From an uncultured Spirochaetia bacterium (GTDB lineage Bacteria; Desulfobacterota_D; UBA1144; Nemesobacterales; CSP1-2): a stretch of 64,000 nucleotides of DNA. The notes under the pieces were generated by a model that was not told the origin of the DNA, made no database searches, and saw only the letters and a list, made by a program, of their open reading frames with translations. A program made the translations under genes and the position numbers. The stretch spans positions 2,591 to 66,590 of the forward strand of contig CAYMEO010000001.1 of assembly GCA_964389705.1 (NCBI GenBank), given 5' to 3'. This document shows positions 1 through 64,000 of the stretch, piece by piece; positions within the stretch are counted from its first letter, which is position 1, and every line of letters starts with the position of its first letter.

Positions 1-236
1 TTTCTATTTCCTCCTTTTCGTACTGAACAGGACTTACCTTAAAACTGTAGAGAGCTTCTATAAATTCTTGTCTCGAAAGACCAGCTATCTGTGCAGCCCT
101 CTCCTGAGAGATCTTACCAATTTCATACCACTTCACCGCAGCCGCTAATCTCAATTCTTTAGCAAAGCTTTCCGGGTCTTCTTTCACAGCGGAAAAAACA
201 TCTTCAGGAAGTTCAAAAGCTATTTGGGTTGACATA
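1..236 (-). CDS. UPF0175 family antitoxin-like protein (partial; start at 236, 3' end beyond window)
   Basis: Own translation of the minus strand from the ATG at 234-236: MSTQIAFELPEDVFSAVKEDPESFAKELRLAAAVKWYEIGKISQERAAQIAGLSRQEFIEALYSFKVSPVQYEKEEIE. This matches the UPF0175 pattern MST..ELPDDL...GKIS.GKAAELAG.SR.EF.E.L. The ORF runs off the window edge. Confidence 0.5.
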
Positions 237-249
237 ATTTATCCTCCTG

Positions 250-432
250 CTATTTCTTAATTATTGGCTTATATCCTTTTTCATCAAAATGACACTTTAA
301 AGCGTCTTTAATGTTTTCCCTGAGTTCCTCTAAAGTTTCACCTTCTGTGAATATAGAATGTCCAAGGGCTTTGGCGTTATATCCGCCCTCAGGGTCTTCC
401 TCAACCATAAAAATTATCTCTTCTACTTTCAT
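250..432 (-). CDS. HicB-like antitoxin (UPF0150/HicB_lk family) small protein
   Basis: 60 aa ORF. Contains EDPEGGYNAKALGHSIFTEGETLEELRENIKDAL, which matches the HicB-like signature (GGY..P.L.G..T.GET.EEA..NI.EAL). No hicA partner was seen. Confidence 0.55.
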   Translation of the reverse strand: MKVEEIIFMVEEDPEGGYNAKALGHSIFTEGETLEELRENIKDALKCHFDEKGYKPIIKK

Positions 433-435
433 ATC

Positions 436-612
436 TCAGACCTCCCTTGAAATCAAATTTGTTACCCTCTTCTTCCCACTCAGCAAATCATCCATCAATC
501 CCTTTTTCACCCTTTCCAGCTTCTCTTTTTTCTTCCTTAACAACTCCAGCCTCTTATCCACCGTGCTGAGAATCTCAGCGATTTTTTCTGTTCAGAAAGT
601 GGAGGGATCGGT
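436..612 (-). pseudogene. 3' fragment of a second hsdS (Type I RM specificity subunit) gene, frameshifted
   Basis: Minus-strand translation gives (PIPPLSEQKK)/frameshift/IAEILSTVDKRLELLRKKKEKLERVKKGLMDDLLSGKKRVTNLISREV*. This is near-identical in DNA and protein to the C-terminus of hsdS at 1936-2100. The T-run is 6 here (582-587) versus 7 in hsdS. A stop codon lies immediately upstream and there is no N-terminal part. Confidence 0.7.
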
Positions 613-637
613 CAATGCTTTCTCCAATTCATCAATC

Positions 638-856
638 CTATTTTTCTAGAGCGTTAAGTATTCTCTGACGAAGTCCTATTATCGTAAGTCCAACCACTTC
701 CATGGTTTGCGGTTCTACCCTGGCAATTATGCCTTCTCCAATATCCATTCCTTCAGCATTTCTCGGCTCTCCAACAGAGATATAGAGAACATCTGCTTCT
801 GCATCGTATTCCCAGTTTAAATCTTTTTGTTTTTCATTAATCTTCAGGGTTTCCAT
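638..856 (-). CDS. DUF2283 domain protein (antitoxin-like)
   Basis: 72 aa. Contains WEYDAEADVLYISVGEPRNAEG...EGIIARVEPQTMEVVGLTIIGL, matching the DUF2283 pattern Y.YD.E.DALYI.L......E.....GVI.D.D..G..VGIEIL. Confidence 0.6.
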   Translation of the reverse strand: METLKINEKQKDLNWEYDAEADVLYISVGEPRNAEGMDIGEGIIARVEPQTMEVVGLTIIGLRQRILNALEK

Positions 857-886
857 GTTGTATTGAATCTATCTGAACACTGACTA

Positions 887-956
887 TGTCATTCTGAGCG
901 CAGCGAAGAATCTATGGATTTAATGCTGAGATGCTTCACTTCGTTCAGCATGACAA
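887..956. repeat. REP/MITE-like imperfect palindrome, copy A (family GTCATYCTGAGC..GAAGRATC)
   Basis: Left arm TGTCATTCTGAGCGCAGCGAAGAATCT. Loop of about 15 nt. Right arm AGATGCTTCACTTCGTTCAGCATGACA, the inverted complement. Same family as the copies at 3249, 3347, 3744, 5776 and 5879. Confidence 0.7.
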
Positions 957-997
957 ACGGATAATCCTCACCCAGATTTGACATTCCTCCTTTATCA

Positions 998-1273
998 TCA
1001 AAGAGTCCCTAACGCTTTCTCCAATTCATCCTTTTTGAACTCAAGATGGTCGAGCCTCTGTAAATCCTGCCATGTTTCTTTCTCCTCAATCTCACCTTTT
1101 TTGTATCGCTCTTCAAACTCTTCAACCGAAGAAACTCCGTATTTTGTTCTTATCTTAAAAATTTCCGTCTTTATCTCTCTCAGTTTTCTTTCCAGGAAGA
1201 GCCGTAAACTTTCTCTTAGCATCTCTTCCTTTGAAAGATTTAGCTTCTTGGCTAATTCTTCTATTTCCTTCAT
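998..1273 (-). CDS. small charged coiled-coil protein with N-terminal ribbon-helix-helix-like segment (putative antitoxin or transcriptional regulator)
   Basis: 91 aa. The N-terminus MKEIEELAKKLNLSKEEMLRESLRLFLERKL fits an RHH (strand-helix-helix) pattern. The rest is a Glu/Lys-rich helical region. No confident family assignment. The 3' end (DELEKAL) is duplicated as a fragment at 612-640. Confidence 0.35.
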   Translation of the reverse strand: MKEIEELAKKLNLSKEEMLRESLRLFLERKLREIKTEIFKIRTKYGVSSVEEFEERYKKGEIEEKETWQDLQRLDHLEFKKDELEKALGTL

Positions 1274-1314
1274 CTCTAGTTGTGTATCTTACCCCTTGTT
1301 ATAGGTTAATTTTC

Positions 1315-1924
1315 TTAGGGATTCCGTATTACTTTCTCGCTTTTTTCAATATTGTTTGGATTTTCTTTATCTGTTTCCCATTTTATAGGGTTGTTAACAA
1401 TGTATTCCCTTATACGGTTTAAGGATTCTTCATTTCTTATAATATGTTCATAATAATTGCGTTGCCATACAGGCATACCAGGCGTTTTCCGAATTATGTT
1501 TATATGTTTTGCTGAATGCATTTTATACCAACCTACGATTTTGGGAATCAACATTTTTCGGCGGAATTGTTGTAATTGTAGGGGCAATTAGCTTCGCTGA
1601 AATGCCCCACCCGCTACCCGCATTTTCATGAATTGCCCCTACGGAATCCTTGATGATAATGATTCCGTGTATGTGATTTGGCATTATAACAAATTCGTCC
1701 AATTCTACATTTAGAAAATGTTCTGGTATTTCTAACCAGAATTTCCTCACGACTTCCCCAAATGGTGACAATCTAATTAGAGATATGTTGTCATCTATAA
1801 TTTCTCCTAATAAACACTCCTTATTCTTTGTGCATATTGTTATAAAATACGCTCCCGATTTGGAATAGTCGTAATCCCTTAACCTTAGAGAATGTCTATG
1901 ATATTTTTCTCTAAAATCATTCAT
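1315..1924 (-). pseudogene. REP-associated tyrosine transposase (RAYT / IS200-like Y1 transposase), frameshifted
   Basis: Two overlapping ORFs. 1523-1924 encodes the N-terminal part: HRHSLRLRDYDYSKSGAYFITICTKN...VELDEFVIMPNHIHGIIII, with the HUH motif HIH. 1315-1587 encodes the C-terminal part: RRKMLIPKIVGWYKMHSAKHINIIRKTPGMPVWQRNYYEHIIRNEESLNRIREYIVNNP, with the catalytic Tyr region. The frames are joined only across an insertion of about 38 nt at 1588-1625. The gene starts 12 nt after the hsdS stop. Confidence 0.75.
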
Positions 1925-1935
1925 AGTTGATCCCT

Positions 1936-3231
1936 TTATCCTACTTTCACTCTTATTCTCCCACTCAGCAAATCATCCATCAACCCCTTCTTCACCCTTT
2001 CAAGCTTCTCTTTCCTCTTCCTCAACAACTCCAACCTCTTATCCACCGTAGAAAGAATCTCAGCGATTTTTTTCTGTTCGGGAAGGGGAGGGAGGGGGAG
2101 TTTTATCTTTTCTACTTGTGAGCTATTTAAGGCAGGATACTGTCCTCCTACCATCATTTTATTACATTGTTCTATAACAGGTTTTGAGAAGAGAGTATAC
2201 AGTAAATAGAGAGGCAATATTTTTTCTTTGCAAGTTAGTACAGCAAATCCTGTTGAACATATCTGGTTATCATACTCTCTAGGAACAATCGCAAATGCTT
2301 TTAAATATGGACGAACCATAGACATAATAACATCGTTATAATGAATCAATCTTCTTGCTCTTGAAGGAGCTTCTTTTCCAACCATTGCTTTAGCATTTCT
2401 AACAATTCCCCGTCCATTTTCAACAGAGTCAATATCAATATAAAAGAATTGTTTGTCTGGAAATTCTCTTGTAGGGTCTCTTGATTCTTTATTAATATCA
2501 ACTACTTCTTTTAATTCCTTAATCTCCCACTCCTTCGGTATCCTTCCTATATCCGTATCCGTTTGTTTAAATTCTCTTCTCCCCTGTCTACCGTCTACCG
2601 TATTCCGTCTACCAGTCAATAGCTCCTGCATCAAGCCCTTCTTCAGCCTCTCGGTCTTTTCTATGGCTTCATCAACCTTCTCAATGGCTTTATCCACAGT
2701 AGAAAGAATCTCTGCAATTTTTTTCTGTTCGGGAAGTGGAGGGAGAGCAATAGTAATAGCTTCCAATGTACTCTTCCTTATGGATGGTGCCGCTGTCTGT
2801 CCAGCTAGTCGTTTAAGGTCGATTTTCTCTAAAAGATAATAAAACAAAAATTCTGGTTCTATTTCATTTTTTGAAATTAGTCCTGCAACATTGTTGTCAA
2901 AAGTTCCCCAAATTTTTAGAATCCTAAATTTATTTAGGTATGTGGACATTCCAATTTTAGGAAAAATAATTGTGTTTGGTGGACAAATTTTAACCTTCAA
3001 AGTTTCTAAGATCGTATCATCTATAAAATTCTCTGAGTAGCTTATGTATTTAGGAGCAAGATTTAGATCATTTACTTTGATAAAAGGATACTTTCCATCT
3101 TTGTTTCCCTGATACTTTATAGGAAATCCAAATCCACTTACTACTTCTGCTATTTCTCCCAACCTCACCACATCCCACTCCTTCGGTATCCTTCCTATTT
3201 CTGTTTGCTTGAATTCTTGTTGTGTCGTCAT
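1936..3231 (-). CDS. hsdS: Type I restriction-modification system specificity subunit HsdS
   Basis: 431 aa. Two target-recognition domains, each preceded by EFKQT.IGRIPKEW. Two copies of the conserved coiled-coil spacer LPPLPEQKKIAEILSTVDK..E......RLKKGLMQ/DLL. This is the classic duplicated HsdS architecture. Confidence 0.9.
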   Translation of the reverse strand: MTTQQEFKQTEIGRIPKEWDVVRLGEIAEVVSGFGFPIKYQGNKDGKYPFIKVNDLNLAPKYISYSENFIDDTILETLKVKICPPNTIIFPKIGMSTYLNKFRILKIWGTFDNNVAGLISKNEIEPEFLFYYLLEKIDLKRLAGQTAAPSIRKSTLEAITIALPPLPEQKKIAEILSTVDKAIEKVDEAIEKTERLKKGLMQELLTGRRNTVDGRQGRREFKQTDTDIGRIPKEWEIKELKEVVDINKESRDPTREFPDKQFFYIDIDSVENGRGIVRNAKAMVGKEAPSRARRLIHYNDVIMSMVRPYLKAFAIVPREYDNQICSTGFAVLTCKEKILPLYLLYTLFSKPVIEQCNKMMVGGQYPALNSSQVEKIKLPLPPLPEQKKIAEILSTVDKRLELLRKRKEKLERVKKGLMDDLLSGRIRVKVG

Positions 3232-3248
3232 CCTATTTTTGCCTCTTT

Positions 3249-3324
3249 TGTCATTCTGAACGAAGTGAAGAATCTAGGGTTCAATTTAATTTCACTAGAT
3301 CCTTCGCTGTCGCTCAGGATGACA
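3249..3324. repeat. REP/MITE-like palindrome, copy B
   Basis: TGTCATTCTGAACGAAGTGAAGAATCTAG ... CTAGATCCTTCGCTGTCGCTCAGGATGACA, about 28 bp inverted arms. Confidence 0.7.
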
Positions 3325-3346
3325 GATACTATAGACCAGTCCTAGA

Positions 3347-3404
3347 TGTCATTCTGAGCCGAAGGCGAAGAATCTGAGACCCTTCGCTAACGCTCAGGGT
3401 GACA
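3347..3404. repeat. REP/MITE-like palindrome, copy C
   Basis: TGTCATTCTGAGCCGAAGGCGAAGAATCTGAG / ACCCTTCGCTAACGCTCAGGGTGACA, inverted arms. Confidence 0.7.
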
Positions 3405-3438
3405 AAAACGACCTCTTTGTTCATTGCGTTTATCAAAA

Positions 3439-3723
3439 TCATCCTTCACTCAAATCCTTCCATTCTGGATTTATGGATTCAATCAAAGCTATCTTTTTCC
3501 TTCGCAACCATCCCTTGATTTGCTTCTCCCTTGCAATCGCGGCTTGGACATCATCAGTTTCCTCATAATATACTAGCTTTGTGATGTTGTATTTTTTAGT
3601 GAAGCCATCAATCATTTTGTTTTTATGTTCATAGACGCGTCTCATTAGGTCGTTTGTCACACCTGTATATAATGTCTTTGAACGGTTGGTCATTATGTAA
3701 ACATAATATCGGTTCATTTGCAC
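3439..3723 (-). CDS. GIY-YIG nuclease family protein (YhbQ/UPF0213-like small standalone nuclease domain)
   Basis: 94 aa. Motif YVYIMTNRSKTLYTGVTNDLMRRVYEHKN matches GIY-(10-11)-YTG..R...H.. Flanked on both sides by the REP-like palindromes. Confidence 0.85.
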   Translation of the reverse strand: MQMNRYYVYIMTNRSKTLYTGVTNDLMRRVYEHKNKMIDGFTKKYNITKLVYYEETDDVQAAIAREKQIKGWLRRKKIALIESINPEWKDLSEG

Positions 3724-3743
3724 AATTGCCTTAGTTGGCTATG

Positions 3744-3831
3744 TGTCATTCTGAGCCGAAGCGTAGCGAAGGCGAAGAATCCCGGAGTTTGAGATGCTTC
3801 GCTAGATCCTTCGCTGTTGCTCAGGATGACA
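3744..3831. repeat. REP/MITE-like palindrome, copy D
   Basis: TGTCATTCTGAGCCGAAGCGTAGCGAAGGCGAAGAATCCCGGAG / ...GATCCTTCGCTGTTGCTCAGGATGACA. Confidence 0.7.
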
Positions 3832-3852
3832 GCATTGATTAATAAAATTAAC

Positions 3853-5610
3853 TCACAAGCCGTTACTTTCCTTTAGCTCCCTAAGATACCCATCAATCCT
3901 TCTTTCAATCTCCTGAAGCTCCTCCTCCAATGCACGGATTTCCTTCCACTCTTCCTCAACATTTATCTCTTCGCTTTCTTCCTCAGGAAACACATAAAGC
4001 GTAACATTCAGGTTATAGTCATTCTCTTTTATCTTTTCCAAATCAACAGCCTTAGAAAACCCATCTGAATCTTTGAATTCCCTATAAGCCTCAACTATTT
4101 TCTCTATATTCTCATCTCCCAGTTGGTTGAGTTTCCTTACTTCAGGGTGCTGTTTGAATTCCCTACTTGCGTTTATGAATAGTATTTTCCCTCTTCTTTC
4201 CTCCGGCTTGTTTTTATTGAGGATTATCACGGCCCCAGGCGCTCCTGTGTTATAGAAGAGCTTTTCGGGAAGGAGAATGACGGATTCTATCAAATCGGAA
4301 TTTACTACCCCTGTTCTTATTACCTTTTCCTTTCCTCCCCTAAAAAGGCAACCGTTGTCTATTACAACTCCAACCCTTCCCGTCTTGTCATACGCAGAAG
4401 CCAGCATGTGCTCTATCCATGCCCAGTCTGCGGACTGCTTGGGAGGAAACCCGAACTTAAATCTCTCCTTCCAGAACTCCCCTCGCTTCAGGATTTCCTC
4501 ATCGTATCCGTCTTGATTCCACGGCGGATTGGCTATCACGATATCGAATCTCTTTATTCTTTCACCTTCTTTAAACTTGGGATAAAGCAATGTGTCTCCA
4601 AGTGTAAGCTGAGCGTTTCTTATATCATGTATGTAGAGATTCATTTTAGATAGGGCAAGTGTCTTATGATTGGCTTCTTGTCCAAAGAGAAAGAGCCTAT
4701 CCGCTTCGCCTTTTCCGTGTTCATTCTCAACATGCTGGTATGAGGTTATGAGCATACCTCCAGAGCCACACGCCGGGTCATAAACGCCTTCACCGGGCTT
4801 TGGATTGAGTATTTCAACAATGAGTTTTATAACCTCTCGCGGGGTGTATACCTCTCCCTCTTTAGCCTTCTGAGGGGCAAAATATCTCAAAATCCATTCG
4901 TAGGCATCTCCAAGGATGTCTGGGGATACATGATTAAGAGGCTTGGCGCTGAAGAGTTCAACAAGCTGCCTTAATATCTCCGCGTTTTCCCTATTTGTGG
5001 TGAATTGAACAAAGTCCACATTTTCAAATACGTCCTTGAGTTCCGGGTTTCTCTCCGCGAGGGTCTTCATCGCCTTTGAGAAGTTTTCAGGCAACCTTGC
5101 GGGCTCTTTTCTTATTTCTTTCCACAGGAATCCTTCGGGAATGTCGAAGTCATGGTAAATCGAATTCTTGGCTTCTTCTCTTGCCTCTTTGTCACTTAGC
5201 CCATCCGAAAGGGCTTCGTTATAAGCCCCTTCAAACTCCATTTCCCACTTATCGCTTATTCTCTTATAGAAGAGGAGAACGAGTATGAAGCTGTAATCAA
5301 CCCTTGTCCTTATGAGATCGGCTGCCCCTTTTAGAAGCGATTCAAGGTCGCTCCTTGTTAATTGATTTTTATCTATTGATAACCTCTCGGATATTATTTT
5401 CACTCTGTTTTCCAGCCGGTATATCCTCTTTCTAGCATCCTCGGAATCAAACTCCACTTTTAACAATTTCTGCTTTCTTAGCTCGGAGAGGAAAACATTT
5501 ATCTGATCTTCACTATCCTGCATCTTCTCTTTAAGAACCTTGGCGGCGTCTTCAAAACGGAAATCATTGTCATGGTGCTCATCCCCACAGAATCTTATAT
5601 CTCTTCTCAA
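3853..5610 (-). CDS. hsdM: Type I restriction-modification system DNA methyltransferase subunit HsdM (N6-adenine)
   Basis: 585 aa. HsdM N-terminal domain. SAM motif I is DPACGSGGML. Motif IV is NPPW (FDIVIANPPWNQ). Confidence 0.9.
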   Translation of the reverse strand: MRRDIRFCGDEHHDNDFRFEDAAKVLKEKMQDSEDQINVFLSELRKQKLLKVEFDSEDARKRIYRLENRVKIISERLSIDKNQLTRSDLESLLKGAADLIRTRVDYSFILVLLFYKRISDKWEMEFEGAYNEALSDGLSDKEAREEAKNSIYHDFDIPEGFLWKEIRKEPARLPENFSKAMKTLAERNPELKDVFENVDFVQFTTNRENAEILRQLVELFSAKPLNHVSPDILGDAYEWILRYFAPQKAKEGEVYTPREVIKLIVEILNPKPGEGVYDPACGSGGMLITSYQHVENEHGKGEADRLFLFGQEANHKTLALSKMNLYIHDIRNAQLTLGDTLLYPKFKEGERIKRFDIVIANPPWNQDGYDEEILKRGEFWKERFKFGFPPKQSADWAWIEHMLASAYDKTGRVGVVIDNGCLFRGGKEKVIRTGVVNSDLIESVILLPEKLFYNTGAPGAVIILNKNKPEERRGKILFINASREFKQHPEVRKLNQLGDENIEKIVEAYREFKDSDGFSKAVDLEKIKENDYNLNVTLYVFPEEESEEINVEEEWKEIRALEEELQEIERRIDGYLRELKESNGL

Positions 5611-5775
5611 GCCAGTTGGGTATCATAAGCTTCCTCCCTCGATTATATAAGCTTTTAAACAATTACTTATACTATAAGCAGAAAGGATAATTATCAAGAG
5701 AAGGTAGAAAAATCGCAGTCAAAAGTAGAAGAAAGGATTAGAAATGACATCTAGAGCTGATATTATAATAGGGTC

Positions 5776-5845
5776 TGTCATCCTGAGCGGTAGCGAAGGA
5801 TCTACCTCTTCTGGCTTCTTTGTCGCTTCGCTCCTCAGAATGACA
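5776..5845. repeat. REP/MITE-like palindrome, copy E
   Basis: TGTCATCCTGAGCGGTAGCGAAGGATCTACC ... TGTCGCTTCGCTCCTCAGAATGACA. Confidence 0.65.
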
Positions 5846-5878
5846 TTTATGGGTGTATTGGAGTTGCTCCCGGTATTT

Positions 5879-5990
5879 GTCACTCTGAGCACATTCATTA
5901 TTATTCAGTGTAAACTCCGCGAAGAATCTCGGAGTGCTAGACCCTTCGCGGAGTTTACACTGAATAAGGCACGCCCTGAGTGCAACCGAA
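5879..5990. repeat. REP/MITE-like element, copy F, with nested perfect 19 bp inverted repeat
   Basis: GTCACTCTGAGC...CAGTGTAAACTCCGCGAAG AATCTCGGAGTGCTAGACC CTTCGCGGAGTTTACACTG...GCCCTGAGTGCAAC. Confidence 0.65.
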
Positions 5991-6066
5991 GGGTGAATGT
6001 GTTTGGAATGATAACACTAAATGCAAAGTTTGACTCATCTTCAACTCTAATTTAACCTAAACCCGC

Positions 6067-7467
6067 ATGAGTGTGAGAACGAGATTTGCTCCAAGCCCAA
6101 CGGGGGCGCTCCATATAGGCGGGGCAAGGACTGCGATCTTTAACTGGCTTTTTGCAAGGCACTATGGCGGAAAATTTATTCTCCGAATTGAAGACACAGA
6201 TCGTGCCCGCTCTACCGAAGAATCTGTATCTGAGATATTAGATGGCATGACATGGCTCGGACTCAATTGGGATGAGGGTCCGTTCAGGCAGTCCGATAGA
6301 CTCTCTATTTACCAGGAATATGCCGAAAGGCTCCTTCAGTCTGGAAAGGCATACAGATGCTATTGCACGCCAGATGAGCTTGATAGGAGAAGGAAAGAGG
6401 CGGAAAAACAGGGAAGGATCTACAGATACGAGGGCACATGCAGAAGTCTGAAATCCAATCCCCTAGATAAGCCCTTTGCTATCCGTCTTATGACTCCTGA
6501 GGTGGGGACCATTGAGGTTGATGATTTAATTAGGGGAATTATCCATTTTGATGCCAAAGAGATTGACGATTTTGTTATTCAAAAGACAGATGGGTTTCCG
6601 ACATATAACTTTGCCGTAGTAATTGATGATGCCACTATGGATATAACCCACGTCATACGCGGGGACGACCATATTGCAAACACCCCAAAACAGATCCTCA
6701 TATATGAGGCGTTATCTCAAGGGATTCCCAAATTCGCTCATGTCTCAATGATTCTTGGCTCTGATAAGGCAAGACTAAGCAAGAGACACGGCGCTACCTC
6801 GGTCATTGCATATAGGGAGATGGGCTATCTTCCGGAGGCGGTTGTAAACTATCTTGCCCGTCTCGGCTGGTCTTATGGGGATCAAGAGATCTTTTCAAAA
6901 GAAGAGTTGATTGAGAAATTCACGCTTGAGAATGTGGGGAAATCTGCTGCCGTTTTTAATCCTGAAAAACTCTTATGGCTAAACGGTTGGTATATAAGAA
7001 ACAAACCGGCTGAGGAGATTGCGAGGCTTCTGATTCCGTTCCTACAAAAGAAGGGATTTCAGGTTGCTTTCGATGAGAGGCTTATAAAGATCGTAAGTGT
7101 ACTTCGAGAAAGGGCAAAGACACTCCTAGAGCTCGCTGACTCTGCGCAATATTTCTTCACCGATGAAATCAAGTATGAAGAGGTGGCTCGAAAGAAGTTT
7201 CTTACATCCGATGCGCTTCCGATTCTTGAAGAACTCATAAATAGGCTCTCTTCCCTTCATGATTTTACGGCCCCAGAGCTGCAAAGGATATTTGGAGAAA
7301 TTACGGAGAGGAGGGGAATAAAGCTCATTCAAATCGCCCAGCCAACAAGGGTTGCTCTTACCGGAGGAACGGTAAGCCCTGGAATCTTCGAGGTAATGGA
7401 GATTCTAGGAAAGGATAGGGTGATAGAGAGATTAAAAAGGGCAGTCTCCTATATTTCAAAAAATTAA
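6067..7467 (+). CDS. gltX: glutamyl-tRNA synthetase
   Basis: 466 aa. RFAPSPTGALHIGGARTA (HIGH motif). ...RLSKRHGA (KMSKS-like motif). Typical GltX length. Confidence 0.95.
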   Translation: MSVRTRFAPSPTGALHIGGARTAIFNWLFARHYGGKFILRIEDTDRARSTEESVSEILDGMTWLGLNWDEGPFRQSDRLSIYQEYAERLLQSGKAYRCYCTPDELDRRRKEAEKQGRIYRYEGTCRSLKSNPLDKPFAIRLMTPEVGTIEVDDLIRGIIHFDAKEIDDFVIQKTDGFPTYNFAVVIDDATMDITHVIRGDDHIANTPKQILIYEALSQGIPKFAHVSMILGSDKARLSKRHGATSVIAYREMGYLPEAVVNYLARLGWSYGDQEIFSKEELIEKFTLENVGKSAAVFNPEKLLWLNGWYIRNKPAEEIARLLIPFLQKKGFQVAFDERLIKIVSVLRERAKTLLELADSAQYFFTDEIKYEEVARKKFLTSDALPILEELINRLSSLHDFTAPELQRIFGEITERRGIKLIQIAQPTRVALTGGTVSPGIFEVMEILGKDRVIERLKRAVSYISKN

Positions 7468-7537
7468 GTAGCTCTGCTTTCATCTACTCTCAGGGAATAG
7501 TATTAGAAGAGATGCCCTTACAGTAAGAGCGAAGATC

Positions 7538-8395
7538 TCAATACTTATAGAACCCCCTTCCCGTTTTTCTCCCCAGCCATCCTGCACGAACCATCTGACG
7601 TAGAAGCGGTGCAGCACGGAATTTTGGGTCTTTAAACTCGCGGTATAGGACATCTATTACATCGAGGGTTACATCGAGTCCTATGAGGTCTATGAGTGCA
7701 AGGGGTCCGATTGGCTGGTTCGTTCCGAGCTTCATTGCTTTGTCAATGTCCTCGGGTGTTCCCACCCCTTCTTCAAGGGCAAATACCGCCTCATTGAGCA
7801 TGGGCATGAGAAGACGGTTTACTATAAATCCGGGGACGTCTTTTGTTCTAACCGGGTCCTTTCCAAGGGCCTTGGCGAAGTTATAGGCGAATTCCGCTGT
7901 TTCATCCGATGTTGCAAGGCTCCTTACTACCTCTACGAGCTTCATAATAGGGGCTGGATTAAAAAAGTGCATCCCTACTACTTTATCGGGTCTTTTTGTA
8001 TTTACGGCAATTTCTATAATTGGAAGCGAAGATGTATTTGTAGCAAGTATGACATCCGGGCGTGTAAATGAATCCAATTTTTTAAAGGTCTCCTTTTTTA
8101 CATCCATGTTTTCAAATACGGCCTCTATAACTAAATCAACATCACCTAAATCCTCAAACTTTGTAGTTGTGTGGATTCGGGATAAGATGGAATTTCTGTC
8201 TTCCTCTTTTATTTCTCCCTTTTTTACGAACCTCCCTAGACTATCCCCTATTGTCTTTATTCCACGACTGAGTGCGGAATCAGAAACATCTAAGAGAACA
8301 ACATCCTTGCCATTTGAAGCTATAACCTGAGCGATCCCAGAGCCCATTGTCCCTGCTCCTAGAACACCTACCTTTTTCACATCCTCTACATTCAT
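7538..8395 (-). CDS. 3-hydroxyacyl-CoA / 3-hydroxybutyryl-CoA dehydrogenase (NAD-dependent)
   Basis: 285 aa. N-terminal Rossmann motif VGVLGAGTMGSGIAQV. Family-typical residues across the full length. Confidence 0.85.
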   Translation of the reverse strand: MNVEDVKKVGVLGAGTMGSGIAQVIASNGKDVVLLDVSDSALSRGIKTIGDSLGRFVKKGEIKEEDRNSILSRIHTTTKFEDLGDVDLVIEAVFENMDVKKETFKKLDSFTRPDVILATNTSSLPIIEIAVNTKRPDKVVGMHFFNPAPIMKLVEVVRSLATSDETAEFAYNFAKALGKDPVRTKDVPGFIVNRLLMPMLNEAVFALEEGVGTPEDIDKAMKLGTNQPIGPLALIDLIGLDVTLDVIDVLYREFKDPKFRAAPLLRQMVRAGWLGRKTGRGFYKY

Positions 8396-8477
8396 GATGG
8401 CCTCCTAATTAGAAGTTTGGAACAGTATTATACCTAATGATCAGCCTACCCCTTATTATCATCATTATTATCATCAT

Positions 8478-8510
8478 TTGACAATCTATATAACTTGTGC
8501 TAGCTATTAA
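8478..8510 (+). promoter_or_regulatory. possible sigma70-type promoter upstream of ffh (weak -10)
   Basis: TTGACA at 8478-8483, followed by AT-rich candidate -10 elements (TAGCTA/TATTAA) at 17-21 nt spacing. Lies 40-70 nt upstream of the ffh ATG. Confidence 0.25.
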
Positions 8511-8548
8511 TGTTTATACCATTTTTAGGAGCCTTCTTTTAGACGACT

Positions 8549-9880
8549 ATGTTTGAGGGAATTTCTGAAAAGCTCAATTCAACTTTAAAGAAAATAAGGG
8601 GCTATGGAAAGCTCAGCGAGGGCAACATCCAAGAGGCACTCCGTGAGGTGCGCCTCAGCCTTCTTGAGGCCGACGTGAATTTCAAGGTAGTAAAGGATTT
8701 TATAGATTCCGTCAGGAAGCGTGCCCTAGGGCAGGAAGTAATTGAGAGCCTTAGTCCTGGACAGCAGTTTATAAAAATCGTCTATGAGGAGCTTGTAAGA
8801 ACGCTTGGAGAAAAAAGCTCTGAGCTTGACCTGAGGGCTACCCCTCCGGTGGGCATAATGCTTGCGGGGCTTCAGGGTTCTGGAAAAACCACAACTGCTG
8901 CAAAGCTCGCAAAATACCTCAAGCAGAATAAGAGGAATCCTTATCTTGTTCCTGCAGACGTTTATCGCCCAGCCGCTATAGAACAGCTCCGTGTGCTTGC
9001 TCATCAGGTCGGGGTTGGTGTATACGATACTGAGCCGGGTAAGGACCCGGTTGAGATTTGTAAGGAAGCAATGTCTGCTGCCATCTATGGCGGGTATGAT
9101 GTTGTAATAATGGATACAGCGGGAAGGCTCCATATTGATGAAGAGCTCATGAATGAACTCAGAAGGATAAAGGCCGAGATCAATCCTCATGAGATACTTC
9201 TTGTTGTGGATGCAATGACGGGTCAGGATGCGGTAAATGTCTCGACCAGCTTTAACGATGCCCTCGATATTGATGGCGTGATACTTACGAAGATGGATGG
9301 AGACGCAAGGGGTGGAGCTGCCCTCTCGATTAAGGCAGTAACGGGAAAGCCTATAAAGTTCTTTGGGGTTGGAGAGAAGCTCGATGCCTTAGAAGTGTTT
9401 CACCCTGAGAGGATTGCCTCTCGAATTCTTGGCATGGGCGATGTGCTTACATTTATTGAAAAGGCCCAAACTGCATTTGAAGAGAAGCAGGCTGAGGAGA
9501 TGGCAAAGAAGCTTCTCAAAAAGGAGTTCTCGATTGAAGATTTCAGAGAAGCGATGCTTGCTATGCGTAAGATGGGTTCCCTTGAGAGCATGGTGGAGAT
9601 GATTCCTGGAATGAAGCAGGTTGCTAAGAACCCTAAAGCCCTTGAGGCGGCTGAGAAAGAGATTAAAAAAACGATTGCCATAATTAACTCTATGACAAGG
9701 GAAGAGAGAAAAAATCACACAATACTAAACGGTAGTCGGCGCAGGAGAATCGCAAAGGGAAGCGGCACGAAGGTTGAGGATGTAAACCGTGTGATTAAGA
9801 ACTATGTTCAGATGCGGGATATGATGAAAAACATGGGAAAGATAGGGAAACTCGCAAAGAGAATGATGAGATTTATGTAG
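8549..9880 (+). CDS. ffh: signal recognition particle protein Ffh
   Basis: 443 aa. N-terminal domain, GTPase motifs (GLQGSGKTTT, DTAGR) and a Met-rich M domain. Confidence 0.95.
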   Translation: MFEGISEKLNSTLKKIRGYGKLSEGNIQEALREVRLSLLEADVNFKVVKDFIDSVRKRALGQEVIESLSPGQQFIKIVYEELVRTLGEKSSELDLRATPPVGIMLAGLQGSGKTTTAAKLAKYLKQNKRNPYLVPADVYRPAAIEQLRVLAHQVGVGVYDTEPGKDPVEICKEAMSAAIYGGYDVVIMDTAGRLHIDEELMNELRRIKAEINPHEILLVVDAMTGQDAVNVSTSFNDALDIDGVILTKMDGDARGGAALSIKAVTGKPIKFFGVGEKLDALEVFHPERIASRILGMGDVLTFIEKAQTAFEEKQAEEMAKKLLKKEFSIEDFREAMLAMRKMGSLESMVEMIPGMKQVAKNPKALEAAEKEIKKTIAIINSMTREERKNHTILNGSRRRRIAKGSGTKVEDVNRVIKNYVQMRDMMKNMGKIGKLAKRMMRFM

Positions 9881-9914
9881 TAGGACCCTAAGAATTTTAA
9901 GGAGGAAAAACGTT

Positions 9915-10148
9915 TTGGTCAAGATAAGGCTTACGAGGATGGGGTCAAACAAGCAGCCGTTTTATAGAATCGTAGCTGCCGATTCGCGCGCGCCGCGCGA
10001 TGGAAGGTTTTTGGAGATCTTGGGTTATTATGACCCAAGAAAAGACCCCCAGATAATTAATGTAAAAATCGAAAGAATAAAGGAATGGATTGGACGCGGC
10101 GCAAAGCCTACAGGAAGGGTAGAGAAACTTATCTCAAAACTAATGTAG
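9915..10148 (+). CDS. rpsP: 30S ribosomal protein S16
   Basis: MVKIRLTRMGSNKQPFYRIVAADSRAPRDGRFLEILGYYDP. AAGGAGG RBS upstream. Confidence 0.95.
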   Translation: MVKIRLTRMGSNKQPFYRIVAADSRAPRDGRFLEILGYYDPRKDPQIINVKIERIKEWIGRGAKPTGRVEKLISKLM

Positions 10149-10212
10149 GATTTCAATTGTGACAAGTCAGATCAGTGAAACTTGAGGGATAAAAACCAGG
10201 AGGTAAAGGGAT

Positions 10213-10452
10213 ATGGAGAAACTAAAGGAGCTTGTAAGCTACATTGCGAAATCGCTTGTGGATAGCCCGGAGAAGGTGGAGGTGCGCGAAGTTGCCGGTG
10301 AACAGACATCGGTGCTTGAACTAAAGGTCTCTCCCGAGGATTTGGGAAAAATCATTGGAAAGCAGGGAAAAACCGCTAAGGCCATAAGAACGATACTGAG
10401 CGCCGCCGCCGCCAAGATGAGAAAGCGGGCGGTACTTGAGATTCTTGAATAG
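10213..10452 (+). CDS. KH-domain RNA-binding protein (YlqC/UPF0109 family)
   Basis: 79 aa. Contains [18 protein letters not shown] (KH GXXG motif). Conserved position between rpsP and rimM. Confidence 0.85.
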
Positions 10453-10470
10453 GGAATTTCTCACTGAGAA

Positions 10471-10980
10471 ATGAGCCTTATCCCTTTTGGAAGAATTTCA
10501 AAAGTGCATGGGCTTTCAGGGGATCTGAGAGTCCATCCATTTAGTCGTCAATTAGGGAACCTTTCAAGACTGGAGAGGATTTTTATACAAAAATACGGTG
10601 AAGAAAAACCTCGAGAGTTTAAGATAATTCGAAGGAGACTCGAAAGGGAATCGGCTATAATAGGGCTCGAAGGAATTGAATCAGTAGATGACGCCGAGAA
10701 ACTTCAAGGGTGCTCAGTTATGGTTGATACCTCTGATCTTGCACAAACAGAAGAAGATGAGTACTATTGGTTTCAGCTCATAGGGCTTGTAGTCTATACA
10801 ACCGATGGGGAATACTTAGGGCATGTAGAGAATTTAATTGATAGAACACCGCAAAGCCTCCTTGTAGTTAAAGAGGGTAAGAAGGAATTCTTAATTCCAA
10901 TGATTGATGCTGTGGTAAAAGAGATAAACCTCAAAGATTCGCGAGTAGTTATTTCTCCCTTGGACGGACTTCTTGATTAA
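10471..10980 (+). CDS. rimM: 16S rRNA processing protein RimM
   Basis: 169 aa. GRISKVHGLSGDLRVHPFS N-terminal RimM motif. PRC barrel C-terminal region. Confidence 0.9.
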   Translation: MSLIPFGRISKVHGLSGDLRVHPFSRQLGNLSRLERIFIQKYGEEKPREFKIIRRRLERESAIIGLEGIESVDDAEKLQGCSVMVDTSDLAQTEEDEYYWFQLIGLVVYTTDGEYLGHVENLIDRTPQSLLVVKEGKKEFLIPMIDAVVKEINLKDSRVVISPLDGLLD

Positions 10981-11078
10981 AGACCGTTAACCACGATTTT
11001 ACAGAAAAAATTTTAAATAAACTCTCTTTAGCTAAAATCTTCAATATCCTCTACGGCTAAGGACGAATTTGGAAAATC

Positions 11079-12371
11079 ATGAGGTATGATATTCTTACCA
11101 TTTTCCCTAGGTTTTTTGAATCCCAATTTTCATTTGGGATTCTGAAAAAGGCTCAAGAAAAGGGTCTAATAAAGATAAGCATACATGATATAAGGGATTT
11201 TGCTTCAGATAAACACAACACGGTAGACGATAAGCCTTATGGTGGTGGAGGCGGTATGGTGTTTAAACCCGGACCGATTGGGGATGCAATAGAATTTGCA
11301 AAAGCCGACGGCACGCGATCACTTGTTATACTTACTACCCCTCAGGGAGAGCGGTTCTCAGATAAGATCGCAAGAGAACTTACCGAATATGAGCAGCTCA
11401 TAATAATCTGTGGAAGATATGAGGGAATAGACGAAAGAATTAGAGAGATCTATGTGGATAGAGAGATCTCAATTGGTGATTATGTGCTCTCAGGTGGAGA
11501 GTATGCTGCTTCTGTTATAGTTGATGCCGTCTCGAGGCTTATCCCCGGGGTTCTCGGCAATGAGAAGTCGCCATACGATGACTCATTTAGAGAAGGGCTC
11601 CTTGAATATCCACAGTACACAAGACCAGAGATTTATAAGGGAAAGGCGGTTCCCGAAATTCTACTTTCAGGAAACCATGGGGAGATTGAAAAATGGAGAA
11701 GAGAAGAAAGTATTAAAAGGACCTTTTTCAGAAGGCCCGATTTGCTTGATAGAACCAGGCTCACAGTCGCAGAGTTGAAATTAATAAATCTGCTCAAAAG
11801 GGAAAATCCGCCATCTTTTAGGGTGTATGTTGCATTGATCCATTATCCCGTTTACAATAAAGACCTCCGAATCGTTACTACCGCCTTTACGAATCTGGAT
11901 GTTCACGATATATCGAGGGTGTGTAGAACTTATGGGGTAAAGGGGTTTTTTCTTGTGCACCCCATTGAAGAACAGAGGGCACTTGTAGAGAGGGTGATTC
12001 GGCATTGGACGGAGGGACCAGGGGTTTTGTATAATCCAACGAGGAACGAAGCCCTTGGCCTTGTTCGGATAAAAACCTCTCTATATGAGGTCTTAGAGGA
12101 GATCGAAAAAACAGAGGGTTCAATACCCAAGATAGTTGTAACTGACGCAAGGCCTAGAGAGAATTTAACGGGCTACTCAGAACTCAGGGAGAATATTCAC
12201 TCAGGGAGGGAGCCTTATCTAATTCTTTTTGGCACAGGCTGGGGGATTGCCAAAGAGGTTATGGAAAAAGCTGATTACGCTCTCAAGCCAATTGAAGGAA
12301 ATACAAATTACAACCATCTCTCTGTAAGAAGTGCCGCGGCGATTATACTCGATAGGCTACTTGCGGTCTAA
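11079..12371 (+). CDS. trmD: tRNA (guanine37-N1)-methyltransferase TrmD fused to a second C-terminal SPOUT-like putative RNA methyltransferase domain
   Basis: 430 aa versus about 250 aa for a normal TrmD. Residues 1 to about 245 are TrmD (MRYDILTIFP..., GGGGGMVFKPGP, LLSGNHGEIEKWR). Residues about 250-430 (VALIHYPVYNKDLRIVTTAFTNLDVHDISRVCRTYGVKGFFLVHP ... LILFGTGWGIA ... YNHLSVRSAAAIILDRL) resemble the DUF2168/PF09936-type SAM-dependent RNA methyltransferase fold. Confidence 0.85.
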   Translation: MRYDILTIFPRFFESQFSFGILKKAQEKGLIKISIHDIRDFASDKHNTVDDKPYGGGGGMVFKPGPIGDAIEFAKADGTRSLVILTTPQGERFSDKIARELTEYEQLIIICGRYEGIDERIREIYVDREISIGDYVLSGGEYAASVIVDAVSRLIPGVLGNEKSPYDDSFREGLLEYPQYTRPEIYKGKAVPEILLSGNHGEIEKWRREESIKRTFFRRPDLLDRTRLTVAELKLINLLKRENPPSFRVYVALIHYPVYNKDLRIVTTAFTNLDVHDISRVCRTYGVKGFFLVHPIEEQRALVERVIRHWTEGPGVLYNPTRNEALGLVRIKTSLYEVLEEIEKTEGSIPKIVVTDARPRENLTGYSELRENIHSGREPYLILFGTGWGIAKEVMEKADYALKPIEGNTNYNHLSVRSAAAIILDRLLAV

Positions 12372-12527
12372 ATGATGAAAAAGGAAAATTTTAACCATGG
12401 ATGGACACCAATATATGCAAACAGAAGAAAATGGAACACGGAATACGGCTAAGAAATACTGCTGCATTCTGTATTCCACACTTATTTCATTCGTGTCAAT
12501 TCGTGGTAGTAAAGAAGGAGAGGTAAG

Positions 12528-12908
12528 ATGAACGTTATAGATGAGATTGAAAAAGCCGCTCAAAGAACGGATTTGCCGCAATTTCGCCCAGGCGATACCG
12601 TTACTGTGCACTATACAATCAAGGAAGGGGACAGAGAAAGAGTTCAGCTATTTGAAGGTGTTGTAATTGCCCAAAAAGGCGGAGGCCTAAGGGAGACTTT
12701 CATCGTGAGAAAGGTCTCTTATGGGATTGGAGTAGAGAGGATTTTCCCACTTCACTCGCCGCTTATAAAGAGGATAGATGTTAAGAGAAAAGGAAGGGTA
12801 AGAAGAGCAAAGCTCTACTACCTTAGAGGGCTCTCAAGAAAGGCAAGCAGGATAAAGGAGAGAACGGCGTTCGATAAGGAATCAAGTGAGAACAGTAAGT
12901 CTGAATAG
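12528..12908 (+). CDS. rplS: 50S ribosomal protein L19
   Basis: 126 aa. [48 protein letters not shown]. Strong RBS AAGGAGAGG. Confidence 0.95.
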
Positions 12909-12947
12909 TTGCAAAATATTAAAGCGAAGATACCGCAGCTTATAGAG

Positions 12948-12973
12948 CAAACCCTACCCCTGGTTGGTTTGCT
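12948..12973 (+). terminator. possible terminator hairpin downstream of rplS (no clear U-tract)
   Basis: AGCAAACC-ctacccctggtt-GGTTTGCT: 8 bp perfect stem, 12 nt loop, 40 nt after the rplS stop. Weak T-tail. Confidence 0.25.
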
Positions 12974-13070
12974 AAGGAGTGTTTACTCTTATACTTCACA
13001 AAGGATTATTCATTATTTTTGTGTTTCGACATTGAATTGTTATAAGTGCCAAATGTCTAAAGGCCGACAA

Positions 13071-13817
13071 TCAACTATCTAGCGGAGTTTTATCACCGCT
13101 TTCTTCGATTTTTCTGCTCTCCCTTTCTTTCAATTTTTTTGTTACATAGATCATCCTCTCAATGGCTGTATGAGCGGAAAAAACTAATATTATGGCCAGA
13201 GCGAGTTTAAGCAGGTAATCTCCCGGTCTAAGCCCAAGCGCCGATGTTATGAAGTTGCCAAATAAGTTAAATACGGAAAAGGCGCCTAGATATACTATTC
13301 TCTCTGTTCTCTGCATCATCCCCACTTCGCAATCAATCCCCAAACTCTCTGCCCTTGCTCTTGTGTAGCTTACCATAGTTGTTGCACCGAGAATTAGGAA
13401 GACGACATACGAAAACAGGGTCCCATGAAAATAGCTGAGCAGCCCTAAGTAAATGAGTATTTCGGCAAATCTATCTAAGCAGGAGTCAAAAAACGCCCCG
13501 TATTCACTGCTCAGTCCCTGCGCTCTTGCAACGCGGCCATCGAGCATATCAAAGTTTGAGCCGGCGAGGAGAACTATTCCGGCAATAAAAATCCACCCCA
13601 GATGGAATAGGAGCCCCGCTATAGCAGAAACTATCACAGACGTAAACGTAAGGACATTAGGATGTACCTTTTTCTCAATTAGGTAGTCTTCAATAGGGCG
13701 CATTATGAGTATCCACCAGGTCTTAATCTCACGCCCTAGAAGTTTTGATGTGGATGGTCCCTTTCTGCCCTTAGCCCTATCTAATACCTCATCAGGGGTA
13801 GACATTGCTAACTCCAT
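13071..13817 (-). CDS. CDP-alcohol phosphatidyltransferase family protein (PssA/PgsA-like)
   Basis: 248 aa, multi-TM. Signature D-G-(2)-A-R-(8)-G-(3)-G-(3)-D-(3)-D: DGRVARAQGLSSEYGAFFDSCLDRFAE. Confidence 0.8.
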   Translation of the reverse strand: MELAMSTPDEVLDRAKGRKGPSTSKLLGREIKTWWILIMRPIEDYLIEKKVHPNVLTFTSVIVSAIAGLLFHLGWIFIAGIVLLAGSNFDMLDGRVARAQGLSSEYGAFFDSCLDRFAEILIYLGLLSYFHGTLFSYVVFLILGATTMVSYTRARAESLGIDCEVGMMQRTERIVYLGAFSVFNLFGNFITSALGLRPGDYLLKLALAIILVFSAHTAIERMIYVTKKLKERESRKIEESGDKTPLDS

Positions 13818-13907
13818 TTCGGATTTTTTGCCTATTAGTTAGTATAATTGAATTTTGGCTCTAAAAACAGGAGAATTAAATCGGCTTTCTTTTATAGTTT
13901 GGGTCTA

Positions 13908-15122
13908 TCAATTATTCACTGTAATGAAGGCTGATTCTATAGATGGTTCCAGGTTCTTTAATTTATCCCTGTAGGTTTTGGCATCTTTTATAGTTTTAAA
14001 CTTTCCTATCCTTACTCTGTACCAGGTGCCTTTTCCGGGAATCTGCGCCGTTGTCACAAAGGCCGGGTATCCCTTGGATGTTAAGTCTTCTGTGGTTTCT
14101 TTTGCTTCCTCTTCTGTTTTAAAAGATCCTATTTGAATAGTGTATCTTCCGCTGGATTGAGTTGGAGGTATTGTCACAGTTTTGTTTTCAATACCCGTTT
14201 TTATCAGTTTTTCGGTAAACGGCGTAGGGGATGGAATTGGGTTTTTACCCCCCTCGGTTATTTTCAGTCTTCGTTTCTTTTCCATACCCTCTATTGGCAA
14301 GGTTTGCCTAGTCGTTCCGGCTTCAGCCCTTTTTATTGGCTCAGTGACGTGAGAGGAGGTTGAGATTTGCTCTTCAGTTTTTAATTTTATCGGCTCAGGT
14401 GTAGAAAGAGGAGAGGCTTCTCCTTGATCGATTTTTACCACGCGAAGGTTGTTAAAACCTCTCTTCATTATCAGGTTTCCCTCTTTGAGTTCTATCTCTG
14501 TAGATCCAACGATTTCTTTTGGACTTTCAATGACGAGCTTTCTTGGCGACTCAGCAATAAGCCTGGTCTCTCGGCCACCGATCTTAACTGCTGTAGTGTT
14601 GAAGTTTCCATCAAACAGTCCCCCAATCCAAATCGGTTTTCCTGCTTGTCCAATCCCAGGAAATTGGTAATTCCCAGGAGAAGGAGTTGCTGTTCTCTCA
14701 GCGGCAGGTGCAATCTCGAATGGAATTTGGGCTCTGGCTATCTCCTCCCCATTTTTATCTCTGAGAACGAGATATATCGGCTCTCGGCTTAAGGTGACAG
14801 GAACAGTCCATTTGATAACTCCTTCAGCCACAGATGTCCTCTCTTTTCCTATTTCAATGAGGTATCCGTTTAACTCATCTGCATTCTTGTGTCGCTCTTC
14901 TTCGATCTTGCCCCTTGGCTCTGTAGTTATTGTGCCTGAGATGGTATCGCCTACAGTTATATCATCGGGCAGGTTTACTGTAACCTTGCCTTGAATGACA
15001 TCGAAGACAATGACATAGAGTCCCAAGTCTGTTTCAAAGCTGGATGAAACCTTGCCTTCCGCAAAGGCAGCTACAGTAAAGGAGAAAATCAAGATCAGTA
15101 TAAATGGCGCCGGTTTTCTCAA
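13908..15122 (-). CDS. secreted SPOR-domain protein (peptidoglycan-binding, sporulation-related repeat)
   Basis: 404 aa. N-terminal signal peptide MRKPAPFILILIFSFTVAAFA. C-terminal SPOR domain YTIQIGSFKTEEEAKETTEDLTSKGYPAFVTT...GTWYRVRIGKFKTIKDAKTYRDKL. Confidence 0.8.
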   Translation of the reverse strand: MRKPAPFILILIFSFTVAAFAEGKVSSSFETDLGLYVIVFDVIQGKVTVNLPDDITVGDTISGTITTEPRGKIEEERHKNADELNGYLIEIGKERTSVAEGVIKWTVPVTLSREPIYLVLRDKNGEEIARAQIPFEIAPAAERTATPSPGNYQFPGIGQAGKPIWIGGLFDGNFNTTAVKIGGRETRLIAESPRKLVIESPKEIVGSTEIELKEGNLIMKRGFNNLRVVKIDQGEASPLSTPEPIKLKTEEQISTSSHVTEPIKRAEAGTTRQTLPIEGMEKKRRLKITEGGKNPIPSPTPFTEKLIKTGIENKTVTIPPTQSSGRYTIQIGSFKTEEEAKETTEDLTSKGYPAFVTTAQIPGKGTWYRVRIGKFKTIKDAKTYRDKLKNLEPSIESAFITVNN

Positions 15123-15703
15123 TCGTTCACCTTAATGAGCACCGATTTTATATCAGGATCCTTTTTTAAATTGTCTCCGTAGAGTTCGGCTTCCTCTCTA
15201 GTTTTAAACTTCCCTACTCTTATTCTATACCAGGTTCCCTTTCCTGGGATCTCGACAGATTTTATAAATGCAGGGTACCCCTTAGATATAAGGCTCTTTA
15301 CGATTTTTTTTGCCTCTTCTTCTCTTTGAAATGCCCCTATCTGAACCGTATACCTCCCATCTGTTTCGCCCCGAAAAACCGCTATATCCTTTTTGGTAAT
15401 TCCCATAGTCTCTATTTTTATGTCCTTGGGTGCGGGCGTTGAGGATAATTTTTCTTCTTCGAAGGGGGTCGGTATCTGCTCAGATATTGATTTTCTTTCG
15501 GCTGTTTCCTCAGGTGTTTTTCCTGTCTCTTTAAAATCGGTTAAATTTTTCGTGGGCTCCCCTTTTTTGTTTATCCAAGATTGCGCTCCCCCAAGTCCCT
15601 TTCCTACAACTACACCCAGGCTAAATGCAAGGACAAATAGGATTAAAAACCCAATGAATATATGTACAACCTGACGATTACTCGAATTATTTCTATCACT
15701 CAT
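15119..15703 (-). CDS. membrane-anchored SPOR-domain protein
   Basis: 194 aa. One N-terminal TM helix. C-terminal SPOR domain YTVQIGAFQREEEAKKIVKSLISKGYPAFIKS...GTWYRIRVGKFKTREEAE. 4-nt overlap with the downstream SPOR gene. Confidence 0.8.
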   Translation of the reverse strand: MSDRNNSSNRQVVHIFIGFLILFVLAFSLGVVVGKGLGGAQSWINKKGEPTKNLTDFKETGKTPEETAERKSISEQIPTPFEEEKLSSTPAPKDIKIETMGITKKDIAVFRGETDGRYTVQIGAFQREEEAKKIVKSLISKGYPAFIKSVEIPGKGTWYRIRVGKFKTREEAELYGDNLKKDPDIKSVLIKVND

Positions 15704-15706
15704 CCG

Positions 15707-17386
15707 TTACATTCTCTGGGGTACAGAGACTCCGAGTAACTTGAGTCCATTTCTTATAACCGTCCTGATACAGTCAATAAAGTAAAGTCGGGCACCACTG
15801 AGGTTCCGATCATCACTGAGGATTCTATTTTTATTATAGTAGATATGAAAATCCGAAGCAATCTCTTGCAGGTAAAACGCCACTCTATGGGGTGAGAGTG
15901 ATGAGGCGCTTTCCATTATCACTTCGGGGAAAAGCAGGAGTTTTTTTATAATCTCAATCTCCTCAGGGAGACTCAAAAGGCTTAAGGATTCCTTTGAGGG
16001 AAGAATTCCTCTTTCCCTGGCTTTTTCAAATATACTTCCAATCCTTGCGTGTGCATACTGGATGTAATAGACAGGGTTTTCGCTCGATTCCCGTTTTGCC
16101 AAATCCAGATCGAAGTCTAAATGGGCATCTGAACTCCGCATAAGGAGAAAAAACCTCATCACATCGCGCCCAACCTCTTCCATGACCTCACGCATTGTGA
16201 TGTAACTTCCAGCGCGCTTTGACATAGAGACTTCGCGTCCCTCTCTTATGAGTCTTACAAACTGGATTAGAACTACATCGAGTTGGGAGTCATCGAGCCC
16301 AAGTGCTCTAAGGGCGGCCTTAAGACGCGCAATGTGTCCGTGGTGGTCTGCTCCCCACACGTTTATGAGTCTTTTAAATCCCCTATAGAATTTGTCGTAG
16401 TGATATGTGATGTCTGAGAGGAAATACGTTGGGCTTCCGTCCTTTTTTACGAGCACCCAATCCTGAGAATCCCCAAATCGGGAGGCCTGAAACCAGAGTG
16501 CATCGTCTTTTTCCTCAATGGCATCCCGCTTTCTAAGTTCATTTTTTATACAATCGATTTTATTTTTATAGCCGAGCTCTGGAATAGGTCTATATAGTTC
16601 TTCCAGTTCGCTGTACCAGCTATCGAATGTCACGCCAAAGTCGGTTAAATCCCTCTTTATTTCATCAAGTAGTCTCCTCCTAGCATATTCCCTGCAATAA
16701 GATACAGCCTCTTCCTCTCGGGCTTCTTTAAGGAGCCCCATTCCTATTTTATCTTTGATCTCTTCGGCAATCTCTTTTATGTATTCCCCATAATACCCGT
16801 CTTCGGGCATATCTTTCTTAATTCCAAAGAGCTCTTCGTATTTTCTATAAACGGAAAGCCCGAGAAGCTCCATTTGTCTCCCCGCATCATTTATATAAAA
16901 TTCCCTTGTAACATCAAAGCCCGTGGCCTTTAGAATTTCTGAAATTGCATCTCCTACAGCGGCGTTTCTTGCATGACCGATGTGTAGGTATCCCGTCGGG
17001 TTTGCACTTACGAATTCAACGATTACCCTCTGTCCGTTTCCTATATTAGAATTTCCGAAATTCTCTCCAAGCCTTTCTATTTCTGTGATTTTAGTTGCAA
17101 TTGCCTCCTCTTTTATGAAAAAATTTATAAAACCGGGGCCCGCGATCTCTATCTTTTTAAACAGATTCCTTCTCTCTTTAGGTATATTTTCGATAATTAG
17201 TTCTGCAACTTCACGCGGGCTTTTCTTTATCTCACTCCCAAGGACGAGGGCAATGTTCGTTGAGAAATCTCCAAATTCCCTTTTTTTTGGAACTGTGATT
17301 GAAATTTCTACAGGAGCAGATACAAAACCCATTCTTTCTATAGCCTCTATGGACTCAGAAACTGCCTTTTGAATTTCCTCTTTCAT
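15707..17386 (-). CDS. argS: arginyl-tRNA synthetase
   Basis: 559 aa. HIGH motif (SANPTGYLHIGHARNAAVGD). Anticodon-binding C-terminal domain. Confidence 0.95.
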   Translation of the reverse strand: MKEEIQKAVSESIEAIERMGFVSAPVEISITVPKKREFGDFSTNIALVLGSEIKKSPREVAELIIENIPKERRNLFKKIEIAGPGFINFFIKEEAIATKITEIERLGENFGNSNIGNGQRVIVEFVSANPTGYLHIGHARNAAVGDAISEILKATGFDVTREFYINDAGRQMELLGLSVYRKYEELFGIKKDMPEDGYYGEYIKEIAEEIKDKIGMGLLKEAREEEAVSYCREYARRRLLDEIKRDLTDFGVTFDSWYSELEELYRPIPELGYKNKIDCIKNELRKRDAIEEKDDALWFQASRFGDSQDWVLVKKDGSPTYFLSDITYHYDKFYRGFKRLINVWGADHHGHIARLKAALRALGLDDSQLDVVLIQFVRLIREGREVSMSKRAGSYITMREVMEEVGRDVMRFFLLMRSSDAHLDFDLDLAKRESSENPVYYIQYAHARIGSIFEKARERGILPSKESLSLLSLPEEIEIIKKLLLFPEVIMESASSLSPHRVAFYLQEIASDFHIYYNKNRILSDDRNLSGARLYFIDCIRTVIRNGLKLLGVSVPQRM

Positions 17387-17775
17387 TTTGATTCGGTCTT
17401 AGAAATTCAACCAATTAGTCAACTGAATTTGTAGGAGCTTTTTGCAAGGCTTCTCTACAATGTCCTTTCAATCGAATACTTAAAATTACACCATACTTGT
17501 GGAATTTACAATGGCGTAATTTGTTTCGCTTCTTTTTCACAAAACTGAACTATCTATGCTGCCGTATCCTTTTTATGTAACGGAGCCTTTTCTATTTACA
17601 TCAAAGGATCTCGATGTTACTGTTAATGGTACATTATCTACGCGTTTTGGTCAGCGAGAAGTTAAAAATAGAGCAAAAAGAGACACTTAGAAGCTTGTAA
17701 ACCTATTCATTATGACTTATACTTAGCTTTACTCAAGGGTAGATATAGGGGTAGGGAAAAGGGGGTGAGGAAGAA

Positions 17776-18798
17776 ATGAAGGTTAGAGTTCTTTTCTTAG
17801 TTCTGGCGGTAGCGTTGGGCTTTGGGATCACATATTTATATAATCCACATCATACCGAGAGTACTATTATCGTTATGGCAGCTGCTATTGGAATTATATT
17901 CGGTGCCGTAGCCCTTGGAATTTTATGGGGGCTTGAACCCAAGATTGATCAAATTACTCCAAGGTCAATGCTCGGAGGCGCAATAGGAGTAGCTATTGCC
18001 TCGCTTGCTTTTTTGGCATTTAAAGAATTGATTGAGGAGTTGGGAATCCCACACATCGCTCCGTACGCCCTTATTGTAGCTTTTCTTTGGCTTTTCTATA
18101 TCGGAATAAGGATGGGAATGAGGAAGGGTTGGGAAGCCGACCAGATGGGAAAGAGGTCTTTTGCTAAGAGTAACTTTGGTGGACCCAAGATACTCGATAC
18201 AAGCGTCATTATAGACGGAAGGATCGCGGATGTTGCCGAGGCTGGGTTTATTGAGGGGCTTATAATTGTGCCCAAGTTTATAATTAAAGAGCTCCAATAC
18301 ATAGCTGATTCAATTGATCCGATTAAGAGGGTAAGGGGAAGAAGGGGACTCGATGTGCTAAAGCGTATGCAGGAGATTCCCAATATTGTAATTAAGATTA
18401 CAAGCCACGATTTCCCGAAGATAAAGGAGACGGATTTAAAGCTTGTAGAACTCGCAAAGAGTATCAAAGGGATTATAGTAACGAATGATTTCAATCTGAA
18501 TAAGGTTGCAGGGCTTCACGGTGTGAAGGTACTCAATCTCAATCAGCTTTCAAGCGCGCTTAGACCCGTGGTGCTTCCGGGCGAGACAATCAATATACGC
18601 GTCGTTAAAGAGGGAAAGGAAGAAAACCAAGGCATAGGTTATCTTGAGGATGGGACTATGGTTGTTGTAGATGATGCTAAGAGGTATGTGGGAAGGGAGA
18701 TAGAGGTTTCCATAACGAGTGTACTTCAAACTCCTACGGGAAGGATGATATTCTCAAGGGTTAAGGAAGAGGGCATGGTCTCTGGTTTTGGTGGTTGA
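17776..18798 (+). CDS. PIN and TRAM domain membrane protein (YacL family)
   Basis: 340 aa. N-terminal TM helices. PIN region ILDTSVIIDGRIADVAEAGFIEGLIIVPKFIIKEL. C-terminal TRAM-like beta domain. Conserved position upstream of ispDF. Confidence 0.75.
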   Translation: MKVRVLFLVLAVALGFGITYLYNPHHTESTIIVMAAAIGIIFGAVALGILWGLEPKIDQITPRSMLGGAIGVAIASLAFLAFKELIEELGIPHIAPYALIVAFLWLFYIGIRMGMRKGWEADQMGKRSFAKSNFGGPKILDTSVIIDGRIADVAEAGFIEGLIIVPKFIIKELQYIADSIDPIKRVRGRRGLDVLKRMQEIPNIVIKITSHDFPKIKETDLKLVELAKSIKGIIVTNDFNLNKVAGLHGVKVLNLNQLSSALRPVVLPGETINIRVVKEGKEENQGIGYLEDGTMVVVDDAKRYVGREIEVSITSVLQTPTGRMIFSRVKEEGMVSGFGG

Positions 18799-18918
18799 GA
18801 AGTCAATAGAAGATATAAATAAATATACGGGGAATAAAGGGATCAGGAGTTAGAAGTATTCCTCATTCTTTTATCCTGACCCTGTGTTTTTCTTTATACC
18901 TTCTGGGTATTTATATAT

Positions 18919-19623
18919 ATGATTAATGTAAAAGCCGCCGCAATAATAGCCGCAGCGGGGTGGGGAAAAAGATTCAGTGTAGGTAGGAGAAAACAGTTTC
19001 AGCTCCTTGGCGGAAAACCGGTTCTTGTCCATTCAATTGAGAGATTCGAAGAATCCCCTTCGGTAGGAGAGATAATACTCGTTGTCTCCGAAGATTCGAC
19101 TGAGTACTGTCGTGAAGAAATAGTGAAGAGGTTTCAATTTAAAAAGATCAAAGAGATTGTCCCTGGCGGTGAAGAAAGGCAGCATTCTGTAAAAAGGGGT
19201 TTTAGTTCAATCTCAAACGAAACAGATATAGTTGTAGTCCATGACGGGGTGCGCCCGTTTGTAACAGTTGATCTGATTGAAAAATCTATAGAAGAGGCTC
19301 TAAAATCAGGCGGGGCGATTGTCGCCGTGCCAGTAAAAGATACGGTAAAGGAATCCTCTGAGGGATACATTCAAAGGACTCTACCGCGTGAGTCTCTTTG
19401 GCTTGCTCAGACCCCTCAGGCTTTTCGGTACGATATTCTAAAGAGGGCTTATGGAATGAGTGAAGAAGACGGATTTCTCGGTACAGATGAGTCATCTCTA
19501 GTTGAGAGGCTTGGTATACGGGTAAGACTTATACAGGGCTCTCAAATGAATATGAAAATCACTACCGAAGAGGATTTGCTCATTGCAGAACTGGCTTTGA
19601 AAGATGCAAAAAATCATGTATAG
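18919..19623 (+). CDS. ispD: 2-C-methyl-D-erythritol 4-phosphate cytidylyltransferase
   Basis: 234 aa. AAIIAAAGWGKRF...KQFQLLGGKPVL N-terminal IspD motif. Confidence 0.9.
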   Translation: MINVKAAAIIAAAGWGKRFSVGRRKQFQLLGGKPVLVHSIERFEESPSVGEIILVVSEDSTEYCREEIVKRFQFKKIKEIVPGGEERQHSVKRGFSSISNETDIVVVHDGVRPFVTVDLIEKSIEEALKSGGAIVAVPVKDTVKESSEGYIQRTLPRESLWLAQTPQAFRYDILKRAYGMSEEDGFLGTDESSLVERLGIRVRLIQGSQMNMKITTEEDLLIAELALKDAKNHV

Positions 19624-20098
19624 AGTGGGAATTGGATTTGACGCACATAGGTTCTCAAAAGAAAGAAAGCTAATTCTTGGAGGGGTAGAGATTCCGTTTG
19701 AGCTGGGGCTTAAAGGTCATTCGGATGCCGATGTTCTCACGCATGCTATATGCGACGCTATATTGGGGGCAATTGGAGAAAGGGATATTGGAAGCCATTT
19801 CCCGGATAGTGATCCCAGATACAAGGGGGTGTCAAGTTTAATTCTTCTCAATCAAGTGATAGCGCTATCGAATTCCAGGGGTTTCAAGATTGAAAACATA
19901 GATAGCATATTAGTCTGCGAAAGGCCAAGGCTCTCTCAATACATATCTCAGATGAAAGAAAGGCTCTCTTTGGTAACCCAGGTTTCAGAGGATTCTCTGT
20001 GTATAAAAGCAACAACGACAGACACTATGGGTTTCACTGGCAGGGGAGAAGGAATAGCGGCCTATGCAGTGGTTCTTGTAAAAAGGGTATCTATTTAA
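19604..20098 (+). CDS. ispF: 2-C-methyl-D-erythritol 2,4-cyclodiphosphate synthase
   Basis: 164 aa. YRVGIGFDAHRF...GHSDADVLTHAICDAILGA. Overlaps ispD by 20 nt. Confidence 0.9.
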   Translation: MQKIMYRVGIGFDAHRFSKERKLILGGVEIPFELGLKGHSDADVLTHAICDAILGAIGERDIGSHFPDSDPRYKGVSSLILLNQVIALSNSRGFKIENIDSILVCERPRLSQYISQMKERLSLVTQVSEDSLCIKATTTDTMGFTGRGEGIAAYAVVLVKRVSI

Positions 20099-20127
20099 TC
20101 ATAAATAGGCGTGGATAGAATGAATAA

Positions 20128-22509
20128 ATGGATTCCTTTCTCCTAAAATATAAAATCCTAGGTCCGCTCCTTGGCTTTGTCTCAGGAATACTAATTGCCG
20201 AGTGGGCAAAGAACGGATGGATTCTGATCGTACTTCTCTCTCCCATCTTCGGTGCCTTGTCCCTTTTTAAACCCAAATTCGGTTTCTTAATATTCATTCC
20301 AATTGGGATTCTATTTTCTACAAGACCGAACCTTCCAGAAAATCACATCTCTCACTTTACGGGAAAAGAACTCGACATTGAAGGGATTCTATTTGAATCT
20401 CCAGAGAGTAGGGAAAAGGGATCGAGGTTGTTTATTGATGCCCAAGCCGTTTTTATAGAAGGGAAAAGGGAGCAGGTATCGGGGAAGGTAATGATATCTA
20501 CGGAGGAGAGAATAGGAGGGCTTGCAGACGGGGATAGGGTTAGGGTGCTCCGTACGAATCTCAGAATCCCAAGGAGTTTTCAAAATCCGGGCAGTTTCAA
20601 CATCAAGCGCTACTATGAAAGACAGGGGATTTATGCTACTGGATTTGTTCCGGGAGAGCAATGGATTATATCGTTTGGGAAGGACAAGTCCTCGAATTTC
20701 TTTCTCCACGCGATAGATAGATTTAGAGTGAGGTTTGGAAATTTTGTAAGAAAGAAATCTCCTTTTCCCGAGAGCGAAATACTAAATGCTATGACAATTG
20801 GGGATCAAGGTGCGGTGCCATCTGAATTAAGGGATCAGTTCTCCAAATCTGGAATAAGCCACATCCTTTCAATTTCAGGGCTTCATGTGGCAGCGGTTGT
20901 ACTTGTTTTTTATATCTTGATTAAATGGACTTTGAAGCGCTCCGAATTCCTTCTTCTTAGGTTTCGGGTGCAAAGACTTGCAGCCGCTCTCACAATTATT
21001 CCCCTTTTCATATACACAGCCCTTGCGGGATTCGCCACCCCTGTGGTACGGGCATCTATAATGGCTGCGCTTTACTTAATCTCGATAGTTATAGGCAGAG
21101 AGGAAAATAGATTAAATACGCTTGCCGTTTCAGCTTTTATTATTCTCCTTTGGCACCCATGGGCAATCTTTGAGCTATCATTTCAACTCTCTTTTGCCTC
21201 GGTTCTCGGAATACTCATTATGAATAAGTTTTATCCGTTCAAGCTAAGCACGCTTAAAGATAAGTTCTCATCAAGCGTAAAGACCACTATTGCTGCATCA
21301 GCCGCCACTTTGCCGTTTATAATAACGTCTTTTGGAATCTTCTCTTTTGTATCTATCCCTGCAAACCTCATTCTTGTTCCTTTCTCCGAATTTCTTATAG
21401 TTCCCCTTGGGCTTCTCTCTTTCTTGGCCTTTGTAATGTCCAAAACTATTGCTATGCCTTTCCTTTATGCGGACATTTTTTTTACGAAATTATTTCTTTG
21501 GGGGAACAGTCAGTTTTTAAAAATCCCTCTTTCTTCTCTGACTGTTCCGCCTCTAAGTGGTGTAAGTTGGATATTCTACATGGCTATAGCTTTGGTTATC
21601 CTTTTTCAAAAGATACATCACAGACTCAGATTTCTTCTTCCATTTCTCATTCTGGGATTTCTTCTCGCCTCGGCATACGGTATATTGAGCAATTCGAAGA
21701 AGGGGTTTCTAGAGGTGGATTTTCTTGATGCCGGAAGTAGGGATATAATCTTCATACGCCTTCCCGAAGAAAAGACAGTTCTCGTTGACGGTGGGTTTTC
21801 ATACCACGACACAGGCGGCTACATAGAAAAAGGGGTTGTTGTCCCATTTCTTCTTAAATCGGGTGTTACAAGGATTAATTATCTGATCTTAACCTCCCTC
21901 GATAGAGACCATCTAGCAGGTGTCAAAGGCATAATACAGAAATTAAGTGTAGAGAGGTTGTGGACAAATGGACAGAGGCTTGACAGCAAGATTTGGGAGA
22001 TAATGAGGGATAGAAATATTATTTGGAAGGATATATCGGATGAGGTAGAAACTCTCAATATAGAAGGAGTTCAAATCGAGTTTCTAAAGCCAAGAGTGGA
22101 ACTTAGGTATGAGGATTCATTAAGGCCCTATCCGATTATAGGGAAATTGACTTTCAAAAACACGGGCTTTCTCTTTGGAGAAGGTATAACAGAAGAGAGG
22201 GTACAGTCCGAGCTTATTAAGACATATAGAGATAGAATCAGAAGCGATGTGCTCTATGTACCAAAGTTCTTTATGAGGCAAAATAGCATTACTGATTTCA
22301 TATCGGCGATTTCTCCGATGATTATCGTGACAAACTCTGGATTCCAGAATTTTAATGAATCACATTACCCAAGGACAATAAAAGGCGATGATGAGAAAAC
22401 ACAGTATATTTTTCAAACCGACGTTCAGGGTACAATCACAGTTCTTACCGATGGAAAACAGATTAGAGTTAGAACATTTCTAGATAAAAGTATGGAATCA
22501 GTGTATTGA
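20128..22509 (+). CDS. comEC: DNA internalization-related competence protein ComEC/Rec2 with C-terminal metallo-beta-lactamase domain
   Basis: 793 aa. DUF4131 N-terminus. Polytopic competence domain (SGISHILSISGLHVAAV). C-terminal MBL fold (LDAGSRDIIFIRLPEEKTVLVDGG, LTSLDRDHLAG). Confidence 0.85.
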   Translation: MDSFLLKYKILGPLLGFVSGILIAEWAKNGWILIVLLSPIFGALSLFKPKFGFLIFIPIGILFSTRPNLPENHISHFTGKELDIEGILFESPESREKGSRLFIDAQAVFIEGKREQVSGKVMISTEERIGGLADGDRVRVLRTNLRIPRSFQNPGSFNIKRYYERQGIYATGFVPGEQWIISFGKDKSSNFFLHAIDRFRVRFGNFVRKKSPFPESEILNAMTIGDQGAVPSELRDQFSKSGISHILSISGLHVAAVVLVFYILIKWTLKRSEFLLLRFRVQRLAAALTIIPLFIYTALAGFATPVVRASIMAALYLISIVIGREENRLNTLAVSAFIILLWHPWAIFELSFQLSFASVLGILIMNKFYPFKLSTLKDKFSSSVKTTIAASAATLPFIITSFGIFSFVSIPANLILVPFSEFLIVPLGLLSFLAFVMSKTIAMPFLYADIFFTKLFLWGNSQFLKIPLSSLTVPPLSGVSWIFYMAIALVILFQKIHHRLRFLLPFLILGFLLASAYGILSNSKKGFLEVDFLDAGSRDIIFIRLPEEKTVLVDGGFSYHDTGGYIEKGVVVPFLLKSGVTRINYLILTSLDRDHLAGVKGIIQKLSVERLWTNGQRLDSKIWEIMRDRNIIWKDISDEVETLNIEGVQIEFLKPRVELRYEDSLRPYPIIGKLTFKNTGFLFGEGITEERVQSELIKTYRDRIRSDVLYVPKFFMRQNSITDFISAISPMIIVTNSGFQNFNESHYPRTIKGDDEKTQYIFQTDVQGTITVLTDGKQIRVRTFLDKSMESVY

Positions 22510-22631
22510 GCTTTACTGTCCTGTCTAGACCTTATTTCTGATCCAATCTTGTATATATTGCGCAACTCCTTTTCACCCAATATAAGGGGTTATTTCGGAG
22601 AATAACTCGAGCCTTAGGATTTAATTTAGAC

Positions 22632-23381
22632 TTAATCGTCTTCGAGTCTGCCGTGAATAAAATCGCTTAGAGCCTCAATTGTCGTATTCTTAGCCTCTTC
22701 TACAGTTCCTACGAATATGATTTTTCCCTTATAGAGAAACGCGATTCTATCTGAAATCTCGAATGCGCTCGTAACATCGTGCGTGATAATAACTCCGGTT
22801 ACTCCAAATTTTTGCTGCATCTCTCTTATTAGGTGATTGATTCTGCTTGTGTTCGGTGGGTCAAGTCCTGTTGTCGGTTCATCATAGAGCAGGATCTTTG
22901 GTTCCATAGCCATTGCCCTTGCAAGCCCGACGCGCTTTTTCATGCCCCCGCTTAGATCCGAAGGGAGTTTATCCTCTATTCCTGGAAGTCCTACAAGCTC
23001 GAGATTTCTTGAAACTATCTCCTTTATTTCATTTTCGGTGTGTTTTGAGTGTTCTCTAAGTGGGTAGGCTATGTTCTCATACACAGTGAGAGAATCAAAA
23101 AGGGCTGCCCCCTGAAAAAGCATTCCGATTTTTTTTCTTACATGTACAAGCTCATTCTCATCCATTGGAACAATGTCTTCGCCATCCACAATAATCTGAC
23201 CGCTATCGGGTTTTATAAGGCCGGTAATCTCTTTAAGGAGAACGCTTTTGCCTGATCCGCTACCACCGAGTATGGTTATATTCTCATCTCTTCTGATCGA
23301 GAGTGTAACACCCGTGTGGACTTCTTTTGAGTTAAATGACTTATAGACATCTTTAAGTTCTATAATAAAATCTTCTTTCAT
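22632..23381 (-). CDS. ABC transporter ATP-binding protein (MlaF/Ttg2A-like)
   Basis: 249 aa. Walker A GGSGSGKS. ABC signature LSGGMKKRVGLARA. Walker B ILLYDEPTTGLD. No adjacent permease gene. Confidence 0.9.
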   Translation of the reverse strand: MKEDFIIELKDVYKSFNSKEVHTGVTLSIRRDENITILGGSGSGKSVLLKEITGLIKPDSGQIIVDGEDIVPMDENELVHVRKKIGMLFQGAALFDSLTVYENIAYPLREHSKHTENEIKEIVSRNLELVGLPGIEDKLPSDLSGGMKKRVGLARAMAMEPKILLYDEPTTGLDPPNTSRINHLIREMQQKFGVTGVIITHDVTSAFEISDRIAFLYKGKIIFVGTVEEAKNTTIEALSDFIHGRLEDD

Positions 23382-23593
23382 GCCCCAGACCTTTTCTTAG
23401 TTCATATATAGAATCAAATACGCCGATAGCATCTATTTATTTGTGATAAAGACAACAGTCCTCACCCTGCTCAGAATAATAGGGTTTGTATTTATAATGA
23501 GATATACAAGAAATTCAATACACTTTTTAGATAATAAAACCAAAATGGCTCCTTTGTCAAAGATTGATATATCGCATTTTGAACTAATTCTTT

Positions 23594-23622
23594 TTGACAC
23601 CCTCCAATTAGAAAGCTATAAT
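23594..23622 (+). promoter_or_regulatory. near-consensus sigma70 promoter upstream of the superoxide dismutase gene
   Basis: TTGACA (23594-23599), 17 nt spacer, TATAAT (23617-23622). About 95 nt upstream of the ATG at 23716. RBS GAAGGAGG. Confidence 0.5.
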
Positions 23623-23715
23623 ATCTTAATAAAATCCTTTACTTACAATCTCTCAATGGTTATTTTTGTTTTTCATCATTTATATAAATAAAATTTCAGT
23701 AGAAGGAGGTTTGTT

Positions 23716-24327
23716 ATGGCACACGAATTACCGAAATTGCCCTATAGTTATGACGCACTCGAGCCGCACATTGACGCCCGTACAATGGAGATTCACTATA
23801 CAGGGCATCATCGCACTTACGTAAACAACCTCAACGCGGCCTTAGAAAAGTACCCCGATCTACAGAGCAAGAGCGTTGAGGATCTGCTAAAGAATCTAAA
23901 TGCGATCCCTGAAGACATACGTACTGCTGTTCGTAACAATGGCGGAGGTCATCTTAACCACACCATGTTTTGGCCCATGATGAGTCCAAACGGCGGAGGG
24001 GAGCCTAAAGGCGAGCTTGCAGATGCGATTAATTCTGCTTTTGGCAGTTTCGCGAACTTCAAGGATCAGTTCTCCAAAGCTGCCCTCGGTCGGTTCGGAA
24101 GTGGCTGGGCCTGGCTATGTGTGGATAAAGGCGGTAAGCTGATCATAACTTCGACCCCCAATCAGGATAACCCCATATCCGAAGGCTTAAAGCCTATTCT
24201 CGGTCTTGACGTTTGGGAGCACGCCTACTATCTCAAATACCAAAATCGGCGCGCAGATTATATTTCAGCTTGGTGGAATGTGGTCAACTGGGATCAGATA
24301 GCTAAAAATTACGCGAGTACAAAATAG
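23716..24327 (+). CDS. Fe/Mn superoxide dismutase
   Basis: 203 aa. [32 protein letters not shown]. Metal ligands in the DVWEHAYY region. Confidence 0.95.
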
Positions 24328-24430
24328 GCAATAAATGTTGCTAAATTCAGAGAGGGTTATTACTCCAGCTATAGGGGGGTACATTGTAACGTACTCCCCT
24401 CTAATCTTCTTTAGAAGGACGGGTCCTTCT

Positions 24431-24844
24431 TCATTCCGGTAGCTCACTCAGCGTCCAGTACATATTGATAGTTCTTATCACGTCGACGAATTGCATATAG
24501 TCAATCGGTTTAATCATATAGCCCGCAACACCCAAATTAAAGCTTTCAATTTTATCCTGATCCTGTTTGGATGTTGTCAAAACTACAACTGGAATCCTTT
24601 TTAGCGAGTTGTCTTGTTTTGCTAACTTTAGAAACTCTATACCGTTCATCTTAGGCATATTTAAGTCCAGAAGAATAATACTAGGTTTTTCATTTTTCTC
24701 ATCTCTTAAAAACTCAAGTGCCTCCTCGCCATTGCCGACGATGATTAACTGATTAGTGACATTTATATCTTTGAGGGCCCGTTTAACGGTTATTTGATCA
24801 ACTCGATCGTCTTCGACAAGGAGAATTGGTTTTTGGCTCTTCAT
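24431..24844 (-). CDS. single-domain response regulator (CheY-like receiver)
   Basis: 137 aa. LLVEDDRVD...IILLDLNMPKMNGIEFLK receiver motifs. No output domain. 4-nt overlap with the upstream kinase gene. Confidence 0.85.
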   Translation of the reverse strand: MKSQKPILLVEDDRVDQITVKRALKDINVTNQLIIVGNGEEALEFLRDEKNEKPSIILLDLNMPKMNGIEFLKLAKQDNSLKRIPVVVLTTSKQDQDKIESFNLGVAGYMIKPIDYMQFVDVIRTINMYWTLSELPE

Positions 24845-27078
24845 CTTCTACCCCCTGTGGCATTGTTAAAAGTCGAGTTCCTTGCTTCCCCCTTCGGCAG
24901 TGTAAAAAAGAATGTACTTCCGTAACCGACCTTCGATTCTACCCAAACCTCTCCACCATACATTTCGATAATTTTTTTTACTATTGAAAGACCAATACCT
25001 GTGCTCTCAAATTCATCACGCGGTGATAATGTTTGAAATATCTGAAAAATCTTTGTAAAGTGCTTTTCATCAATCCCCGGTCCGTTATCTGTGACACTAA
25101 ATCTCCAACAGCCATTATTTTCAATACAGCCAATTTTAATCTCCCCTTTCGGTTTATCCATAAATTTTATGGCATTGCTTAGTAAGTTTTGGAAGACCTG
25201 TTGGATGCGTGTCTTCTCACACAGAATGTTAGGTAATTCGTTTTCGATCTTTATTTCAATATTTTCTGGTGGGGCGATCATATCAATTATTTCAGGCACA
25301 AGCCCGTTTAGGTTCACCTCTACCTTTTCTTCTCTGATACGCCCAACCCTTGAGTATTGTAGAATGCCCTCAATTAAATCGTGCATTCGCTTTACCCTGC
25401 TGAGGAGCAGATTCATTTGCTCTTTACCATCTTCATCGAATTTATCGGCGTAATCGGCCAGTATCCAATTTGCTAACGAACCGATTGCACGTAGAGGGGC
25501 TTTCAGATCATGGGAAACGATATATGCAAAATCATTTAGCTCTCGATTAACGCTTTCTAGTTCTCTGAGGAGCTGGGCCTGCCTTTCTTCTGCCATTTTG
25601 CGCTCTGTGACATCACGTACAAAGCGATAGTGACCCTTGAGTTGCCCATTCTTATCAATGTTTTTAATGATTGTTACTTCTTGATAAAAAGTGGAACCGT
25701 CCTTACGAAAGCCTCTTGATTCGAACTTTACCTTTCCGATTCTCAGCATATCCTTATGGGCGTTTATCTCCCTTTCGAGGTCATTAGGGTGCACGGTTTT
25801 CTGCCATTCCATGCCAATCATCTCATTGACATTGCAACCAAATATGGTTGCATATGCCCTGTTTACACTTAGGTAACGGCCCTGCATATCCAAAAAACTT
25901 ATACCTTCAAGGGCGTTTTCAAGAGCGGCATTGATTTCATATAACTTTCCTTCTGTCCTCTTACGCTCTGTGATGTCACGGATAATACCACTGTAGAAGA
26001 TTCCTTCTCCTATTTTCCAATCGGCGAGTGAAAGCTCCAGTGGGAATTCGCTACCGTTTTTCCTAAGCCCACGCAGTTCAACTGTTTTTCCGATAATACC
26101 GTGTTTGCTGCCGCTTAATTTAAACCACCCAAGCCTTATATCGTTTCTGTGTTGTTCAGATAACAAAAGATCAAGGGGCTTGCCCAGCAGTTCTTCTTGA
26201 GTATAACCGAAGATGATTTGTGTGCTTTTATTGCATGAAATGATATTTCCACTGTCATTAGCCAAAATAATCGCATCATTAGCCGACTCCACCACAGAGC
26301 GGAATTTCATCTCTGATTCTCGCAGTATCTCCTCTACCCGCTTGTGCTCGGTAATATCAAGTGCTGTTCCTAGAATGCCTACTTGTTTCCCTTCTTTATT
26401 AATCAGTGGACTCCAGGAACTCAAACACCATTTTGTCTGTCCATCTTTGGTTAGAATACGGAATTCCTCTCCCCAGAGACTCTTGCCTTGAAGCAGCTTT
26501 TCCCATTGTTGCGTAATCCTCGCCTTGTCATCTGGATGAACGTAATTGATAAAGTCCCTATCATAGAGTTCTTTGGTTGTGTACCCAGTTAATACCTCGA
26601 ATGGTGAATTCGCATACTGGAGCTTGCAGTTTATATCGTATACAAGAACGGCCTCTTCTATATTTTCGGTGATAAGTTGAAATTTGTGATTGGATTCTAT
26701 TAGCGCCTTCTCCGTTTGCCTGCACTTAGCAATTTGGTTCTGTAGCTCTTGCTTGAGCGATTCGATTTCCTTTGCGCGAAGTCGCGCTGTTTGAACAAGT
26801 TGGATCGCCAACGCAAGTAGTAAAGCCATTATAAATCCTGTAACCAGCAACGCCTTGGGTAGGACGGACTGGGCTTTAGTAAGTATCTCCAGATTTGACC
26901 AGACTTGCATGTGCCAAATGATGACATATAAACCCAAAGTGACTACTACTGTGACACCGAAACCGGCTAAAACTGGAAGCCATCGCATCTCGTTGGGAGA
27001 CCATTTTATGCCAGTTGCTAGGGAAGCGTTTCTTTGGTTTTTCCCTCTGCTTTTTCTGGATAGAGCTGTTCCGATCAT
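24841..27078 (-). CDS. PAS-domain sensor histidine kinase
   Basis: 745 aa. N-terminal TM segments. Several PAS/PAC repeats (TERK..E motifs). HisKA H-box SHDLKAPLRAI. HATPase_c with G-boxes (DNGPGID, GTGIGLSI). Confidence 0.9.
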   Translation of the reverse strand: MIGTALSRKSRGKNQRNASLATGIKWSPNEMRWLPVLAGFGVTVVVTLGLYVIIWHMQVWSNLEILTKAQSVLPKALLVTGFIMALLLALAIQLVQTARLRAKEIESLKQELQNQIAKCRQTEKALIESNHKFQLITENIEEAVLVYDINCKLQYANSPFEVLTGYTTKELYDRDFINYVHPDDKARITQQWEKLLQGKSLWGEEFRILTKDGQTKWCLSSWSPLINKEGKQVGILGTALDITEHKRVEEILRESEMKFRSVVESANDAIILANDSGNIISCNKSTQIIFGYTQEELLGKPLDLLLSEQHRNDIRLGWFKLSGSKHGIIGKTVELRGLRKNGSEFPLELSLADWKIGEGIFYSGIIRDITERKRTEGKLYEINAALENALEGISFLDMQGRYLSVNRAYATIFGCNVNEMIGMEWQKTVHPNDLEREINAHKDMLRIGKVKFESRGFRKDGSTFYQEVTIIKNIDKNGQLKGHYRFVRDVTERKMAEERQAQLLRELESVNRELNDFAYIVSHDLKAPLRAIGSLANWILADYADKFDEDGKEQMNLLLSRVKRMHDLIEGILQYSRVGRIREEKVEVNLNGLVPEIIDMIAPPENIEIKIENELPNILCEKTRIQQVFQNLLSNAIKFMDKPKGEIKIGCIENNGCWRFSVTDNGPGIDEKHFTKIFQIFQTLSPRDEFESTGIGLSIVKKIIEMYGGEVWVESKVGYGSTFFFTLPKGEARNSTFNNATGGRR

Positions 27079-27259
27079 TAATGTTTTTAATATCGCAAGA
27101 ACTATGCCATAACGCTTCCTTTTCTAACTTATCTAAACCATTTGATTTTTATAACGGGGCAGGATTTGATATACAATCTACAACAAATTTTTGTCAGGAA
27201 CTCAGCGGTTTTTAGGTGATTTATTCAGGGGATTTCTAAGTCGCGGACCAAATGTCTAT

Positions 27260-28933
27260 CTACTCTAGGTTGTTCATCTTTATAGGAGTCATTTCTTTTA
27301 TCTCGTTGTTTTCAATGGTGATTCTTCTTATCTCTGGCTCATCCTTTCCCTGTGGACCCGTCGCGGCGGTTTGAATAACAAATGGCCTATTTTTCTCCCA
27401 CCACCCTTTTCTCGCCTTCGATGTTGTTTTGCCGGCCAGTTGGTCGCTGTAATTCCAGCAGTATATCCCCACCTCTTTCCTTTTATCCTTGCGGTCGTAG
27501 TAGGATTCTAGCCGAAACTCTATGTTTTGATGTGCGTGTCCTGAGAGGACTAGATCTACCTTGTATCCCCTTTTGTTTGTTAGTCCGGTAAGAACCTCAA
27601 GAAACCTCTCCCAATTATATGCAAGGGAACCATAGCTCAGGTCCCTGTCTCTATAATCTATCCAGCCGTTGCCTGTTTTCTCCCTACGAAAATCCTCATA
27701 GAGTTCCTCTTTTACATATTTTCCCCTTATGTTTACAGGCGGCGTGTGCATAACCATAAGAATGGGGCCTTTATTTTTCTTCTGTTCGAAATATGAATCA
27801 ATAATCTCCATCTGGAGGTCTGTTACACAATCCGTATCAGGAGAGCCGCCGATCGCATCCCAGAGGTGGGAAAAAAAAGAGTAGTTGTCTTTACCGCCAT
27901 CGAGAAACAACAGGTCGGTACTTCCAAACCTGACAATATAGTCTAAATCCGGATTTACATGCCTGAAATATTCCTTTAGCCATTTGATATTGGCGGTGAG
28001 TATTGGGTCCAGATGAAGTACCTTCGTTTCATCGAGATAGTGGACATACTCCTCTTTTAGTCCGAAACTTTTAAACAACTCCTCCTGGCTTAGGTTGTAA
28101 TGATAGGGTCGGAAATCATGGTTTCCAGTCGTAGTAAATATTGGAATTGTGAGTTCATTATTTTGGTTTAGATCCCTTCCTAGAACAGAGTCGCAGAAGA
28201 TAGACAAATTCGATTCCTCAAAAGGGCATACGCTCATATCTAATGGGTCTGGCTTATAAAATTCATCTGGCTGATAATAGTCAACTATGTCTCCAGAGAC
28301 AATCAAAAAATCTATTTCATCTGAGTGGCTGTTGACGTACCGGATGAGGCGTCGAAAGTTTTCATTGAAGTTAATAAGACCCTTTTTGGCATCTTCGTAG
28401 ACAACCTTGGGCGCTTTGCCCTTTATCATTTCGAGTATTTTATCGTTTCTCCTTGCAATATGGAGGTCTGTTGAATGTATGAATCTCAGATTATTTCCAA
28501 TCGACTCGTAAACGCATAGGGCATGGTTATTTTCACTTATCTCAGAGCCGTGGGTGAGAATTAAATCAAAAAGGCGCTTCCTCTTGCCGCTCAGTACATC
28601 GCCTCCTTGAATGTGGACAATCACCTCCCAAAATGGGATTTCCTTTCTCCCCAGTTCAAGGATTTTGTGTATGATTAAGTGGGTTTCAATGTGGTTAAAG
28701 GACACGTCTCTTTGGTGGTTGACATTTGCTGCCTGCACGCTGACGACTTCAAGTGGAAATTTTATGTCCTTCTGGTCAACGGGTCTGATTGTCAGATTAT
28801 TGTTCAGCGAGTTTTTAACATCTGAGTCTTTCATATTTGACTCGGCAGAGATTATAAGGCTGATACCTGAGGAGAGCTCAGAGGCTGTGGTTATTAAGGG
28901 CTGTCCAAGATTCGGCCGCGTTATGTATAACAT
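27260..28933 (-). CDS. calcineurin-like metallophosphoesterase with uncharacterised N-terminal region of about 170 aa
   Basis: 557 aa. MPE motifs HSTDLH, SGDIVDY, GNHDF, MHTPP and SGHAHQ, in canonical order. The ORF could alternatively start at an internal Met. Confidence 0.65.
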   Translation of the reverse strand: MLYITRPNLGQPLITTASELSSGISLIISAESNMKDSDVKNSLNNNLTIRPVDQKDIKFPLEVVSVQAANVNHQRDVSFNHIETHLIIHKILELGRKEIPFWEVIVHIQGGDVLSGKRKRLFDLILTHGSEISENNHALCVYESIGNNLRFIHSTDLHIARRNDKILEMIKGKAPKVVYEDAKKGLINFNENFRRLIRYVNSHSDEIDFLIVSGDIVDYYQPDEFYKPDPLDMSVCPFEESNLSIFCDSVLGRDLNQNNELTIPIFTTTGNHDFRPYHYNLSQEELFKSFGLKEEYVHYLDETKVLHLDPILTANIKWLKEYFRHVNPDLDYIVRFGSTDLLFLDGGKDNYSFFSHLWDAIGGSPDTDCVTDLQMEIIDSYFEQKKNKGPILMVMHTPPVNIRGKYVKEELYEDFRREKTGNGWIDYRDRDLSYGSLAYNWERFLEVLTGLTNKRGYKVDLVLSGHAHQNIEFRLESYYDRKDKRKEVGIYCWNYSDQLAGKTTSKARKGWWEKNRPFVIQTAATGPQGKDEPEIRRITIENNEIKEMTPIKMNNLE

Positions 28934-29142
28934 TATTTATCCCCCTGATTTATATAGCCGGAGATTTTTGATTCCCTGTATATATAACAAACGGAATTTC
29001 TTGTCAATGTGTCATTGTGGTGAAAATCCTGCCCGGAGCGTATAATAATAGAGTCAGTGGCTTTGCCTCAAAAATTGAGACGGGAAACGGTAGTTCTCCT
29101 TAATTTTTGGCAAAACCGGGTTAATGCATAAGGAGGAAGAAC

Positions 29143-29715
29143 ATGGATACCTTACTTGGCATATGTCTTGGAATCGGCCTGAGTGCGGCATGTGGCTTTA
29201 GGGTGTTTGTGCCCCTTTTTATAATGGGCATTGCGTCTCTTGCAGGACACCTTAATCTGGCACCGGGCTTTGAGTGGATCGGCACTTATCCCGCCCTTAC
29301 GGCCTTTGGAGTGGCTACGTGCCTTGAAATCTCCGGCTATTATATTCCCTGGATTGATAATCTATTGGATACAGTTGCTATGCCTGCCGCAATCGTTGCA
29401 GGCACAATTGTAATGGCCTCATCTGTTTCCGATATGAGTCCGCTTCTTAAATGGGCGCTTGCTATCATAGTGGGCGGCGGCGTTGCCGGTACGGTTCAAA
29501 GCGCCACGACCATAACGCGCCTGGCTTCAACTGCGACAACATGGGGTTTGGCAAATCCAATTATAGCAACGATTGAGGCAGGTGGATCAATTACTCTATC
29601 CATTTTGGCTGTTGCCCTTCCGGTGTTTGCCGCTGTGGGGGTTATTGGAGTCATCTATTTCGGTGCAAAAAAGATATTTGAAAGATTCCAAAAGAATCAG
29701 GAGATTAAAGCCTAG
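29143..29715 (+). CDS. DUF4126-family integral membrane protein
   Basis: 190 aa. MDTLLGICLGIGLSAACGFRVFVPLFIMGIASLAGHL matches the characteristic DUF4126 N-terminus. Multi-TM. Confidence 0.6.
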   Translation: MDTLLGICLGIGLSAACGFRVFVPLFIMGIASLAGHLNLAPGFEWIGTYPALTAFGVATCLEISGYYIPWIDNLLDTVAMPAAIVAGTIVMASSVSDMSPLLKWALAIIVGGGVAGTVQSATTITRLASTATTWGLANPIIATIEAGGSITLSILAVALPVFAAVGVIGVIYFGAKKIFERFQKNQEIKA

Positions 29716-29967
29716 TCGGTGTAAATTCCCTTTATACTCTTCTGAGGAGAAATGGCCTATACTTCCGGACTTCTGTATGGGAATACCCTCATCAAATGTC
29801 TGGTATACACAACGCGGCATTTTGTAATCCGCTTATATTTGATGTTTGTCTGGCTATGCGGTAATACCAGCGAAAACCGTATAGATTCAACTGAAACATT
29901 TGGTAATGCAAAGGATCTCTCTTATACTTAAACAACTCTAATTTATGTTTCTTAAAGAGGAGAAAAA

Positions 29968-31224
29968 ATGGACGATCTATTTAAGTCGCCTGCCTTTGAG
30001 AATGCAGTTGCACAGTTTGAAAGGGCTTGCGAGAATCTTGCACTTGCCGATGACCTAAGAGAAAGGCTCAGGCTTCCTCAACGCACCTTAGTTGTAAATT
30101 TCCCGGTTAGAATGGATAACGGAAAGATTAAGGTTTTTACCGGTTACCGAATACAGCATAACCTGACGCTTGGGCCGTGCAAGGGCGGGGTTCGATACCA
30201 CCCCGATGTTGATATGGGGGAGGTGGCCGCGCTTGCTATGGGAATGAGTTGGAAATGCGGCCTTGCAGAGCTCCCATTTGGCGGGGCAAAAGGGGGTGTA
30301 GCTGTCGACCCGGTAAAATTATCACTTGGCGAAGTCGAACGCCTTACGCGTAGGTACACGGCGGAGATTCTCCCAATAATCGGTCCTAATAAGGACATTC
30401 CCGCCCCTGATATGGGGACGAACCCACAGATCATGGCATGGATGATGGATACATACAGTATGACCGAAGGATACACGATCCCTGCAGTGGTTACAGGAAA
30501 ACCGGTTCTCATAGGAGGCTCTTTAGGAAGAGAGGAGGCTACGGGCTTTGGAGTGGCATACATAGTTGAGGATGCACTGAGATACTTTGGAAAAACGCTT
30601 TCAGAGACGCGGGTTGCCATTCAGGGGTTCGGCAATGTGGGGACATACACGGCACTAAAACTCTCAGAGTTGGGTTGTCGGATCGTTGCCATAAGCGATA
30701 TATATGGCGGTGTTTATAATCCCTCTGGTCTGCCGATTCCAAAACTAATTGAGATTTCGAGACAGAGAGGTAGGGTACAAGAGTTTAAAGAGGCTGATAA
30801 GATAACCAACCTGGAACTCCTGACAATTGAATGTGACATTCTTATTCCCGCGGCGGTGGGAAGGGTAATTACAAAGGAAAACGCCTCGCAATTGAGGTGC
30901 AAGATGGTTGTAGAGGCAGCAAACGGGCCTACGACAACGGATGCCGATGATATACTTGAAGAAAGGGGAATTCCGGTAGTTCCAGATATCCTTGCAAATG
31001 CCGGTGGGGTAATTGTTTCGTATTTTGAATGGGTTCAAGGCCTCCAGGAATACTACTGGTCAAAGGATATTGTCTTTGCAGAACTCCAGAAGCGCATGCA
31101 CAATGGATTTAGAAGGGTGTCTAATTATGCAAAGGAAAAATCGGTCTCACTGCGCACAGCGGCCTTAATGCTGGGTATAAACCAGGTCGCGCAGGCCAAG
31201 ATATTGCGGGGATTATATCCGTAA
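29968..31224 (+). CDS. gdhA: glutamate dehydrogenase
   Basis: 418 aa. GPCKGGVRYHPDV...GGAKGGV active-site region. GFGNVG nucleotide motif. Confidence 0.95.
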   Translation: MDDLFKSPAFENAVAQFERACENLALADDLRERLRLPQRTLVVNFPVRMDNGKIKVFTGYRIQHNLTLGPCKGGVRYHPDVDMGEVAALAMGMSWKCGLAELPFGGAKGGVAVDPVKLSLGEVERLTRRYTAEILPIIGPNKDIPAPDMGTNPQIMAWMMDTYSMTEGYTIPAVVTGKPVLIGGSLGREEATGFGVAYIVEDALRYFGKTLSETRVAIQGFGNVGTYTALKLSELGCRIVAISDIYGGVYNPSGLPIPKLIEISRQRGRVQEFKEADKITNLELLTIECDILIPAAVGRVITKENASQLRCKMVVEAANGPTTTDADDILEERGIPVVPDILANAGGVIVSYFEWVQGLQEYYWSKDIVFAELQKRMHNGFRRVSNYAKEKSVSLRTAALMLGINQVAQAKILRGLYP

Positions 31225-31325
31225 GAATTCCCAAAATATGTAGCTCCCATCGCTTTGATCCGAATCTGATTCAAAACCAGTTTGAATCCGCGGTAGGTTA
31301 GGATAGACTTAGAGTTTAGTTGATC

Positions 31326-32174
31326 TCAGGGAATAAGAGCAGCATATTTGTCGAGTAATGGAAGTAAAGTCTCTTTACTGGCTGATGGTAATCCGAAGAT
31401 CACACGCTCAACTCCCGCCTTCTCCAACTCATCAACCGTTCTCTGATCGGGATTAGTATCATAGAAGTAGTAAACGATGGAGACCGAGATTTGCTTAGGA
31501 TCTCGCCCTGCAGCTTCTGCGCGCTGACGCAGTATCGTGATCTTTTCTGACAAGACAGAGGGCTCTATACCAGTAGGTATCCAGCCATCACAAAACTCGA
31601 TAATGCGATCAAAGGTTTTTGGCCCATCGCCTCCCATTAGGATAGGTGGGTGTGGCTTCTGTACAGGTTTGGGATACGACCAGATCTTATCGAAGTTGAC
31701 GAATTCTCCGTGAAATTCTGCCTCCTCCTTGGTCCAAATCTCTTTCATCGCTAAAATACGCTCGCGCAACACACGCCATCTTCTCTTGAAATCGGTGCCA
31801 TGATTTCCCATTTCTTCTGCGTTCCAGCCCCCACCAATACCGAATATAAAACGGCCTCCCGACAACTGGTCTAAGCTAGCGACCTCTTTCGCTGTAATGA
31901 TCGGGTCACGCTCAATAACTAAGCATATTCCAGTTGCAATCCGTAGCCGAATTGTAACTGTAGCAGCCGCAGTGAGTGTAATGAAAGGGTCATAAGTGTG
32001 CCAGTATTCTTTGGGTAGTTCTTTTCCGCCAGGCCAGGGACTGCGGCGGCTCGCCGGGATATGGGTGTGTTCAGGTACCCATAGGGATTCAAAACCGCGC
32101 TCTTCGAGTGCGCGTGCCAGATCGGCAGGGTGCATGGCATATTCTGTTGCAAAGATTGAAGCTCCAAATAACAT
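31326..32174 (-). CDS. LLM-class (luciferase-like) flavin/F420-dependent oxidoreductase
   Basis: 282 aa. MLFGASIFATEYAMHPADLARALEERGFESLWVPEHTHIP, a typical LLM N-terminus. Confidence 0.75.
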   Translation of the reverse strand: MLFGASIFATEYAMHPADLARALEERGFESLWVPEHTHIPASRRSPWPGGKELPKEYWHTYDPFITLTAAATVTIRLRIATGICLVIERDPIITAKEVASLDQLSGGRFIFGIGGGWNAEEMGNHGTDFKRRWRVLRERILAMKEIWTKEEAEFHGEFVNFDKIWSYPKPVQKPHPPILMGGDGPKTFDRIIEFCDGWIPTGIEPSVLSEKITILRQRAEAAGRDPKQISVSIVYYFYDTNPDQRTVDELEKAGVERVIFGLPSASKETLLPLLDKYAALIP

Positions 32175-32267
32175 CTTTGCCTCCTTTTAAAGATCCGACC
32201 AACCTCGATCCAGTCCCAAATTTCATCTTGGTTGAGTTGGTGTTCTCTCATACTATCTGGGTTCATT

Positions 32268-33182
32268 CTACTTCCTCTCATGCCCTCCACCTCTTAGAAT
32301 ATGGAACGCATGAAGCACCCAGGGAAATAGGGCATCCATTGATTCCGAAGCTCCCCTTGAGCTCCCAGGTAGGTTTATAATTATGGTCTTTCCCCTTACC
32401 CCTGCAGTCTCTCTTGATAACATTGCATAAGGGGTTCTTTGGAATCCATAGATCCTCGCAGCCTCAGGGATTCCAGGAACATCCCTTTGTATCACCGTTT
32501 TTGTGGCATCAACCGTTACGTCCCTTGGGTTGAGTCCAGTCCCTCCACTTGTCAGAATTAAATCCACTTTCTCCTCATCGGAGAGCCTTATAAGCTCCCT
32601 TTTTATCATGTCAAAGTCATCCGGAAGGATTCTGTACTCTACAACCTCAACAGGCTCTTTCTTGAGTTTTTCAACTATAATTTTTCCGGACTTATCCTCC
32701 TTTTTGCCCTGAGAGACCGTATCGGAAAGCACAAGGACCGCGGCCTTAAGAGGGGGCTTAAGATGCTGTTTCCACTCGCTCTTCCCGCCTCGTTTTTCAA
32801 TGAGTTTCACTGAGGTAATCTCGAGTGAATCGTCAATCGGCTTTAGCATATCGTATATGGTTAGAGCCGCAATTGAGGCTGCGGTAAGGGCCTCCATCTC
32901 TACACCCGTTTTCCATATAGCCTTTGCCTGAGTTTTAATTACAATCTTTTCTCCGAACTCAAAATCTACAGAGATCCAGTCTAGTGGAACCTGATGGCAA
33001 AATGGAATGAGTTCAGAGGTCTTCTTGGCCCCCAGAATTCCCGCCGCACGCGCCATCTCAATTACATCTCCTTTTGGCACATCCCCACTTTTAACCATAT
33101 CAATCGTCTCTGGCCTTGCTCGGACGGTAGCCTCAGCGGTAGCCTCTCTGAGGGTATCTAATTTTTCGCTTACATCTATCAT
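32268..33182 (-). CDS. moaC: bifunctional molybdenum cofactor biosynthesis protein: MoaC (cyclic pyranopterin monophosphate synthase) fused to a MogA/MoaB-like domain
   Basis: 304 aa. N-terminal about 150 aa is MoaC (PFCHQVPLDWISVDFEF..., EMEALTAASIAALTIYDM). C-terminal about 150 aa is MogA/MoaB-like (AAVLVLSDTVSQG...LILTSGGTGLNPRDVT...INLPGS). Confidence 0.85.
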   Translation of the reverse strand: MIDVSEKLDTLREATAEATVRARPETIDMVKSGDVPKGDVIEMARAAGILGAKKTSELIPFCHQVPLDWISVDFEFGEKIVIKTQAKAIWKTGVEMEALTAASIAALTIYDMLKPIDDSLEITSVKLIEKRGGKSEWKQHLKPPLKAAVLVLSDTVSQGKKEDKSGKIIVEKLKKEPVEVVEYRILPDDFDMIKRELIRLSDEEKVDLILTSGGTGLNPRDVTVDATKTVIQRDVPGIPEAARIYGFQRTPYAMLSRETAGVRGKTIIINLPGSSRGASESMDALFPWVLHAFHILRGGGHERK

Positions 33183-33400
33183 GGTTTTATTCCATCAATG
33201 ATTTATGGTATTGTGCTTTTATTCTATTGCCCATCTATAAATACATTACAGTTTACAGAATTTAGACTAAAAAACTACATTCGAAAGAACCTTGCTTATC
33301 ATACATTCATCTAATAGATAAGAAATGGTTGACATCTCTAAGCACATTTAATCTGGAGGTGTGAGGTATAGCGTATAATTAAGTAGTAGAGCTTCTGTTT

Positions 33401-34348
33401 GTGATGGGAGTTACAAGTGCCCTTATTATACTGGTTAGAGGGAGAAGCGGAGTCAGAATGAAGACTAAGGATCAAGAGAACAACGATAGAGAAGAAAATA
33501 AGGAAAAGGCTATCATAGAAGAGAAGCAGCCCCATATCGTCGAGTTTAGTTATACAGATAAGACCGCCATCGAGCCTGGGACATATCTTGATAGCGGCGG
33601 GGCCCTAATACCTCAGAATCTAATCTCCCGACGACACCATTGGGTTGTCCGTCTTACGCACTGGGTCAACGTGTTGGCGCTTACCATAATGGTGACAAGC
33701 GGACTGAGGATATTCAATGCCTATCCTATGTTTGCCCGTAGGGGAGATACATTCTGCTGTTATCCGTTTGAGGGGATTCGAATTCCGGAGTGGCTCACAT
33801 TTGGCGGATGGCTGGCAGGGGCACGTAATTGGCACTTCGCTATGATGTGGCTCTTGGTACTAAACGGGCTGGTGTATCTGGGGTTTATATACATCCACGG
33901 TGAGTGGCGAGAGTTGGTGCCACGGCGCGGAGACCATCGCGACGCCTGGGAGATGTTCAAGTTCTACATGTTTGTGCGAAAAGAGCACCCAAAACAGAGA
34001 AAGCATAACACACTCCAGAGGCTTACATACTTCGCAATGCCGCTTATCGGTATTGTCGCGGTGCTCACGGGGGTCGCAATCTGGAAGCCGGTGCAGCTTG
34101 GATTTCTCACGAATCTGTTCGGGGGCTATGTATGGGCGCGATACTGGCACTTTATGTCAATGGTCGCGCTGGTGGCATTATCCATTGTGCACATATTTAT
34201 GGTCTTCGCGGTTGATCCCTACTCCCTACCTTCTATAATTACCGGCCGTTATAATGAGAGGTACGCGCCTGAGAGACGTAATGCACGGCCTTTTTATAAC
34301 CTGTTGCCAGTCCGGGGGTCTGCTATTGCCGGGGAGAAAGAAAAATGA
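33401..34348 (+). CDS. membrane b-type cytochrome (Ni/Fe-hydrogenase-type cytochrome b, PF01292-like), partner of the downstream Mo-oxidoreductase
   Basis: 315 aa from the GTG at 33401. The true start may instead be the ATG at 33458 (MKTKDQ..), which has a GGAG RBS. Four predicted TM helices with conserved His (HHWVVRLTHWVNVLALTIMV, WHFAMMWLLV, WHFMSMVAL..HIFMVF). The first 12 codons of the long ORF copy a pilin N-terminus (see findings). Confidence 0.6.
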   Translation: MMGVTSALIILVRGRSGVRMKTKDQENNDREENKEKAIIEEKQPHIVEFSYTDKTAIEPGTYLDSGGALIPQNLISRRHHWVVRLTHWVNVLALTIMVTSGLRIFNAYPMFARRGDTFCCYPFEGIRIPEWLTFGGWLAGARNWHFAMMWLLVLNGLVYLGFIYIHGEWRELVPRRGDHRDAWEMFKFYMFVRKEHPKQRKHNTLQRLTYFAMPLIGIVAVLTGVAIWKPVQLGFLTNLFGGYVWARYWHFMSMVALVALSIVHIFMVFAVDPYSLPSIITGRYNERYAPERRNARPFYNLLPVRGSAIAGEKEK

Positions 34349-35052
34349 AGATAGACCGCCGGAAATTCCTATATCTCAGCGGGGCATCAATATCAGCCGT
34401 GCTCCTTTCTGCATGCGACTCGGAGGGACCGGATTTTACACGTGGGCTCCTTCGCTTTGCGCAAAGGCAGAACGAGAAGGTAGAGCGCGCCCTGTTTCGC
34501 TATAGGGCTATTGATATAGGGAAAGGACACCTGGCTGGAGATGCACTTCCCCAGTACTACATATCGGATACAGTTCCCATATGGGATGAATCTGTATTTG
34601 GCAAGTGGTCACTAGAGATTACCGGCTCTGTCCACCGGACGCTGCGTCTGACACTGGAGGATTTAATGAAGCTTCCAAGCATTACTCATCGGGTAAATCA
34701 TTACTGCGTTGAAGGATGGACAGCGGTAACCGAGTGGACTGGGGTGCGGGTCAGCTATTTGGCTAAGATGGCCGGTGTTCAATCCGATGCGGAGTACGTA
34801 GACTTTAAATCATTCGATAGCGGCTATCATGAGAGTTGGGACATAGAAAGCGCAATGCACCCACAGACTCTTGTGGTCTACGGGCATGAAGGAAGGCTTC
34901 TTGAGCCAGGCTACGGAGCACCAGCGCGTCTTCACTCACCAATAAAGCTGGGATATAAGAGCACTAAGTATCTCACACAAATCGTGTTTTTGCCATATAG
35001 AACTGGTGGATATTGGAGCGATCAAGGCTATGATTGGTATGCGGGAACATGA
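34345..35052 (+). CDS. molybdopterin-dependent oxidoreductase, sulfite-oxidase family (small YedY/MsrP-like lipoprotein)
   Basis: 235 aa. Lipoprotein/Tat-like leader [24 protein letters not shown]. Moco-binding core [21 protein letters not shown]...[22 protein letters not shown]. 4-nt overlap with the cytochrome b gene. Confidence 0.8.
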
Positions 35053-36182
35053 TAGTAAAACAGCAGAGATTCCCTTATATAATGTGTTTTATGGGAGTGT
35101 ATGAATATGCCGGCAATTTTCAAGGTTTTATTTTTACAGTTATCCTATTATTTATGACAATGCAATCTAGCTCATATTCGGATACAAGGCTCGAAAAAGC
35201 CACATTTGCTGGGGGATGCTTCTGGTGTATGGTATCGCCTTTTGAAAAACTAGAGGGCGTCGTTGAGGTAATAGCGGGTTATACAGGAGGGCATAAAAAG
35301 AACCCGACTTATGAAGAGGTCTCAGCCGGAGGAACGGGGCACGTAGAGGCCGTTGAGGTCACTTATGATCCGTCTAAGATAACCTATTTACAGCTTCTTG
35401 AGGTATTCTGGAGGCAAATAGACCCGACCGATTCGGGCGGTCAATTCGTTGATAGGGGCGCGCAGTACAGAAGCATTATTTTTTATCACAATGATGAACA
35501 AAAAGCCCTGGCGGAGAGATCGAAAGAGGTGCTGGATAGATCGGGGATATATAAAAAGCCAATTGTTACGGAAATCGTTCCGGCTTCTGAATTTTATAAA
35601 GCGGAGGAATATCACCAGGATTTTTATAGGAAAAATCCTATAAGATACAAATATTACAGATACTTTTCGGGCCGTGATCAATACATTAAAAAGATATGGG
35701 GTGATGATATGGGAAATAAATATCCTCAAGACAGTAATGAGGCATATAAAAAACCGACTAAAGAGGAGCTCAGAAAGAGATTAACTCCATTGCAATATGC
35801 AGTTACACAGGAAGGGGGTACAGAGAGGCCATTTAACAATGAGTATTGGGACAATCACAGGGATGGAATATATGTTGATATAGTTTCAGGAGAGCCTCTT
35901 TTTAGCTCCCTTGATAAGTTTGATTCCGGAACCGGATGGCCGAGTTTTACGAAACCCCTTGAGCCAGAAAACATAGTAGAAAAGATAGATAAGAGCTTCT
36001 TTATGACAAGAACGGAGGTTAGGAGTAAACACGGAGATTCTCATCTCGGTCATGTCTTTGATGATGGACCCAAACCGACCGGGCTTCGATATTGTATAAA
36101 CTCCGCTGCCCTTCGTTTTATTCCAAAAGAGGATTTAGAAAAAGAGGGATACGGCAAGTATAAGAAGCTCTTTGAGAAATAA
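35034..36182 (+). CDS. msrAB: bifunctional peptide methionine sulfoxide reductase MsrA/MsrB
   Basis: 382 aa from the TTG at 35034; the start is uncertain (internal ATGs at 35049, 35082 and 35154). MsrA active site FAGGCFWC. C-terminal MsrB region ([47 protein letters not shown]). Confidence 0.9.
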
Positions 36183-36211
36183 CAAAATATATATACCCAA
36201 CGAGAGCCTAT

Positions 36212-37198
36212 ATGAACCACTTAGTGGATAAATTCGGAAGGACGGTTACAAAACTCAGGGTCTCTGTAACAGACAGATGCAATATGCGGTGCCTCTACTG
36301 TATGCCCGAAGAGGGTCTTAAGTGGACACCAAGAGAAGAGGTTTTGACATTTGAGGAGATTACGCGTGTCGTGAGATTATCCTCAGAACTGGGAGTAAGG
36401 AAAATCCGCATTACAGGGGGAGAGCCGCTTCTGAGAGAAGGTGTGGAAGAGCTGATCTATATCCTCTCCCAGGTGCCGGGGATTCAATCCGTCTCAATGA
36501 CTACAAATGGGTATTTCTTAAGGGAAAGAGCCGAAGCCCTGGCTCAAGCGGGGCTTCGCGGGATAAATATCAGCCTTGATTCCCTGAGGCCTGAGAAATT
36601 TAAGAAGATAATAAGGCGCAATTACTTCGACCGTGTCATTGAGGGAATTGATGCAGCAGAGCGTGCAGGCCTCTATCCGATAAAGATAAATGCAGTTGTT
36701 ATAAGGGGCTATAACGATGATGAAATAGAGGACTTTGCTCGGCTCTCCCTTACGAGGCCTTATAAGATCAGATTTATAGAGTTTATGCCCATTGATGGCC
36801 GAGGGATGTGGAAGAGGGATTTGGTTGTAACAAAGGCCGAGATTCTCGAAAGGGTAAATCGCGTCTCTGAGATAGTTGAGGTTGTAAACGGCGACGGAGG
36901 CCCTGCAAGAAATTACAGGTTTAAGAACGGCAATGGAGAAATAGGGGTTATAGCCTCTGTGTCTCAGCCGTTTTGCGGCAGTTGTAATAGAATCAGGCTT
37001 ACGGCTGACGGAAAGATTATGACATGCCTCTTTGCGCTTGATGAGCATGATGTCAAAGGGCTTCTAAGGGGCAATGGCACGGATGATGAGATTAAGGATT
37101 TTTTGATAAAGGCTGTAGGCACAAAATGGGCTGGGCATCTTATAAACCGTCCGGGTTTTATCAAACCTAAGAGGCCAATGTCTGCCATCGGAGGGTAG
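36212..37198 (+). CDS. moaA: GTP 3',8-cyclase MoaA (radical SAM)
   Basis: 328 aa. VTDRCNMRCLYCMPEEG radical-SAM CxxxCxxC. C-terminal Fe-S cluster (FCGSCNRIRLTADGKIMTCLF). Confidence 0.95.
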   Translation: MNHLVDKFGRTVTKLRVSVTDRCNMRCLYCMPEEGLKWTPREEVLTFEEITRVVRLSSELGVRKIRITGGEPLLREGVEELIYILSQVPGIQSVSMTTNGYFLRERAEALAQAGLRGINISLDSLRPEKFKKIIRRNYFDRVIEGIDAAERAGLYPIKINAVVIRGYNDDEIEDFARLSLTRPYKIRFIEFMPIDGRGMWKRDLVVTKAEILERVNRVSEIVEVVNGDGGPARNYRFKNGNGEIGVIASVSQPFCGSCNRIRLTADGKIMTCLFALDEHDVKGLLRGNGTDDEIKDFLIKAVGTKWAGHLINRPGFIKPKRPMSAIGG

Positions 37199-37555
37199 GG
37201 AACTAGTGTCAATTATATAAGCTCCTCGAAATTAGTTTGAGCTATTAGTTAAGAGAAATTTAACAGTCCTTTCATATCAGATTAATCTTCTCTATCTAAG
37301 CTCTAATAAAGAGTTCGTATTTTGATTTTACCTTAGTGTTTTGGTATATTTATTGATATAGTTTGAAATATTAGGAAAAGTTGCCAATTTGAGCTAAAAG
37401 CTGAGTGATTGCAATAGGAAAGATTAGTTTATATAATATCCAATCTATAAATCGAGGATTGAGATTCCGCTCAGACTTTTTTCCCTTTTATAGAAATCCA
37501 GAAATACAAAAATCTGTTTTCAATACCAAAATACAGGAGGAACTATAGAAAAAAT

Positions 37556-38536
37556 ATGCAGCAAGCTACCATAGAGGCCGAAAACGGGGTTACAAAGGAG
37601 CTGAATTTTGAGGATAACGGGGTGCTCAAACAACTCTACGGCGAGCATAACGAGAACCTCAAGGAAATAGAAAACGTCTTCGGAGTGAAAATCTACTCAA
37701 GGGGTGGAAAACTCTCTCTGAAAGGAGAAGCCCAAGAGGTTGGATCAGCAGAGAAATTCCTCAATGAGATTTATCGCCTCATCTCAAAGGGTTATTCGCT
37801 TGATCCCGGCGACATTGAACTTGCCGCAAGGGTCGTAACCGAGGATAAAACCCCTCTTGAAGATATTTTTCTAGACACCGTGTGTATATCGACGAGGAAG
37901 AAGGTGATTGCCCCTAAGAGCCTTGCACAGAAGCTCTACATTGAAGCCATACGCAGGCATGACATCGTTTTTGGTATAGGCCCCGCTGGAACCGGAAAAA
38001 CATATCTCGCAATGGCTATGGCAGTCTCGGCTTTTGTAAACCGCGAGGTGAATCGGATAGTACTTACAAGGCCGGCAGTAGAGGCTGGAGAGAAATTGGG
38101 GTTTCTTCCAGGAGACCTCTATCAGAAGATTGATCCATATCTGAGACCGCTTTTTGATGCCCTATATGAAATGATGGATTTTGAGAAGGCAACGAGGCTC
38201 ATAGAGAAGGGGGCAATAGAAATAGCCCCCCTTGCATACATGAGAGGAAGGACATTAAACGACGCCTTTGTAATTCTCGATGAGGCTCAGAACACTACGG
38301 CTATGCAGATGAAGATGTTTCTTACAAGACTCGGGTTCAGCTCAAAGGCCGTAATAACAGGAGACGTTACTCAGGTTGACCTCTCTGTAGGTGAAAGGTC
38401 GGGACTTCTCGAGGCCGAATCCCTCCTTAGGGGAATCGAGGGGATTGCATTTACGTACTTTTCAAAAAGGGATGTTGTAAGACACCCTCTCGTTAAAAGA
38501 ATAATAGAGGCCTATGAGAACAAGGGAAAAGAGTAG
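37556..38536 (+). CDS. phoH: PhoH-family ATPase (YbeZ-like)
   Basis: 326 aa. N-terminal KH-like region. Walker [14 protein letters not shown]. Walker [10 protein letters not shown]. Confidence 0.9.
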
Positions 38537-38543
38537 AGGTTAT

Positions 38544-38861
38544 CTATACTTTTTTCTTTCCTACTATCTTTACGGCAATGTTGGGACGGGTTCCTGAAAC
38601 GTCCTTTAGCCACCCATCTTCAAAGATGATCTCTCTCCCATCTCTGGTAATCTCGTGCACTCTAAAAGCCTCTTTTTGCTCCTTTGGATCTGAGAAAGGG
38701 GCATCAACCCAGATGCCCCAGATAATATCAACGTCTATCGTTTCAGGATGAGAGATTGTATAGCTTTTAAGCTCGGCCAGCAGTTCATTCGTATGGGAAT
38801 TATATATCTTCAGAGCCATCTTACTTATCACCCTCCGATTTGATTTTTCATTGTCAGGCAA
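38544..38861 (-). CDS. hypothetical protein (no recognisable family)
   Basis: 105 aa ORF convergent with phoH. Possible internal start at MALKIY.. No motif recognised. Confidence 0.3.
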   Translation of the reverse strand: MPDNEKSNRRVISKMALKIYNSHTNELLAELKSYTISHPETIDVDIIWGIWVDAPFSDPKEQKEAFRVHEITRDGREIIFEDGWLKDVSGTRPNIAVKIVGKKKV

Positions 38862-38914
38862 ATCTAGATCAGTTTACCATAGTGTGTAAAAGAAGTAGAT
38901 GCGCAGCCTCATAC

Positions 38915-38942
38915 TTGACCCGATATGGCAGTGTGCTAAAAT
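38915..38942 (+). promoter_or_regulatory. putative sigma70 promoter for the hemD-hemE fusion gene
   Basis: TTGACC (38915-38920), 16 nt spacer, TAAAAT (38937-38942). About 60 nt upstream of the GTG start. A 7 bp hairpin GTTGCTC-ctgc-GAGCAAC lies in the leader. Confidence 0.4.
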
Positions 38943-39002
38943 CAAACATGATGTTATTCAGTTGCTCCTGCGAGCAACAGCAATACTAAGGTTGGGTATC
39001 AA

Positions 39003-40961
39003 GTGGCATCTAATTTTAATGGACTGCGCGTAGTGGCGTTTGAGAGCCGCCGCGCTAGTGAGATAGAGAAACTAATCGCATATTACGGTGGTGTGCCAAA
39101 GGTTGCGCCCTCTATGCGTGAGGTGCCTTTATCTGAGTCAACTGAGGCACTAGAATTTGCGGAGAATCTGTTTAATGAGAGGATTGACGTTGTCATTTTT
39201 CTCACCGGTATAGGCACCCGCATCCTATCAGATGTTATTGCAACGCGGTATACTCGCGAGCGATTTACAGAGGCCTTAAAGCGCATCACTATTGTCTCCC
39301 GCGGTCCCAAACCGGTTGCGGTGCTGAGGGAGATGGGGCTAAAACCCGATATACTCATTCCTGAGCCAAATACCTGGCGAGACATACTCTCTACCCTAAG
39401 CAGTGCTCTTTCGCTTCAGGGCATTAGGGTTGCCGTGCAGGAATACGGCATCTCTAATCCAGAATTAATAGAGGGATTACGCAAATACGGTGCACTCGTC
39501 ACAGTAGTCCCTGTCTATCAATGGGCATTGCCAGAAGACATTACGCCGCTTCGCAATACGATCGGTGCAATAATAAGGGGGGAGGCAGACATTGCCCTTT
39601 TTACAAGCTCACAGCAGGTACGTCACCTAATTCAGGTTGCCTCTGCTGATGGATTAGAGCAGCCCCTTCGGGAGGCGTTCAAGCAGATCGCTATAGGTTC
39701 TATAGGGCCGACTACAACAGAGGCACTGCATGAGATGGGGCTTAGGGTAGACTATGAGCCTGACAGCCCCAAGATGGGCAATCTTGTGCGTGAGATGGCA
39801 AGGCGTGGGGCGGATCTTTTACGCAAGAAGCGGGTTGCATATTTAAATGGCGTAGACACAACCCAATGGCGGCGTATTGATATGGTCTGGACAACTGATG
39901 CAGTTTGTTGCCCTTCTGCTTCTGTCCAATCCGTATTTATGAAGGCCTGCCGTCGTGAGGCAGTTGATTATACCCCGATCTGGCTTATGCGGCAGGCAGG
40001 GCGGTTCATTCGCGAGTACCGTGAACTGCGTGCCAAAGTACCGTTCTTAGAACTCTGCAAGACCCCGGAACTCGTCTCTGAGGTGACGCTAATGGCGGTA
40101 GACCGCCTGGGGGTAGATGCCGCTATAATATTTGCGGATATTCTTCTTATCCTTGAACCTATGGGTATAGAATTGGAATTCTCGAGAGGAGACGGTCCGG
40201 TTATAAAAAAGCCCATTCGTACGGGTATAGCAGTGGATGCACTAAGGGACTTTGAGCCGGACGCATTGGGCTTTGTCTATGATGCTGTTCAAATTACTCG
40301 GCGTGCACTTGACTCAAATCTAGCGCTCATCGGATTCGCTGGTGCTCCATTTACAGTTGCATCTTATATAATTGAGGGCGGTGGCTCGCGCAATTATGAA
40401 AACACAAAGAGGCTTATGTACTTTGATTCGGGTGCGTGGCATGCATTAATGGAGCGGCTGTCTCAGGCAACTGCCGCTTATCTCAATAGGCAGATTGCTG
40501 CCGGTGCGGATGCGGTGCAGGTATTCGATAGCTGGGTGGGGTGTCTTTCACCCGATGACTATCGCGAGTTTGTGTTGCCCCATATGCGTCGTCTTATTCG
40601 AGGTCTTACGCCAGGCGTGCCCGTCATACACTTCGGTACCGATACGGCTGCATTGCTTGAGTTGATGAAAGAGGCAGGGGGCGACGTGATTGGGCTTGAC
40701 TGGCGCGTGGACTTGAAGGAGGCATGGGAGCGGCTTGGCTATGACATAGCCGTGCAGGGCAATCTCGACCCGGCTGTGCTTCTAGCTCCGCCATCCGAAA
40801 TTTCCCGTCGTGCCGTAAGAATTTTGGAAAAGGCCGAGGGGCGCCCTGGTCACATATTCAACCTAGGACACGGCGTGCTTCCGGGTACACCGGTTGACCA
40901 CGTGCTTGCTCTTGTGGATGCGGTTCATGAATACACAATCTCGCGTGAAGATAAACGATAA
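39003..40961 (+). CDS. hemE: fusion protein: uroporphyrinogen-III synthase (HemD) N-terminal domain plus uroporphyrinogen decarboxylase (HemE) C-terminal domain
   Basis: 652 aa, GTG start. Residues 1 to about 270 are HemD-like (two alpha/beta half-domains, LRVVAFESRRASEIEKLI...). Residues about 300-652 are URO-D (PIWLMRQAGRF, ...IFADILLILEPMG..., GHIFNLGHGVLPGTP). Confidence 0.85.
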   Translation: MASNFNGLRVVAFESRRASEIEKLIAYYGGVPKVAPSMREVPLSESTEALEFAENLFNERIDVVIFLTGIGTRILSDVIATRYTRERFTEALKRITIVSRGPKPVAVLREMGLKPDILIPEPNTWRDILSTLSSALSLQGIRVAVQEYGISNPELIEGLRKYGALVTVVPVYQWALPEDITPLRNTIGAIIRGEADIALFTSSQQVRHLIQVASADGLEQPLREAFKQIAIGSIGPTTTEALHEMGLRVDYEPDSPKMGNLVREMARRGADLLRKKRVAYLNGVDTTQWRRIDMVWTTDAVCCPSASVQSVFMKACRREAVDYTPIWLMRQAGRFIREYRELRAKVPFLELCKTPELVSEVTLMAVDRLGVDAAIIFADILLILEPMGIELEFSRGDGPVIKKPIRTGIAVDALRDFEPDALGFVYDAVQITRRALDSNLALIGFAGAPFTVASYIIEGGGSRNYENTKRLMYFDSGAWHALMERLSQATAAYLNRQIAAGADAVQVFDSWVGCLSPDDYREFVLPHMRRLIRGLTPGVPVIHFGTDTAALLELMKEAGGDVIGLDWRVDLKEAWERLGYDIAVQGNLDPAVLLAPPSEISRRAVRILEKAEGRPGHIFNLGHGVLPGTPVDHVLALVDAVHEYTISREDKR

Positions 40962-41026
40962 ATTGAAGTAATCTCGTATTGTCCAACCGACTTAGCGTAT
41001 CCAAGTGTAAACTGTCTTTAATATAA

Positions 41027-41560
41027 TTAATAAACTGGACTACAGCTGCTTGTCGAAGAGTTCCAGTTTCCCTCAACAACGCTTATTCTTCCAAATGGAC
41101 TTACTACGACTTGCCCACACCTCTCGCCATTTTTACTACTGGTGGGTTGTATATTAACCGTTCCACTAGCGCCGCCAAGTGTGCCATCTGGATTAAAATT
41201 AAATGTCTTGCTGGCCGGTGATAGAGTTACTTGTTTGACGTCTATTATTTGAGAGCTTTCAGTAACATAGCAACTAGAACAGGTACCCCTGTTGCTGTTG
41301 CCCCTTTGTGTTACTATAGTCAGGGTCTTAGCTGTCGAGTCGAATGTTAAAACCGCCTGATACTCTAAGCCCTGCCTTGCAGACTTGAGTTTTATGAGTT
41401 GAAGCGAGGATGAAATCGTCCTTGTTACATTGTCCGTTGAATGGCGCTTATAAAATTTCCCTGACAGTACCCCACCCAGTATAATAAGGGCACTTGTAAC
41501 TCCCATCACAAACAGGAGCTCTACTACACTAAATCCTTCTCCTTTTTCCATAAAAGCCAT
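41027..41560 (-). CDS. type IV pilin-like protein (PilE/FimT-like minor pilin; prepilin N-terminal methylation motif)
   Basis: 177 aa. Prepilin leader and cleavage motif KGEGFSVVELLFVMGVTSALIIL (G/FS...E at +5). Confidence 0.75.
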   Translation of the reverse strand: MAFMEKGEGFSVVELLFVMGVTSALIILGGVLSGKFYKRHSTDNVTRTISSSLQLIKLKSARQGLEYQAVLTFDSTAKTLTIVTQRGNSNRGTCSSCYVTESSQIIDVKQVTLSPASKTFNFNPDGTLGGASGTVNIQPTSSKNGERCGQVVVSPFGRISVVEGNWNSSTSSCSPVY

Positions 41561-41575
41561 TATATCACCTTCTCT

Positions 41576-44500
41576 CTATAAAATCTGCTCCCAGAAGAGG
41601 GTCTGGGTTCTCGTTGGAAACGGAGGGAGCTGCCATACCAGGAACTGTGAGCCCCCGGTGGTTGAGTTACCAGTAAAGGCTACAGTCAAGACAACAGAGC
41701 CACGGGCACCAAATGTAAGCTGTGCGGGTGTTGGCATCCCCTGTGCCACGGTTCTTCCGGCAGCCGCATTTTGTTGAGTTGAACTTCCCTGAATAAGGTT
41801 TTTTGCTCCGGGTATTCGTACTAAAGCGGGCTGTCCCGACAAATAATCCAGGGCAAATATGTTTCCTACTCCGGTGCTTTGCGCACAGGCATTGGTCAGA
41901 TTGGTGTTTGGGGCAAATGTTGTAAATACAAGCACCCTGTTTATTACTACAGGGGAGCCAAATCCCTTTTCACCGCTTGGGGTAGAGACATTATTAGGGA
42001 AATTAACTATAAACTGCCCTTGATTATTAACGGTGCTACCGCCTGAGGTTGTAAATTGATTAGATACCCCAGACTGGGCTACGAGGTTAATAATTTGACC
42101 CGAGGTGAAATTAGATTCAGTCTGCATTGGAACCGTTACTGCTGTACCACCGGCGAGAAACGCAGGGATATAACCGTCAATGAAGTTGTAGAGCTTTCCA
42201 AACTCTGCGGTACCGGTTGAGGAATTGGTGGTAAGGCTCGGATCCCTTCTGTCTCCGGTTATAAATATTACATGCCTCTGACCGAGGTCATCCAGTACGG
42301 CAGTCGGGGCAAAGAATATCGGTTGCCTATTGGTGGTTGGAACGTTATTGGCCTTGGTGCACTCTGTAGAGGAGTTTGCACAAAAGGCTATGTCGCCTGT
42401 CCAAACGCTTTTGCCCGTACTGGGGTTTATAGTGGTTATATTTGCAGTTCCGCGAAGGCCGGTTTTAGTAACGTCGTTGCCGGCATCGAATATAGGCTGT
42501 GAGACATCAAATCTCCAGAGCCTTCCACATGTATCGCCCTCATAGACTACATCTATAAACCCGTCTCCATTTAAATCAAACGCACCAACTTTACTCGGCA
42601 TATCGCAAATCATCCTAGAGTCGGTCACAGTGGCGTTTGGTGCACTCGCTGTATCATGGGCGAACTTGAATATTATGTTTCCCGTTGCTATATCTATGAC
42701 ATAAAAGGCATTACCTAAACTGACACCGCTGCTTGGGTTAAAGTTCTCAGGTGGTATAGTAGGGTCGGCTCCGCCTCCCACAAACATGACCCATCTGTCT
42801 ACTATAATGGCATTGCCGTTTTTATCCTTTGTGTTCATCCTTACCCTTCCGATTGTTGGATCGGACCACACGTTTCCAAAATTCTTATCAAATACAGTCC
42901 AAAGGTGCCTTGGGTAATCGGGGCCGTTGCTCAGTTTCTTCAGATTGGCTTGGGTTCTATCTACATTGGTAACATCAAGGGCTATATAAGCCCCGCCGCC
43001 GTTTCTAAAACCCGAAAGAAGGACTGAGTGCCATTCCTTTCCACATGGGTCTATAGTACCGTCGGTATCCGGATTACTTGTGCAGCTGGCATTATTTTGA
43101 ATCCCATTCTGATAGCCGTCAATCCAGACATCAGCAACGAGGGGCGAGCCATCAAAAAATGACCTCTCCGGTTGATTATTATTCATAACAAATGTCTTAA
43201 AATCACCGAACCGATAATCGGGCGGATTAATATTCGGAAGTACGGGTGGAGGCGACGGGGAAGGCGACGGTGCAGGTGAGGTAAGTGTGTCTGGGAGAAA
43301 TGTAGGAGGAGCAAATCCAAAGAGTTCTGTCCCATCCCCTGCACTAAAGAATGGGAGTGATTCGTTCTTCAGTGTAAATGGGTTCTTTTGCGGATTGGTT
43401 GCGGAGGCATTTACAAAGTCTCCGGCATTAAACCCATGTAGGAATCCGTCGTTGGCTCCTACATAAACAACCCCGGTCCTGTTTTGGAAGGCTCCGGCAA
43501 AGTTTTGAAAACCGACATCAAAGAATAGGGGGGAAGGTGAACCGACTACTACCGGGGTTGAGTGGAATATATCACCGAGACGGACAGAACATGTATCGAG
43601 GCTGCCGGTACCTGTTTGGGGATCAGGACAGTTTGTACCCATCGTACCCATAGGGTCTCCTACTGGCAGAACCTGGGTATCACCGCTCATGAAATCTACA
43701 ATCTCATCCCGGATACAGTTTTTAACACAGGTCTTACAGGTCGAACTTGTTACATCACTACAACTGGATGTGCAATCATCTATACCGCCCGTTGAGCAAA
43801 AATCGGGTATAGGACTAGCTACATCGCTATCTGTAATGCCAAAGAGTGAGGGCGGAAGGCTATTGTCAAATTTAGCCCGCTCGCCTCTGTATCTTATGCT
43901 GACAACATTACTCCCGCTTTTTACGGTATCAACCGTGCTTGAATTCGTTATATCTACACTAAAGAGATTTCGGGGGTTTTGAGTGAGGTTCCTTTCAGCT
44001 AAGCTCTTCCCAGCCTCCCAGTAGAAGTTCTGAGCGAAGTCATTTAATGAGCCATTAGCGTTAAATATAGGGTTCTGTTGTGGTGTATTATCAACGATTA
44101 TCTTGGCGCCTATGTTATTAGGGTCATCTATAAATGCGTAGAGTGCCAGCCTTCCCTGCCAGATACGCGATGTAGTAATGGGTGTGAGTATAGATAAAAA
44201 TACCCTGTCTCTAAGGGCCACGCTCGTTGATGACTGCGGTGCGGTAGGCGCAACCCCAGAGGTGCTAAATGTTTTAATAAACTGGAGTATGGTTTGGAGG
44301 GCGGTAGAGAGTTCTTCGGCGTTATTTGCAAAGAAGGCAAACCCATCAAGTGGTTGTGTGGATGTAAACGGTGCACCTGTGTCAAAGAAATTGTTATCAA
44401 ATATATTTGCCCCTTGAAATGTACAAACACCGCTTTCATTGGGGGTCTTACAGCCCTGGAGTTGCGCGCTGGAGGGGCTTGTATCAATACCGAGGGCCAT

Positions 44501-46198
44501 AGCAAGGTTCTTAAAAACCTGAAAGGCGCTTCCGCTCGGAATCATACTATTTATGTCCACAGTCCCAATAGTGGTTCCATCGGGAGCGGTGTGTTTTATT
44601 ATTCCCGTCGTACTGGTTCCTCCTGCGAGGGCCATAGCATTGAGCGTTCTCTTTGCCGTGTCGTCATGGATCCCAATTCCGATTACAAATGTAAGAATCT
44701 CTTTTTTAAAGGTCTGACCGCCGTTTGACGCCGGGTTTCTGGCATAATAGGTTCTGAGATTGCTTACAGCCTGTACTGAGCTCCTTCTGTTTGCATCGGT
44801 TGTTACACTACCACTGCAAGAGCCGCTGGTTGCACTGCATTGACCCGAGCACGTATCCTCTCCGTCTGTTATCACAATCACAAATTCGGGTCTGCAGGAG
44901 ATCGCAGGGTCGGTTTGAAGCTCTACCTTATAGACTCCAAGGGCATCGTTGTTTATGACATTTCCGCCTCCGGAGCCATTGCCGTTGTTATCATCAAGGC
45001 CCAGGGCATAGGCTAATGGTGTACCGCCGTTGGACTGACTTCCCCTAAAGAATTTCCAAAAGTTCTGAAGGTCGGATTGGCTTTGACCTGCGAATCCGCC
45101 CTGAGCAATTTGAAATGTGTTATTACTTGTACAACCGTTCCAACTTGCCCCTGAGTATGTCATGGCGCGGAGTCTTAAACCTAGAATTGAGGCATCATTA
45201 TTTGTAAGCTCATCAATTATGCCTTCTGCTGGGCTTGTAGGGAGCTTAAAATTGGTTCCCGTTCCCTGTACCTGTGCACTAACATCCCTAAATGGGGTCT
45301 GCATCCAGTTTTGACAGTTGATACTCGTACTTACCCCATCAAAGAGTCTACTTGGATCACTACATGTCTTTGAGGCGAGGGAATTATCAGCATCTAGGAG
45401 GCTATAGATCACATTGAGGGCCATATCGAGGCGTGAACTACCGAGTTGCGGCACACCCGTGCAGTTGGGCGTTCCACCTGAGCACGCAGAGGCTTTATTT
45501 GTAGTAATAGATTGTGAGGTCTGCATACAGGTTTTGAATCTGGTGTAGTCATTGCTCGTATTGCAAGCGGGGTTTGTATCACCACTGAGTTGACAATTTG
45601 CAGCGGTCATACACTGTGTAAGACCGGCTGCCGCCTCTACTGCTGCTGCCGCATCTTGCATCTTAGTTGAGGTGTTACAATTTGTCAGTGCATATGATAT
45701 TTGGGTTGATTGAGTACAACCCGACCCGCCGCAAATCGTCTGAAGTGTCGGACACATGTTGAAACTGGATTTTTTTTGTTGAATACAATTCAACTGATTA
45801 TTGAGCTCGCTTTGTGTGCTGCATATACCGTCTGCACAATTTTGAAAACCGCATACATCCGTACCCGCCGCGTTCTCAATGCAGTGCGAGGATTTTATGT
45901 ATTGGTCAGATGTTCCGTCAAGGAAGAAGTTCTCACAGGTTGAGATAACATTTGTATTGTCCCAGTTGCCTATTTCAGTGCCCCCGTAGTTTAGTGCCAT
46001 AGAGCCCGAAAGGTCGAGGATCATAAGAACGTCTGGCTGCCCGCCTACGAATTGAGAGATCAGTATATTTTGGTCCTCTACTTGGTTTTGGATGATGGGG
46101 TTTCCATGGGCGCCGGTCACAAAAAGCAGTGCAGCGAAAACCAAGGCTATTTTCAATTTGTAGATTCTCTCTTTCAAGAAACCTGGCTTAATAAACAT
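41576..46198 (-). CDS. pilY1: PilY1/PilC-like type IV pilus tip-associated adhesin with N-terminal vWA domain and C-terminal PilY1 beta-propeller/Ca-binding region
   Basis: About 1540 aa. The track ORF extends to 46228, but the likely start is the Met at 46198 (MFIKPGFLKERIYKLKIALVFAALLFVTGAHG signal peptide). vWA MIDAS motif DLSGSM. Extremely Cys-rich central region. Pro/Ser linker PAPSPSPSPPP. C-terminal EF-hand-like loop DLNGDGFIDVVYEGD, typical of PilY1. Confidence 0.75.
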   Translation of the reverse strand: MFIKPGFLKERIYKLKIALVFAALLFVTGAHGNPIIQNQVEDQNILISQFVGGQPDVLMILDLSGSMALNYGGTEIGNWDNTNVISTCENFFLDGTSDQYIKSSHCIENAAGTDVCGFQNCADGICSTQSELNNQLNCIQQKKSSFNMCPTLQTICGGSGCTQSTQISYALTNCNTSTKMQDAAAAVEAAAGLTQCMTAANCQLSGDTNPACNTSNDYTRFKTCMQTSQSITTNKASACSGGTPNCTGVPQLGSSRLDMALNVIYSLLDADNSLASKTCSDPSRLFDGVSTSINCQNWMQTPFRDVSAQVQGTGTNFKLPTSPAEGIIDELTNNDASILGLRLRAMTYSGASWNGCTSNNTFQIAQGGFAGQSQSDLQNFWKFFRGSQSNGGTPLAYALGLDDNNGNGSGGGNVINNDALGVYKVELQTDPAISCRPEFVIVITDGEDTCSGQCSATSGSCSGSVTTDANRRSSVQAVSNLRTYYARNPASNGGQTFKKEILTFVIGIGIHDDTAKRTLNAMALAGGTSTTGIIKHTAPDGTTIGTVDINSMIPSGSAFQVFKNLAMALGIDTSPSSAQLQGCKTPNESGVCTFQGANIFDNNFFDTGAPFTSTQPLDGFAFFANNAEELSTALQTILQFIKTFSTSGVAPTAPQSSTSVALRDRVFLSILTPITTSRIWQGRLALYAFIDDPNNIGAKIIVDNTPQQNPIFNANGSLNDFAQNFYWEAGKSLAERNLTQNPRNLFSVDITNSSTVDTVKSGSNVVSIRYRGERAKFDNSLPPSLFGITDSDVASPIPDFCSTGGIDDCTSSCSDVTSSTCKTCVKNCIRDEIVDFMSGDTQVLPVGDPMGTMGTNCPDPQTGTGSLDTCSVRLGDIFHSTPVVVGSPSPLFFDVGFQNFAGAFQNRTGVVYVGANDGFLHGFNAGDFVNASATNPQKNPFTLKNESLPFFSAGDGTELFGFAPPTFLPDTLTSPAPSPSPSPPPVLPNINPPDYRFGDFKTFVMNNNQPERSFFDGSPLVADVWIDGYQNGIQNNASCTSNPDTDGTIDPCGKEWHSVLLSGFRNGGGAYIALDVTNVDRTQANLKKLSNGPDYPRHLWTVFDKNFGNVWSDPTIGRVRMNTKDKNGNAIIVDRWVMFVGGGADPTIPPENFNPSSGVSLGNAFYVIDIATGNIIFKFAHDTASAPNATVTDSRMICDMPSKVGAFDLNGDGFIDVVYEGDTCGRLWRFDVSQPIFDAGNDVTKTGLRGTANITTINPSTGKSVWTGDIAFCANSSTECTKANNVPTTNRQPIFFAPTAVLDDLGQRHVIFITGDRRDPSLTTNSSTGTAEFGKLYNFIDGYIPAFLAGGTAVTVPMQTESNFTSGQIINLVAQSGVSNQFTTSGGSTVNNQGQFIVNFPNNVSTPSGEKGFGSPVVINRVLVFTTFAPNTNLTNACAQSTGVGNIFALDYLSGQPALVRIPGAKNLIQGSSTQQNAAAGRTVAQGMPTPAQLTFGARGSVVLTVAFTGNSTTGGSQFLVWQLPPFPTRTQTLFWEQIL

Positions 46199-46745
46199 TG
46201 CTTGCACCTCCGGGAATAAAGCTTTCAAAACCTGCGGATAGCTCCGTTCCTGTGTTTATATTCGGATTTGTATCATTCATGTCTTTATCCCTAGCATCCT
46301 TTCCAGTAACCAGGAAACTCGTTGGAACCAGTGCGGCACCCCCAATACCACCGGAGGGAAGACTCACATGCTTCAGGGGCCTTCCTAAAATTTTTGTCGG
46401 CGGTGGGACCTGTAAGAAGGGAACGGGGCCATTGGAGCTACTATAGTCTCTCGGACCAGTTCTGCATTGTGCCCCGTTTGGAAGTGTGATTTGTATGCCT
46501 GTGGTAATGCCACTTTGGAGTTGAAAATAGAGCGTTTCAATCCCCACTACTTCGAATTGCCTTCTTGCCTCATCAATGCACCTTTCGGCAGCAAGAAAGG
46601 CCTCCTGTCCTTGCTTATAATTAGACATCATCTGGAAATCCACATTTGATGTGAAAGAAACTGAGATTGCCAGTATAGAGATTATAAGGAGTATTATTAA
46701 GGCTAGGATTAGGGCGACTCCGTTCTCTTTCTTCAGATTTTTCAT
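46188..46745 (-). CDS. pilX: PilX-like minor pilin (pilus assembly protein PilX N-terminal domain)
   Basis: 185 aa. ENGVALILALIILLIISILAISVSF... hydrophobic N-terminus followed by AFLAAERCIDEA, the PilX pattern. Confidence 0.65.
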   Translation of the reverse strand: MKNLKKENGVALILALIILLIISILAISVSFTSNVDFQMMSNYKQGQEAFLAAERCIDEARRQFEVVGIETLYFQLQSGITTGIQITLPNGAQCRTGPRDYSSSNGPVPFLQVPPPTKILGRPLKHVSLPSGGIGGAALVPTSFLVTGKDARDKDMNDTNPNINTGTELSAGFESFIPGGASNVY

Positions 46746-46783
46746 CCTTAGATCTCCTTCTTTATGCGCATCAAATACTACAA

Positions 46784-48064
46784 TTATCCAAAATCCTCTC
46801 TTGCCATGTTTCTTATATAAACAGTTGTTGAAAAAACCTTATATATGTATCCAGCTCCTAATGATGGAAACGTATCTGATGTAGTGGATGTTGTTCTTTG
46901 AGGCACATCGCCAATCCCCGTGATTGTCTGTACAGGGATGCGGAGTCCCTCTGTTAAAAGGGGTTTGACTCTAGATCTTACTAGTAGGTAGATTTCGACA
47001 CTCCTTATATCCTTTTGTCTGCCTAAAAGAGAGGGATCGGCAGAGAAATCCGAAAACATTCTTTTGGTAGTATCCTTACAGCTACTTGAGGAGCAGACGC
47101 CGACCTTTGTAACTCCGCCATCTGTATCTTGGAGGTTAAAGACGAATTGAAGGTCAACTATACCTGGGGCATCGCTACCACCGGCAATGGGTTGAAAGCT
47201 GCCTGCCCCATTTTGCTGCATTTCAAGCTGCCTTGAGGTTGTATCTACACTAAAGGTCCTTGACCGTACTATAGTCATCTCAGATGTCTGGGAGGCAATG
47301 GTTGGTATAAAGCCGTAGTTTACTCCATTTACTGTCACGCCGTTTATAAAACTAGACATGCTGGAAAAACTGCTCACTGGAAAATTCTCTTCTACAATTG
47401 AACTAACATTATCTGCAATTGTAGCCTGCTGATTAGTTGTATCAACTGTGCTTACACTCAGTATAACCGAGCATTCAGTGCATGACTTTGGCTGTGTTCC
47501 ACAGTTTATATTAGGGTCTGGACTACAGAGATTGATCCTTGACCTGAAACCTAGTAGGTCTCCGGCTTGTAATAATGGTATTGTTAATGAAGTCCCATCA
47601 GGGTTCTTAAACCAATCTGATGGAAGCTGTAATTTCAAGGGCGGCCCTGGACTAACAATTGACACAACACCTGGAACCGATGGGAATCTCGGGGCTAGTG
47701 GGTTAGCAGGCTGGCCGCTGTTCTCCCCCCTTGTTATATCCCATGTGAATATCATAAGACAGTCAGGTGGAGAGTTTACTGTCCCGGGTTTGGTTGTATT
47801 TGTTGTAGTACAGCCAGTTGATGAGCTGCCTCCATTTACAAAAATCAGTGAAAATGGCTTTCCTTGCCTTGCTGTAGCGTTTCTAATTTCTGATGCAATG
47901 TAGTTAAGGGCGGCTCTTCCTGTCTGGTCTAGGTCTATATCTTCTTGTGTAAAGGTAGATTGCTTTTGCTGCTGTATAAATGCTATGGTCAACCCCGTGA
48001 GGATGATAGTAAAAATAGCCGTTGCGATTAAAAGCTCAACCATTGTAAAGCCTCTGCTGTTCAT
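46784..48064 (-). CDS. pilW: PilW-like minor pilin
   Basis: 426 aa. Prepilin motif RGFTMVELLIATAIFTIIL. Large variable C-terminal domain. Confidence 0.7.
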   Translation of the reverse strand: MNSRGFTMVELLIATAIFTIILTGLTIAFIQQQKQSTFTQEDIDLDQTGRAALNYIASEIRNATARQGKPFSLIFVNGGSSSTGCTTTNTTKPGTVNSPPDCLMIFTWDITRGENSGQPANPLAPRFPSVPGVVSIVSPGPPLKLQLPSDWFKNPDGTSLTIPLLQAGDLLGFRSRINLCSPDPNINCGTQPKSCTECSVILSVSTVDTTNQQATIADNVSSIVEENFPVSSFSSMSSFINGVTVNGVNYGFIPTIASQTSEMTIVRSRTFSVDTTSRQLEMQQNGAGSFQPIAGGSDAPGIVDLQFVFNLQDTDGGVTKVGVCSSSSCKDTTKRMFSDFSADPSLLGRQKDIRSVEIYLLVRSRVKPLLTEGLRIPVQTITGIGDVPQRTTSTTSDTFPSLGAGYIYKVFSTTVYIRNMAREDFG

Positions 48065-48097
48065 AAAAAGCCTCCTTTACTCTCTCAAATGAAATAA

Positions 48098-48859
48098 CTA
48101 AGGGATATGTGGAATGCGAACTTGAGACCAACCCGGAATATAGGTGGAATATGTAGTATCTATATGAGCCGTGACCTGATATGCCTGACTTGCAAGGGAA
48201 TCCTTTATACTTAGGCTGGTTAAACCGGTTTTATTAAATTGGGCCTGCGTTTTTACAGCATATATAATCGAAACTGTGACTATGTTTGGAACAACCGTGG
48301 TATCCACATTTGTTGTTGCTTGCTTGATCATAAATAGGGCTGGCCTCTTTGCATTAGTAATGTTAGTAAAATCAGTCTGGCACTGTGTTTTTGAGGTTGT
48401 AAAATTCAGATTCTTGGGATCAAAGTTCTGAATATCTATAGCCGCACAGGTGGTTTCAGTAGTGCCACTGGTTGTAGTGGGCGTTATAGCCTGCAGTGGA
48501 TCGCACGGGCACGCACTACAGACTGAGTTAGTTGAACCACTACAATAGCTAAGGTCGTAACATTGGGTGGTGTAGATTTGTGTAGGGTAAGTGGGTGAAC
48601 TAGAACACTTGGGATATCCCCCTTGTGCGATTGCATATGCCGTAGAATTAAGTAGATACCGGCGCTTTACCTCCGATATATCTCTATCACTTACAAATTG
48701 AATTATATTTGTTGCGGTTGTCCCGTTCTCCGCATATTGTTTTTGTCTGAGCGAAAGGGCTTCCATCTCGGCTAGACTCAAGAAACCGATGGCCATTATA
48801 AGTGTGGCAACGAGGATTTCTATAAGGGTAAATCCGTCTCGGTTTTTAATTCTCGACAT
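48098..48859 (-). CDS. pilV: PilV-like minor pilin (type IV pilus modification protein)
   Basis: 253 aa. Prepilin motif DGFTLIEILVATLIMAIGFLSLAEM. Cys-rich C-terminal region. Confidence 0.7.
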   Translation of the reverse strand: MSRIKNRDGFTLIEILVATLIMAIGFLSLAEMEALSLRQKQYAENGTTATNIIQFVSDRDISEVKRRYLLNSTAYAIAQGGYPKCSSSPTYPTQIYTTQCYDLSYCSGSTNSVCSACPCDPLQAITPTTTSGTTETTCAAIDIQNFDPKNLNFTTSKTQCQTDFTNITNAKRPALFMIKQATTNVDTTVVPNIVTVSIIYAVKTQAQFNKTGLTSLSIKDSLASQAYQVTAHIDTTYSTYIPGWSQVRIPHIP

Positions 48860-49010
48860 ATATTGCTCTGCGAGGATTTTTGATTATGAGTATCGTACTT
48901 GAACTGTAGTAAATAGCAATTTCTATACCAGAGAGATCTGAGATTTAAGCAATTGATTTTATTAGAAATTTTTAGAACTAAAGGGATTAAAGCGACAATA
49001 ACTGCATATA

Positions 49011-49030
49011 GTGTGAAGAGCTTTTCACAC
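49011..49030 (-). terminator. possible terminator hairpin downstream of metG
   Basis: GTGTGAA-gagctt-TTCACAC, 7 bp stem, about 30 nt after the metG stop on the minus strand. Only a moderately U-rich tail. Confidence 0.3.
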
Positions 49031-49061
49031 CCGCGATTATTTTAGAGGCAACCCTACCTCA

Positions 49062-50597
49062 TTATTTTATCTCGTATCTTGGAAATAATCCTTCGCCCTT
49101 TTCTACCAGCCATCCGGGTTTGGTTATTCCCCACTGCTTCGCATGAGAAAGGCGTTGAGATTCAATCGGGTCTGGAGAACCGATCTTTTTCCAGATCTCC
49201 TCAGCCGATTTAGGGATGAATGGATATAAGAGTATGGCAATTATCCTTATTGACTCGACAAGTGTCCAGAGCACTGCATTTAGCCTTTCCCTTTTTCCAG
49301 CCTTTTGAAGGCTCCAGGGGGCGGATTCATCTATATATTTATTTACAAGGGCTATGAAGTCCCATACTATGCCGAGTGCCTTGTGGAATGCGACTTCATT
49401 CATTGCTTCTTCTAATTGCCGGGCTGTATAGAGCGCCTTTTCTCTTACATTCTCATCGAGCGGCTCAGATGAAATGGGTTTTGGAACCCGGCCTTCGGAG
49501 TATTTCTCTATCATTCCGAGGCTTCGGCTTACCAGGTTTCCAAGCCCGTTTGCAAGGTCGCCGTTTATTCTTCCAATGAGTGCGCTTCTTGAGAAATCTC
49601 CGTCGAGTCCAAAAGGAACCTCCCGAAGGAGGAAGAATCTCAGGGCGTCCGCGCCAAACTCATCAACGATGGCATATGGGTCTACGACATTCCCCTTTGA
49701 TTTTGACATCTTCTCTCCCTCAATGGTCCACCAGCCGTGGGCAAACACATGAAGCGGAATAGGAAGCCCTGCGGACATGAGGAACGCGGGCCAGTAGACG
49801 GCATGAAATCTGAGAATATCCTTTCCCACGAGGTGGATATCGGCTGGCCAGGTTATGTTGAATCTCTCTATGTCATTGGGAAAACCGGCTGCGGTGATGT
49901 AGTTTGCAAGTGCATCAAACCAGACATAGATTACGTGCCTTGGATTGCCCGGCACGGGGATTCCCCATGAAAAGGACGTGCGGCTTATACTCAGGTCTCG
50001 AAGCCCGCCCCTTACAAAACTCACAACCTCGTTTCTTCTAAAGGGTGGCTGAACGAAATCTGGGTTCTCATCATAGAATTCCAAAAGGGGTTTCTCATAT
50101 TTGGATAGCCTAAAGAAGTAGCTCTCTTCTTTCAGCCTCTCGAGTGGACGGCCACAATCGGGGCATATTCTCGAGCCCCCGAGTTGGGTTTCGGTCCAGA
50201 ATGTCTCATCAAACACGCAGTACCAGTCTTCATATTCTCCGAGATATATATCGCCTTTTTCCTCAATCCTTCTGAAAAATTCGATTACGGATTTTTTGTG
50301 CCTCTCTTCAGTCGTTCTTATGAAATCATCGTTCATTATATTTAGCCTTTTCCAAAGCTCTTTGAACCTAATTACCACCCTGTCTGCAAGCTCAATTGGC
50401 CTTTCACCAGATGCCGTTGCCACCCTCTCTATCTTTTGCCCATGCTCATCTGTGCCCGTGAGGAAAAACGTTTTATCCCCCTTGAGCCTCCTAAACCTCG
50501 CAATCACATCTGCCGCAATGGTGGTATATGCATGGCCTATGTGTGGAACGTCATTTACATAGTAGATTGGTGTAGTAACGTAAAAGGTTTTTGACAT
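49062..50597 (-). CDS. metG: methionyl-tRNA synthetase
   Basis: 511 aa. TTPIYYVNDVPHIGHAYT (HIGH). KMSKSKGN. Zinc knuckle CPDCGRP. Confidence 0.95.
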   Translation of the reverse strand: MSKTFYVTTPIYYVNDVPHIGHAYTTIAADVIARFRRLKGDKTFFLTGTDEHGQKIERVATASGERPIELADRVVIRFKELWKRLNIMNDDFIRTTEERHKKSVIEFFRRIEEKGDIYLGEYEDWYCVFDETFWTETQLGGSRICPDCGRPLERLKEESYFFRLSKYEKPLLEFYDENPDFVQPPFRRNEVVSFVRGGLRDLSISRTSFSWGIPVPGNPRHVIYVWFDALANYITAAGFPNDIERFNITWPADIHLVGKDILRFHAVYWPAFLMSAGLPIPLHVFAHGWWTIEGEKMSKSKGNVVDPYAIVDEFGADALRFFLLREVPFGLDGDFSRSALIGRINGDLANGLGNLVSRSLGMIEKYSEGRVPKPISSEPLDENVREKALYTARQLEEAMNEVAFHKALGIVWDFIALVNKYIDESAPWSLQKAGKRERLNAVLWTLVESIRIIAILLYPFIPKSAEEIWKKIGSPDPIESQRLSHAKQWGITKPGWLVEKGEGLFPRYEIK

Positions 50598-50617
50598 CAG
50601 GGTCTTATCTCCGAAAT

Positions 50618-51625
50618 TTATTTTGTGGTCTCCGTAATCTTCAAAATCAGATTCTCGATCACGATCTGCTTATTTGCGTTTCCGTGGAATACGGTATACC
50701 AAGCCTCCTCAAGAAATTCGATTTTATCTAATATACTATCTAGACTATATCTATCGGCAAGTTTACGTGTTGCAGAAATCAGGTCTCTATTTGATAGTAA
50801 CTCTCCGTCGAACCCGATTTTGATCAGAGCCATATCCCTCAGCCAAAGTAGAATAATATCGAATATCAACATGAGTTTTTCTAATTCCCCAGAGGCCGAA
50901 CCCTTTAGTATTGACTCTGTAAAACCGAGAACATCAGAGGCGCGGTTAGGGTTTATACTCGATAGACTCATAATTATCTCTTTTCTCTGGGATAAGAGAT
51001 TTTTATCTAAAGAAAGTGCCCTTCCCAGACTTCCGCCTGAGAGCCTTGAAGCAATTATACATTCATCAGGTGATAAATCTGTTCTTTTCTTAATCTCTTC
51101 AAAGATTATATCTTGAGGCAGGGACTTAAATTCAATCGACTGACACCTTGATCTGATTGTCGGAAGAAGAGCCTGGGGTTGAGAGGAGATGAGAACTATA
51201 ACCGAATCGGAAGGAGGCTCTTCGAGGGTTTTAAGAAAGGCGTTCTGGGCACTCAGATTCATCCTGTGTGCGTCGTCTACTATTGCCAGTTTAAACCTTC
51301 CTTCAAATGGCCTAAAAGAGAGCCTCTCCTCTACCTCTTCGCGTATTTGATCGACCTTAATGTCCTTTATACCCTTGTATTCTACAAGAAACACATCTGG
51401 GTGAATCCCCTTTTCTATCTTTTTACATGAGTTGCAATCACAATATCTGCCATTTGGGTTCCCTTTTAGGCAGTTTAGAATCTTTCCGAACCCAATTGCA
51501 ATGAGTTTTTTCCCTATCCCATCGGGACCAAAAAATAGGTATGCATGAGAAACGCGCCATTCGCGAGAGGCGCGAAGTAGGGCCTCTTTTTGAAATTCAT
51601 GTCCGATTATGTTATCGAAAGACAC
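50618..51625 (-). CDS. holB: DNA polymerase III delta-prime subunit
   Basis: 335 aa. AAA+-like HAYLFFGPDGIGKKLIA. CxxC zinc module. Conserved tmk-holB-metG order. Confidence 0.85.
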   Translation of the reverse strand: MSFDNIIGHEFQKEALLRASREWRVSHAYLFFGPDGIGKKLIAIGFGKILNCLKGNPNGRYCDCNSCKKIEKGIHPDVFLVEYKGIKDIKVDQIREEVEERLSFRPFEGRFKLAIVDDAHRMNLSAQNAFLKTLEEPPSDSVIVLISSQPQALLPTIRSRCQSIEFKSLPQDIIFEEIKKRTDLSPDECIIASRLSGGSLGRALSLDKNLLSQRKEIIMSLSSINPNRASDVLGFTESILKGSASGELEKLMLIFDIILLWLRDMALIKIGFDGELLSNRDLISATRKLADRYSLDSILDKIEFLEEAWYTVFHGNANKQIVIENLILKITETTK

Positions 51626-51686
51626 CTTAATTATTTAGCTGCAAATCCATACGAGATACGGGCAGTGGCAAGCTGGTGTATTGTCA

Positions 51687-52307
51687 CTACCTCTTTTTAG
51701 ATAAGCGCTCAAGCACTATGGCCCTTATCTCTTCCTGTATCTCATCAACGTCCCTTGCGGCGTTTACCACCCTTACCCTTTTCGGTTCTTTTTGTGCAAT
51801 AGAAATATACCCGTGCCTTACCCGCTCATGGAATTCTACGGGTTCTTCATCCATCCTTGTCTTTCCACTCCTCTTTTCGAGCCTTGAGAGTGCGAGCTTT
51901 ACGGGGAGATTAAGCAGTATTGTAATCTCAGGCTTCAGGCTAAGGGCTGCCGTCTTTGAGACCCTTTCAACAAGGTCTAGGTCGAGCCTCCTTCCGTACC
52001 CCTGATACGCTATGGTTGAATCTGTAAACCTGTCGCATATTACGATATGACCCTCTCTGAGCATGGGCTTTATGAAGTCCCTTACGTGCTGGGTTCTATC
52101 AGCACAGAATAGGTAAAGCTCTGCCAGTGGGTCTAAATCTAGGTCTTTTTCCTCAAGGAGCATCTTGCGTATGAGTCTCCCAAGCGCACCCCATCCAGGC
52201 TCGCGCGTAAGGGCTACTTCACGCCCCTGCTTCAATAAGAACCTCTTAAGAAGCTCGGCCTGAGTGCTCTTTCCGCTTCCCTCTACGCCTTCAAATGTAA
52301 TAAACAT
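51687..52307 (-). CDS. tmk: thymidylate kinase
   Basis: 206 aa. MFITFEGVEGSGKSTQ P-loop. DRF motif DRFTDSTIAYQG. Confidence 0.95.
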   Translation of the reverse strand: MFITFEGVEGSGKSTQAELLKRFLLKQGREVALTREPGWGALGRLIRKMLLEEKDLDLDPLAELYLFCADRTQHVRDFIKPMLREGHIVICDRFTDSTIAYQGYGRRLDLDLVERVSKTAALSLKPEITILLNLPVKLALSRLEKRSGKTRMDEEPVEFHERVRHGYISIAQKEPKRVRVVNAARDVDEIQEEIRAIVLERLSKKR

Positions 52308-52310
52308 ATC

Positions 52311-53048
52311 CTATATTATCTGGTATTGTGGATATACAAAACTCCCTTTTACATAACTCGCCCACTCTATACTAATAGGCCTTATTGAATAAAGGGGATG
52401 GTTCTCAGGCATCTTAAAGGTGATGGTTGCATTTTCAGTTCTCACAGGTCTTGAGACAAAGGGAATTGGAAACTTTATGATATGAGTTGATTCTGAGCTA
52501 TTCCCCTGCAATCTCCCATATGTAAAATAGTTAAGATGCCCTCCCACCGCGGTTTGGAGCTTACTGTCTACATCGGCGGTTGCTTCAACAAACACCTGCC
52601 CTCCGACTTCGAGAACTGCTTTAAGTTTTCCTTTTCTCTTTGTGAGTGTTGTAATCCCCGGTTCGGCGGGGATTCCCACGCTCCTGGTAAACTCCCTTAC
52701 GACCTCAGAACTATTAAAATATCCAACCCAGAACCTGCCTGGCTCTCCTACATCTGAGCCCATTATATATGAGTCATGGTCCTTTATTTGAACAGTTATA
52801 TATGTGAGCGTGTAGGCACCGAATCCGGAGGTTTGAGATGGGTCTGGGACTGTATATAGGTTAATAACAACCATATTATTCGGATGGGGTTCAAGCCTAG
52901 TTGGAAGAAGTGCCCTTATAGCACCGGGGTCTGATTTAAAACCCATCATAAGCATCCATGCATCCGTTACAAGCTGAGGGGCTGGCAGAATATTAATCTT
53001 TGTCATTATCTTAATCCTCCCTAGACTGAATTTGGGCTTTATAAACAA
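52311..53048 (-). CDS. hypothetical protein, possibly acetoacetate decarboxylase (ADC)-like family
   Basis: 245 aa. The N-terminal segment SDPGAIRALLPTRLEPHP resembles the ADC-family DP.ALRA.VPEPLE region. Weak assignment. Confidence 0.35.
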   Translation of the reverse strand: MFIKPKFSLGRIKIMTKINILPAPQLVTDAWMLMMGFKSDPGAIRALLPTRLEPHPNNMVVINLYTVPDPSQTSGFGAYTLTYITVQIKDHDSYIMGSDVGEPGRFWVGYFNSSEVVREFTRSVGIPAEPGITTLTKRKGKLKAVLEVGGQVFVEATADVDSKLQTAVGGHLNYFTYGRLQGNSSESTHIIKFPIPFVSRPVRTENATITFKMPENHPLYSIRPISIEWASYVKGSFVYPQYQII

Positions 53049-53079
53049 AATCCTAACATAAGAAGCCGTGAATATAAAC

Positions 53080-53847
53080 CTAAAAAGCGAAGGGATGTTG
53101 CAACGCGTCTCTACTCAAGGCCTTCAATTCCTCTTCTGTCATATCCCTCCACACCCCCCTTTGAAGCCCTCCGAGTTTGATTGGGCCTACTGCAATCCTC
53201 TTGAGTTTCAAAACGGGATGCTCGAATTTCAGGAGAAACCTCTTGACCAGACGGTTCCTGCCCTCGTGGAATGTTATCTCAATGAGCGTGTTTTGGGCCT
53301 CGTATTTTATTATCTTTACACGGTCGGGCCTTGCAAACCCATCCTCAAGCCGGGCTCCCGCCGTCATATTCTCAAGCGTTTTTCGCTCAACTCTCCCCTT
53401 CACAAGAGCCACATAGACCTTGGGCATCTTGTATCTCGGATGGATTATGGTATTTGCAATCTCCCCGTCATTTGTAAGGATTAAAAGCCCCTCCGTATCA
53501 TAATCGAGTCGTCCTACGGGATAGACCCTCTCTGGTATGTCCTTTATCAGTTCCCGAATCGTCTTTTTGCCTTCTTGTTTTAGGGTCGTAAGGTAAAGAG
53601 GCGGTTTATTGAGGACTATGTATCTCTTTTTCTGAGGTCTTATAATTTCGCCGCCGACATCAATTGTATCCTTTTCCGTATCAACTCTATATCCAAGCTC
53701 ATTTACGACAAGACCGTTAACCCTAACCTTCCCTTCAATTATAATCTGATCTGCCTTTCTCCTTGAAGCGATGCCACAAATGGAGAGGTATCTGTTTAAC
53801 CTGACTATCATTATATATTTCCTAATCCAAGAACTCACTGTCCTCAA
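53080..53847 (-). CDS. rluB: 23S rRNA pseudouridine synthase, RluB/RsuA family
   Basis: 255 aa. S4 domain RLNRYLSICGIASRRKADQIIIEGKVRVNG. Catalytic motif VYPVGRLDYDTEGLLILTNDG. Confidence 0.9.
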   Translation of the reverse strand: MRTVSSWIRKYIMIVRLNRYLSICGIASRRKADQIIIEGKVRVNGLVVNELGYRVDTEKDTIDVGGEIIRPQKKRYIVLNKPPLYLTTLKQEGKKTIRELIKDIPERVYPVGRLDYDTEGLLILTNDGEIANTIIHPRYKMPKVYVALVKGRVERKTLENMTAGARLEDGFARPDRVKIIKYEAQNTLIEITFHEGRNRLVKRFLLKFEHPVLKLKRIAVGPIKLGGLQRGVWRDMTEEELKALSRDALQHPFAF

Positions 53848-54198
53848 ACATTGGATAATGTTTTTTGTTCAAGGTCCAGAGCTTAAAACTGTTTGCTTTT
53901 GCTGCGGCTCCAATTAGCACATCTGCTATTGTTACATTATGAGATCTTCCATACTTGTTAATGAACTCACCAGCAAGCCTCCCAACCTGTTTATCAATCT
54001 CAATTATATTGAAGGATTGGAGAAAGTTTTCTGCCTTCATCTTCTCTTTCTCTCTTACTCCGGTATAAATCTCTGCTATCTGGACGGGAGTTATAAAGAC
54101 ATGGCCTTTTGTTTCAAGACTAACTCTGTAAATCGTCTTTTTATGGTTTCATTTCCTTTTAAAATCCATATTAGAATATCTGTGTCAACTACTGTCAT
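53822..54198 (-). pseudogene. vapC-like PIN-domain toxin gene, frameshifted
   Basis: My translation: N-terminal frame from the ATG at 54198 gives MTVVDTDILIWILKGNETIKRRFTELV... and stops after 35 codons. The C-terminal frame gives ...SLETKGHVFITPVQIAEIYTGVREKEKMKAENFL...VTIADVLIGAAAKANSFKLWTLNKKHYPMF..* ending at 53822. The two parts are in different frames, so a 1-nt indel lies near 54120. A short 26-47 codon ORF (54237-54314) upstream may be an antitoxin remnant. Confidence 0.65.
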
Positions 54199-54600
54199 AA
54201 GTTTCTATCTCTTCGGAGGTCTCTTATGTATCCTTAAGTGTCAAATTCCCTATCTTTCCATATACCATGAACGTTCTGTGTTCTTTTTAGAATCTCTTCA
54301 ACTCTTTGATTCATTTTACCTTTTATGCTCTCCCGTATAAGTTCAGATATAGCCTTGCCTGTAATCTTGCTCTCTCTTTAAAAGCTTATAAGTGTTCTCT
54401 ATATATATTTAATATATTTGCGTTCTTTTCATATTATACCTCGTTATGATGTATACATACATTATATCACTTTTTCTTACCTTTTAAGCTCTAGTGGATT
54501 GCCATGACGAGCAGTAGAACAAAAATGGAATATATAACTTGCTTTAATTACAAGAAATATTGACATATCACTCTAGAATATGTAACTTTGATTCTCTGAT

Positions 54601-57006
54601 ATGAGATTTACCCTAAGTTGGCTTAAGGAATATATAGAATTTGATAATCCGCCTGAGGAGATTGCAGAAAGGCTCACTATGTCAGGGCTTGAGGTGGAAT
54701 CCATTGAGTATTTGGGAAGAGGATTGGAGGATATAGTTGTAGCCCAGATTCTCGATATAAGACCCCATCCGAATGCATCAAAGCTCGTTCTCTGTGATGT
54801 TACAGACGGCCGGAGGAGATACAACATAGTCTGCGGGGCAAAGAACATGAAATCTGGGGATAAGGTCGCCCTTGCAAGGGCGGGGACGAGACTCCCTCCC
54901 AGCGCCAAGTTTCCTGAGGGCATATTGATTCAATCTGCAAGGATTCGGGGAGAGACATCAGAGGGTATGCTCTGTGCAGAAAATGAATTGGGACTTGGCA
55001 ATGAGGGGGAGGGAATCCTAGTTCTTCCTGAGTCGGCAGGGGTTGGGTCGAGATTGATTGACGAAATAGGATTAAACGACGTTGTTATTGAGGTAGGTGT
55101 TACGCCGAACCGCCCGGACTGTTTGAGTGTTCTTGGAATAGCAAGAGAGGTTGCGGCTATTTTAGGGAAGAGGATTAATCATCCCGATTACACAGTATCC
55201 GAGGAAGGGGATGATATTAGGAGCCTTGCTTCAGTTGAGTTAATCGATTCAGAGGGATGTCCCAGATATTCGTGCCGTGTGATTACCGGTGTAACAATCG
55301 CCCCCTCGCCTAAATGGCTAAAGACCCGACTTGAGACATCGGGCATAAGGTCAATAAACAACGTAGTGGATGCCACAAATTTTGTCCTCCTTGAATTGGG
55401 ACAGCCGCTCCATGCCTTTGATTATGATTTAATTGAAGGGAGAAGAATCATCGTGAGGCCTGCAAATGAAGGAGAATCCATAGAGACACTCGATGGGATA
55501 AAGAGAAGCCTGGTCTATGAGGATTTACTCATATGTGACTCCCAAAAACCCATTGCGATTGCAGGGGTAATGGGGGCGGCAAACACCGAGGTCTCAGAAG
55601 GGACGAGAAATATTCTTCTTGAGAGTGCCTATTTTAACCCCATAAGGGTGAGGAGAACATCCAGGAGGGCAAATCTGAGGTCTGAGTCGTCTTATAGATT
55701 TGAAAGGGGGGTTGATCCTAATGGGGTTGTAAAGGCGCTCGATAGGGCCTCCGAGCTTATAAGAGGGCTTTCGGGCGGAAAGGTGGCTAAAGGGAAAATA
55801 GACATATATCCGAACCCGATTAAACCAAAGGAAATAGATGTTTCAACAAGTCGCGTAAATTCAGTTCTCGGTACTGAGATTGAATCTGATAGGATAAGGC
55901 ATATACTCGAGGGGCTTGAGATTGAGGCTCTTAACACCAAAGACGGCGAGATTTCATTTAGGGTTCCGACATTTAGGGTAGATATTACAAGGGAGATTGA
56001 TCTAATAGAGGAGATAGCAAGACACTATGGATACAATTCTATCGCCGCGACGCTTCCTGCCGTTCGTATGAAGGCAGAGGGGGTAAAAAGAGAAAAGGTG
56101 ATTGAAGACAGGTTAAGGAACATCCTCACCTCACTTGGATTCCTAGAGGTGATTAACTACAGCTTTGAAGACCCGGAGTTTCTCCGCCTATTTAGTGGGA
56201 GTGAGCCTCTTAGAATACTCAATCCGCTTAATAAGGAAGGCTCTGTTATGAGAACTAATCTCACGGCGGGAGTTCTGAGGAACGTTGTATTCAACCTAAA
56301 CCATCAGGTTCATGATATAAGGATATTTGAAATAGGTAGGGTTTTTACTCCCCGGGAAAATATCCTTCCTGAGGAGACTAGAAAGGCCGCCGGGGCTATA
56401 ACTGGCAGACGGCAGGTGGAGATATGGGATAAGGAGGAATTTGATTTCTTTGACCTCAAGGGTATTTTAGAAAGGGTGTTTGAGGCCTTCTCCATTTCCG
56501 AGGCGGTATTTGAAGAGGCCTCGCAAATCAGTTTCCTCCATCCGGGTAAATCTGCAAAGGCTCTGTTAGAGGATAAAGAGGTAGGGTTCTTTGGAGAACT
56601 CCATCCTGAATTTCAGGAGAGGTTGGGTATTTCAAAAAGGGTTTATCTATTTGAGATTAACCTAGATAGGCTCTCCGCTTTCCAGAGGGATGCGGACAAG
56701 AGGTTCCATCCGCTTCCAAAATTCCCATCTGTAAGGAGGGACATCGCTCTGGTTGTTGATGAAAACGTGCCTGCTGGGGAGATCTTAAAGGAGATAAAGG
56801 AGGTTAAGTCTCCTTTAATTGAGGAGGTAAATGTATTTGACGTATTTAAAGGTGAGTCTGTAGGTAGAGGGAAAAAAAGCATCGCCATATCTATCGTTCT
56901 TAGGGCACCGGATAAAACACTCACGGATGAAGAGGCAAATGAGGCTCAAACAAGGGTATTACATAGACTCGAATCGGCTCTTAGGGCAGAATTACGCAAA
57001 ACATAA
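54601..57006 (+). CDS. pheT: phenylalanyl-tRNA synthetase beta subunit
   Basis: 801 aa. MRFTLSWLKEYIEFD N-terminus. tRNA-binding, B3/B4, B5 and catalytic-like domains. No pheS immediately upstream. Confidence 0.95.
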   Translation: MRFTLSWLKEYIEFDNPPEEIAERLTMSGLEVESIEYLGRGLEDIVVAQILDIRPHPNASKLVLCDVTDGRRRYNIVCGAKNMKSGDKVALARAGTRLPPSAKFPEGILIQSARIRGETSEGMLCAENELGLGNEGEGILVLPESAGVGSRLIDEIGLNDVVIEVGVTPNRPDCLSVLGIAREVAAILGKRINHPDYTVSEEGDDIRSLASVELIDSEGCPRYSCRVITGVTIAPSPKWLKTRLETSGIRSINNVVDATNFVLLELGQPLHAFDYDLIEGRRIIVRPANEGESIETLDGIKRSLVYEDLLICDSQKPIAIAGVMGAANTEVSEGTRNILLESAYFNPIRVRRTSRRANLRSESSYRFERGVDPNGVVKALDRASELIRGLSGGKVAKGKIDIYPNPIKPKEIDVSTSRVNSVLGTEIESDRIRHILEGLEIEALNTKDGEISFRVPTFRVDITREIDLIEEIARHYGYNSIAATLPAVRMKAEGVKREKVIEDRLRNILTSLGFLEVINYSFEDPEFLRLFSGSEPLRILNPLNKEGSVMRTNLTAGVLRNVVFNLNHQVHDIRIFEIGRVFTPRENILPEETRKAAGAITGRRQVEIWDKEEFDFFDLKGILERVFEAFSISEAVFEEASQISFLHPGKSAKALLEDKEVGFFGELHPEFQERLGISKRVYLFEINLDRLSAFQRDADKRFHPLPKFPSVRRDIALVVDENVPAGEILKEIKEVKSPLIEEVNVFDVFKGESVGRGKKSIAISIVLRAPDKTLTDEEANEAQTRVLHRLESALRAELRKT

Positions 57007-57158
57007 GGGCATTAATATTGGCCACAAGTTTACACGAGTGGGCGTGTTACGGAATAGAATATTGGCTACAGGGGGCATAGAATTCGAGTGTGTTTAATCC
57101 AAAAGATCTTTCTTTGTGGCTAAGCAGTTACTCAGAGAACCAAAGAGAGGAAAAAGGG

Positions 57159-57449
57159 ATGACGAAAAAAGAGCTTGCCGATGTAATCCATACAAGAATC
57201 GGGCTTTCAAAAAGAGAGGCGGCTGAGATCGTTGAGTTTTTCTTCGAGACTGTGAAAGAAAAGCTCACTAGCGGAGAGGGGATTAAGATTCCCAACTTCG
57301 GGAGCTTTCGCGTCCAGAATAGAAAGTCAAGAAAGGGAAGAAACCCGGCTACCGGAGAAACTATAGAGATCGTTGAGAGAAAGGCCATTGTGTTTAAGCC
57401 CAGTAAGTTTCTCCGCAATGTCCTAAATAAAAAGTCATCTAATGAATGA
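57159..57449 (+). CDS. ihfA: integration host factor / HU-family DNA-binding protein (IHF alpha-like)
   Basis: Likely start MTKKELADV at 57159, with RBS AGAGGAAAAAGGG (the track ORF begins at 57090). GLSKREAAEIVEFFFE...GFGSFRVQNRKSRKGRNPATGE, the bhl beta-arm signature. Conserved pheT-ihfA linkage. Confidence 0.85.
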   Translation: MTKKELADVIHTRIGLSKREAAEIVEFFFETVKEKLTSGEGIKIPNFGSFRVQNRKSRKGRNPATGETIEIVERKAIVFKPSKFLRNVLNKKSSNE

Positions 57450-58111
57450 AACGCATTATCGGCTCTCTTAGGCGGAATTTCCTTGCAGGGCTTCTCGTTA
57501 CCATTCCCTTTGGACTTACAATACTTATACTCTTTAAACTCGGCAAATGGATTGTCGGACTTGTAAGCGCCGCTCCAGCTAGATTTTTGATAAGACCGCT
57601 TTCCGAGCTCCCTCCCTTTCTATTTCAATTTGTCACTTTTGCAATAGGCATTACAGGAACAGTACTGATTGTTCTTGTCGCCGGGGCGATTACAAGAAAT
57701 TATATAGGCCGAAAACTCCTAGGCCTCGGTGAGGGACTAATTTCAAGGATTCCACTGGCAAGAACCATCTATACGGCGACTAAGCAGATAATCGAGACTC
57801 TTTTCCTCAGCACCGGATTTAAGGGCATAAGCCGTGTCGTGATGTTTGAATATCCAAGAAAGGGGATATATTCAATAGGGTTTGTAACGGGGGTTCTACA
57901 GCAGGCAGAGTCCGGAAAAAGACTTTTAGGTGTATTTCTCCCTACGGCTTTTAATCCCACCGGCGGATATTATATTATGATTCCTGAAGACGAGGTTAAG
58001 GAGCTTTCAATGAGTATTGAAGAGGCGTTTAGGATAATAATTTCGGGAGGGCTTGCATCTAATCAAAGTGAAGGCACTAGAATCAGCGAGGAAGACGATA
58101 AAGCGGTTTAA
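57446..58111 (+). CDS. DUF502-family membrane protein
   Basis: 221 aa. N-terminal TM hairpin LAGLLVTIPFGLTILILFKLGKW. Family-typical PTAFNPTGGYYIM C-region. Confidence 0.7.
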   Translation: MKRIIGSLRRNFLAGLLVTIPFGLTILILFKLGKWIVGLVSAAPARFLIRPLSELPPFLFQFVTFAIGITGTVLIVLVAGAITRNYIGRKLLGLGEGLISRIPLARTIYTATKQIIETLFLSTGFKGISRVVMFEYPRKGIYSIGFVTGVLQQAESGKRLLGVFLPTAFNPTGGYYIMIPEDEVKELSMSIEEAFRIIISGGLASNQSEGTRISEEDDKAV

Positions 58112-58112
58112 T

Positions 58113-59435
58113 ATGCTCTCTTCCGGTGAGACGGTTGTTGTTGGGGTTTCGGGGGGAGCAGACTCTCTGGGGCTGCTCTACATCCTTGCCGAGATCGAGG
58201 AATATAATCTCAAGCTCATCGTTTCTCACATAAATCATGGAATAAGGCCTGAAGAGGGAAAAAGGGATGCCAGATTTGTGGGAGAGGTTGCAAGACGACT
58301 CAGTCTTCCATTTGAAATCAGAGAGGCAAATGCGCCTGAGTTTAAAAGGATTTCGAATCTCTCACTCGAAGAGGCCGCAAGAATCCTCAGATATGGGTTC
58401 TTTAAAGAGGTTCTATCTAAGTATAGGGCGCAAAAGATTGCAACTGCCCACACCCTCGATGACCAGGCTGAGACCGTTCTTATGAGGATCATAAGGGGAA
58501 GCGGTGCATCGGGGCTCTCAGGGATTCCTCCTGTATCCGAAGGCTATATAATAAGGCCCTTGATTGAAACGCCTAGATCTGAGATCGAAGATTACCTAAG
58601 GGCAAAGGGGATTAAATGGGTTGAAGACTCGACAAACACAGCAACGGATTTTCTTAGGAATAGAATAAGACACGAGCTTATTCCTAGGCTTCAAGAATAC
58701 AACCCAAGGGTTAAAGAGGCGCTCTCTAGAACGGCGGATATACTCAGGGCTCAAGAGGGTTTTATAAGGAGTCGGGCAAAGAATTGGTTTGAATATGTGT
58801 TTGGGTCTACAGAGGGCGAAATGGTTGGCAGTATATCTCATTATAGGCTTATTCCAGAGGCGCTGAGGTCTGAGTTTTTGAGAATGGCGATAGAGAAAAT
58901 AAAGGGGAATTTAAGAGAGATCTCATTTGTCCATATAGATTCCGTAGATGGGCTTCTTCTCTCCGAGACCCCCTCAGGCGAGATCTCTCTTCCTGATGGA
59001 ATCGTAGTGGCAAAGGGTTATGACCTTTTTCTGATTACTCGAGGATCAGAGCTAAGGCGCGAATTCTCATACGCGATTTTATCCCCCGGTAAATGGGATT
59101 TTCCTGAATTTGAGTGTGAGATTGAGATCGTTGAGGCAGAATCTTTGGGTAATGATAGGTTTATCGGTGTGTTTGATGCAGATTCGGTTGAATTTCCGAT
59201 TATTGTAAGGAACTTCTGTCCGGGAGACAGGTTTATCCCCCTTGGGATGAAAACGCCCAAGAAGTTGAAGCGGTTTTTTATTGACGAAAAAATCCCTAAG
59301 TTCTTCAGGAATCGAATCCCTATATTCTCTAGCAGAGGCGAGATTATGTGGATTGGAGGGAGGAGGATAGATGAGAGATTTAAGTTGAAAGGAAAGAGGG
59401 CTGTAAAAATCAGATTAATCAGACCGAGGTGGTAG
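58113..59435 (+). CDS. tilS: tRNA(Ile)-lysidine synthetase
   Basis: Start chosen at MLSSGETVVVGVSGGADS, 58113, one nt after the DUF502 stop (the track ORF starts at 58053). PP-loop SGGADS. C-terminal TilS domain. Confidence 0.9.
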   Translation: MLSSGETVVVGVSGGADSLGLLYILAEIEEYNLKLIVSHINHGIRPEEGKRDARFVGEVARRLSLPFEIREANAPEFKRISNLSLEEAARILRYGFFKEVLSKYRAQKIATAHTLDDQAETVLMRIIRGSGASGLSGIPPVSEGYIIRPLIETPRSEIEDYLRAKGIKWVEDSTNTATDFLRNRIRHELIPRLQEYNPRVKEALSRTADILRAQEGFIRSRAKNWFEYVFGSTEGEMVGSISHYRLIPEALRSEFLRMAIEKIKGNLREISFVHIDSVDGLLLSETPSGEISLPDGIVVAKGYDLFLITRGSELRREFSYAILSPGKWDFPEFECEIEIVEAESLGNDRFIGVFDADSVEFPIIVRNFCPGDRFIPLGMKTPKKLKRFFIDEKIPKFFRNRIPIFSSRGEIMWIGGRRIDERFKLKGKRAVKIRLIRPRW

Positions 59436-60174
59436 AGAATAATGGTGGAAGAATCTCAAGCCCCGGCTTTCCCTCTTTTATGAACTCTACCATGACGAGT
59501 TCCGCTTTTTCATGTGGGTTTGGATATACAAACTGCGCCCTCTTTGGCTCAAGCTGTTTTCTCTTAGATCTTATAATGAGTTCTCCCAATCTCAGGACTG
59601 GATAGACACAGGCACTCCGCTTTAGGGGTTTGAGTAGATACCTCATCGCCTCCAAAACGTCATTCATATCACATAGAATCTCGTGTCTTGCCAGTGCCCT
59701 TTGGGATGCGGGGTTTATTAGTCCCGACCTCGTTTTTATATATGGAGGATTGGTTATAACATAATCAAAAGAGCCCGGGGGAAAAAGGGACTCGATCTTT
59801 CTTATGTCGCCCTCGACAATCTCGATTTTTTCTTCAAAGCCATTGAGTCTCACATTCCTTCTTGAGAGCTCTGCAAGCTCTCTTTGAATCTCGACCCCGA
59901 CGATCCTCTTTCCTAGTCCTCTTTTAGCCAGGATAAGAGCCATAACACCGGAGCCTGTTCCAAGGTCAATCACTTCGTCATTTCTCTTTATACAGGCGAA
60001 ATCTACAAGCTGTAGAGAGTCCTGAGAATACCGGTATCCGTGTTTTTTCTGTATGATCTTAAGCCCGTATGGGCCGTCTAGGGTTTCATCTTCTTTGGGT
60101 TCTGATTCTAAATCCATAAATAAATCGGCTGTCTTTCTATTAATCCTTGGTGGATTTAAGAAAAGGTTGTCCAC
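59419..60174 (-). CDS. tRNA (adenine37-N6)-methyltransferase-like small MTase (YfiC/TrmN6 family)
   Basis: 251 aa. GTGSGVMALILA (motif I). NPPY (motif IV) in FDYVITNPPYIK. Confidence 0.75.
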   Translation of the reverse strand: MDNLFLNPPRINRKTADLFMDLESEPKEDETLDGPYGLKIIQKKHGYRYSQDSLQLVDFACIKRNDEVIDLGTGSGVMALILAKRGLGKRIVGVEIQRELAELSRRNVRLNGFEEKIEIVEGDIRKIESLFPPGSFDYVITNPPYIKTRSGLINPASQRALARHEILCDMNDVLEAMRYLLKPLKRSACVYPVLRLGELIIRSKRKQLEPKRAQFVYPNPHEKAELVMVEFIKEGKPGLEILPPLFSTTSV

Positions 60175-60283
60175 ATTAGCCCTTATTATCTATCTATCGG
60201 GTCATGAGTCTCGCTCATGGCTGTTCTCATCAATATTATCCCATCTTAGGGAGCGGGTTATGTGTTGAGAACCTCTTTGGCTC

Positions 60284-62497
60284 TCACAGGTTTTTTGCGC
60301 TAAGCAACTCAATCATTTTATTTATGTCAGTAGTTGGAAGATTGCAGACGTAGTTGAGACAGACATAGGCAGTAGCTTTGCTGCCCAAGCTCGATTGATT
60401 CTTTGTGAACCCTGCAATTCGGGTTATATCCGGCGATTCCTTTTCGGTTGGGCGTAGGAGTACTACCTTATTGGGCACAAATTGTCTTCCTATGGCGTTT
60501 AACATGGCTTTTGTGTCCTCTGATTGAGAATTGCCGACAATGACCACTTCATAAGAGGGACCCAATGCGAAATCTAAGGCAACCATGAGTTGAGTGAATA
60601 CTCCAGGGAATTGCCTGACCATATTGGAGAATGCGTGTCCGATTTTCGATGCCTTTTCCTCAAGGTCGGGATTTGCCGTTATCCGTCCCAGTCGAAGAAG
60701 GTTTAACATCGCAACGGAGTTACCCGATGGAGTAGCGCCATCATATATCTCTTTTTGCCGAACGATCAGACTCTCACTATCATCTGCTGTAAAATAAAAT
60801 CCGCCGCCCTTATTATCCCAGAAGTGTTTTATCAGACTACTATTGAGATCAATGGCTGATTTAAGGTAATTGGCATCAAATGTAGATTCATAGAGTTCGA
60901 TAAGTCCCCAGATTAGAAAGGCATAGTCATCTAGATTCCCTTCAATATTTGCCTGACCGTCTCTGTATCGATGCAAAAGCCGTCCATCGGGCTTCCGCAT
61001 ATTTTTAAATATGAAATCCACAGCGCGCTGGGCGGCCTCGGCATATCTCGGCTCACCGAAGACCTGAGCCCCTTTTGCGAGAGCGGCAATCATAAGGCCG
61101 TTCCAATCTGTAAGGATCTTATCGTCCTTATGAGGATGAACGCGCCTTTCACGCATCTCAAAGAGTTTCTGCCTTGCCGTCTCGAGGCGAGACTCGAGCT
61201 CCGACTCAGATATTTTTAGCTGGGAGGCAATTTCAGGGAGTGATCTCCTTAGATATAGAATGTTCCTACCTGTCCCTTTGCCGGTTGCCTCTTCTCTGAA
61301 GTTGCCCCCCTTTTCGACATTGAAGACCCTGATAAATAAATCCGCCTCGTCTTTGCCCAATATCTGTCTGATTTCTCCCTCTGTCCAGAGATAGAATTTC
61401 CCCTCTTCCCCTTCGCTGTCTGCATCCTCAGCAGAGTAAAAACCCCCTTCCTGTGAGGTCATATCACGCAAAACATAGGTGAAGATCTCGCGCGCCGTTT
61501 TTTTATATTCCTCTTTCCCAGTTGCCTGATAGGCCTCTATGTATGCCATCGCGATCATAGCCTGGTCGTAGAGCATCTTCTCAAAATGTGGTAAAAACCA
61601 CTCCGCGTCTGTGGAATAGCGATGAAATCCGAATCCGATGTGGTCATATATGCCGCCCTGTCGCATTGCCTGAAGGGTTTTTTCTACCATATCTAAGGCT
61701 TCCTTATTATCGCTTCGCTTCCAATAGCGGAGCAGAAAGGATAAATTATGGGGGGTTGGAAACTTTGGGGCACCTCCAAAGCCGCCATGATATTTATCAA
61801 AACTATGGGCGAGCTGTTCGTATGCGGCCTTCAAAGTGGATTTATCTAGCTCACCGCCGTGCGATTCCTTCATCCTCTGCTGAAGCGCGGATGTAATTTG
61901 ATTGGCTGAGTCGAGTACCTCATTGTGCTGTTTTGTCCAGACCTCTTTAATCCTCGGCACAAGGGTTAGCATCCCTGCACGTCCAAAACGGTCTTCTTTC
62001 GGAATGTATGTGGCGGCAAAGAAAGGCTTTTTGTCCGGGGTCATAACGATATTAAGCGGCCAGCCGCATCCCCCTCTTGAGATCATCTGACATACCATCA
62101 TATATATGCCGTCAATATCGGGGCGCTCCTCTCGATCCACTTTAATTGAGACAAAGGCGTCGTTCATAAGTCTCGCAACCTCTTCGTCCTCAAACGACTC
62201 TTTTTCCATTACATGGCACCAATGGCAGGTTGAGTATCCAATAGATAGGAAAATCGGTTTATTCTCTTTCCGGGCCTTCTCAAAGGCCTCTTCTCCCCAC
62301 GGGTACCAGTCCACCGGATTGTATGCGTGCTGAAGCAGATAGGGACTCTTCTCATGTATTAGACGATTTGGTTTTTTCATAGTCTTTGGTTCAACTGTCT
62401 CAGACATCACTTTCTCACTTACTAAACAGGATAACATTAATATCGTGATAATCCTAGCGGAGGATGATAATAAATCTCTTCTTTTTGGTTTCACCAA
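60284..62497 (-). CDS. thioredoxin-domain protein of the YyaL/DUF255 family (thioredoxin-like plus six-hairpin glycosidase-like domains), secreted
   Basis: 737 aa. Signal peptide. [23 protein letters not shown]...[16 protein letters not shown], the hallmark DUF255 CxxC region. Confidence 0.85.
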
Positions 62498-62567
62498 TTA
62501 TCCCTTGTAATTTTTATATTTATAACGTTCGTAAGTACCCTATTGTCGTGAACTAAATCCCGTCTTT

Positions 62568-63839
62568 TCAATCAAGACCTTGAAGATAATGAATTGCCGC
62601 ATCTAATTGGGCGTCCTGAGCCATAGCCATTGGGGTTGACTGGTTGTTAATCTCCACATCCGGGGTTAAGCCAACTCCCTCGGGACTTCTCCCATTGGCA
62701 AAGTAATAAATGGCTATTGTCAGTTTAAATCCCCCTCCATTACTGAGTTGGGTTACGCTCTGTGCACTACCCTTTCCATAAGTCCTCTCACCAATGAGTC
62801 TAAAGCCCTCGAGTTGCAGTGCACCTGCCACAATCTCGCTTGCAGAGGCTGAGTTCTTATTTACGAGAACAACACCCCTCCAATCTGCATACTCACCGCG
62901 ACCGGTTGATATAAACTCCTTAAGACTATCTTTTCCCTCTTTAAGGTGTAGGCTGAGAAAGGGCTTATTCTTTTCCTTGATAAAAAGTCCTATCAACTTA
63001 GCAGCCTCTTTAACACTTCCTCCTAGGTTGTTGCGTAGATCAAGGATAATCCTATCTACTCCCCTTGCCCTAAATTCCTTTAGTATAGGGGAAATCCTGT
63101 CATCTACTAGGTTACCCTCAAAGGAGTATATTCGGAGATAGCCGATGTTGTTGTCATATGTCTTGTGATCAACGAGTCTTATGTCGATCTTAGAGCGTAT
63201 AAGAGTGACATTACCAAACTCTTGGCCCCCACGCCATATATTGAGTGTTACCTTTGTTCCAACAGGCCCACGTATACGGAGCGCGATCTGATCGCTTGAC
63301 TCTCCTACTACCGACCGCAGCGGCTTCCCGTATTCTCCGACTGCCCTAATTTCATCATCAATCCGTAGCGTGCCGTCTTTCTCTGCAGGGGAGCCTGGAA
63401 TAAAGGCCTTAATAATTGCCCCTTTTGAACTGGTAATCATACGTATACCGACTCCCCCATACATTCCGTCTATATTAACGAGAAAGAGTCTATATCCTTC
63501 TGGGGAGTAATACTCGGCTGACCTGTCCTGTGGAAAACACCGAGCAAGAATAAAATTCTCTTTCAACTTTCCCTGAAGTTCTTCTACAGGAATGTCCTTT
63601 TTGGCGTAGTTGGCAAAGCAATTTTCCAATTTCTCCTTGCTTTCGACATCTAGATTATAATATGACTCCTTCTCTATAATTCTAGTTATCTCATCATAGG
63701 GTCTTACGATAGAGGCTCCGGATACAGAAACACCTGGAAGTAAATCGGTGATTCTTACTTCTTTTTGAGGTGTGACACAACTATCCATTAGAAACGTAAA
63801 TACAATGACCCATATCATCACCATCTGTCTTACCTTCAT
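62568..63839 (-). CDS. carboxyl-terminal processing protease (S41 family, PDZ-containing)
   Basis: 423 aa. Signal peptide. PDZ region. S41 catalytic region VLVNKNSASASEIVAGALQ with Ser/Lys dyad context. Confidence 0.9.
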   Translation of the reverse strand: MKVRQMVMIWVIVFTFLMDSCVTPQKEVRITDLLPGVSVSGASIVRPYDEITRIIEKESYYNLDVESKEKLENCFANYAKKDIPVEELQGKLKENFILARCFPQDRSAEYYSPEGYRLFLVNIDGMYGGVGIRMITSSKGAIIKAFIPGSPAEKDGTLRIDDEIRAVGEYGKPLRSVVGESSDQIALRIRGPVGTKVTLNIWRGGQEFGNVTLIRSKIDIRLVDHKTYDNNIGYLRIYSFEGNLVDDRISPILKEFRARGVDRIILDLRNNLGGSVKEAAKLIGLFIKEKNKPFLSLHLKEGKDSLKEFISTGRGEYADWRGVVLVNKNSASASEIVAGALQLEGFRLIGERTYGKGSAQSVTQLSNGGGFKLTIAIYYFANGRSPEGVGLTPDVEINNQSTPMAMAQDAQLDAAIHYLQGLD

Positions 63840-64000
63840 TCTCTAAGGTCTCTTTTTAGTGGAAGAATATGATTCTATTTTATATAGGGACACTGCCCTA
63901 TTGCAAATATCCTTATGCCAATTTCCTATTGAGGTGTGCCATTAATATATAATAGCAACAAGCAAGATTCATTGCCTACCTAGTTTGTTTAGGTCAGATT

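Follow-up and report, generated by a model that had tools for sequence, protein, structure and literature searches.

Type I restriction-modification operons that carry guest genes are known from E. coli prr (hsdM-hsdS-prrC-hsdR) and from the rlo genes of Campylobacter jejuni. In this enzyme family M2S1 methylates a bipartite site set by the two target-recognition domains (TRDs) of HsdS, and together with HsdR it translocates and cuts unmodified DNA. RAYT/REP systems (Nunvar 2010, Bertels & Rainey 2011, Ton-Hoang 2012) are those of the REP-associated tyrosine transposases. The Ssn family, with its NTS-ssnA-NTS layout, was described by Chenal et al. 2025 (PMC11893778), and the CGTC-tagged REPs of Di Nocera et al. 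2013 (PMC3733652) are the counterpart of its NTS/SRM repeats.

The window, by which we mean the whole 64-kb stretch of DNA analyzed, comes from an 81-kb contig (ERZ1669417 NODE_25) of an uncultured Candidatus Dadabacteria bacterium, and its positions 1-6066 very probably represent the promoter-proximal two-thirds of a Type I operon transcribed away from gltX. The genes named in the original prediction were all present on the minus strand, about where it had placed them, and gltX follows at 6067:

6067..7467, plus strand: gltX, the conserved chromosomal neighbour and right-hand island edge
5610..3853, minus strand: hsdM, intact, 585 aa; PF12161 and PF02384, E = 5e-115
3717..3439, minus strand: GIY-YIG nuclease gene, 92 aa; PF01541 the sole domain, E = 2.5e-15; Ssn-family homologue
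3231..1936, minus strand: hsdS, intact, 431 aa, two TRDs; PF01420 twice, E = 4e-51
1924..1315, minus strand: RAYT (REP-associated Y1 HUH transposase) pseudogene in two frames, beginning 12 nt past the hsdS end
1588..1626, minus strand: 37-nt insertion in RAYT, exact placement uncertain by 2 nt, in the middle of an internal 28-nt palindrome
1273..998, minus strand: RHH (CopG-type ribbon-helix-helix) gene, 91 aa; PF01402, 24.3 bits against a cut-off of 20.5
856..638, minus strand: DUF2283 gene, 72 aa, antitoxin-like; PF10049, 27.4 bits against a cut-off of 23
~462..610, minus strand: hsdS 3′ remnant, the C-terminal conserved region (PPLSEQKK/IAEILSTVDKRLELL...) with no TRD
432..250, minus strand: truncated, orphan HicB-like antitoxin gene, 60 aa
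235..1, minus strand: UPF0175 antitoxin gene, cut after 78 codons by the window edge, with the stop and 6 final codons beyond it

The earlier statement that no hsdR is present holds inside the window only. The source contig runs 2.6 kb further, through UPF0175 and DUF3368 genes into a 698-codon open frame ended by the contig end, and this frame is hsdR, starting 496 nt past position 1 on the strand of the other island genes, in the same transcriptional orientation, and overlapping the DUF3368/PIN gene by 14 nt. It matches TIGR00348 with 677 bits over profile positions 2-674 of 674 and PADLOC REase_I at E = 6e-111, has the domains PF04313, PF18766 and PF22679, and keeps the motifs PD-(D/E)XK, GSGKT, DEGH and QAIARTNR all intact in the visible sequence. 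About 300 last codons lie off the contig (homologues are ~1000 aa), and a search for an exact full-length copy found none; dN/dS of the N-terminal part is 0.39 against sister loci L087-L094. HsdM shows the motifs DPACGSGG and NPPW, matches PADLOC MTase_I at E = 5e-110 and TIGR00497 at E = 3e-61 (207.6 bits, under the 242.75-bit cut-off), and has an N-terminal extension of ~88 aa ahead of its HsdM_N domain; sister hsdM genes encode 590-595 aa. HsdS matches PADLOC Specificity_I over its full length (E = 5e-70). Taken jointly, we read the locus with high confidence as a complete three-gene Type I operon whose gaps have been colonized by small selfish or accessory cassettes. The proposed order would be hsdM, a first slot with a hairpin, the ssn-like GIY-YIG gene and further hairpins, hsdS, a second slot of guests (RAYT pseudogene, RHH, hairpin, DUF2283, old hsdS 3′ remnant, truncated hicB, UPF0175-PIN), and hsdR. 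The spacing is ~620 nt from hsdM to hsdS, with three hairpins, and ~2.4 kb from hsdS to hsdR; promoter and terminator scans performed no better than chance. As in the prr and rlo operons, hsdM, hsdS and hsdR share a strand and have small unrelated genes inserted among them, and hsdS alleles differ through TRD swaps at conserved repeats. What sets the locus apart from those operons is its guests, which comprise an Ssn-type GIY-YIG module, a RAYT and toxin-antitoxin-like cassettes but no anticodon nuclease, and its position beside gltX in one Dadabacteria sublineage.

The REP-like elements of the original prediction are real, but they belong to the GIY-YIG gene, with which they form an Ssn/SRM-type module, and not to RAYT. 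With at most 2 mismatches allowed, the 64 kb contain 11 copies of the core GTCATTCTGAGCG where 1.1 would be expected; 0 of 100 shuffles reached 11, and all copies lie within 888-5891 at gene boundaries. The 11 TGTC-tagged repeat units, of the form TGTCATTCTGAGCG..GAAGAATC, make six hairpins:

887..957, unstranded: hairpin 1, two inverted TGTC-tagged units (GTCATTCTGAGCG..GAAGAATC); z = -2.5
3248..3330, unstranded: hairpin 2, inverted pair of TGTC-tagged units; z = -3.8
3347..3405, unstranded: hairpin 3, inverted pair 34 nt downstream of the GIY-YIG stop; z = -4.7
3744..3832, unstranded: hairpin 4, inverted pair in the hsdM/GIY-YIG interval; z = -4.7
5776..5850, unstranded: hairpin 5, inverted pair in the hsdM-gltX divergent spacer; z = -2.3
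5878..6000, unstranded: hairpin 6, composite of one TGTC-tagged unit and a 24-bp perfect inner stem

Hairpin 6 folds at -36 kcal/mol (z = -8.6), is conserved in L087 and L084, and in Rfam drew miRNA-like matches that were all sub-threshold. A 103-aa plus-strand ORF (5744-6055) is probably no gene, since it consists of hairpins 5 and 6.

The GIY-YIG gene and hairpins fit the pattern of the Ssn nuclease/hairpin module published in 2025. BLASTP aligns 85 aa of the protein at 49% identity (E = 5e-30) with an N. gonorrhoeae ORF that has 9 exact NTS repeats flanking it. Of 73 homologous genes, 67% had GTCATTC in the 250 nt upstream and 68% in the 250 nt downstream, against 3.1% of distant 250-nt windows. 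Shared with Ssn systems are a single-domain GIY-YIG protein of ~92-94 aa, oriented hairpin repeats on both sides of the gene that start (C/T)GTCATTC and end GAATC, and clustering of the repeats around the nuclease gene. In contrast, the repeat stem is TGAGCG..CGAAG where the published one is CCCGCG..CGCGGG, it takes two inverted units, spaced by 10-40 nt, to make the stable hairpin, and the putative nuclease module is a fixture within a restriction operon. A scan of the window with the published SRM pattern gave no match, so these hairpins are a divergent variant. By analogy with Neisseria SsnA and NTS, the nuclease most likely binds and cuts the TGTC-tagged hairpins in single-stranded DNA. 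The first slot would then house an Ssn-type module made up of a single-domain nuclease of 92 aa with its own hairpins on either side, which probably joined this hsdM lineage a single time and has since been inherited with it under purifying selection.

It is conceivable, but unlikely, that nuclease and hairpins have a functional link with the restriction locus, for instance by gating single-strand recombination in such a way that hairpin-bounded units of hsd genes and cargo would be exchanged or protected. Confinement of 11/11 repeat units of the 64 kb to gene boundaries in the island would suit such coupling, as would the fact that L096 and L095 cease to be homologous to the window inside hairpin 2 (~3296), but repeat clustering around an ssn gene is the family norm and the main hsdS breakpoints fall in conserved regions of hsdS, not in hairpins. 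There is also a Planktothrix plasmid with an 83% identical GIY-YIG gene and the same hairpins between MmeI and DISARM drmA, and in L103 an RHH gene lies between hsdS and a GIY-YIG gene (hsdS-RHH-GIY); most GIY-YIG homologues are nevertheless found away from restriction genes. Also consistent with coupling, DNA flanked by NTS undergoes restriction during transformation in Neisseria (PMC11893778).

Returning to the operon with guests, its history can be traced in part. The first 6 kb differ from the rest of the window, as had been noted, with a GC content of 39.7% against 44.1% in the remainder, below every other 6-kb stretch (lowest 40.9%). In the synteny comparison proposed at gltX, the island was absent beside gltX in all 23 of the closest GTDB species-representative genomes checked (L002-L024). 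The window GltX is 88% identical in amino acids to that of Ca. Dadabacteria ERB_12_1. Absence and GC content together support horizontal acquisition of 1-6066 as variable defense DNA. Gene order is largely conserved in relatives. At least 8 sister metagenome contigs have gltX|hsdM-GIY-YIG-hsdS...hsdR at 93% DNA identity; in L087-L094 the arrangement is gltX|hsdM-GIY-YIG-hsdS-72aa-HicA-hsdR, with an hsdR of 1003 aa, and their DNA matches window 6736-3173 at 93% and hsdR at 98.7% identity; dN/dS in this comparison is 0.13 for hsdM and 0.06 for the GIY-YIG gene. The hsdM-GIY-YIG pair recurs in two further locus types, three in total. The order is therefore inherited, not freshly scrambled, and the GIY-YIG gene is an inherited resident and no fresh scar. 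Of the rearranging defense island first proposed, there remain TRDs reshuffled from variant to variant, a different toxin-antitoxin cargo between hsdS and hsdR in each locus variant, and one old scar.

This one clear scar, an old recombination, is marked by the hsdS remnant and the truncated hicB. The remnant is 90% identical to 1959-2072, with a 1-nt deletion causing a frameshift, and matches the functional L087 hsdS 3′ end at 94%, whereas the live hsdS end of the window does so at 88%, indicating that the remnant is the original 3′ end. Window 607-283 is 94% identical to the L087 hsdS end plus hicB, and 2745-474 is 92% identical to L084, where RAYT is intact; hsdR is only 78% identical to that of L084. 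From TRD2 on, hsdS is 92% identical to L084; TRD2 matches L087 TRD1 at 86%, and TRD1 is unique to the window among loci compared. The ancestor probably had a sister-like hsdS-hicB-hicA-hsdR, into which a block (hsdS central region, TRD2, its own 3′ end, RAYT, RHH, DUF2283) would have entered by homologous recombination through conserved hsdS regions, stranding the old 3′ end. Later, UPF0175-PIN would have replaced hicA and the hicB tail, and the 37-nt insertion would have inactivated RAYT.

The second slot, the hsdS-hsdR gap, would thus hold interchangeable toxin-antitoxin-like cargo. RHH has a 95-aa homologue in L084 and a 90% identical copy in L103, and DUF2283 is conserved in L084; unlike type II modules, both stand alone, a Pfam search of the window having found no recognizable partner toxin. 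The 60-aa gene has no Pfam match of its own, but over its first 50 aa it shares 98% identity with an L087 protein of 72 aa that faintly matches PF15919 and whose gene overlaps a downstream HicA toxin gene (PF07927, E = 5e-15). Compared with HicAB it is the 5′ part of hicB; hicA is absent from the window and survives in sister loci. UPF0175 (12997-13251 on L001; PF03683, E = 3.5e-25) overlaps the PIN-like toxin gene before hsdR (DUF3368, PF11848, E = 2.6e-14), as in UPF0175-DUF3368 type II modules, and the pair matches the PADLOC candidate system PDC-S70 (PIN protein E = 4e-51).

The RAYT guest is inactivated by the 37-nt insertion in its conserved internal palindrome (arms 1578-1589 and 1627-1642), where intact homologues read GTAGGGGCAATTCATGAATTGCCCCTAC. 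Its HUH motif NHIHGII and Tyr motif WQRNYYEH are intact, now in separate frames, and removing 37 nt restores a 190-aa ORF that shares 88% identity with P0001, an intact protein of 194 aa, and whose homologues number in the thousands, several called RayT in source annotation. Profile matches were below cut-off (NF047646, E = 9e-16; NCBIfam REP_Tyr_transpos, 58 bits against 80). The same allele occurs in the independent sequencing run DRR163687, and no second copy of the insert was found in all DNA searched.

Another explanation could be that the locus is decaying, a non-functional Type I system amid a graveyard of dead mobile elements and orphan antitoxins, but this seems improbable. The frameshifted RAYT and hsdS remnant, the truncated hicB with its lost hicA, and RHH and DUF2283 without partner toxins would all be expected of it, hsdR could be truncated in this genome beyond the contig end, and hsdS and hsdR are split in sister assembly L088. 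Against this, hsdM, hsdS and the visible 698 hsdR codons are uninterrupted with catalytic motifs kept, comparison with sister loci gives dN/dS values of 0.09-0.13 (hsdM) and 0.06-0.09 (GIY-YIG gene), and many sister contigs maintain the full operon. That hsdM and hsdS are an orphan pair, limited to methylation or using the adjacent GIY-YIG protein as substitute nuclease, as originally suggested from a window interior without hsdR and a nuclease-fold gene between the two, is refuted in its orphan part and extremely improbable overall, even with hsdM-GIY-YIG linkage in three locus types, given the nearby hsdR with intact motifs, the kinship of the GIY-YIG protein with hairpin-associated Ssn nucleases, and 49 homologous GIY-YIG loci (≥1.5 kb flank) of which one had a Type I gene nearby and none hsdM.

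If hsdM, hsdS and hsdR are co-expressed, as we assume, M2S1 would, from what holds for the family, methylate a bipartite site and with HsdR would translocate and cut unmodified DNA. The most curious by-product of the locus analysis is the internal REP copy of RAYT: the window RAYT shares with RAYT/REP systems the Y1 HUH fold, the HUH and Tyr motifs and association with a GTAG-tagged palindrome, but it is a pseudogene with no flanking REPs of its own, and in its family the GTAG palindrome lies inside the ORF, encoding VGAIHELPL.

The restriction subunit that appeared to be missing from this Type I system lies just beyond the window, and its absence is an artefact of the window edge. By exact-protein look-up, the source contig (81,027 bp, from a metagenome) extends 2,590 nt past window position 1, where the UPF0175 gene is followed by an overlapping DUF3368/PIN gene and then, on the same strand, by a 698-codon open frame, hsdR, which starts 496 nt outside the window and shares 14 nt with the PIN gene. 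The original prediction of an orphan methylase without hsdR is thus refuted, and an hsdR just outside the window was the observation that it had itself named as telling against it. Its inventory of the island genes, listed here with gltX, was otherwise accurate.

Genes of the island and the adjoining gltX (window coordinates)
5610..3853, minus strand: hsdM
3717..3439, minus strand: GIY-YIG gene, 92 aa
3231..1936, minus strand: hsdS
1924..1315, minus strand: RAYT gene, in two frames
1273..998, minus strand: ribbon-helix-helix (RHH) gene
856..638, minus strand: DUF2283 gene
about 610..462, minus strand: fragment of an hsdS 3′ end
432..250, minus strand: 60-aa gene
235..1, minus strand: UPF0175 gene, first 78 codons
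start at 6067, plus strand: gltX

The hsdR frame contains the HsdR N-terminal nuclease, the SWI2/SNF2 ATPase and T1R domain 3, scores 677 bits against TIGR00348 (cut-off 285) over profile positions 2-674 of 674, and also matches PADLOC REase_I, with the motifs D..ECK, GSGKT, DEGH and QAIARTNR intact in the visible part. The contig ends at residue 698 of an expected length near 1000, and the C-terminal 300 or so residues would lie beyond it; HsdR homologues are about 1000 aa long (1003 aa in the closest, 92% identical, and in the sister copy), and a search for an exact full-length copy of the source genome's hsdR found none, the best match being 92% identical and 1003 aa long. HsdM matches PF12161 and PF02384 (E = 5e-115) and PADLOC MTase_I (E = 5e-110), and with its HsdM_N domain and the motifs DPACGSGG and NPPW is a gamma-class N6-adenine methyltransferase, scoring 207.6 bits against the TIGR00497 equivalog, under the 242.75-bit cut-off. 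HsdS has two PF01420 stretches, and hence two target-recognition domains (TRDs), with PADLOC Specificity_I spanning residues 4-429. HsdM also bears an N-terminal extension of about 88 aa ahead of the HsdM_N domain (residues 1-88, window 5347-5610), which is kept in sister loci (HsdM 590-595 aa). Residues 31-70 give a weak winged-helix-like match to MsvR (E = 2e-4), on the strength of which the extension could be a fused regulator domain.

That the island is distinct from the rest of the window was borne out. Its GC content is 39.7% in 1-6066 and 44.1% elsewhere, and the core GTCATTCTGAGCG, allowing up to two mismatches, occurs 11 times in 64 kb where 1.1 copies are expected, all within 888-5891; these copies pair into six hairpins. 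An Rfam scan of 1-7000 returned sub-threshold miRNA-like matches on hairpin 6 only and no known RNA family, and a scan for promoters and terminators was uninformative because its counts equalled those in shuffled sequence. A 103-aa frame on the plus strand (5744-6055), present in the gene calls of the source contig, consists almost wholly of hairpins 5 and 6 and is probably not a gene. All components of the island are of known kinds, namely a Type I system with embedded restriction-linked genes, a GIY-YIG nuclease module of the Ssn/SRM type, a dead RAYT and toxin-antitoxin cassettes, and UPF0175-PIN corresponds to the PADLOC candidate system PDC-S70.

The neighbourhood of gltX differs among relatives. 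GltX shares 88% identity with its Candidatus Dadabacteria ERB_12_1 counterpart, and a restriction system beside gltX is absent from all 23 of the closest species-representative genomes; in the closest its neighbours are phosphoglucomutase and xseA, and in most of the others a two-gene pair, one member of which, judged from its sequence, looks like an MlaE-type membrane permease. At eight places on metagenome contigs encoding a 99% identical GIY-YIG protein, the order is gltX, hsdM (590 aa), GIY-YIG, hsdS (413 aa), a 72-aa gene, hicA and hsdR (1003 aa), the DNA being 93% identical to our locus over the stretch from gltX to where hsdS begins, and 98.7% identical within hsdR. A second variant runs gltX, hsdM, GIY-YIG, a 70-aa gene and a Schlafen/AlbA_2 ATPase, and a third ahpC, hsdM and GIY-YIG. 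The arrangement in which the operon adjoins gltX and the GIY-YIG gene separates hsdM from hsdS is therefore an inherited trait of a sublineage. Against these sister loci dN/dS is 0.09-0.13 for hsdM, 0.06-0.09 for the GIY-YIG gene and, from few changes, 0.39 for the N-terminal part of hsdR. The description of the region as a defence-island hotspot under active rearrangement holds in part: its reading as variable, horizontally acquired defence DNA is supported, but the rearrangements that can be seen are shared and of long standing rather than in progress. Other guests occupy the hsdM-hsdS gap in the same hsd lineage, a Schlafen/AlbA_2 plus HATPase_c_4 protein of 447 aa in one locus (L096, 3497-4840) and a DUF3644 protein of 359 aa in a contig with a related hsd variant (L084, 337-1416).

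The hsdS fragment bears on how part of the island was assembled. In L084, which comes from another sample, the order is DUF3644, hsdS, an intact RAYT, RHH, DUF2283, an hsdS remnant, bAvd, a hicB-like gene, MNT, hsdR and YgjP; window 2745-474 is 92% identical to it, from the central conserved region of hsdS through TRD2, RAYT, RHH and DUF2283 to the remnant, while hsdR shares only 78% identity between the two loci. By comparison, window 607-283, comprising the remnant and the 60-aa gene, is 94% identical to the live hsdS 3′ end and 72-aa gene of the sister locus L087, against 88% for the window's own live hsdS end over the same segment. The 60-aa protein corresponds to the first 50 residues of the L087 72-aa protein at 98% identity, the 72-aa gene overlaps the HicA toxin gene in L087, and the remnant carries a 1-nt deletion. 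Domain reassortment is known for hsdS, and the window provides an instance, its TRD2 matching TRD1 of L087 at 86% and its own TRD1 being unique. The simplest history would begin with an L087-like ancestor, into which a block would have recombined through the conserved regions of hsdS, bringing a new TRD2 along with three cargo genes and an hsdS end of its own, and stranding the old hsdS end as the remnant; UPF0175-PIN would later have taken the place of hicA and the hicB tail directly upstream of hsdR. The remnant would then mark the entry site of the TRD2-plus-cargo block.

The GIY-YIG gene had been read as a REP-flanked cassette, and repeats do flank it, hairpins 2, 3 and 4 lying on its two sides, but these hairpins belong to an Ssn-type module and are not the REPs of the RAYT. 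Ssn nucleases, published in 2025, consist of a single GIY-YIG domain and cut single-stranded DNA beside hairpin repeats, and NTS (CGTCATTCCCGCGMAVGCGGGAATCYRG) or, more generally, SRM repeats flank the nuclease's own gene (PMC11893778). The protein here is 92 aa long, under the 150-aa limit for such single-domain proteins, with PF01541 as its sole domain; among solved structures it lies nearest to the UPF0213 protein 1zg2, and it has more than 120 distinct close relatives among the 8,000 candidates scored. In a flank survey of 80 further GIY-YIG loci (67-87% identity), 73 had enough flank; GTCATTC was present in the 250 nt upstream of the gene in 67% of these and in the 250 nt downstream in 68%, compared with 3.1% of 250-nt windows lying over 800 nt away. 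An N. gonorrhoeae frame bracketed by nine exact NTS copies (6 + 3) matches the protein at E = 5e-20 by tblastn and, by BLASTP, at 49% over 85 aa (E = 5e-30), beyond the E < 1e-10 to Neisseria SsnA used for Ssn homology (PMC11893778); from this NTS-flanked layout we infer that the frame, which its record does not annotate as such, is the ssnA orthologue. The published degenerate SRM pattern, HGTCWYN(0-2)YYVSBRHN(0-5)WNVSBRGN(0-2)RNCYNB, matched an NTS control and nowhere in the window, and the assignment was therefore made from homology and flank statistics. The window unit, TGTCATTCTGAGCGCAGCGAAGAATCT, is a putative nuclease substrate that keeps the (T)GTCATTC...GAATC frame of SRM/NTS but has a different, weaker inner stem; it fits the CGTC/TGTC-tagged REP class, for which no dedicated enzyme was known in 2013 (PMC3733652). 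Nothing on GIY-YIG with UPF0213/COG2827 was found in the literature searched. Taken together, the flank layout, the 49% gonococcal identity, the NTS-bracketed frame and the shared repeat frame lead us to conclude that the cassette is an Ssn-type module that entered the hsdM-hsdS spacer once.

A general partnership of this GIY-YIG protein with restriction systems was rejected, a Type I gene being near the homologue in just one of the 49 loci that had 1.5 kb or more of flank. On Planktothrix agardhii plasmid p1 (NZ_LR882964, 16347-21616) an 83% identical gene has a Type IIL MmeI gene and DISARM drmA as its neighbours and is bracketed by arrays of the same TGTCATTCTGAG hairpins that the window carries, and the module has therefore spread across phyla into another defence locus. 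Comparison of two Dadabacteria genomes (L003, 1030-1112; L004, about 540) shows that their GIY-YIG genes are distinguished at the 3′ end by an insertion of some 150 nt; because the insertion carries a GTCATTGCGAGG...CTCGCAATGAC hairpin, a related hairpin element is polymorphic for presence or absence at this site.

The RAYT, a Y1 HUH protein with the HUH motif NHIHGII and the tyrosine motif WQRNYYEH, scores 58 bits against NF047646 (under the 80-bit cut-off) and is no longer intact, its gene being frame-shifted by a 37-nt insertion. Deleting the 37 nt (1588-1626) restores a 190-aa frame with both motifs that is 88% identical to the intact L084 protein and aligns over its full length with homologues named RayT by their sources; no other copy of the insert was found in the window or in about 200 loci searched. 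Assembly error does not explain the disruption, because the same allele recurs in an independent sequencing run. Programmed frameshifting or translational bypass was likewise rejected: there is no stop codon, take-off and landing codons do not match, and intact homologues are without the 37 nt. The gene directly follows hsdS both in the window (1315-1924) and in L084 (2648-3232), and the Bacteroidota isolate Thermoflavifilum thermophilum (FPCJ01000001, 2299470-2303027) has the order hsdM, RAYT, RAYT, two other genes and hsdS. This RAYT family thus lies inside a Type I operon in two of five independent contexts, from two unrelated phyla, which is too few to call an association; a viral-contig scan yielded one locus and a plasmid search one match.

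The RAYT frame contains a perfect 28-nt palindrome with a GTAG tag, GTAGGGGCAATTCATGAATTGCCCCTAC, and the insert falls at its centre. No GTAG-type palindrome was found in the flanks of the gene, the sole copy in 64 kb being this internal one, and the window hairpins were rejected as its REPs, since they are of the TGTC type that tracks the GIY-YIG gene. The palindrome encodes VGAIHELPL, which is invariant in this family, and five RAYT genes with only 63-70% overall DNA identity retain 25-28 of its 28 nt; in one, two changes are compensatory at the cost of a Leu-to-Ser change. It is also free-standing 28 times on 19 viral-catalogue contigs without a RAYT gene, seven times on one of them, and lies beside RAYT genes in two loci. 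The sites are at window 1578-1642, L084 2930, L085 3292, L204 (T. thermophilum) 1783 and 2321, L205 234 and 1777, L206 1768, and on L185-L203. No description of the VGAIHELPL palindrome or of a RAYT-internal REP was found in the literature searched. A related Dadabacteria genome (L005, 1100 and 7723) has intergenic GTAG-type palindromes, GTAGGGGCAC(G/A)GCATGC(C/T)GTGCCCCTAC, whose ends match the RAYT-internal palindrome and whose cores differ.

Two linked wider readings, quite unlikely, may be offered. The first is that the Ssn-type nuclease and its hairpins are more than passengers, and may act as a single-strand gatekeeper for exchange or protection of hsd genes and their cargo at defence loci. 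The second is that the RAYT family keeps its own GTAG-type REP within the gene, where compensatory changes preserve it as a DNA hairpin, in which case the internal copy could be a master copy or an autoregulatory site of the REP population, and the window would be a natural knock-out by insertion at the hairpin tip.

The main value of the analysis is corrective, in that a window edge had produced a false orphan methylase. Beyond this, the locus illustrates Type I operons as landing pads, with interchangeable cargo in two gene gaps, and the pairing of Ssn nuclease and hairpin extends to Candidatus Dadabacteria with a divergent repeat variant, which would help any search for single-stranded-DNA tools among Ssn enzymes. 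Should whole genomes confirm it, the RAYT-internal REP palindrome, conserved across phyla, would be relevant to the question of how REP populations arise and persist.

Follow-up and report, generated by a model that had tools for sequence, protein, structure and literature searches.

The window analysed here, that is, the whole 64 kb stretch of DNA, reaches into a Type I restriction-modification operon in which hsdM, a GIY-YIG gene and hsdS are followed by accessory genes and then hsdR. Three of the four modules in the locus are orphan antitoxin-like genes, and a short piece of hsdS, termed the relic below, lies between hicB' and a DUF2283 gene. The features are given below in window coordinates; "block" denotes the segment common to the window and L045, which represents a second, more distant lineage.

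2..235, minus strand: UPF0175 gene, running off the window edge and followed in the full contig by DUF3368 and hsdR
250..432, minus strand: hicB' (60 aa), HicB-family antitoxin gene with its 3' end replaced (family length 72 aa)
436..611, minus strand: orphan hsdS 3' relic, made up of CR2 (~473-611) and a native tail ending in ...GKKRVTNLISREV and a stop codon (436-472)
582..587, no strand assigned: homopolymer run, 6 T on the plus strand and 6 A in the gene sense, which puts the relic out of frame
612..637, minus strand: RHH91' scrap (core 614-633), between the DUF2283 stop codon (638-640) and the relic
638..856, minus strand: DUF2283 gene, 72 aa, solitary and antitoxin-like, inside the block (Pfam PF10049, E = 3.7e-6)
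887..957, no strand assigned: REP-like palindromic pair GTCATTCTGAGCG..., identified by motif copies, between RHH91 and the DUF2283 gene
998..1273, minus strand: RHH91, ribbon-helix-helix antitoxin-like gene (Pfam RHH_1)
1315..1924, minus strand: pseudogene of a REP-associated tyrosine transposase (RAYT), with partial matches to NCBIfam NF047646 and Pfam Y1_Tnp
1936..3231, minus strand: resident full-length hsdS, 431 aa (Pfam PF01420 in two stretches; internal repeats), composed of an N-terminal conserved part, TRD1 (~2746-3170), CR1 and linker (2560-2745), TRD2, here named TRD_A (2101-2559), and CR2' with its own tail GRIRVKVG and stop codon (1936-2100)

Accessory genes and the resident hsdS

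The DUF2283 gene was 98.2% identical to its copy in L045. All nine copies of the REP motif found in the 64 kb window were located inside the hsd locus, where 0.16 would be expected by chance. The RAYT gene is split into ORFs of 133 aa and 90 aa by a 37-nt insertion at 1590-1626, and the L045 gene is intact (194 aa). An origin of this gene from the RAYT in the hsdM-hsdS intergenic region of L015 was rejected, as the two genes share no more than ~72% in an 86-nt stretch of the catalytic motif.

Homologues of RHH91 in three other loci (L019, L020 and L026) are followed by an ORF of 111-123 aa that either overlaps the RHH stop codon or lies directly against it. The 123-aa ORF of L020 was scored as TumE (PF20126), the ORFs of L019 and L026 resemble it by sequence, and the RHH-TumE-type pairs of all three loci sit between hsdS and hsdR. 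In the window, a TumE partner is absent downstream of RHH91 and the REP pair and the DUF2283 gene are found instead. When the GTDB representative genomes were scanned with RHH91, the best match reached 87% aa identity, and matches were found in Nitrospirota, Deltaproteobacteria, Brocadiales and others.

In the resident hsdS, TRD_A shows 98.9% identity with the L045 sequence and 86% with TRD1 of L007; it occupies position 2 here and position 1 in L007 as well as in P0142, P0143 and P0145. At the other end of the locus, hicB' agrees fully with P0019 through residue 50 and diverges thereafter. It starts 3 nt past the relic stop codon, as in relatives, and the UPF0175-DUF3368 pair is found where relatives have hicA and the 3' end of hicB.

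The hsdS relic and its junction with the RHH scrap

A reading made from the sequence alone had placed the C-terminal end of an HsdS at 436-612, and this was borne out at 436-611 on the minus strand. Relic positions 474-607 matched 1959-2093 of the resident hsdS at 88.9% over 135 nt (one gap, E = 9e-45), the ungapped match was 90% over 114 nt, and at the protein level (tblastn) the identity to HsdS residues 388-428 was 92.7% over 41 aa. With one A put back, the peptide IPPLSEQKKIAEILSTVDKRLELLRKKKEKLERVKKGLMDDLLSGKKRVTNLISREV covered positions 136-168 of the 168 positions of PF01420 with 33.1 bits against a cutoff of 22, which identifies the relic as an hsdS gene fragment by homology to the C-terminal conserved region. 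The homology starts at PIPPLSEQ (~611) and is limited to the conserved region, the two tails being wholly unmatched. As an hsdS gene, the relic would not be functional, having neither a TRD nor a start codon and having a closed frame.

The frame is closed at the A-run, as the sequence-only reading had also noted. The run is 6 long in the relic and 7 long in the resident hsdS and its central repeat, as well as in every fetched intact hsdS gene of the L007 type, while the L015-type genes have AAGAAAA at this site. With the 6-long run, a TGA lies just upstream in the relic. No ORF crosses the junction on the minus strand, and the only minus-strand ORF in the relic encodes 41 aa from a GTG start at 561 without an upstream Shine-Dalgarno sequence. 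Neither a sigma-70-like promoter nor a terminator was predicted on the minus strand in 436-640, and an Rfam scan of the same interval gave no match. On the plus strand, a hairpin followed by a T-run was seen at 564-580, which is at chance level (4 found versus 2.5 expected).

The relic had been described as nearly identical to 1962-2100, which overstates the similarity. It could be a local copy of the resident hsdS 3' end that was degraded after a recent intragenomic duplication, and the two sequences do form a same-strand direct repeat only 1.5 kb apart. Against this, the CR2 core of the relic is no nearer to the resident hsdS (88.7%) than to the alleles of L007 (88.0%) and L015 (88.7%). Relic and resident gene differ in 12 codons; 8 of these changes are synonymous, one of them a serine switch between AGC and TCT. 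The equal distance to three alleles together with the mostly synonymous changes indicates that this CR2 diverged while its gene still worked and was not recently copied from the resident one. The relic tail, furthermore, is unrelated to the resident tail and matches the hsdS-hicB junction of relatives. Such a duplication is therefore considered very unlikely. A protein search with the relic returned only 17 short HsdS C-terminal ORFs, including other relics (P0008, P0016), and no full-length parent gene was returned by the closest-protein search.

Immediately beside the relic, positions 614-633 share 19 of 20 bases with 1011-1030, the 3' end of the 91-aa RHH gene, and a match with up to two mismatches occurred in none of 100 shuffles. 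The scrap reads (I)DELEKAL, as does the ...KKDELEKALGTL terminus of the 91-aa protein, in agreement with the earlier observation of a copied C-terminal end. The RHH homology ends at ~613 and the HsdS homology begins at ~611, confirming the head-to-tail fusion of the two fragments and supporting their description as deletion or recombination junctions.

The junction sequence GAATTGGAGAAAGCATTGACCGATCCCTCC is also found outside the window. It is the same base for base in Logan contig DRR163687 (L005, 100% identical to window 550-3238), and it is present in ENA ERZ1669417 (L001, 99.9%) and in the diverged L045 (SRR24490440). A scan of JGI metagenomes for GGAGAAAGCNTTGACCGATCCCTCC gave no further junction-bearing contig; the single match, L042, was rejected as an unrelated GC-rich contig with only 29 nt in common. 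A chimeric assembly at repeated hsdS sequence would be conceivable in such a repeat-rich region, in which short-read contigs break, but is refuted by the recurrence of the same junction in the window source and in these three other assemblies, and its probability is negligible.

The scrap may be a short templated filler from the gene 400 nt away, or it may be the remnant of a second RHH copy. A 20-nt duplication flanking an insertion of the REP pair and the DUF2283 gene fits equally well as its origin. The RHH 3' end and the scrap mark the two limits of a stretch in which the window and L045 differ little (window ~1050-600, 98%).

Native arrangement in relatives and the block shared with L045

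In syntenic relatives the gene order is gltX-hsdM-GIY-hsdS-hicB-hicA-hsdR, with ygjP after hsdR. Relatives in which an intact hsdS directly precedes hicB-hicA-hsdR-ygjP include L007, L009 and L010 (L007 type) and L015-L018 (L015 type), along with further partial or split contigs. Their intact hsdS ends in ...KRVTNLISREV and a stop codon followed by GGAGGTCTGAGATATG, colinear with the relic and hicB'. L007 (5825-6150) is 93.6% identical to the genome of the window over 326 nt, and the relic tail, ribosome-binding site and hicB start match the hsdS-hicB junction of L007 at 46 of 48 nt. No homology was found between the resident hsdS tail and the native tail of the relatives. The colinearity of relic tail and hicB' with the native hsdS-hicB arrangement places the 3' part of the relic at the site of the native hsdS 3' end. 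Being colinear with intact hsdS-hicB in L007 and L015, truncated, and showing signs of relaxed constraint, the relic is an hsdS pseudogene fragment, in all likelihood a dead one and an ordinary recombination scar.

In L045 the order is hsdS CR1, TRD, CR2', RAYT, RHH, REP, DUF2283, RHH' and CR2, and its hsdS carries a different TRD1. The block is 91.9% identical between the window and L045 over 2274 nt, whereas the flanking hsdR is only 78% identical. The similarity begins at CR1 (window ~2745) and stops inside the relic (~474). Within the relic, the 5' 70 nt are nearest to the L045 relic (94%), and the 3' part is of the native type, as is the tail; this chimeric pattern rests on few sites (mismatches 4/69 versus 12/66). 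Gene conversion from other CR copies could yield this pattern too. Scans of viral contigs and plasmids for the block found no carrier.

Between the window and L045, no segment of the block has diverged more than the relic core (88.5%), and the relic tail also differs between the two lineages. The A-run of the L045 relic is 8 long, and run lengths both shorter and longer than 7 across lineages are the drift expected of an unselected pseudogene. In L045, a bAvd cassette is inserted between the relic and hicB, so that only the last ~20 nt stay beside hicB.

These data bear on the question of whether the relic has a function, either by providing promoter or translation signals for hicB'-UPF0175-DUF3368-hsdR or through the 41-aa peptide, which as a coiled coil might hinder HsdS-HsdM assembly. 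In HsdS, the CR2 helix forms part of a coiled coil, and the relic tail holds the hicB ribosome-binding site GGAGG within its last 20 nt. Persistence of the relic through 8-12% divergence of two lineages could hint at a selected role, for example in translation or transcription signals of hicB'-hsdR. Set against this are the lack of a predicted minus-strand promoter and of a Shine-Dalgarno sequence before the GTG, the rapid divergence of the core, the changes in A-run and tail between lineages, and the separation of the L045 relic from hicB. A functional relic is accordingly judged improbable, and function is presumably absent. Most likely, the relic is transcribed as an untranslated operon spacer, and carrying the hicB' ribosome-binding site is the sole residual role that appears plausible.

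Probable recombination at conserved hsdS regions

The sequence-only reading had further suggested that hsdS halves are exchanged by recombination as in phase-variable Type I systems. In such an inverting, shufflon-like system the relic would be a silent hsdS' cassette, and an extra partial hsdS and small TA-like genes beside an expressed hsdS do give the locus a superficial likeness to the pneumococcal systems (PMC7394358, PMC6265443). The relic resembles SpnD39III/ivr of S. pneumoniae and the hsdS' of S. suis in being a partial hsdS near the expressed gene with a conserved region in common (PMC7394358). The hsdS' genes of inverting systems, by contrast, carry alternative TRDs and lie in inverted orientation with inverted repeats, usually with a recombinase at the locus; by the published criterion, such a system has a further hsdS copy no more than 30 kb from the expressed gene, with inverted repeats common to both (PMC7394358). 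No inverted hsdS repeat was found in the whole 64 kb window, all matches being plus/plus (blastn and tblastn). The relic is in direct orientation and has no TRD, so exchange with the expressed hsdS would be unable to alter specificity. No invertase or integrase was found within ~10 kb on either side (gltX through hsdR, ygjP and LemA), the only candidate being the broken RAYT. The arrangement was the same in every covering assembly, of which two cover it in full and one covers the hsdR-proximal part only. Lacking an inverted hsdS copy, a TRD in the relic and a recombinase, phase variation is unsupported, and a switching cassette of this type is extremely unlikely.

A second kind of switching would be ongoing recombination between direct repeats, either tvr-like or as a RecA-mediated deletion, between CR2' (1959-2093) and the relic (474-607). 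It predicts that in part of the population RAYT, RHH and DUF2283 are looped out and the HsdS C-terminal tail is swapped. In tvr (SpnIV) of S. pneumoniae, hsdS parts are shuffled via direct repeats and circular intermediates, and direct hsdS repeats flank a segment with TA-homologue genes and a recombinase-type gene (PMC6265443). Here too, direct hsdS repeats of 135 nt and 89% identity flank a segment that could be excised, and the relic contains the ends of two Logan contigs, at window 550 and 568. Unlike at this locus, tvr has the tyrosine recombinase TvrR, defined repeats and an excised circle with TRDs that leads to a specificity change (PMC6265443). The segment here holds neither TRDs nor a TvrR-type recombinase, only the RAYT pseudogene, RHH91, the REP pair and DUF2283, and the HUH-type RAYT, itself broken, is the one enzyme gene present. 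Perfect identity of the repeats extends over ~28 nt at most (read by eye from the alignment), and no deletion product or circle was found in any assembly. One contig, L003, starts exactly where, at k=31, the window-type and L045-type relics branch, so that co-occurring strains account for this one of the two breaks. Ongoing deletion of this kind is thus unlikely, if somewhat less so than the inverting system.

The part of the earlier proposal that stands is exchange between lineages at conserved regions, seen in TRD_A being at position 2 here and at position 1 elsewhere. Natural hsdS hybrids arise by recombination in conserved regions, as in Salmonella, where StySP and StySB gave StySQ, and in lactococcal hsdS cassette exchange; whole TRDs pass between alleles when crossovers fall in the conserved parts, central or terminal, of the gene. 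The locus resembles these hybrids in the different positions of TRD_A across loci and in block boundaries that lie in CR1 and CR2. Here a stop codon and three accessory genes came along with the exchanged segment, as did a second, partial CR2, and the outcome was therefore a dead CR2, not a clean hybrid gene as in those cases.

Probably, then, the scar is the leftover of a block that brought three small genes and a new half of hsdS into the Type I operon by recombination. Relic identity, the junctions, the native hsdS-hicB colinearity, the drifting length of the A-run and the presence of block and junction in both lineages are directly seen; the order of events and the crossovers within CR1 and CR2 are what we infer. 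The ancestral state would have been an intact hsdS abutting hicB-hicA-hsdR, of which the last 175 nt survive, still joined to hicB. The incoming block of ~2.3 kb would have comprised CR1, TRD_A, CR2' with its tail and stop codon, RAYT, the orphan RHH, the REP pair, DUF2283 and the scrap, and its right end would have been 20-26 nt of RHH 3' scrap fused to the 5' part of a CR2.

In some ancestor, an illegitimate join would have created the RHH'-CR2 junction. Homology-facilitated illegitimate recombination combines one homologous anchor with one illegitimate join; it would account for this junction and is one of several possible ways. Homologous recombination in conserved hsdS regions may then have moved the block between related Type I loci, in either direction. 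One crossover would lie in CR1 and the other in CR2, between the partial CR2 of the block and the CR2 of the recipient. The second TRD of the recipient would thereby have been swapped out, and a chimeric, dead CR2 left before hicB. That two different hsdS alleles were involved is supported; the relic is not a copy of the resident end, its tail and hicB' being colinear with relatives.

An accessory gene within a Type I operon has a precedent in the anticodon nuclease gene prrC inside the E. coli prr hsd locus. As in that case, unrelated small defence or TA-type genes lie co-oriented between hsd genes; unlike prrC, the cassettes here are known from sequence alone as neighbours of the restriction enzyme. 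Tentatively, the partial CR2 could serve as a portable right homology arm and CR1 as the left arm for swapping a TRD and accessory TA-like genes into any related Type I operon, and orphan relics of hsdS and the hsdR 5' end might mark a cross-phylum build-up of accessory arrays between hsdS and hsdR. A co-oriented orphan CR relic was found in Ca. Scalindua rubra (L026, 5217-5378), L043 has a co-oriented fusion of hsdR-N to hsdS-CR, and P0008 is an hsdR-N::hsdS-CR fusion peptide on a contig with TA genes downstream and neither hsdS nor hsdR.

For annotation, hsdS pseudogene fragment is the appropriate label for the relic, which should be entered neither as a second specificity gene nor as a phase-variation cassette. 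Of little import alone, it is useful as a marker of an operon rebuilt via recombination in conserved hsdS regions, in which a TRD travelled with accessory antitoxin-like genes between lineages whose hsdR identity is only 78%. If the pattern is general, it would offer a simple, recombinase-free route for defence and TA cassettes to accumulate inside Type I operons.

Operon layout and content of the relic

The feature at window 436-640 on the minus strand, an orphan hsdS 3' fragment joined to RHH', a 20-nt scrap of the 3' end of an RHH gene (RHH91), is an unremarkable relic of recombination in a Type I operon of mosaic structure. The genes and repeats of the locus are as follows.

5610-3853, minus: hsdM
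3723-3439, minus: GIY-YIG gene, between hsdM and the REP-like palindromes
between the GIY-YIG gene and hsdS: REP-like palindromes
3231-1936, minus: resident hsdS, 431 aa
1924-1315, minus: RAYT-type transposase gene, in two ORFs
1273-998, minus: RHH91, a 91-aa RHH gene
between RHH91 and the DUF2283 gene: REP pair
856-638, minus: DUF2283 gene
640-436, minus: the relic (hsdS fragment and RHH' scrap)
432-250, minus: hicB-like gene (hicB'), 60 aa
beyond the hicB-like gene, cut by the window edge, minus: UPF0175 gene

On the continuing contig, reached by exact protein look-up, DUF3368 and then hsdR were found beyond UPF0175, so the whole region is a single Type I restriction-modification operon carrying several inserted small genes. 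Three antitoxin-like genes without a toxin partner, RHH91 (no TumE) and the solitary DUF2283 gene (window 638-1273) and the truncated hicB (no HicA; 250-432), adjoin one apparently intact pair, UPF0175-DUF3368. The hsdM-hsdS slot is another variable cassette position of the operon, holding GIY-YIG in the window (3439-3723) and in the L007 type of syntenic relative, and a 159-aa RAYT, different from the window RAYT, in the relatives L015 and L016 (L015 3928-4407). The REP-like motif GTCATYCTGARCG occurs nine times in the 64 kb window, always within the hsd locus between gene modules (chance expectation 0.16), at 888-954, 3250-3403, 3745-3830 and 5777-5789. A near-perfect long palindrome upstream of hsdM (5885-5980; arms 5901-5929 and 5939-5967), with sub-threshold Rfam matches to miRNA families, is a REP-type hairpin of no known RNA family.

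The sequence-only reading had placed an orphan hsdS 3' end at 436-612, and this was confirmed. Aligned with the 3' end of the resident hsdS (1959-2093), window 474-607 is 88.9% identical across 135 nt with a single gap (E = 9e-45), or 90% identical across 114 nt ungapped. Adding back one A gives an open frame for IPPLSEQKKIAEILSTVDKRLELLRKKKEKLERVKKGLMDDLLSGKKRVTNLISREV and a stop, and this peptide scores above threshold against the final 33 positions of Pfam PF01420. The gap is a homopolymer run. The fragment has 6 (582-587) where the resident hsdS and its central repeat have 7, and the shorter run breaks the frame as proposed; the run is also 7 in the intact hsdS genes of the L007 type and AAGAAAA in those of the L015 type. 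The similarity to the resident end had been called near identity, which overstated its degree, as it is 89% and confined to the conserved region. The copy of the RHH-gene 3' end reported beside the fragment was recovered as well (window 614-633 against 1011-1030, 19 of 20 bases; no such match in 100 shuffles), and the head-to-tail fusion holds, since one homology gives way to the other over 2-3 nt at ~611-613. An assembly artefact was rejected because Logan contig DRR163687 (L005) has the join at 100% identity, and it is also found in ENA ERZ1669417 (L001) and in the diverged relative L045. A GC-rich JGI contig (L042, 891-919) has 27 of 29 nt in common with the junction of RHH' and hsdS conserved region 2 (CR2) and encodes ...NALEKALTDPS...; this match to an unrelated contig was treated as chance.

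Origin of the hsdS fragment

HicB homologues are normally 72 aa, and the 60-aa window copy (250-432) is identical to protein P0019 through residue 50 and divergent beyond. The two HicB proteins closest to it lie on contigs that gave the syntenic locus of relatives, with the order 3HCDH, gltX, hsdM, GIY-YIG (RAYT in L015 and L016), hsdS (413 or 409 aa), hicB (72 aa), hicA (83 aa), hsdR, ygjP, DUF2207 and LemA. The intact hsdS of these relatives ends in ...KRVTNLISREV and a stop, followed by GGAGGTCTGAGAT-ATG of hicB. The fragment tail and hicB' are colinear with this arrangement, L007 5825-6150 matching at 93.6% over 326 nt, and 46 of 48 nt are identical across the tail, RBS and hicB start; the resident hsdS tail, GRIRVKVG and a stop, has no homology to the fragment tail. 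In the CR2 core, the fragment is 88.7% identical to the resident gene, 88.0% to L007 and 88.7% to L015, and 8 of the 12 codons differing from the resident gene are synonymous, one being an AGC/TCT serine switch. An origin as a recent copy of the resident hsdS end was rejected on the native-type tail, the equal CR2 distances and the mostly synonymous changes; the fragment is what remains of a different hsdS allele, at the position of the relatives' native hsdS 3' end.

At a second replacement junction (window 250-432 plus L001 12950-13751, past the window edge), the UPF0175-DUF3368 pair replaces the relatives' hicB 3' end, hicA and first ~24 nt of hsdR. Identity to L007 is 99.3% in hsdR (L001 13752-15821 vs L007 6487-8556), and 91.6% in gltX-hsdM-GIY and 84.9% in 3HCDH (L001 5766-10059 vs L007 543-4814). 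Its segments have different histories, making the operon a mosaic.

A block common to the window and L045

P0139, the full-length protein closest to the resident HsdS, has a different first target recognition domain (TRD) and the same linker in conserved region 1 (CR1), second TRD (TRD_A), CR2 (CR2') and tail. Its contig, L045 (Logan SRR24490440), carries DUF3644, hsdS, an intact RAYT (194 aa), RHH (95 aa), REP, DUF2283 and the RHH' scrap, followed by an hsdS CR2 relic, a bAvd/23S-IVP cassette bordered by GTAGACAG repeats, full-length hicB, an MNT gene, hsdR, ygjP and DUF2207. L045 1833-4049 is 91.9% identical to window ~2745-474 over 2274 nt, whereas hsdR is only 78% identical, indicating that this ~2.3 kb block (CR1, TRD_A, CR2', RAYT, RHH, REP, DUF2283, RHH' and part of CR2) was exchanged between the two lineages. 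The junction of RHH' and CR2 is the same in both (30-nt exact match), and identity along the block is mosaic: TRD_A 98.9%, CR2' 91.5%, RAYT 92.6%, RHH 89.9%, REP 99.3%, DUF2283 98.2%, RHH' 96%, relic core 88.5% and relic tail none. The relic appears to be chimeric, with an L045-like 5' part (70 nt closest to the L045 relic, 94%), a 3' part only 82% identical to L045 and a tail of the native hsdS-hicB type (96% to L007), which would place both block ends within conserved hsdS, the left end in CR1 and the right end inside CR2.

In 436-640, no promoter-like or terminator-like sites were predicted on the coding strand, no Rfam family matched and no minus-strand ORF crosses the junction, the sole minus-strand ORF in the relic being one of 41 aa that starts with GTG and lacks a ribosome-binding site. 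No part of the block diverges faster than the relic core, and the A-run of the relic drifts both ways (8 in L045, 6 in the window). From these observations we conclude that the relic is probably an untranslated spacer of the operon transcript. Constraint would be limited to its last ~20 nt, which bear the hicB RBS; these are the only piece of the relic still adjoining hicB in L045.

One TRD was observed in two positions, as the second TRD of the resident HsdS (window 2101-2559) and as the first in L007 (4783-5363), P0142, P0143 and P0145, with 86% nt identity to L007 and 75-83% aa identity to these proteins over the aligned part; it has shifted its place within hsdS. Short GTAGAC(A/G)G repeats lie in frame in the hsdS CR1 linker, encoding RRNTVDGRQGRR (window 2584-2612; L045 1966-1994), border the bAvd/23S-rRNA-IVP gene in L045 (4068-4725), and occur in L019, a Nitrospirota MAG (7952-7973), just downstream of a 126-aa ORF that appears similar. 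A small mobile cassette inside hsdS may have left these repeats as its footprint.

Rearrangement systems, inferred history and other taxa

In inverting phase-variable Type I systems a further hsdS, with TRDs and inverted repeats, lies within ~30 kb, and a recombinase is usually present (PMC7394358). None of these features was found: there is no inverted hsdS repeat in the 64 kb window, no TRD in the relic and no invertase or integrase within ~10 kb. Of the sequence-only interpretation, the recombination or deletion junctions are supported and the likeness to phase-variable systems is not. The pneumococcal tvr locus has direct repeats, the TvrR recombinase, TA homologues and circular intermediates (PMC6265443); the window locus resembles it in its direct repeats. 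The segment between these repeats lacks a TRD and a working recombinase, its RAYT gene (1315-1924) being broken by a 37-nt insertion at 1590-1626, relative to the intact gene of L045. Two Logan contigs end inside the relic, L003 starting at window 568 and L005 ending at window 550. Rearrangement was rejected as the cause of the L003 break, since its start is exactly the k=31 branch point, the first 31-mer separating the window-type from the L045-type relic, and its run (SRR24490441) is adjacent in accession number to that of L045 (SRR24490440); strains of both types probably co-occur in these runs.

Among known processes, the closest fit is TRD exchange through homologous recombination in the conserved regions of hsdS, which left a scar here because the exchanged piece carried extra genes. 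Most likely, an ancestral illegitimate join would have fused the RHH-gene 3' end, or a short copy templated on it, to the CR2 start, giving a block bounded on both sides by hsdS conserved regions. Homologous recombination in CR1 and CR2 would then have carried this block among related Type I loci, replacing the recipient's second TRD and leaving a dead chimeric CR2 in front of hicB. For the two block-bearing lineages compared, Campbell-type integration of a circular copy through CR2 and gene conversion among CR copies would both lead to the same end state. Divergence between the window and L045 is low at window ~1050-600; this stretch is bounded by both copies of the 20-mer, and would also fit a REP-DUF2283 insertion that duplicated its target as the source of the 20-nt scrap.

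Other taxa provided anecdotal examples, which come from biased searches and not from a survey. Relatives of RHH91, each with a TumE-type ORF downstream, occupy the hsdS-hsdR interval of the Nitrospirota MAG (L019), a deltaproteobacterial MAG (L020) and Ca. Scalindua rubra (L026). In the same interval, L026 has a co-oriented orphan hsdS CR2 fragment (5217-5378) and contig L043 an hsdR-N::hsdS-CR fusion ORF (6001-6213; P0016); another such fusion, P0008, lies beside a DUF433/PIN pair on a short contig that shows neither hsdS nor hsdR. These orphan CR relics have different 5' ends, which argues for illegitimate joins rather than a specific recombination site. Partial CR2 pieces of this kind might serve as portable homology arms for TRD-plus-cassette packages, a reading that is conceivable but rather unlikely.

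Follow-up and report, generated by a model that had tools for sequence, protein, structure and literature searches.

An Ssn-type GIY-YIG gene inside a type I restriction–modification operon is bracketed by hairpin repeats that are probably a widespread variant of CGTC/TGTC-tagged REPs

The window (a 64-kb stretch of DNA from an uncultured lineage) contains a type I restriction–modification (R-M) operon in which a small gene of ssnA type (3439..3717, minus strand), encoding a single-domain GIY-YIG protein (Pfam GIY-YIG, E 2.5e-15), sits between hsdM and hsdS. The same island harbors a RAYT-like ORF (1315-1924), which adjoins hsdS and an RHH gene, and six palindromic repeats that a sequence-only reading had described as a REP-like family. 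The terminal motif GTCAYYCTGAGC (at most one mismatch) was matched 10 times in the 64-kb window, always between 888 and 5890; 0.76 matches were expected, and none of 100 shuffles reached 10. A covariance model of the repeat unit, run with filters off, returned 10 units (E ≤ 0.016), none of them outside 884-5848, and gave no match above 11 bits (E > 1) in the other 58 kb of the window; nor did it detect a unit in the 2.6 kb of the source contig past the window's left edge. Repeat finding recovered the arm families and their inverted-repeat relations, and all six stretches formed long DNA hairpins on folding (z between −2.2 and −8.8). Searching the published literature with the literal repeat sequence yielded primer coincidences only. 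The motif excess over shuffles and the covariance-model matches thus bear out six real copies of a genuine REP-like palindromic family, every one of them intergenic and, within the window, restricted to the first 6 kb. That the copies flank the GIY-YIG gene on both sides, which the earlier reading had mentioned only in passing, is likewise correct, and this bracketing turned out to be the key to the identity of the repeats.

Each "arm" of the earlier description is in fact a self-contained hairpin unit, and the six "palindromes" are dimers resulting from the head-to-head arrangement of such units, with their tags pointing outward. The unit, about 25-26 nt in length, follows the formula (T/C)GTC-ATYCT-GA-GC-GNA-GC-GA-AGRAT-C. 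Its (T/C)GTC tag is followed by a stem of 5 bp (ATYCT/AGRAT), two G.A juxtapositions, and a stem of GC/GC, and its last letter is a conserved C. The GC/GC stem is capped by a GNA or GNNA loop and corresponds to the d(GCGNAGC)/d(GCGNNAGC) mini-hairpin, both versions of which are known as extraordinarily stable DNA mini-hairpins (PMC13037366); among 156 genome matches, the loop was GNA in 103. The complete stem comprises nine positions (seven Watson–Crick pairs plus the two G.A) and begins with A-T, followed by T-A or C-G; the loop measures 3-4 nt, and 5-6 nt when the C-G closing pair is treated as part of it. Alignment A1 shows no variation at G5 and C7 and at least 90% conservation of T6 and C29. 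The tag is TGTC in ∼90% of the units (variants are CGTC, AGTC, and GGTC), and the consensus of the 3′ tail is C-T-C/A.

The T/C in the 5′ half and the A/G in the 3′ half of the arm had been read as free alternatives. Instead, the two positions change together as the partners of a base pair inside the arm: in the 156 genome matches, for which the search pattern had left both positions free, they were C-G 94 times, T-A 59 times, and mismatched 3 times. Over 90 distinct units, 97.8% of the cells were paired, compared with 19-48% in slid controls, and double-sided changes were found in 102 cells, compared with 32 in shuffles, none of which (0/500) reached 102. The canonical dimers 1-5 of the window all join two units with differing stems (5/5), so that pairing within the unit is kept where pairing from arm to arm is broken. 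Units also occur singly. When loci were selected by pattern, 62 dimers were head-to-head, 10 tail-to-tail, and 8 head-to-tail; all copies in the window are head-to-head. The nearest-neighbor DNA minimum free energy structure of single units was the proposed hairpin in 8/8 cases, with energies between −0.8 and −4.7 kcal/mol, which shuffles attained equally well; the nearest-neighbor parameters probably do not credit the G.A and GNA motifs. Because the energies per unit are no better than those of shuffles, the structural claim stands on covariation.

Dimer 1 (887-956) consists of unit 1a (884..916, plus strand; covariance model R1, 48.3 bits, E 2.5e-10), which has a TGTC tag, an ATTCT/AGAAT stem, and the GCGCAGC mini-hairpin, and unit 1b (926..958, minus strand; 45.1 bits), the stem of which (ATGCT/AGCAT) is unlike that of 1a and makes this a heterodimer. 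Dimer 2 (3249-3324) is composed of unit 2a (3246..3278, plus strand; 48.4 bits), directly 5′ of the hsdS start, and unit 2b (3294..3327, minus strand; 44.6 bits), with the stem ATCCT/AGGAT and the loop core GCGACAGC, which is of the GCGNNAGC type. Downstream of the ssnA stop lies dimer 3 (3347-3404), of which unit 3a (3344..3378, plus strand; 36.5 bits) shows an additional C-G pair (GCCGAAGGC) in alignment A1, and unit 3b (3374..3407, minus strand; 47.4 bits; stem ACCCT/AGGGT) is separated by 35 nt from the stop codon of ssnA. On the other side of the gene, dimer 4 (3744-3831) comprises unit 4a (3741..3785, plus strand; 31.9 bits, E 4.9e-6), which lies 21 nt upstream of the start of ssnA and has a loop enlarged by an internal duplication (CGAAGCGTAGCGAAGGCGAAG), and unit 4b (3801..3834, minus strand; 41.2 bits), which adjoins the hsdM stop codon. 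Dimer 5 (5776-5845), upstream of hsdM, joins unit 5a (5773..5806, plus strand; 42.7 bits) to the degenerate unit 5b (5810..5848, minus strand; 18.4 bits, E 0.016). The sixth copy, previously placed at 5879-5990, exists but extends to ∼6013, with its outer arms at 5877-5897 and 5994-6014. This dimer has decayed, and its units come from a subfamily that has ∼28 nt inserted in the loop. Unit 6a (5879..5929, plus strand) carries this insert (ACATTCATTATTATTCAGTGTAAACTCC) and one stem mismatch and scores 8.6 bits in the window; in the related loci L235 and L241, the subfamily reaches 32-34 bits. Its decayed partner 6b (5939..6013, minus strand), with the tag TATC and a further nested insert, was delineated by the inverted repeats I3 and I16 and by alignment with L235 and L242. 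Together, 6a and 6b form the nested inverted repeat noted before in one copy, the perfect part of which is 24 bp rather than 19 bp long.

The position of the dimers between co-oriented genes of one operon, where strong RNA hairpins would form, could also mean that the units act mainly at the RNA level, as terminators, mRNA stabilizers, or attenuators in an hsdM-ssnA-hsdS transcript, the link to the GIY-YIG gene being incidental; REPs of E. coli are described as serving as 3′-UTR elements. Several observations make this improbable. G-U or U-G was present in only 16 of 630 cells, next to the 102 Watson–Crick double changes, the loop motif is that of a DNA mini-hairpin, and units are found in either orientation relative to nearby genes. 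Furthermore, Rfam, at gathering as well as permissive thresholds, returned only meaningless miRNA-like hairpin matches for the repeats. The units may still exert a secondary effect on RNA.

The repeats had also been labeled "MITE-like," which could not be established. Inverted terminal arms around a variable center of 60-140 bp, together with differences in presence or absence among relatives, would agree with classical MITEs, which arise by deletion from an insertion sequence of DDE type that ends in terminal inverted repeats. However, inspection of the edges of the five clean dimers revealed no obvious target-site duplication or direct repeat, the arms fold on themselves and also exist as single units, and neither a DDE transposase in the island nor a parent DDE insertion sequence was found. 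Unlike IS-derived MITEs, the unit is spread over more than 15 phyla, and such an origin is very improbable.

The product of the bracketed gene comprises 92 aa when translated from the ATG at 3717, or 94 aa from a GTG at 3723; P0001, an identical protein on the source contig, is called with a length of 92 aa. GIY-YIG is its sole Pfam domain, no NCBIfam model matches it, and the only relative in the PDB is the distant UPF0213 protein BH0048 (E 2.7e-4). Single-domain GIY-YIG nucleases of ∼94 aa, SsnA, which bind and cut ssDNA hairpins designated Ssn-related motifs (SRM), were first described in 2025 (Chenal et al, Nat Commun 16:2388, PMC11893778), the repeats that go with SsnA of Neisseria meningitidis being NTS/dRS3. 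A chromosome of N. gonorrhoeae gave one tblastn match only, a 94-aa ORF with nine NTS repeats within ∼1 kb, and the window protein shares 49% identity with this NTS-flanked SsnA orthologue (E 5e-30). Y7, Y17, and E64 of the window protein align opposite Y6, Y17, and E64 of the gonococcal one, Y17 and E64 at identical positions; these are the SsnA residues that were mutated and are catalytic or metal-binding (PMC11893778). SsnA does not bind RNA (PMC11893778), which is a further argument against an RNA-level role of the units.

The system in the window thus resembles Ssn/SRM in its single-domain protein of 92-94 aa with aligned catalytic residues, in a gene bracketed by oriented hairpin repeats, and in the gathering of repeats around particular genes. 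The repeats themselves are alike in having a (C/T)GTC tag, a palindrome starting with AT, and a following C (compare NTS, CGTCATTCCCGCGMAVGCGGGAATC, with the window unit, TGTCATYCTGAGCGNAGCGAAGRATC); GTC before and C after the palindrome are the published determinants of the SsnA repeat (PMC11893778). In contrast, the interior of the stem is CTGAGC...GCGAAG, with two G.A, in the window and CCCGC...GCGGG in NTS, and the putative nuclease gene in the window belongs to an uncultured lineage and lies inside a type I R-M operon. For this host, an Ffh cluster mate at 90% identity bears the name Candidatus Dadabacteria. The published SRM pattern HGTCWYN(0-2)YYVSBRHN(0-5)WNVSBRGN(0-2)RNCYNB, which Neisseria NTS copies do match, was found neither in the window (0 matches) nor in any of 452 units in the loci; this pattern is the authors' search device and not a biochemical definition.

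The association between gene and units was assessed in metagenome loci chosen by the protein alone, with more than 150 nt available on both sides (n = 68; 66-87% identity). A unit was located within 300 nt of the gene in 57/68 of these GIY-YIG relatives, and units were present on both sides in 32/68. Unit density was 3.66 per kb within 300 nt of the gene and 0-0.27 per kb (mostly 0.1-0.2) in bins farther away, a tight clustering around ssnA that an RNA-level role would leave unexplained. Most units in other genomes are far from any ssnA, which was present in only 5 of the 120 loci of 8 kb that had been selected by pattern; this is expected for dispersed repeats but does not account for the spread of the units. 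The unit is near-identical in more than 15 phyla, the variant being present in Nitrospirota, Chloroflexota, Acidobacteriota, Bacteroidota, Bacillota, CPR, Campylobacterota, Cyanobacteriota, and others. In related genomes, the order dimers-hsdM-ssnA-dimers is kept and the number of dimers varies. A site between hsdM and hsdS lacking ssnA was sought, but all relatives retrieved carry the insertion; L241, seemingly an independent context, shares the 3′ end of hsdM. A general link of ssnA relatives to defense islands was considered and rejected, since tblastn with HsdM, HsdS, HsdR, MmeI, and DrmA identified HsdS in 2 of 80 GIY-centered loci and nothing else. On a Planktothrix plasmid, the module lies between MmeI and the DISARM gene drmA. 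Among viral contigs, there was one relative of the GIY-YIG protein and none of the RAYT.

The sequence-only reading had attributed the repeats to the adjacent RAYT gene, i.e., had taken the units for REP/REPIN elements mobilized by a Y1 HUH transposase. Inverted doublets of hairpin units do look like REPINs, and the RAYT-like gene in the same island matches Pfam Y1_Tnp (22.3 bits, C-terminal half) and NCBIfam REP_Tyr_transpos (58 bits). Neither score reaches its curated cut-off (23 bits and 80 bits, respectively), though, and the ORF, of which P0121 is an intact orthologue, is split by a 37-nt insertion. Its flanks are devoid of units, and it came within a recombined hsdS block. Outside the source contig, no RAYT homologue turned up in the 203 loci that were retrieved with units or relatives of the GIY-YIG protein as their starting points. 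When loci were instead centered on RAYT (n = 31, four contexts), units were present only in the syntenic R-M island L204, 330 nt off and behind another gene, and the homologues in the three other contexts had none. Compared with REP/REPIN-RAYT systems (Nunvar 2010; Bertels and Rainey 2011), the locus has in common short hairpins of ssDNA type, an unpaired 5′ tag, inverted doublets, and a lone associated nuclease gene with repeats on its flanks; there, however, an HUH/Y1 enzyme goes with a GTAG tag, whereas here a GIY-YIG protein goes with (T/C)GTC. Literature combining GIY-YIG and RAYT offered nothing relevant. With a disrupted ORF, unit-free flanks, no RAYT at unit loci, and the wrong tag, mobilization by the RAYT is very improbable: the RAYT-like gene is a bystander pseudogene, and the repeats belong with the Ssn-type GIY-YIG gene.

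Apart from the SRM, the closest counterpart of the units is the superfamily of CGTC-tagged REPs, to which Rickettsia RPE-4/6 and Neisseria dRS3 belong (Di Nocera, De Gregorio, Rocco 2013, PMC3733652). These have a CGTC, TGTC, or CCTC tag, a stem of 8-9 positions starting with A-T, T-A, a loop of 4-5 nt, and a 3-nt tail CCA; head-to-head dimers predominate, tail-to-tail ones are rare, and head-to-tail ones negligible; as of 2013, they had never been tied to RAYTs or to any dedicated transposase (PMC3733652). The window units share the CGTC/TGTC tag, the prevalence of head-to-head dimers, often heterodimers, and the lack of association with a transposase, and they largely resemble these REPs in their nine-position stem, which starts with A-T and then T-A or C-G, and in their short loop. 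They differ in their tail (CTC/CTA, not CCA), in a loop of 3-4 nt when the C-G closing pair is counted, and in the phyla sampled here, which far exceed the five listed in that work (PMC3733652). Taken together, the sequence comparisons argue strongly that the repeats represent a variant form of CGTC/TGTC-tagged REP hairpins (SRM), and that the bracketed 92-aa GIY-YIG protein is probably their cognate site-specific ssDNA endonuclease of the Ssn family.

By analogy with SsnA of Neisseria and Wolbachia, a unit would fold when its DNA becomes single-stranded, during replication or repair or in incoming transforming or conjugative DNA, and the nuclease would bind it in a sequence-specific manner, confined to the tagged strand, and cut a few nt 5′ of the tag. 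If only the tagged strand is cut, a dimer, or a unit-ssnA-unit arrangement, would be cut on opposite strands at its outer edges. Unit-bearing ssDNA would likely be fragmented as a result, lowering recombination across genes that have units on their flanks, in this case those of the type I R-M system, and repair of the breaks may spread or turn over units. In IS200/IS605 elements, too, subterminal hairpins are recognized in ssDNA and the cut falls a few nt to their 5′ side; unlike there, no Y1 transposase is involved here, and neither defined left and right ends nor a target tetranucleotide emerged. It is plausible that ssnA and its flanking units constitute an IS-like selfish module; strand-transfer chemistry is not known for GIY-YIG enzymes. 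A more far-reaching version, in which TGTC-hairpin/ssnA/hairpin-GACA is an autonomous, horizontally spreading IS-like element, head-to-head dimers are its gene-less derivatives, and the Ssn nuclease is the missing mobilizing enzyme of CGTC-tagged REPs, is rather doubtful. If true, mobility would account for a near-identical unit and 66-87% identical proteins over more than 15 phyla. Mobility of the IS kind was raised, as an untried hypothesis, in the discussion of Chenal et al, 2025 (PMC11893778). In a weaker variant, the module may be a functional ssDNA-restriction arm of defense islands, yet only 2 of 80 relatives have R-M neighbors.

On this identification of the repeats, attention moves from the RAYT to the GIY-YIG gene. 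The unit is a very widespread variant, with an interior of tandem G.A and GNA mini-hairpin, that lies outside the published pattern. Because that pattern misses it, censuses of Ssn-associated repeats probably undercount. The window protein and its unit are a ready candidate for a new specificity in the Ssn toolbox of site-specific ssDNA nucleases.

Six palindromic stretches are present in the first 6 kb of the window (copies 1-6: 887-956, 3249-3324, 3347-3404, 3744-3831, 5776-5845 and 5879 to about 6013), as the sequence-only reading had stated, except that it ended copy 6 at 5990. With up to one mismatch, the terminal motif GTCAYYCTGAGC was matched 10 times, always within 888-5890, compared with 0.76 matches expected over the whole 64 kb, and no shuffle reached this number. 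A repeat search of the window likewise retrieved the arm families, together with the inverted relations among them, and all six stretches fold into long DNA hairpins (z −2.2 to −8.8). A covariance model of the repeat unit, run without filters on the window and on the 2.6 kb by which the source contig extends past its left edge, detected 10 units (E ≤ 0.016), all within 884-5848, and no further unit in either region; the repeats are thus confined to the first 6 kb of the window. As also claimed, every copy is intergenic. The surrounding genes on the minus strand encode UPF0175 (2-235), a 60-aa ORF without family match (250-432), an hsdS 3′ remnant (about 474-650), DUF2283 (638-856), an RHH protein (998-1273), a split RAYT-like protein (REP-associated Y1 transposase-like; 1315-1924), HsdS (1936-3231), a GIY-YIG protein (3439-3723) and HsdM (3853-5610); only gltX (6067-7467) lies on the plus strand. 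Copies 3 and 4, at 35 and 21 nt from its ends, bracket the GIY-YIG gene on both sides. A 103-aa ORF (5744-6055, plus strand; called as a gene at 7663-7974 of the source contig) is made up almost wholly of copies 5 and 6, has no Pfam match, and very likely does not represent a real gene.

The repeats are real, but covariation shows that their arms are not the mere palindrome halves they had been taken for. Each arm is a self-complementary unit, composed of (T/C)GTC, A-T-Y-C-T, G-A, G-C, a GNA (or GNNA) loop, G-C, G-A, A-G-R-A-T and C, and two such units face each other head to head, tags outward, in a dimer. When one genome per species was searched with GTCATYCTGAGC-N(2-8)-GCGAAGRATC, leaving Y and R independent, at least 120 loci were found; those listed include Nitrospirota, Chloroflexota, Acidobacteriota, Bacteroidota, Bacillota, Planctomycetota, Verrucomicrobiota, Omnitrophota, CPR lineages, Helicobacter and cyanobacteria, among others. 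Among 156 listed matches, Y and R combined as C-G in 94, as T-A in 59 and as a mismatch in 3, and 103 had a GNA loop. When GIY-YIG genes were selected by their protein alone, the units close to them showed covariation at four stem positions, including G-C where the pattern had expected Y-R, and both G.A juxtapositions were invariant. When 90 distinct units were aligned, 97.8% of the cells were paired and both sides had changed in 102 cells, compared with 32 ± 11.5 in shuffles (none of 500 reaching this count); pairing fell to 19-48% when the 3′ partner was slid. G-U cells are rare, and longer unit variants gain a whole extra C-G pair (GCCGNAGGC). GCGNAGC and GCGNNAGC are known to form extraordinarily stable DNA mini-hairpins (PMC13037366). 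In a nearest-neighbour DNA model, the proposed hairpin was the minimum free energy structure of all eight window units, with energies no better than those of shuffles, which is why the structural claim rests on covariation. The stems of the two units differ in all five canonical window dimers (ATTCT with ATGCT, ATCCT or ACCCT; in dimer 5, ATCCT with ATTCT), so that pairing between the arms of dimers 1-5 is broken, yet pairing within each unit is kept. Copy 6, which scored poorly with the covariance model, is revealed by comparison with relatives as a head-to-head dimer, now decayed, from a subfamily of units with a loop insert of ∼28 nt; this insert gives rise to the nested perfect inverted repeat reported there.

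Compared with PLSDB (tblastn), the 92-aa GIY-YIG protein of the window yielded a single N. gonorrhoeae match (E 5e-20). The replicon concerned (NZ_CP119140.1, 2.17 Mb), filed as a plasmid, is evidently a chromosome. SsnA of Neisseria is a 94-aa single-domain GIY-YIG protein whose target, NTS, is the oriented form of dRS3, CGTCATTCCCGCGMAVGCGGGAATCYRG (Chenal et al, 2025, PMC11893778). Since the gonococcal ORF is 94 aa long, contains Y6, Y17 and E64, and is accompanied by nine copies of NTS at distances of up to about 1 kb, it is SsnA. Pairwise, the two proteins are 49% identical (E 5e-30); Y17 and E64 occupy the same positions in both, and Y7 of the window protein lies opposite Y6. Co-localization of the repeats with GIY-YIG relatives elsewhere was confirmed in eighty metagenome loci for which resemblance to the window protein (66-87% identity) was the sole criterion of choice: 57 of the 68 loci with both flanks present carry a unit within 300 nt of the gene, 32 of the 68 carry units on both sides, and unit density is 3.66 per kb within this distance and mostly 0.1-0.2 per kb beyond. 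In one metagenome locus (L203, 777-1293), at least 14 units of mostly alternating orientation fill about 500 nt directly 3′ of the GIY-YIG gene, resembling a BIME-like cluster. On Planktothrix agardhii plasmid p1 (NZ_LR882964.1, 16844-21116), an 82%-identical GIY-YIG gene, flanked by window-type units, has a type IIL MmeI enzyme gene on one side and DISARM drmA on the other; two further dimers (251-410 of this locus) lie inside the annotated MmeI CDS. Because R-M genes adjoin the GIY-YIG relative in only 2 of the 80 loci, a general link to defence is not claimed.

The sequence-only reading had linked the repeats to the RAYT gene, as one of a class that mobilises REPs. This ORF scores below curated cut-offs (Pfam, 22.3 bits versus 23; NCBIfam, 58 versus 80), and an exact 37-nt insertion (1590-1626; plus strand AGCTTCGCTGAAATGCCCCACCCGCTACCCGCATTTT) splits and frameshifts the otherwise conserved Y1-transposase-like frame in the middle of a perfect palindrome that belongs to the gene itself, GGGGCAATT-CATG-AATTGCCCC, and encodes GAIHELP. 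Removing the insertion restores the invariant VGAIHELPL motif, and an intact, 88%-identical orthologue without it is present in a syntenic R-M island (L204). No unit was found in the flanks of the gene and, apart from the source contig, none of the 203 loci retrieved for a unit or a GIY-YIG gene holds a RAYT homologue. Conversely, among 31 RAYT-centred loci from four contexts, units occur only in L204, where they lie behind another gene relative to the homologue. In other genomes, RAYT-like homologues were also observed directly downstream of R-M genes, namely hsdS (L204, 2648-3232) and MmeI-type methylase-endonuclease genes (loci L215-L224, ∼3001-3525), as single genes without flanking repeats; this linkage may be recurrent.

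Blastn comparison of window 283-3231 and 3173-7000 with L204 (1833-4049) and the related locus L235 (737-5881) shows the type I R-M island to be a recombinant mosaic. L204 shares 92% identity with window 474-2745 (distal half of hsdS, RAYT, RHH, dimer 1 and DUF2283), whereas 3173-7000 and 283-607 are 93-94% identical to L235, itself devoid of RAYT. The hsdS 3′ remnant marks the recombination joint, and it looks like a swap of the hsdS target-recognition domain brought RAYT, RHH, dimer 1 and DUF2283. RAYT thus arrived with the swapped hsdS block and is a bystander, so that the sequence-only interpretation holds in part. The order gltX-dimers-hsdM-ssnA-dimers-hsdS is kept in relatives, the number of dimers varying (one relative, L242, has a single dimer in place of copies 5 and 6). 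Small toxin-antitoxin-like genes (UPF0175 with DUF3368/PIN-like, the 60-aa ORF, the RHH protein and DUF2283) are interleaved between hsdS and hsdR (window 2-1273; source contig 12445-14227); the L235 counterpart of the 60-aa ORF adjoins a HicA toxin gene. The source contig, from an ENA assembly, is 81 kb long, and an Ffh cluster mate (90% identity) bears the name Candidatus Dadabacteria.

The layout of the units resembles that of the CGTC-tagged REP superfamily (Di Nocera et al, 2013, PMC3733652). Repeats of this superfamily, among them dRS3 of Neisseria and RPE-4/6 of Rickettsia, combine a CGTC/TGTC tag with a short-looped stem of 8-9 bp that starts A-T, T-A; they form predominantly head-to-head dimers, often heterodimers, and have no associated transposase. 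Dimers in the fetched loci are likewise mostly head to head (62, versus 10 tail to tail and 8 head to tail). Invariant or nearly so in the 90 units, the GTC that precedes the stem and the C that follows it correspond to NTS positions critical for cleavage and binding in mutagenesis (PMC11893778). Ssn-related motifs (SRM) lie near 71% of ssnA homologues, on both sides of 42%; the Ssn system restricts transformation of N. meningitidis by NTS-bearing DNA, and NTS-ssnA-NTS was likened to an insertion sequence (Chenal et al, 2025). The window repeats and their GIY-YIG gene most probably belong to this Ssn/SRM (CGTC-REP) kind.

In this analysis, intra-strand pairing is conserved, the association with the GIY-YIG family is tight, and the window protein is homologous to SsnA. 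Homologues elsewhere bind the hairpin only as ssDNA and on one strand only, and cut a few nucleotides upstream (PMC11893778). By analogy, the window protein would cut single-stranded DNA 5′ of the TGTC tag; both in dimers with outward tags and in unit-ssnA-unit arrangements, the cuts would be located at the outer edges and on opposite strands. Unit-bearing ssDNA would thereby probably be fragmented and recombination around the R-M genes modulated; turnover of the repeats by break repair is a further possibility.

No unit of the window, nor any of the 452 units in fetched loci, fits the published degenerate SRM pattern, which the G.A positions violate; the NTS copies of the gonococcal locus do fit it. 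That pattern is a search device, not a definition. The window-type unit is a widespread variant that escapes it, and published censuses will miss this variant.
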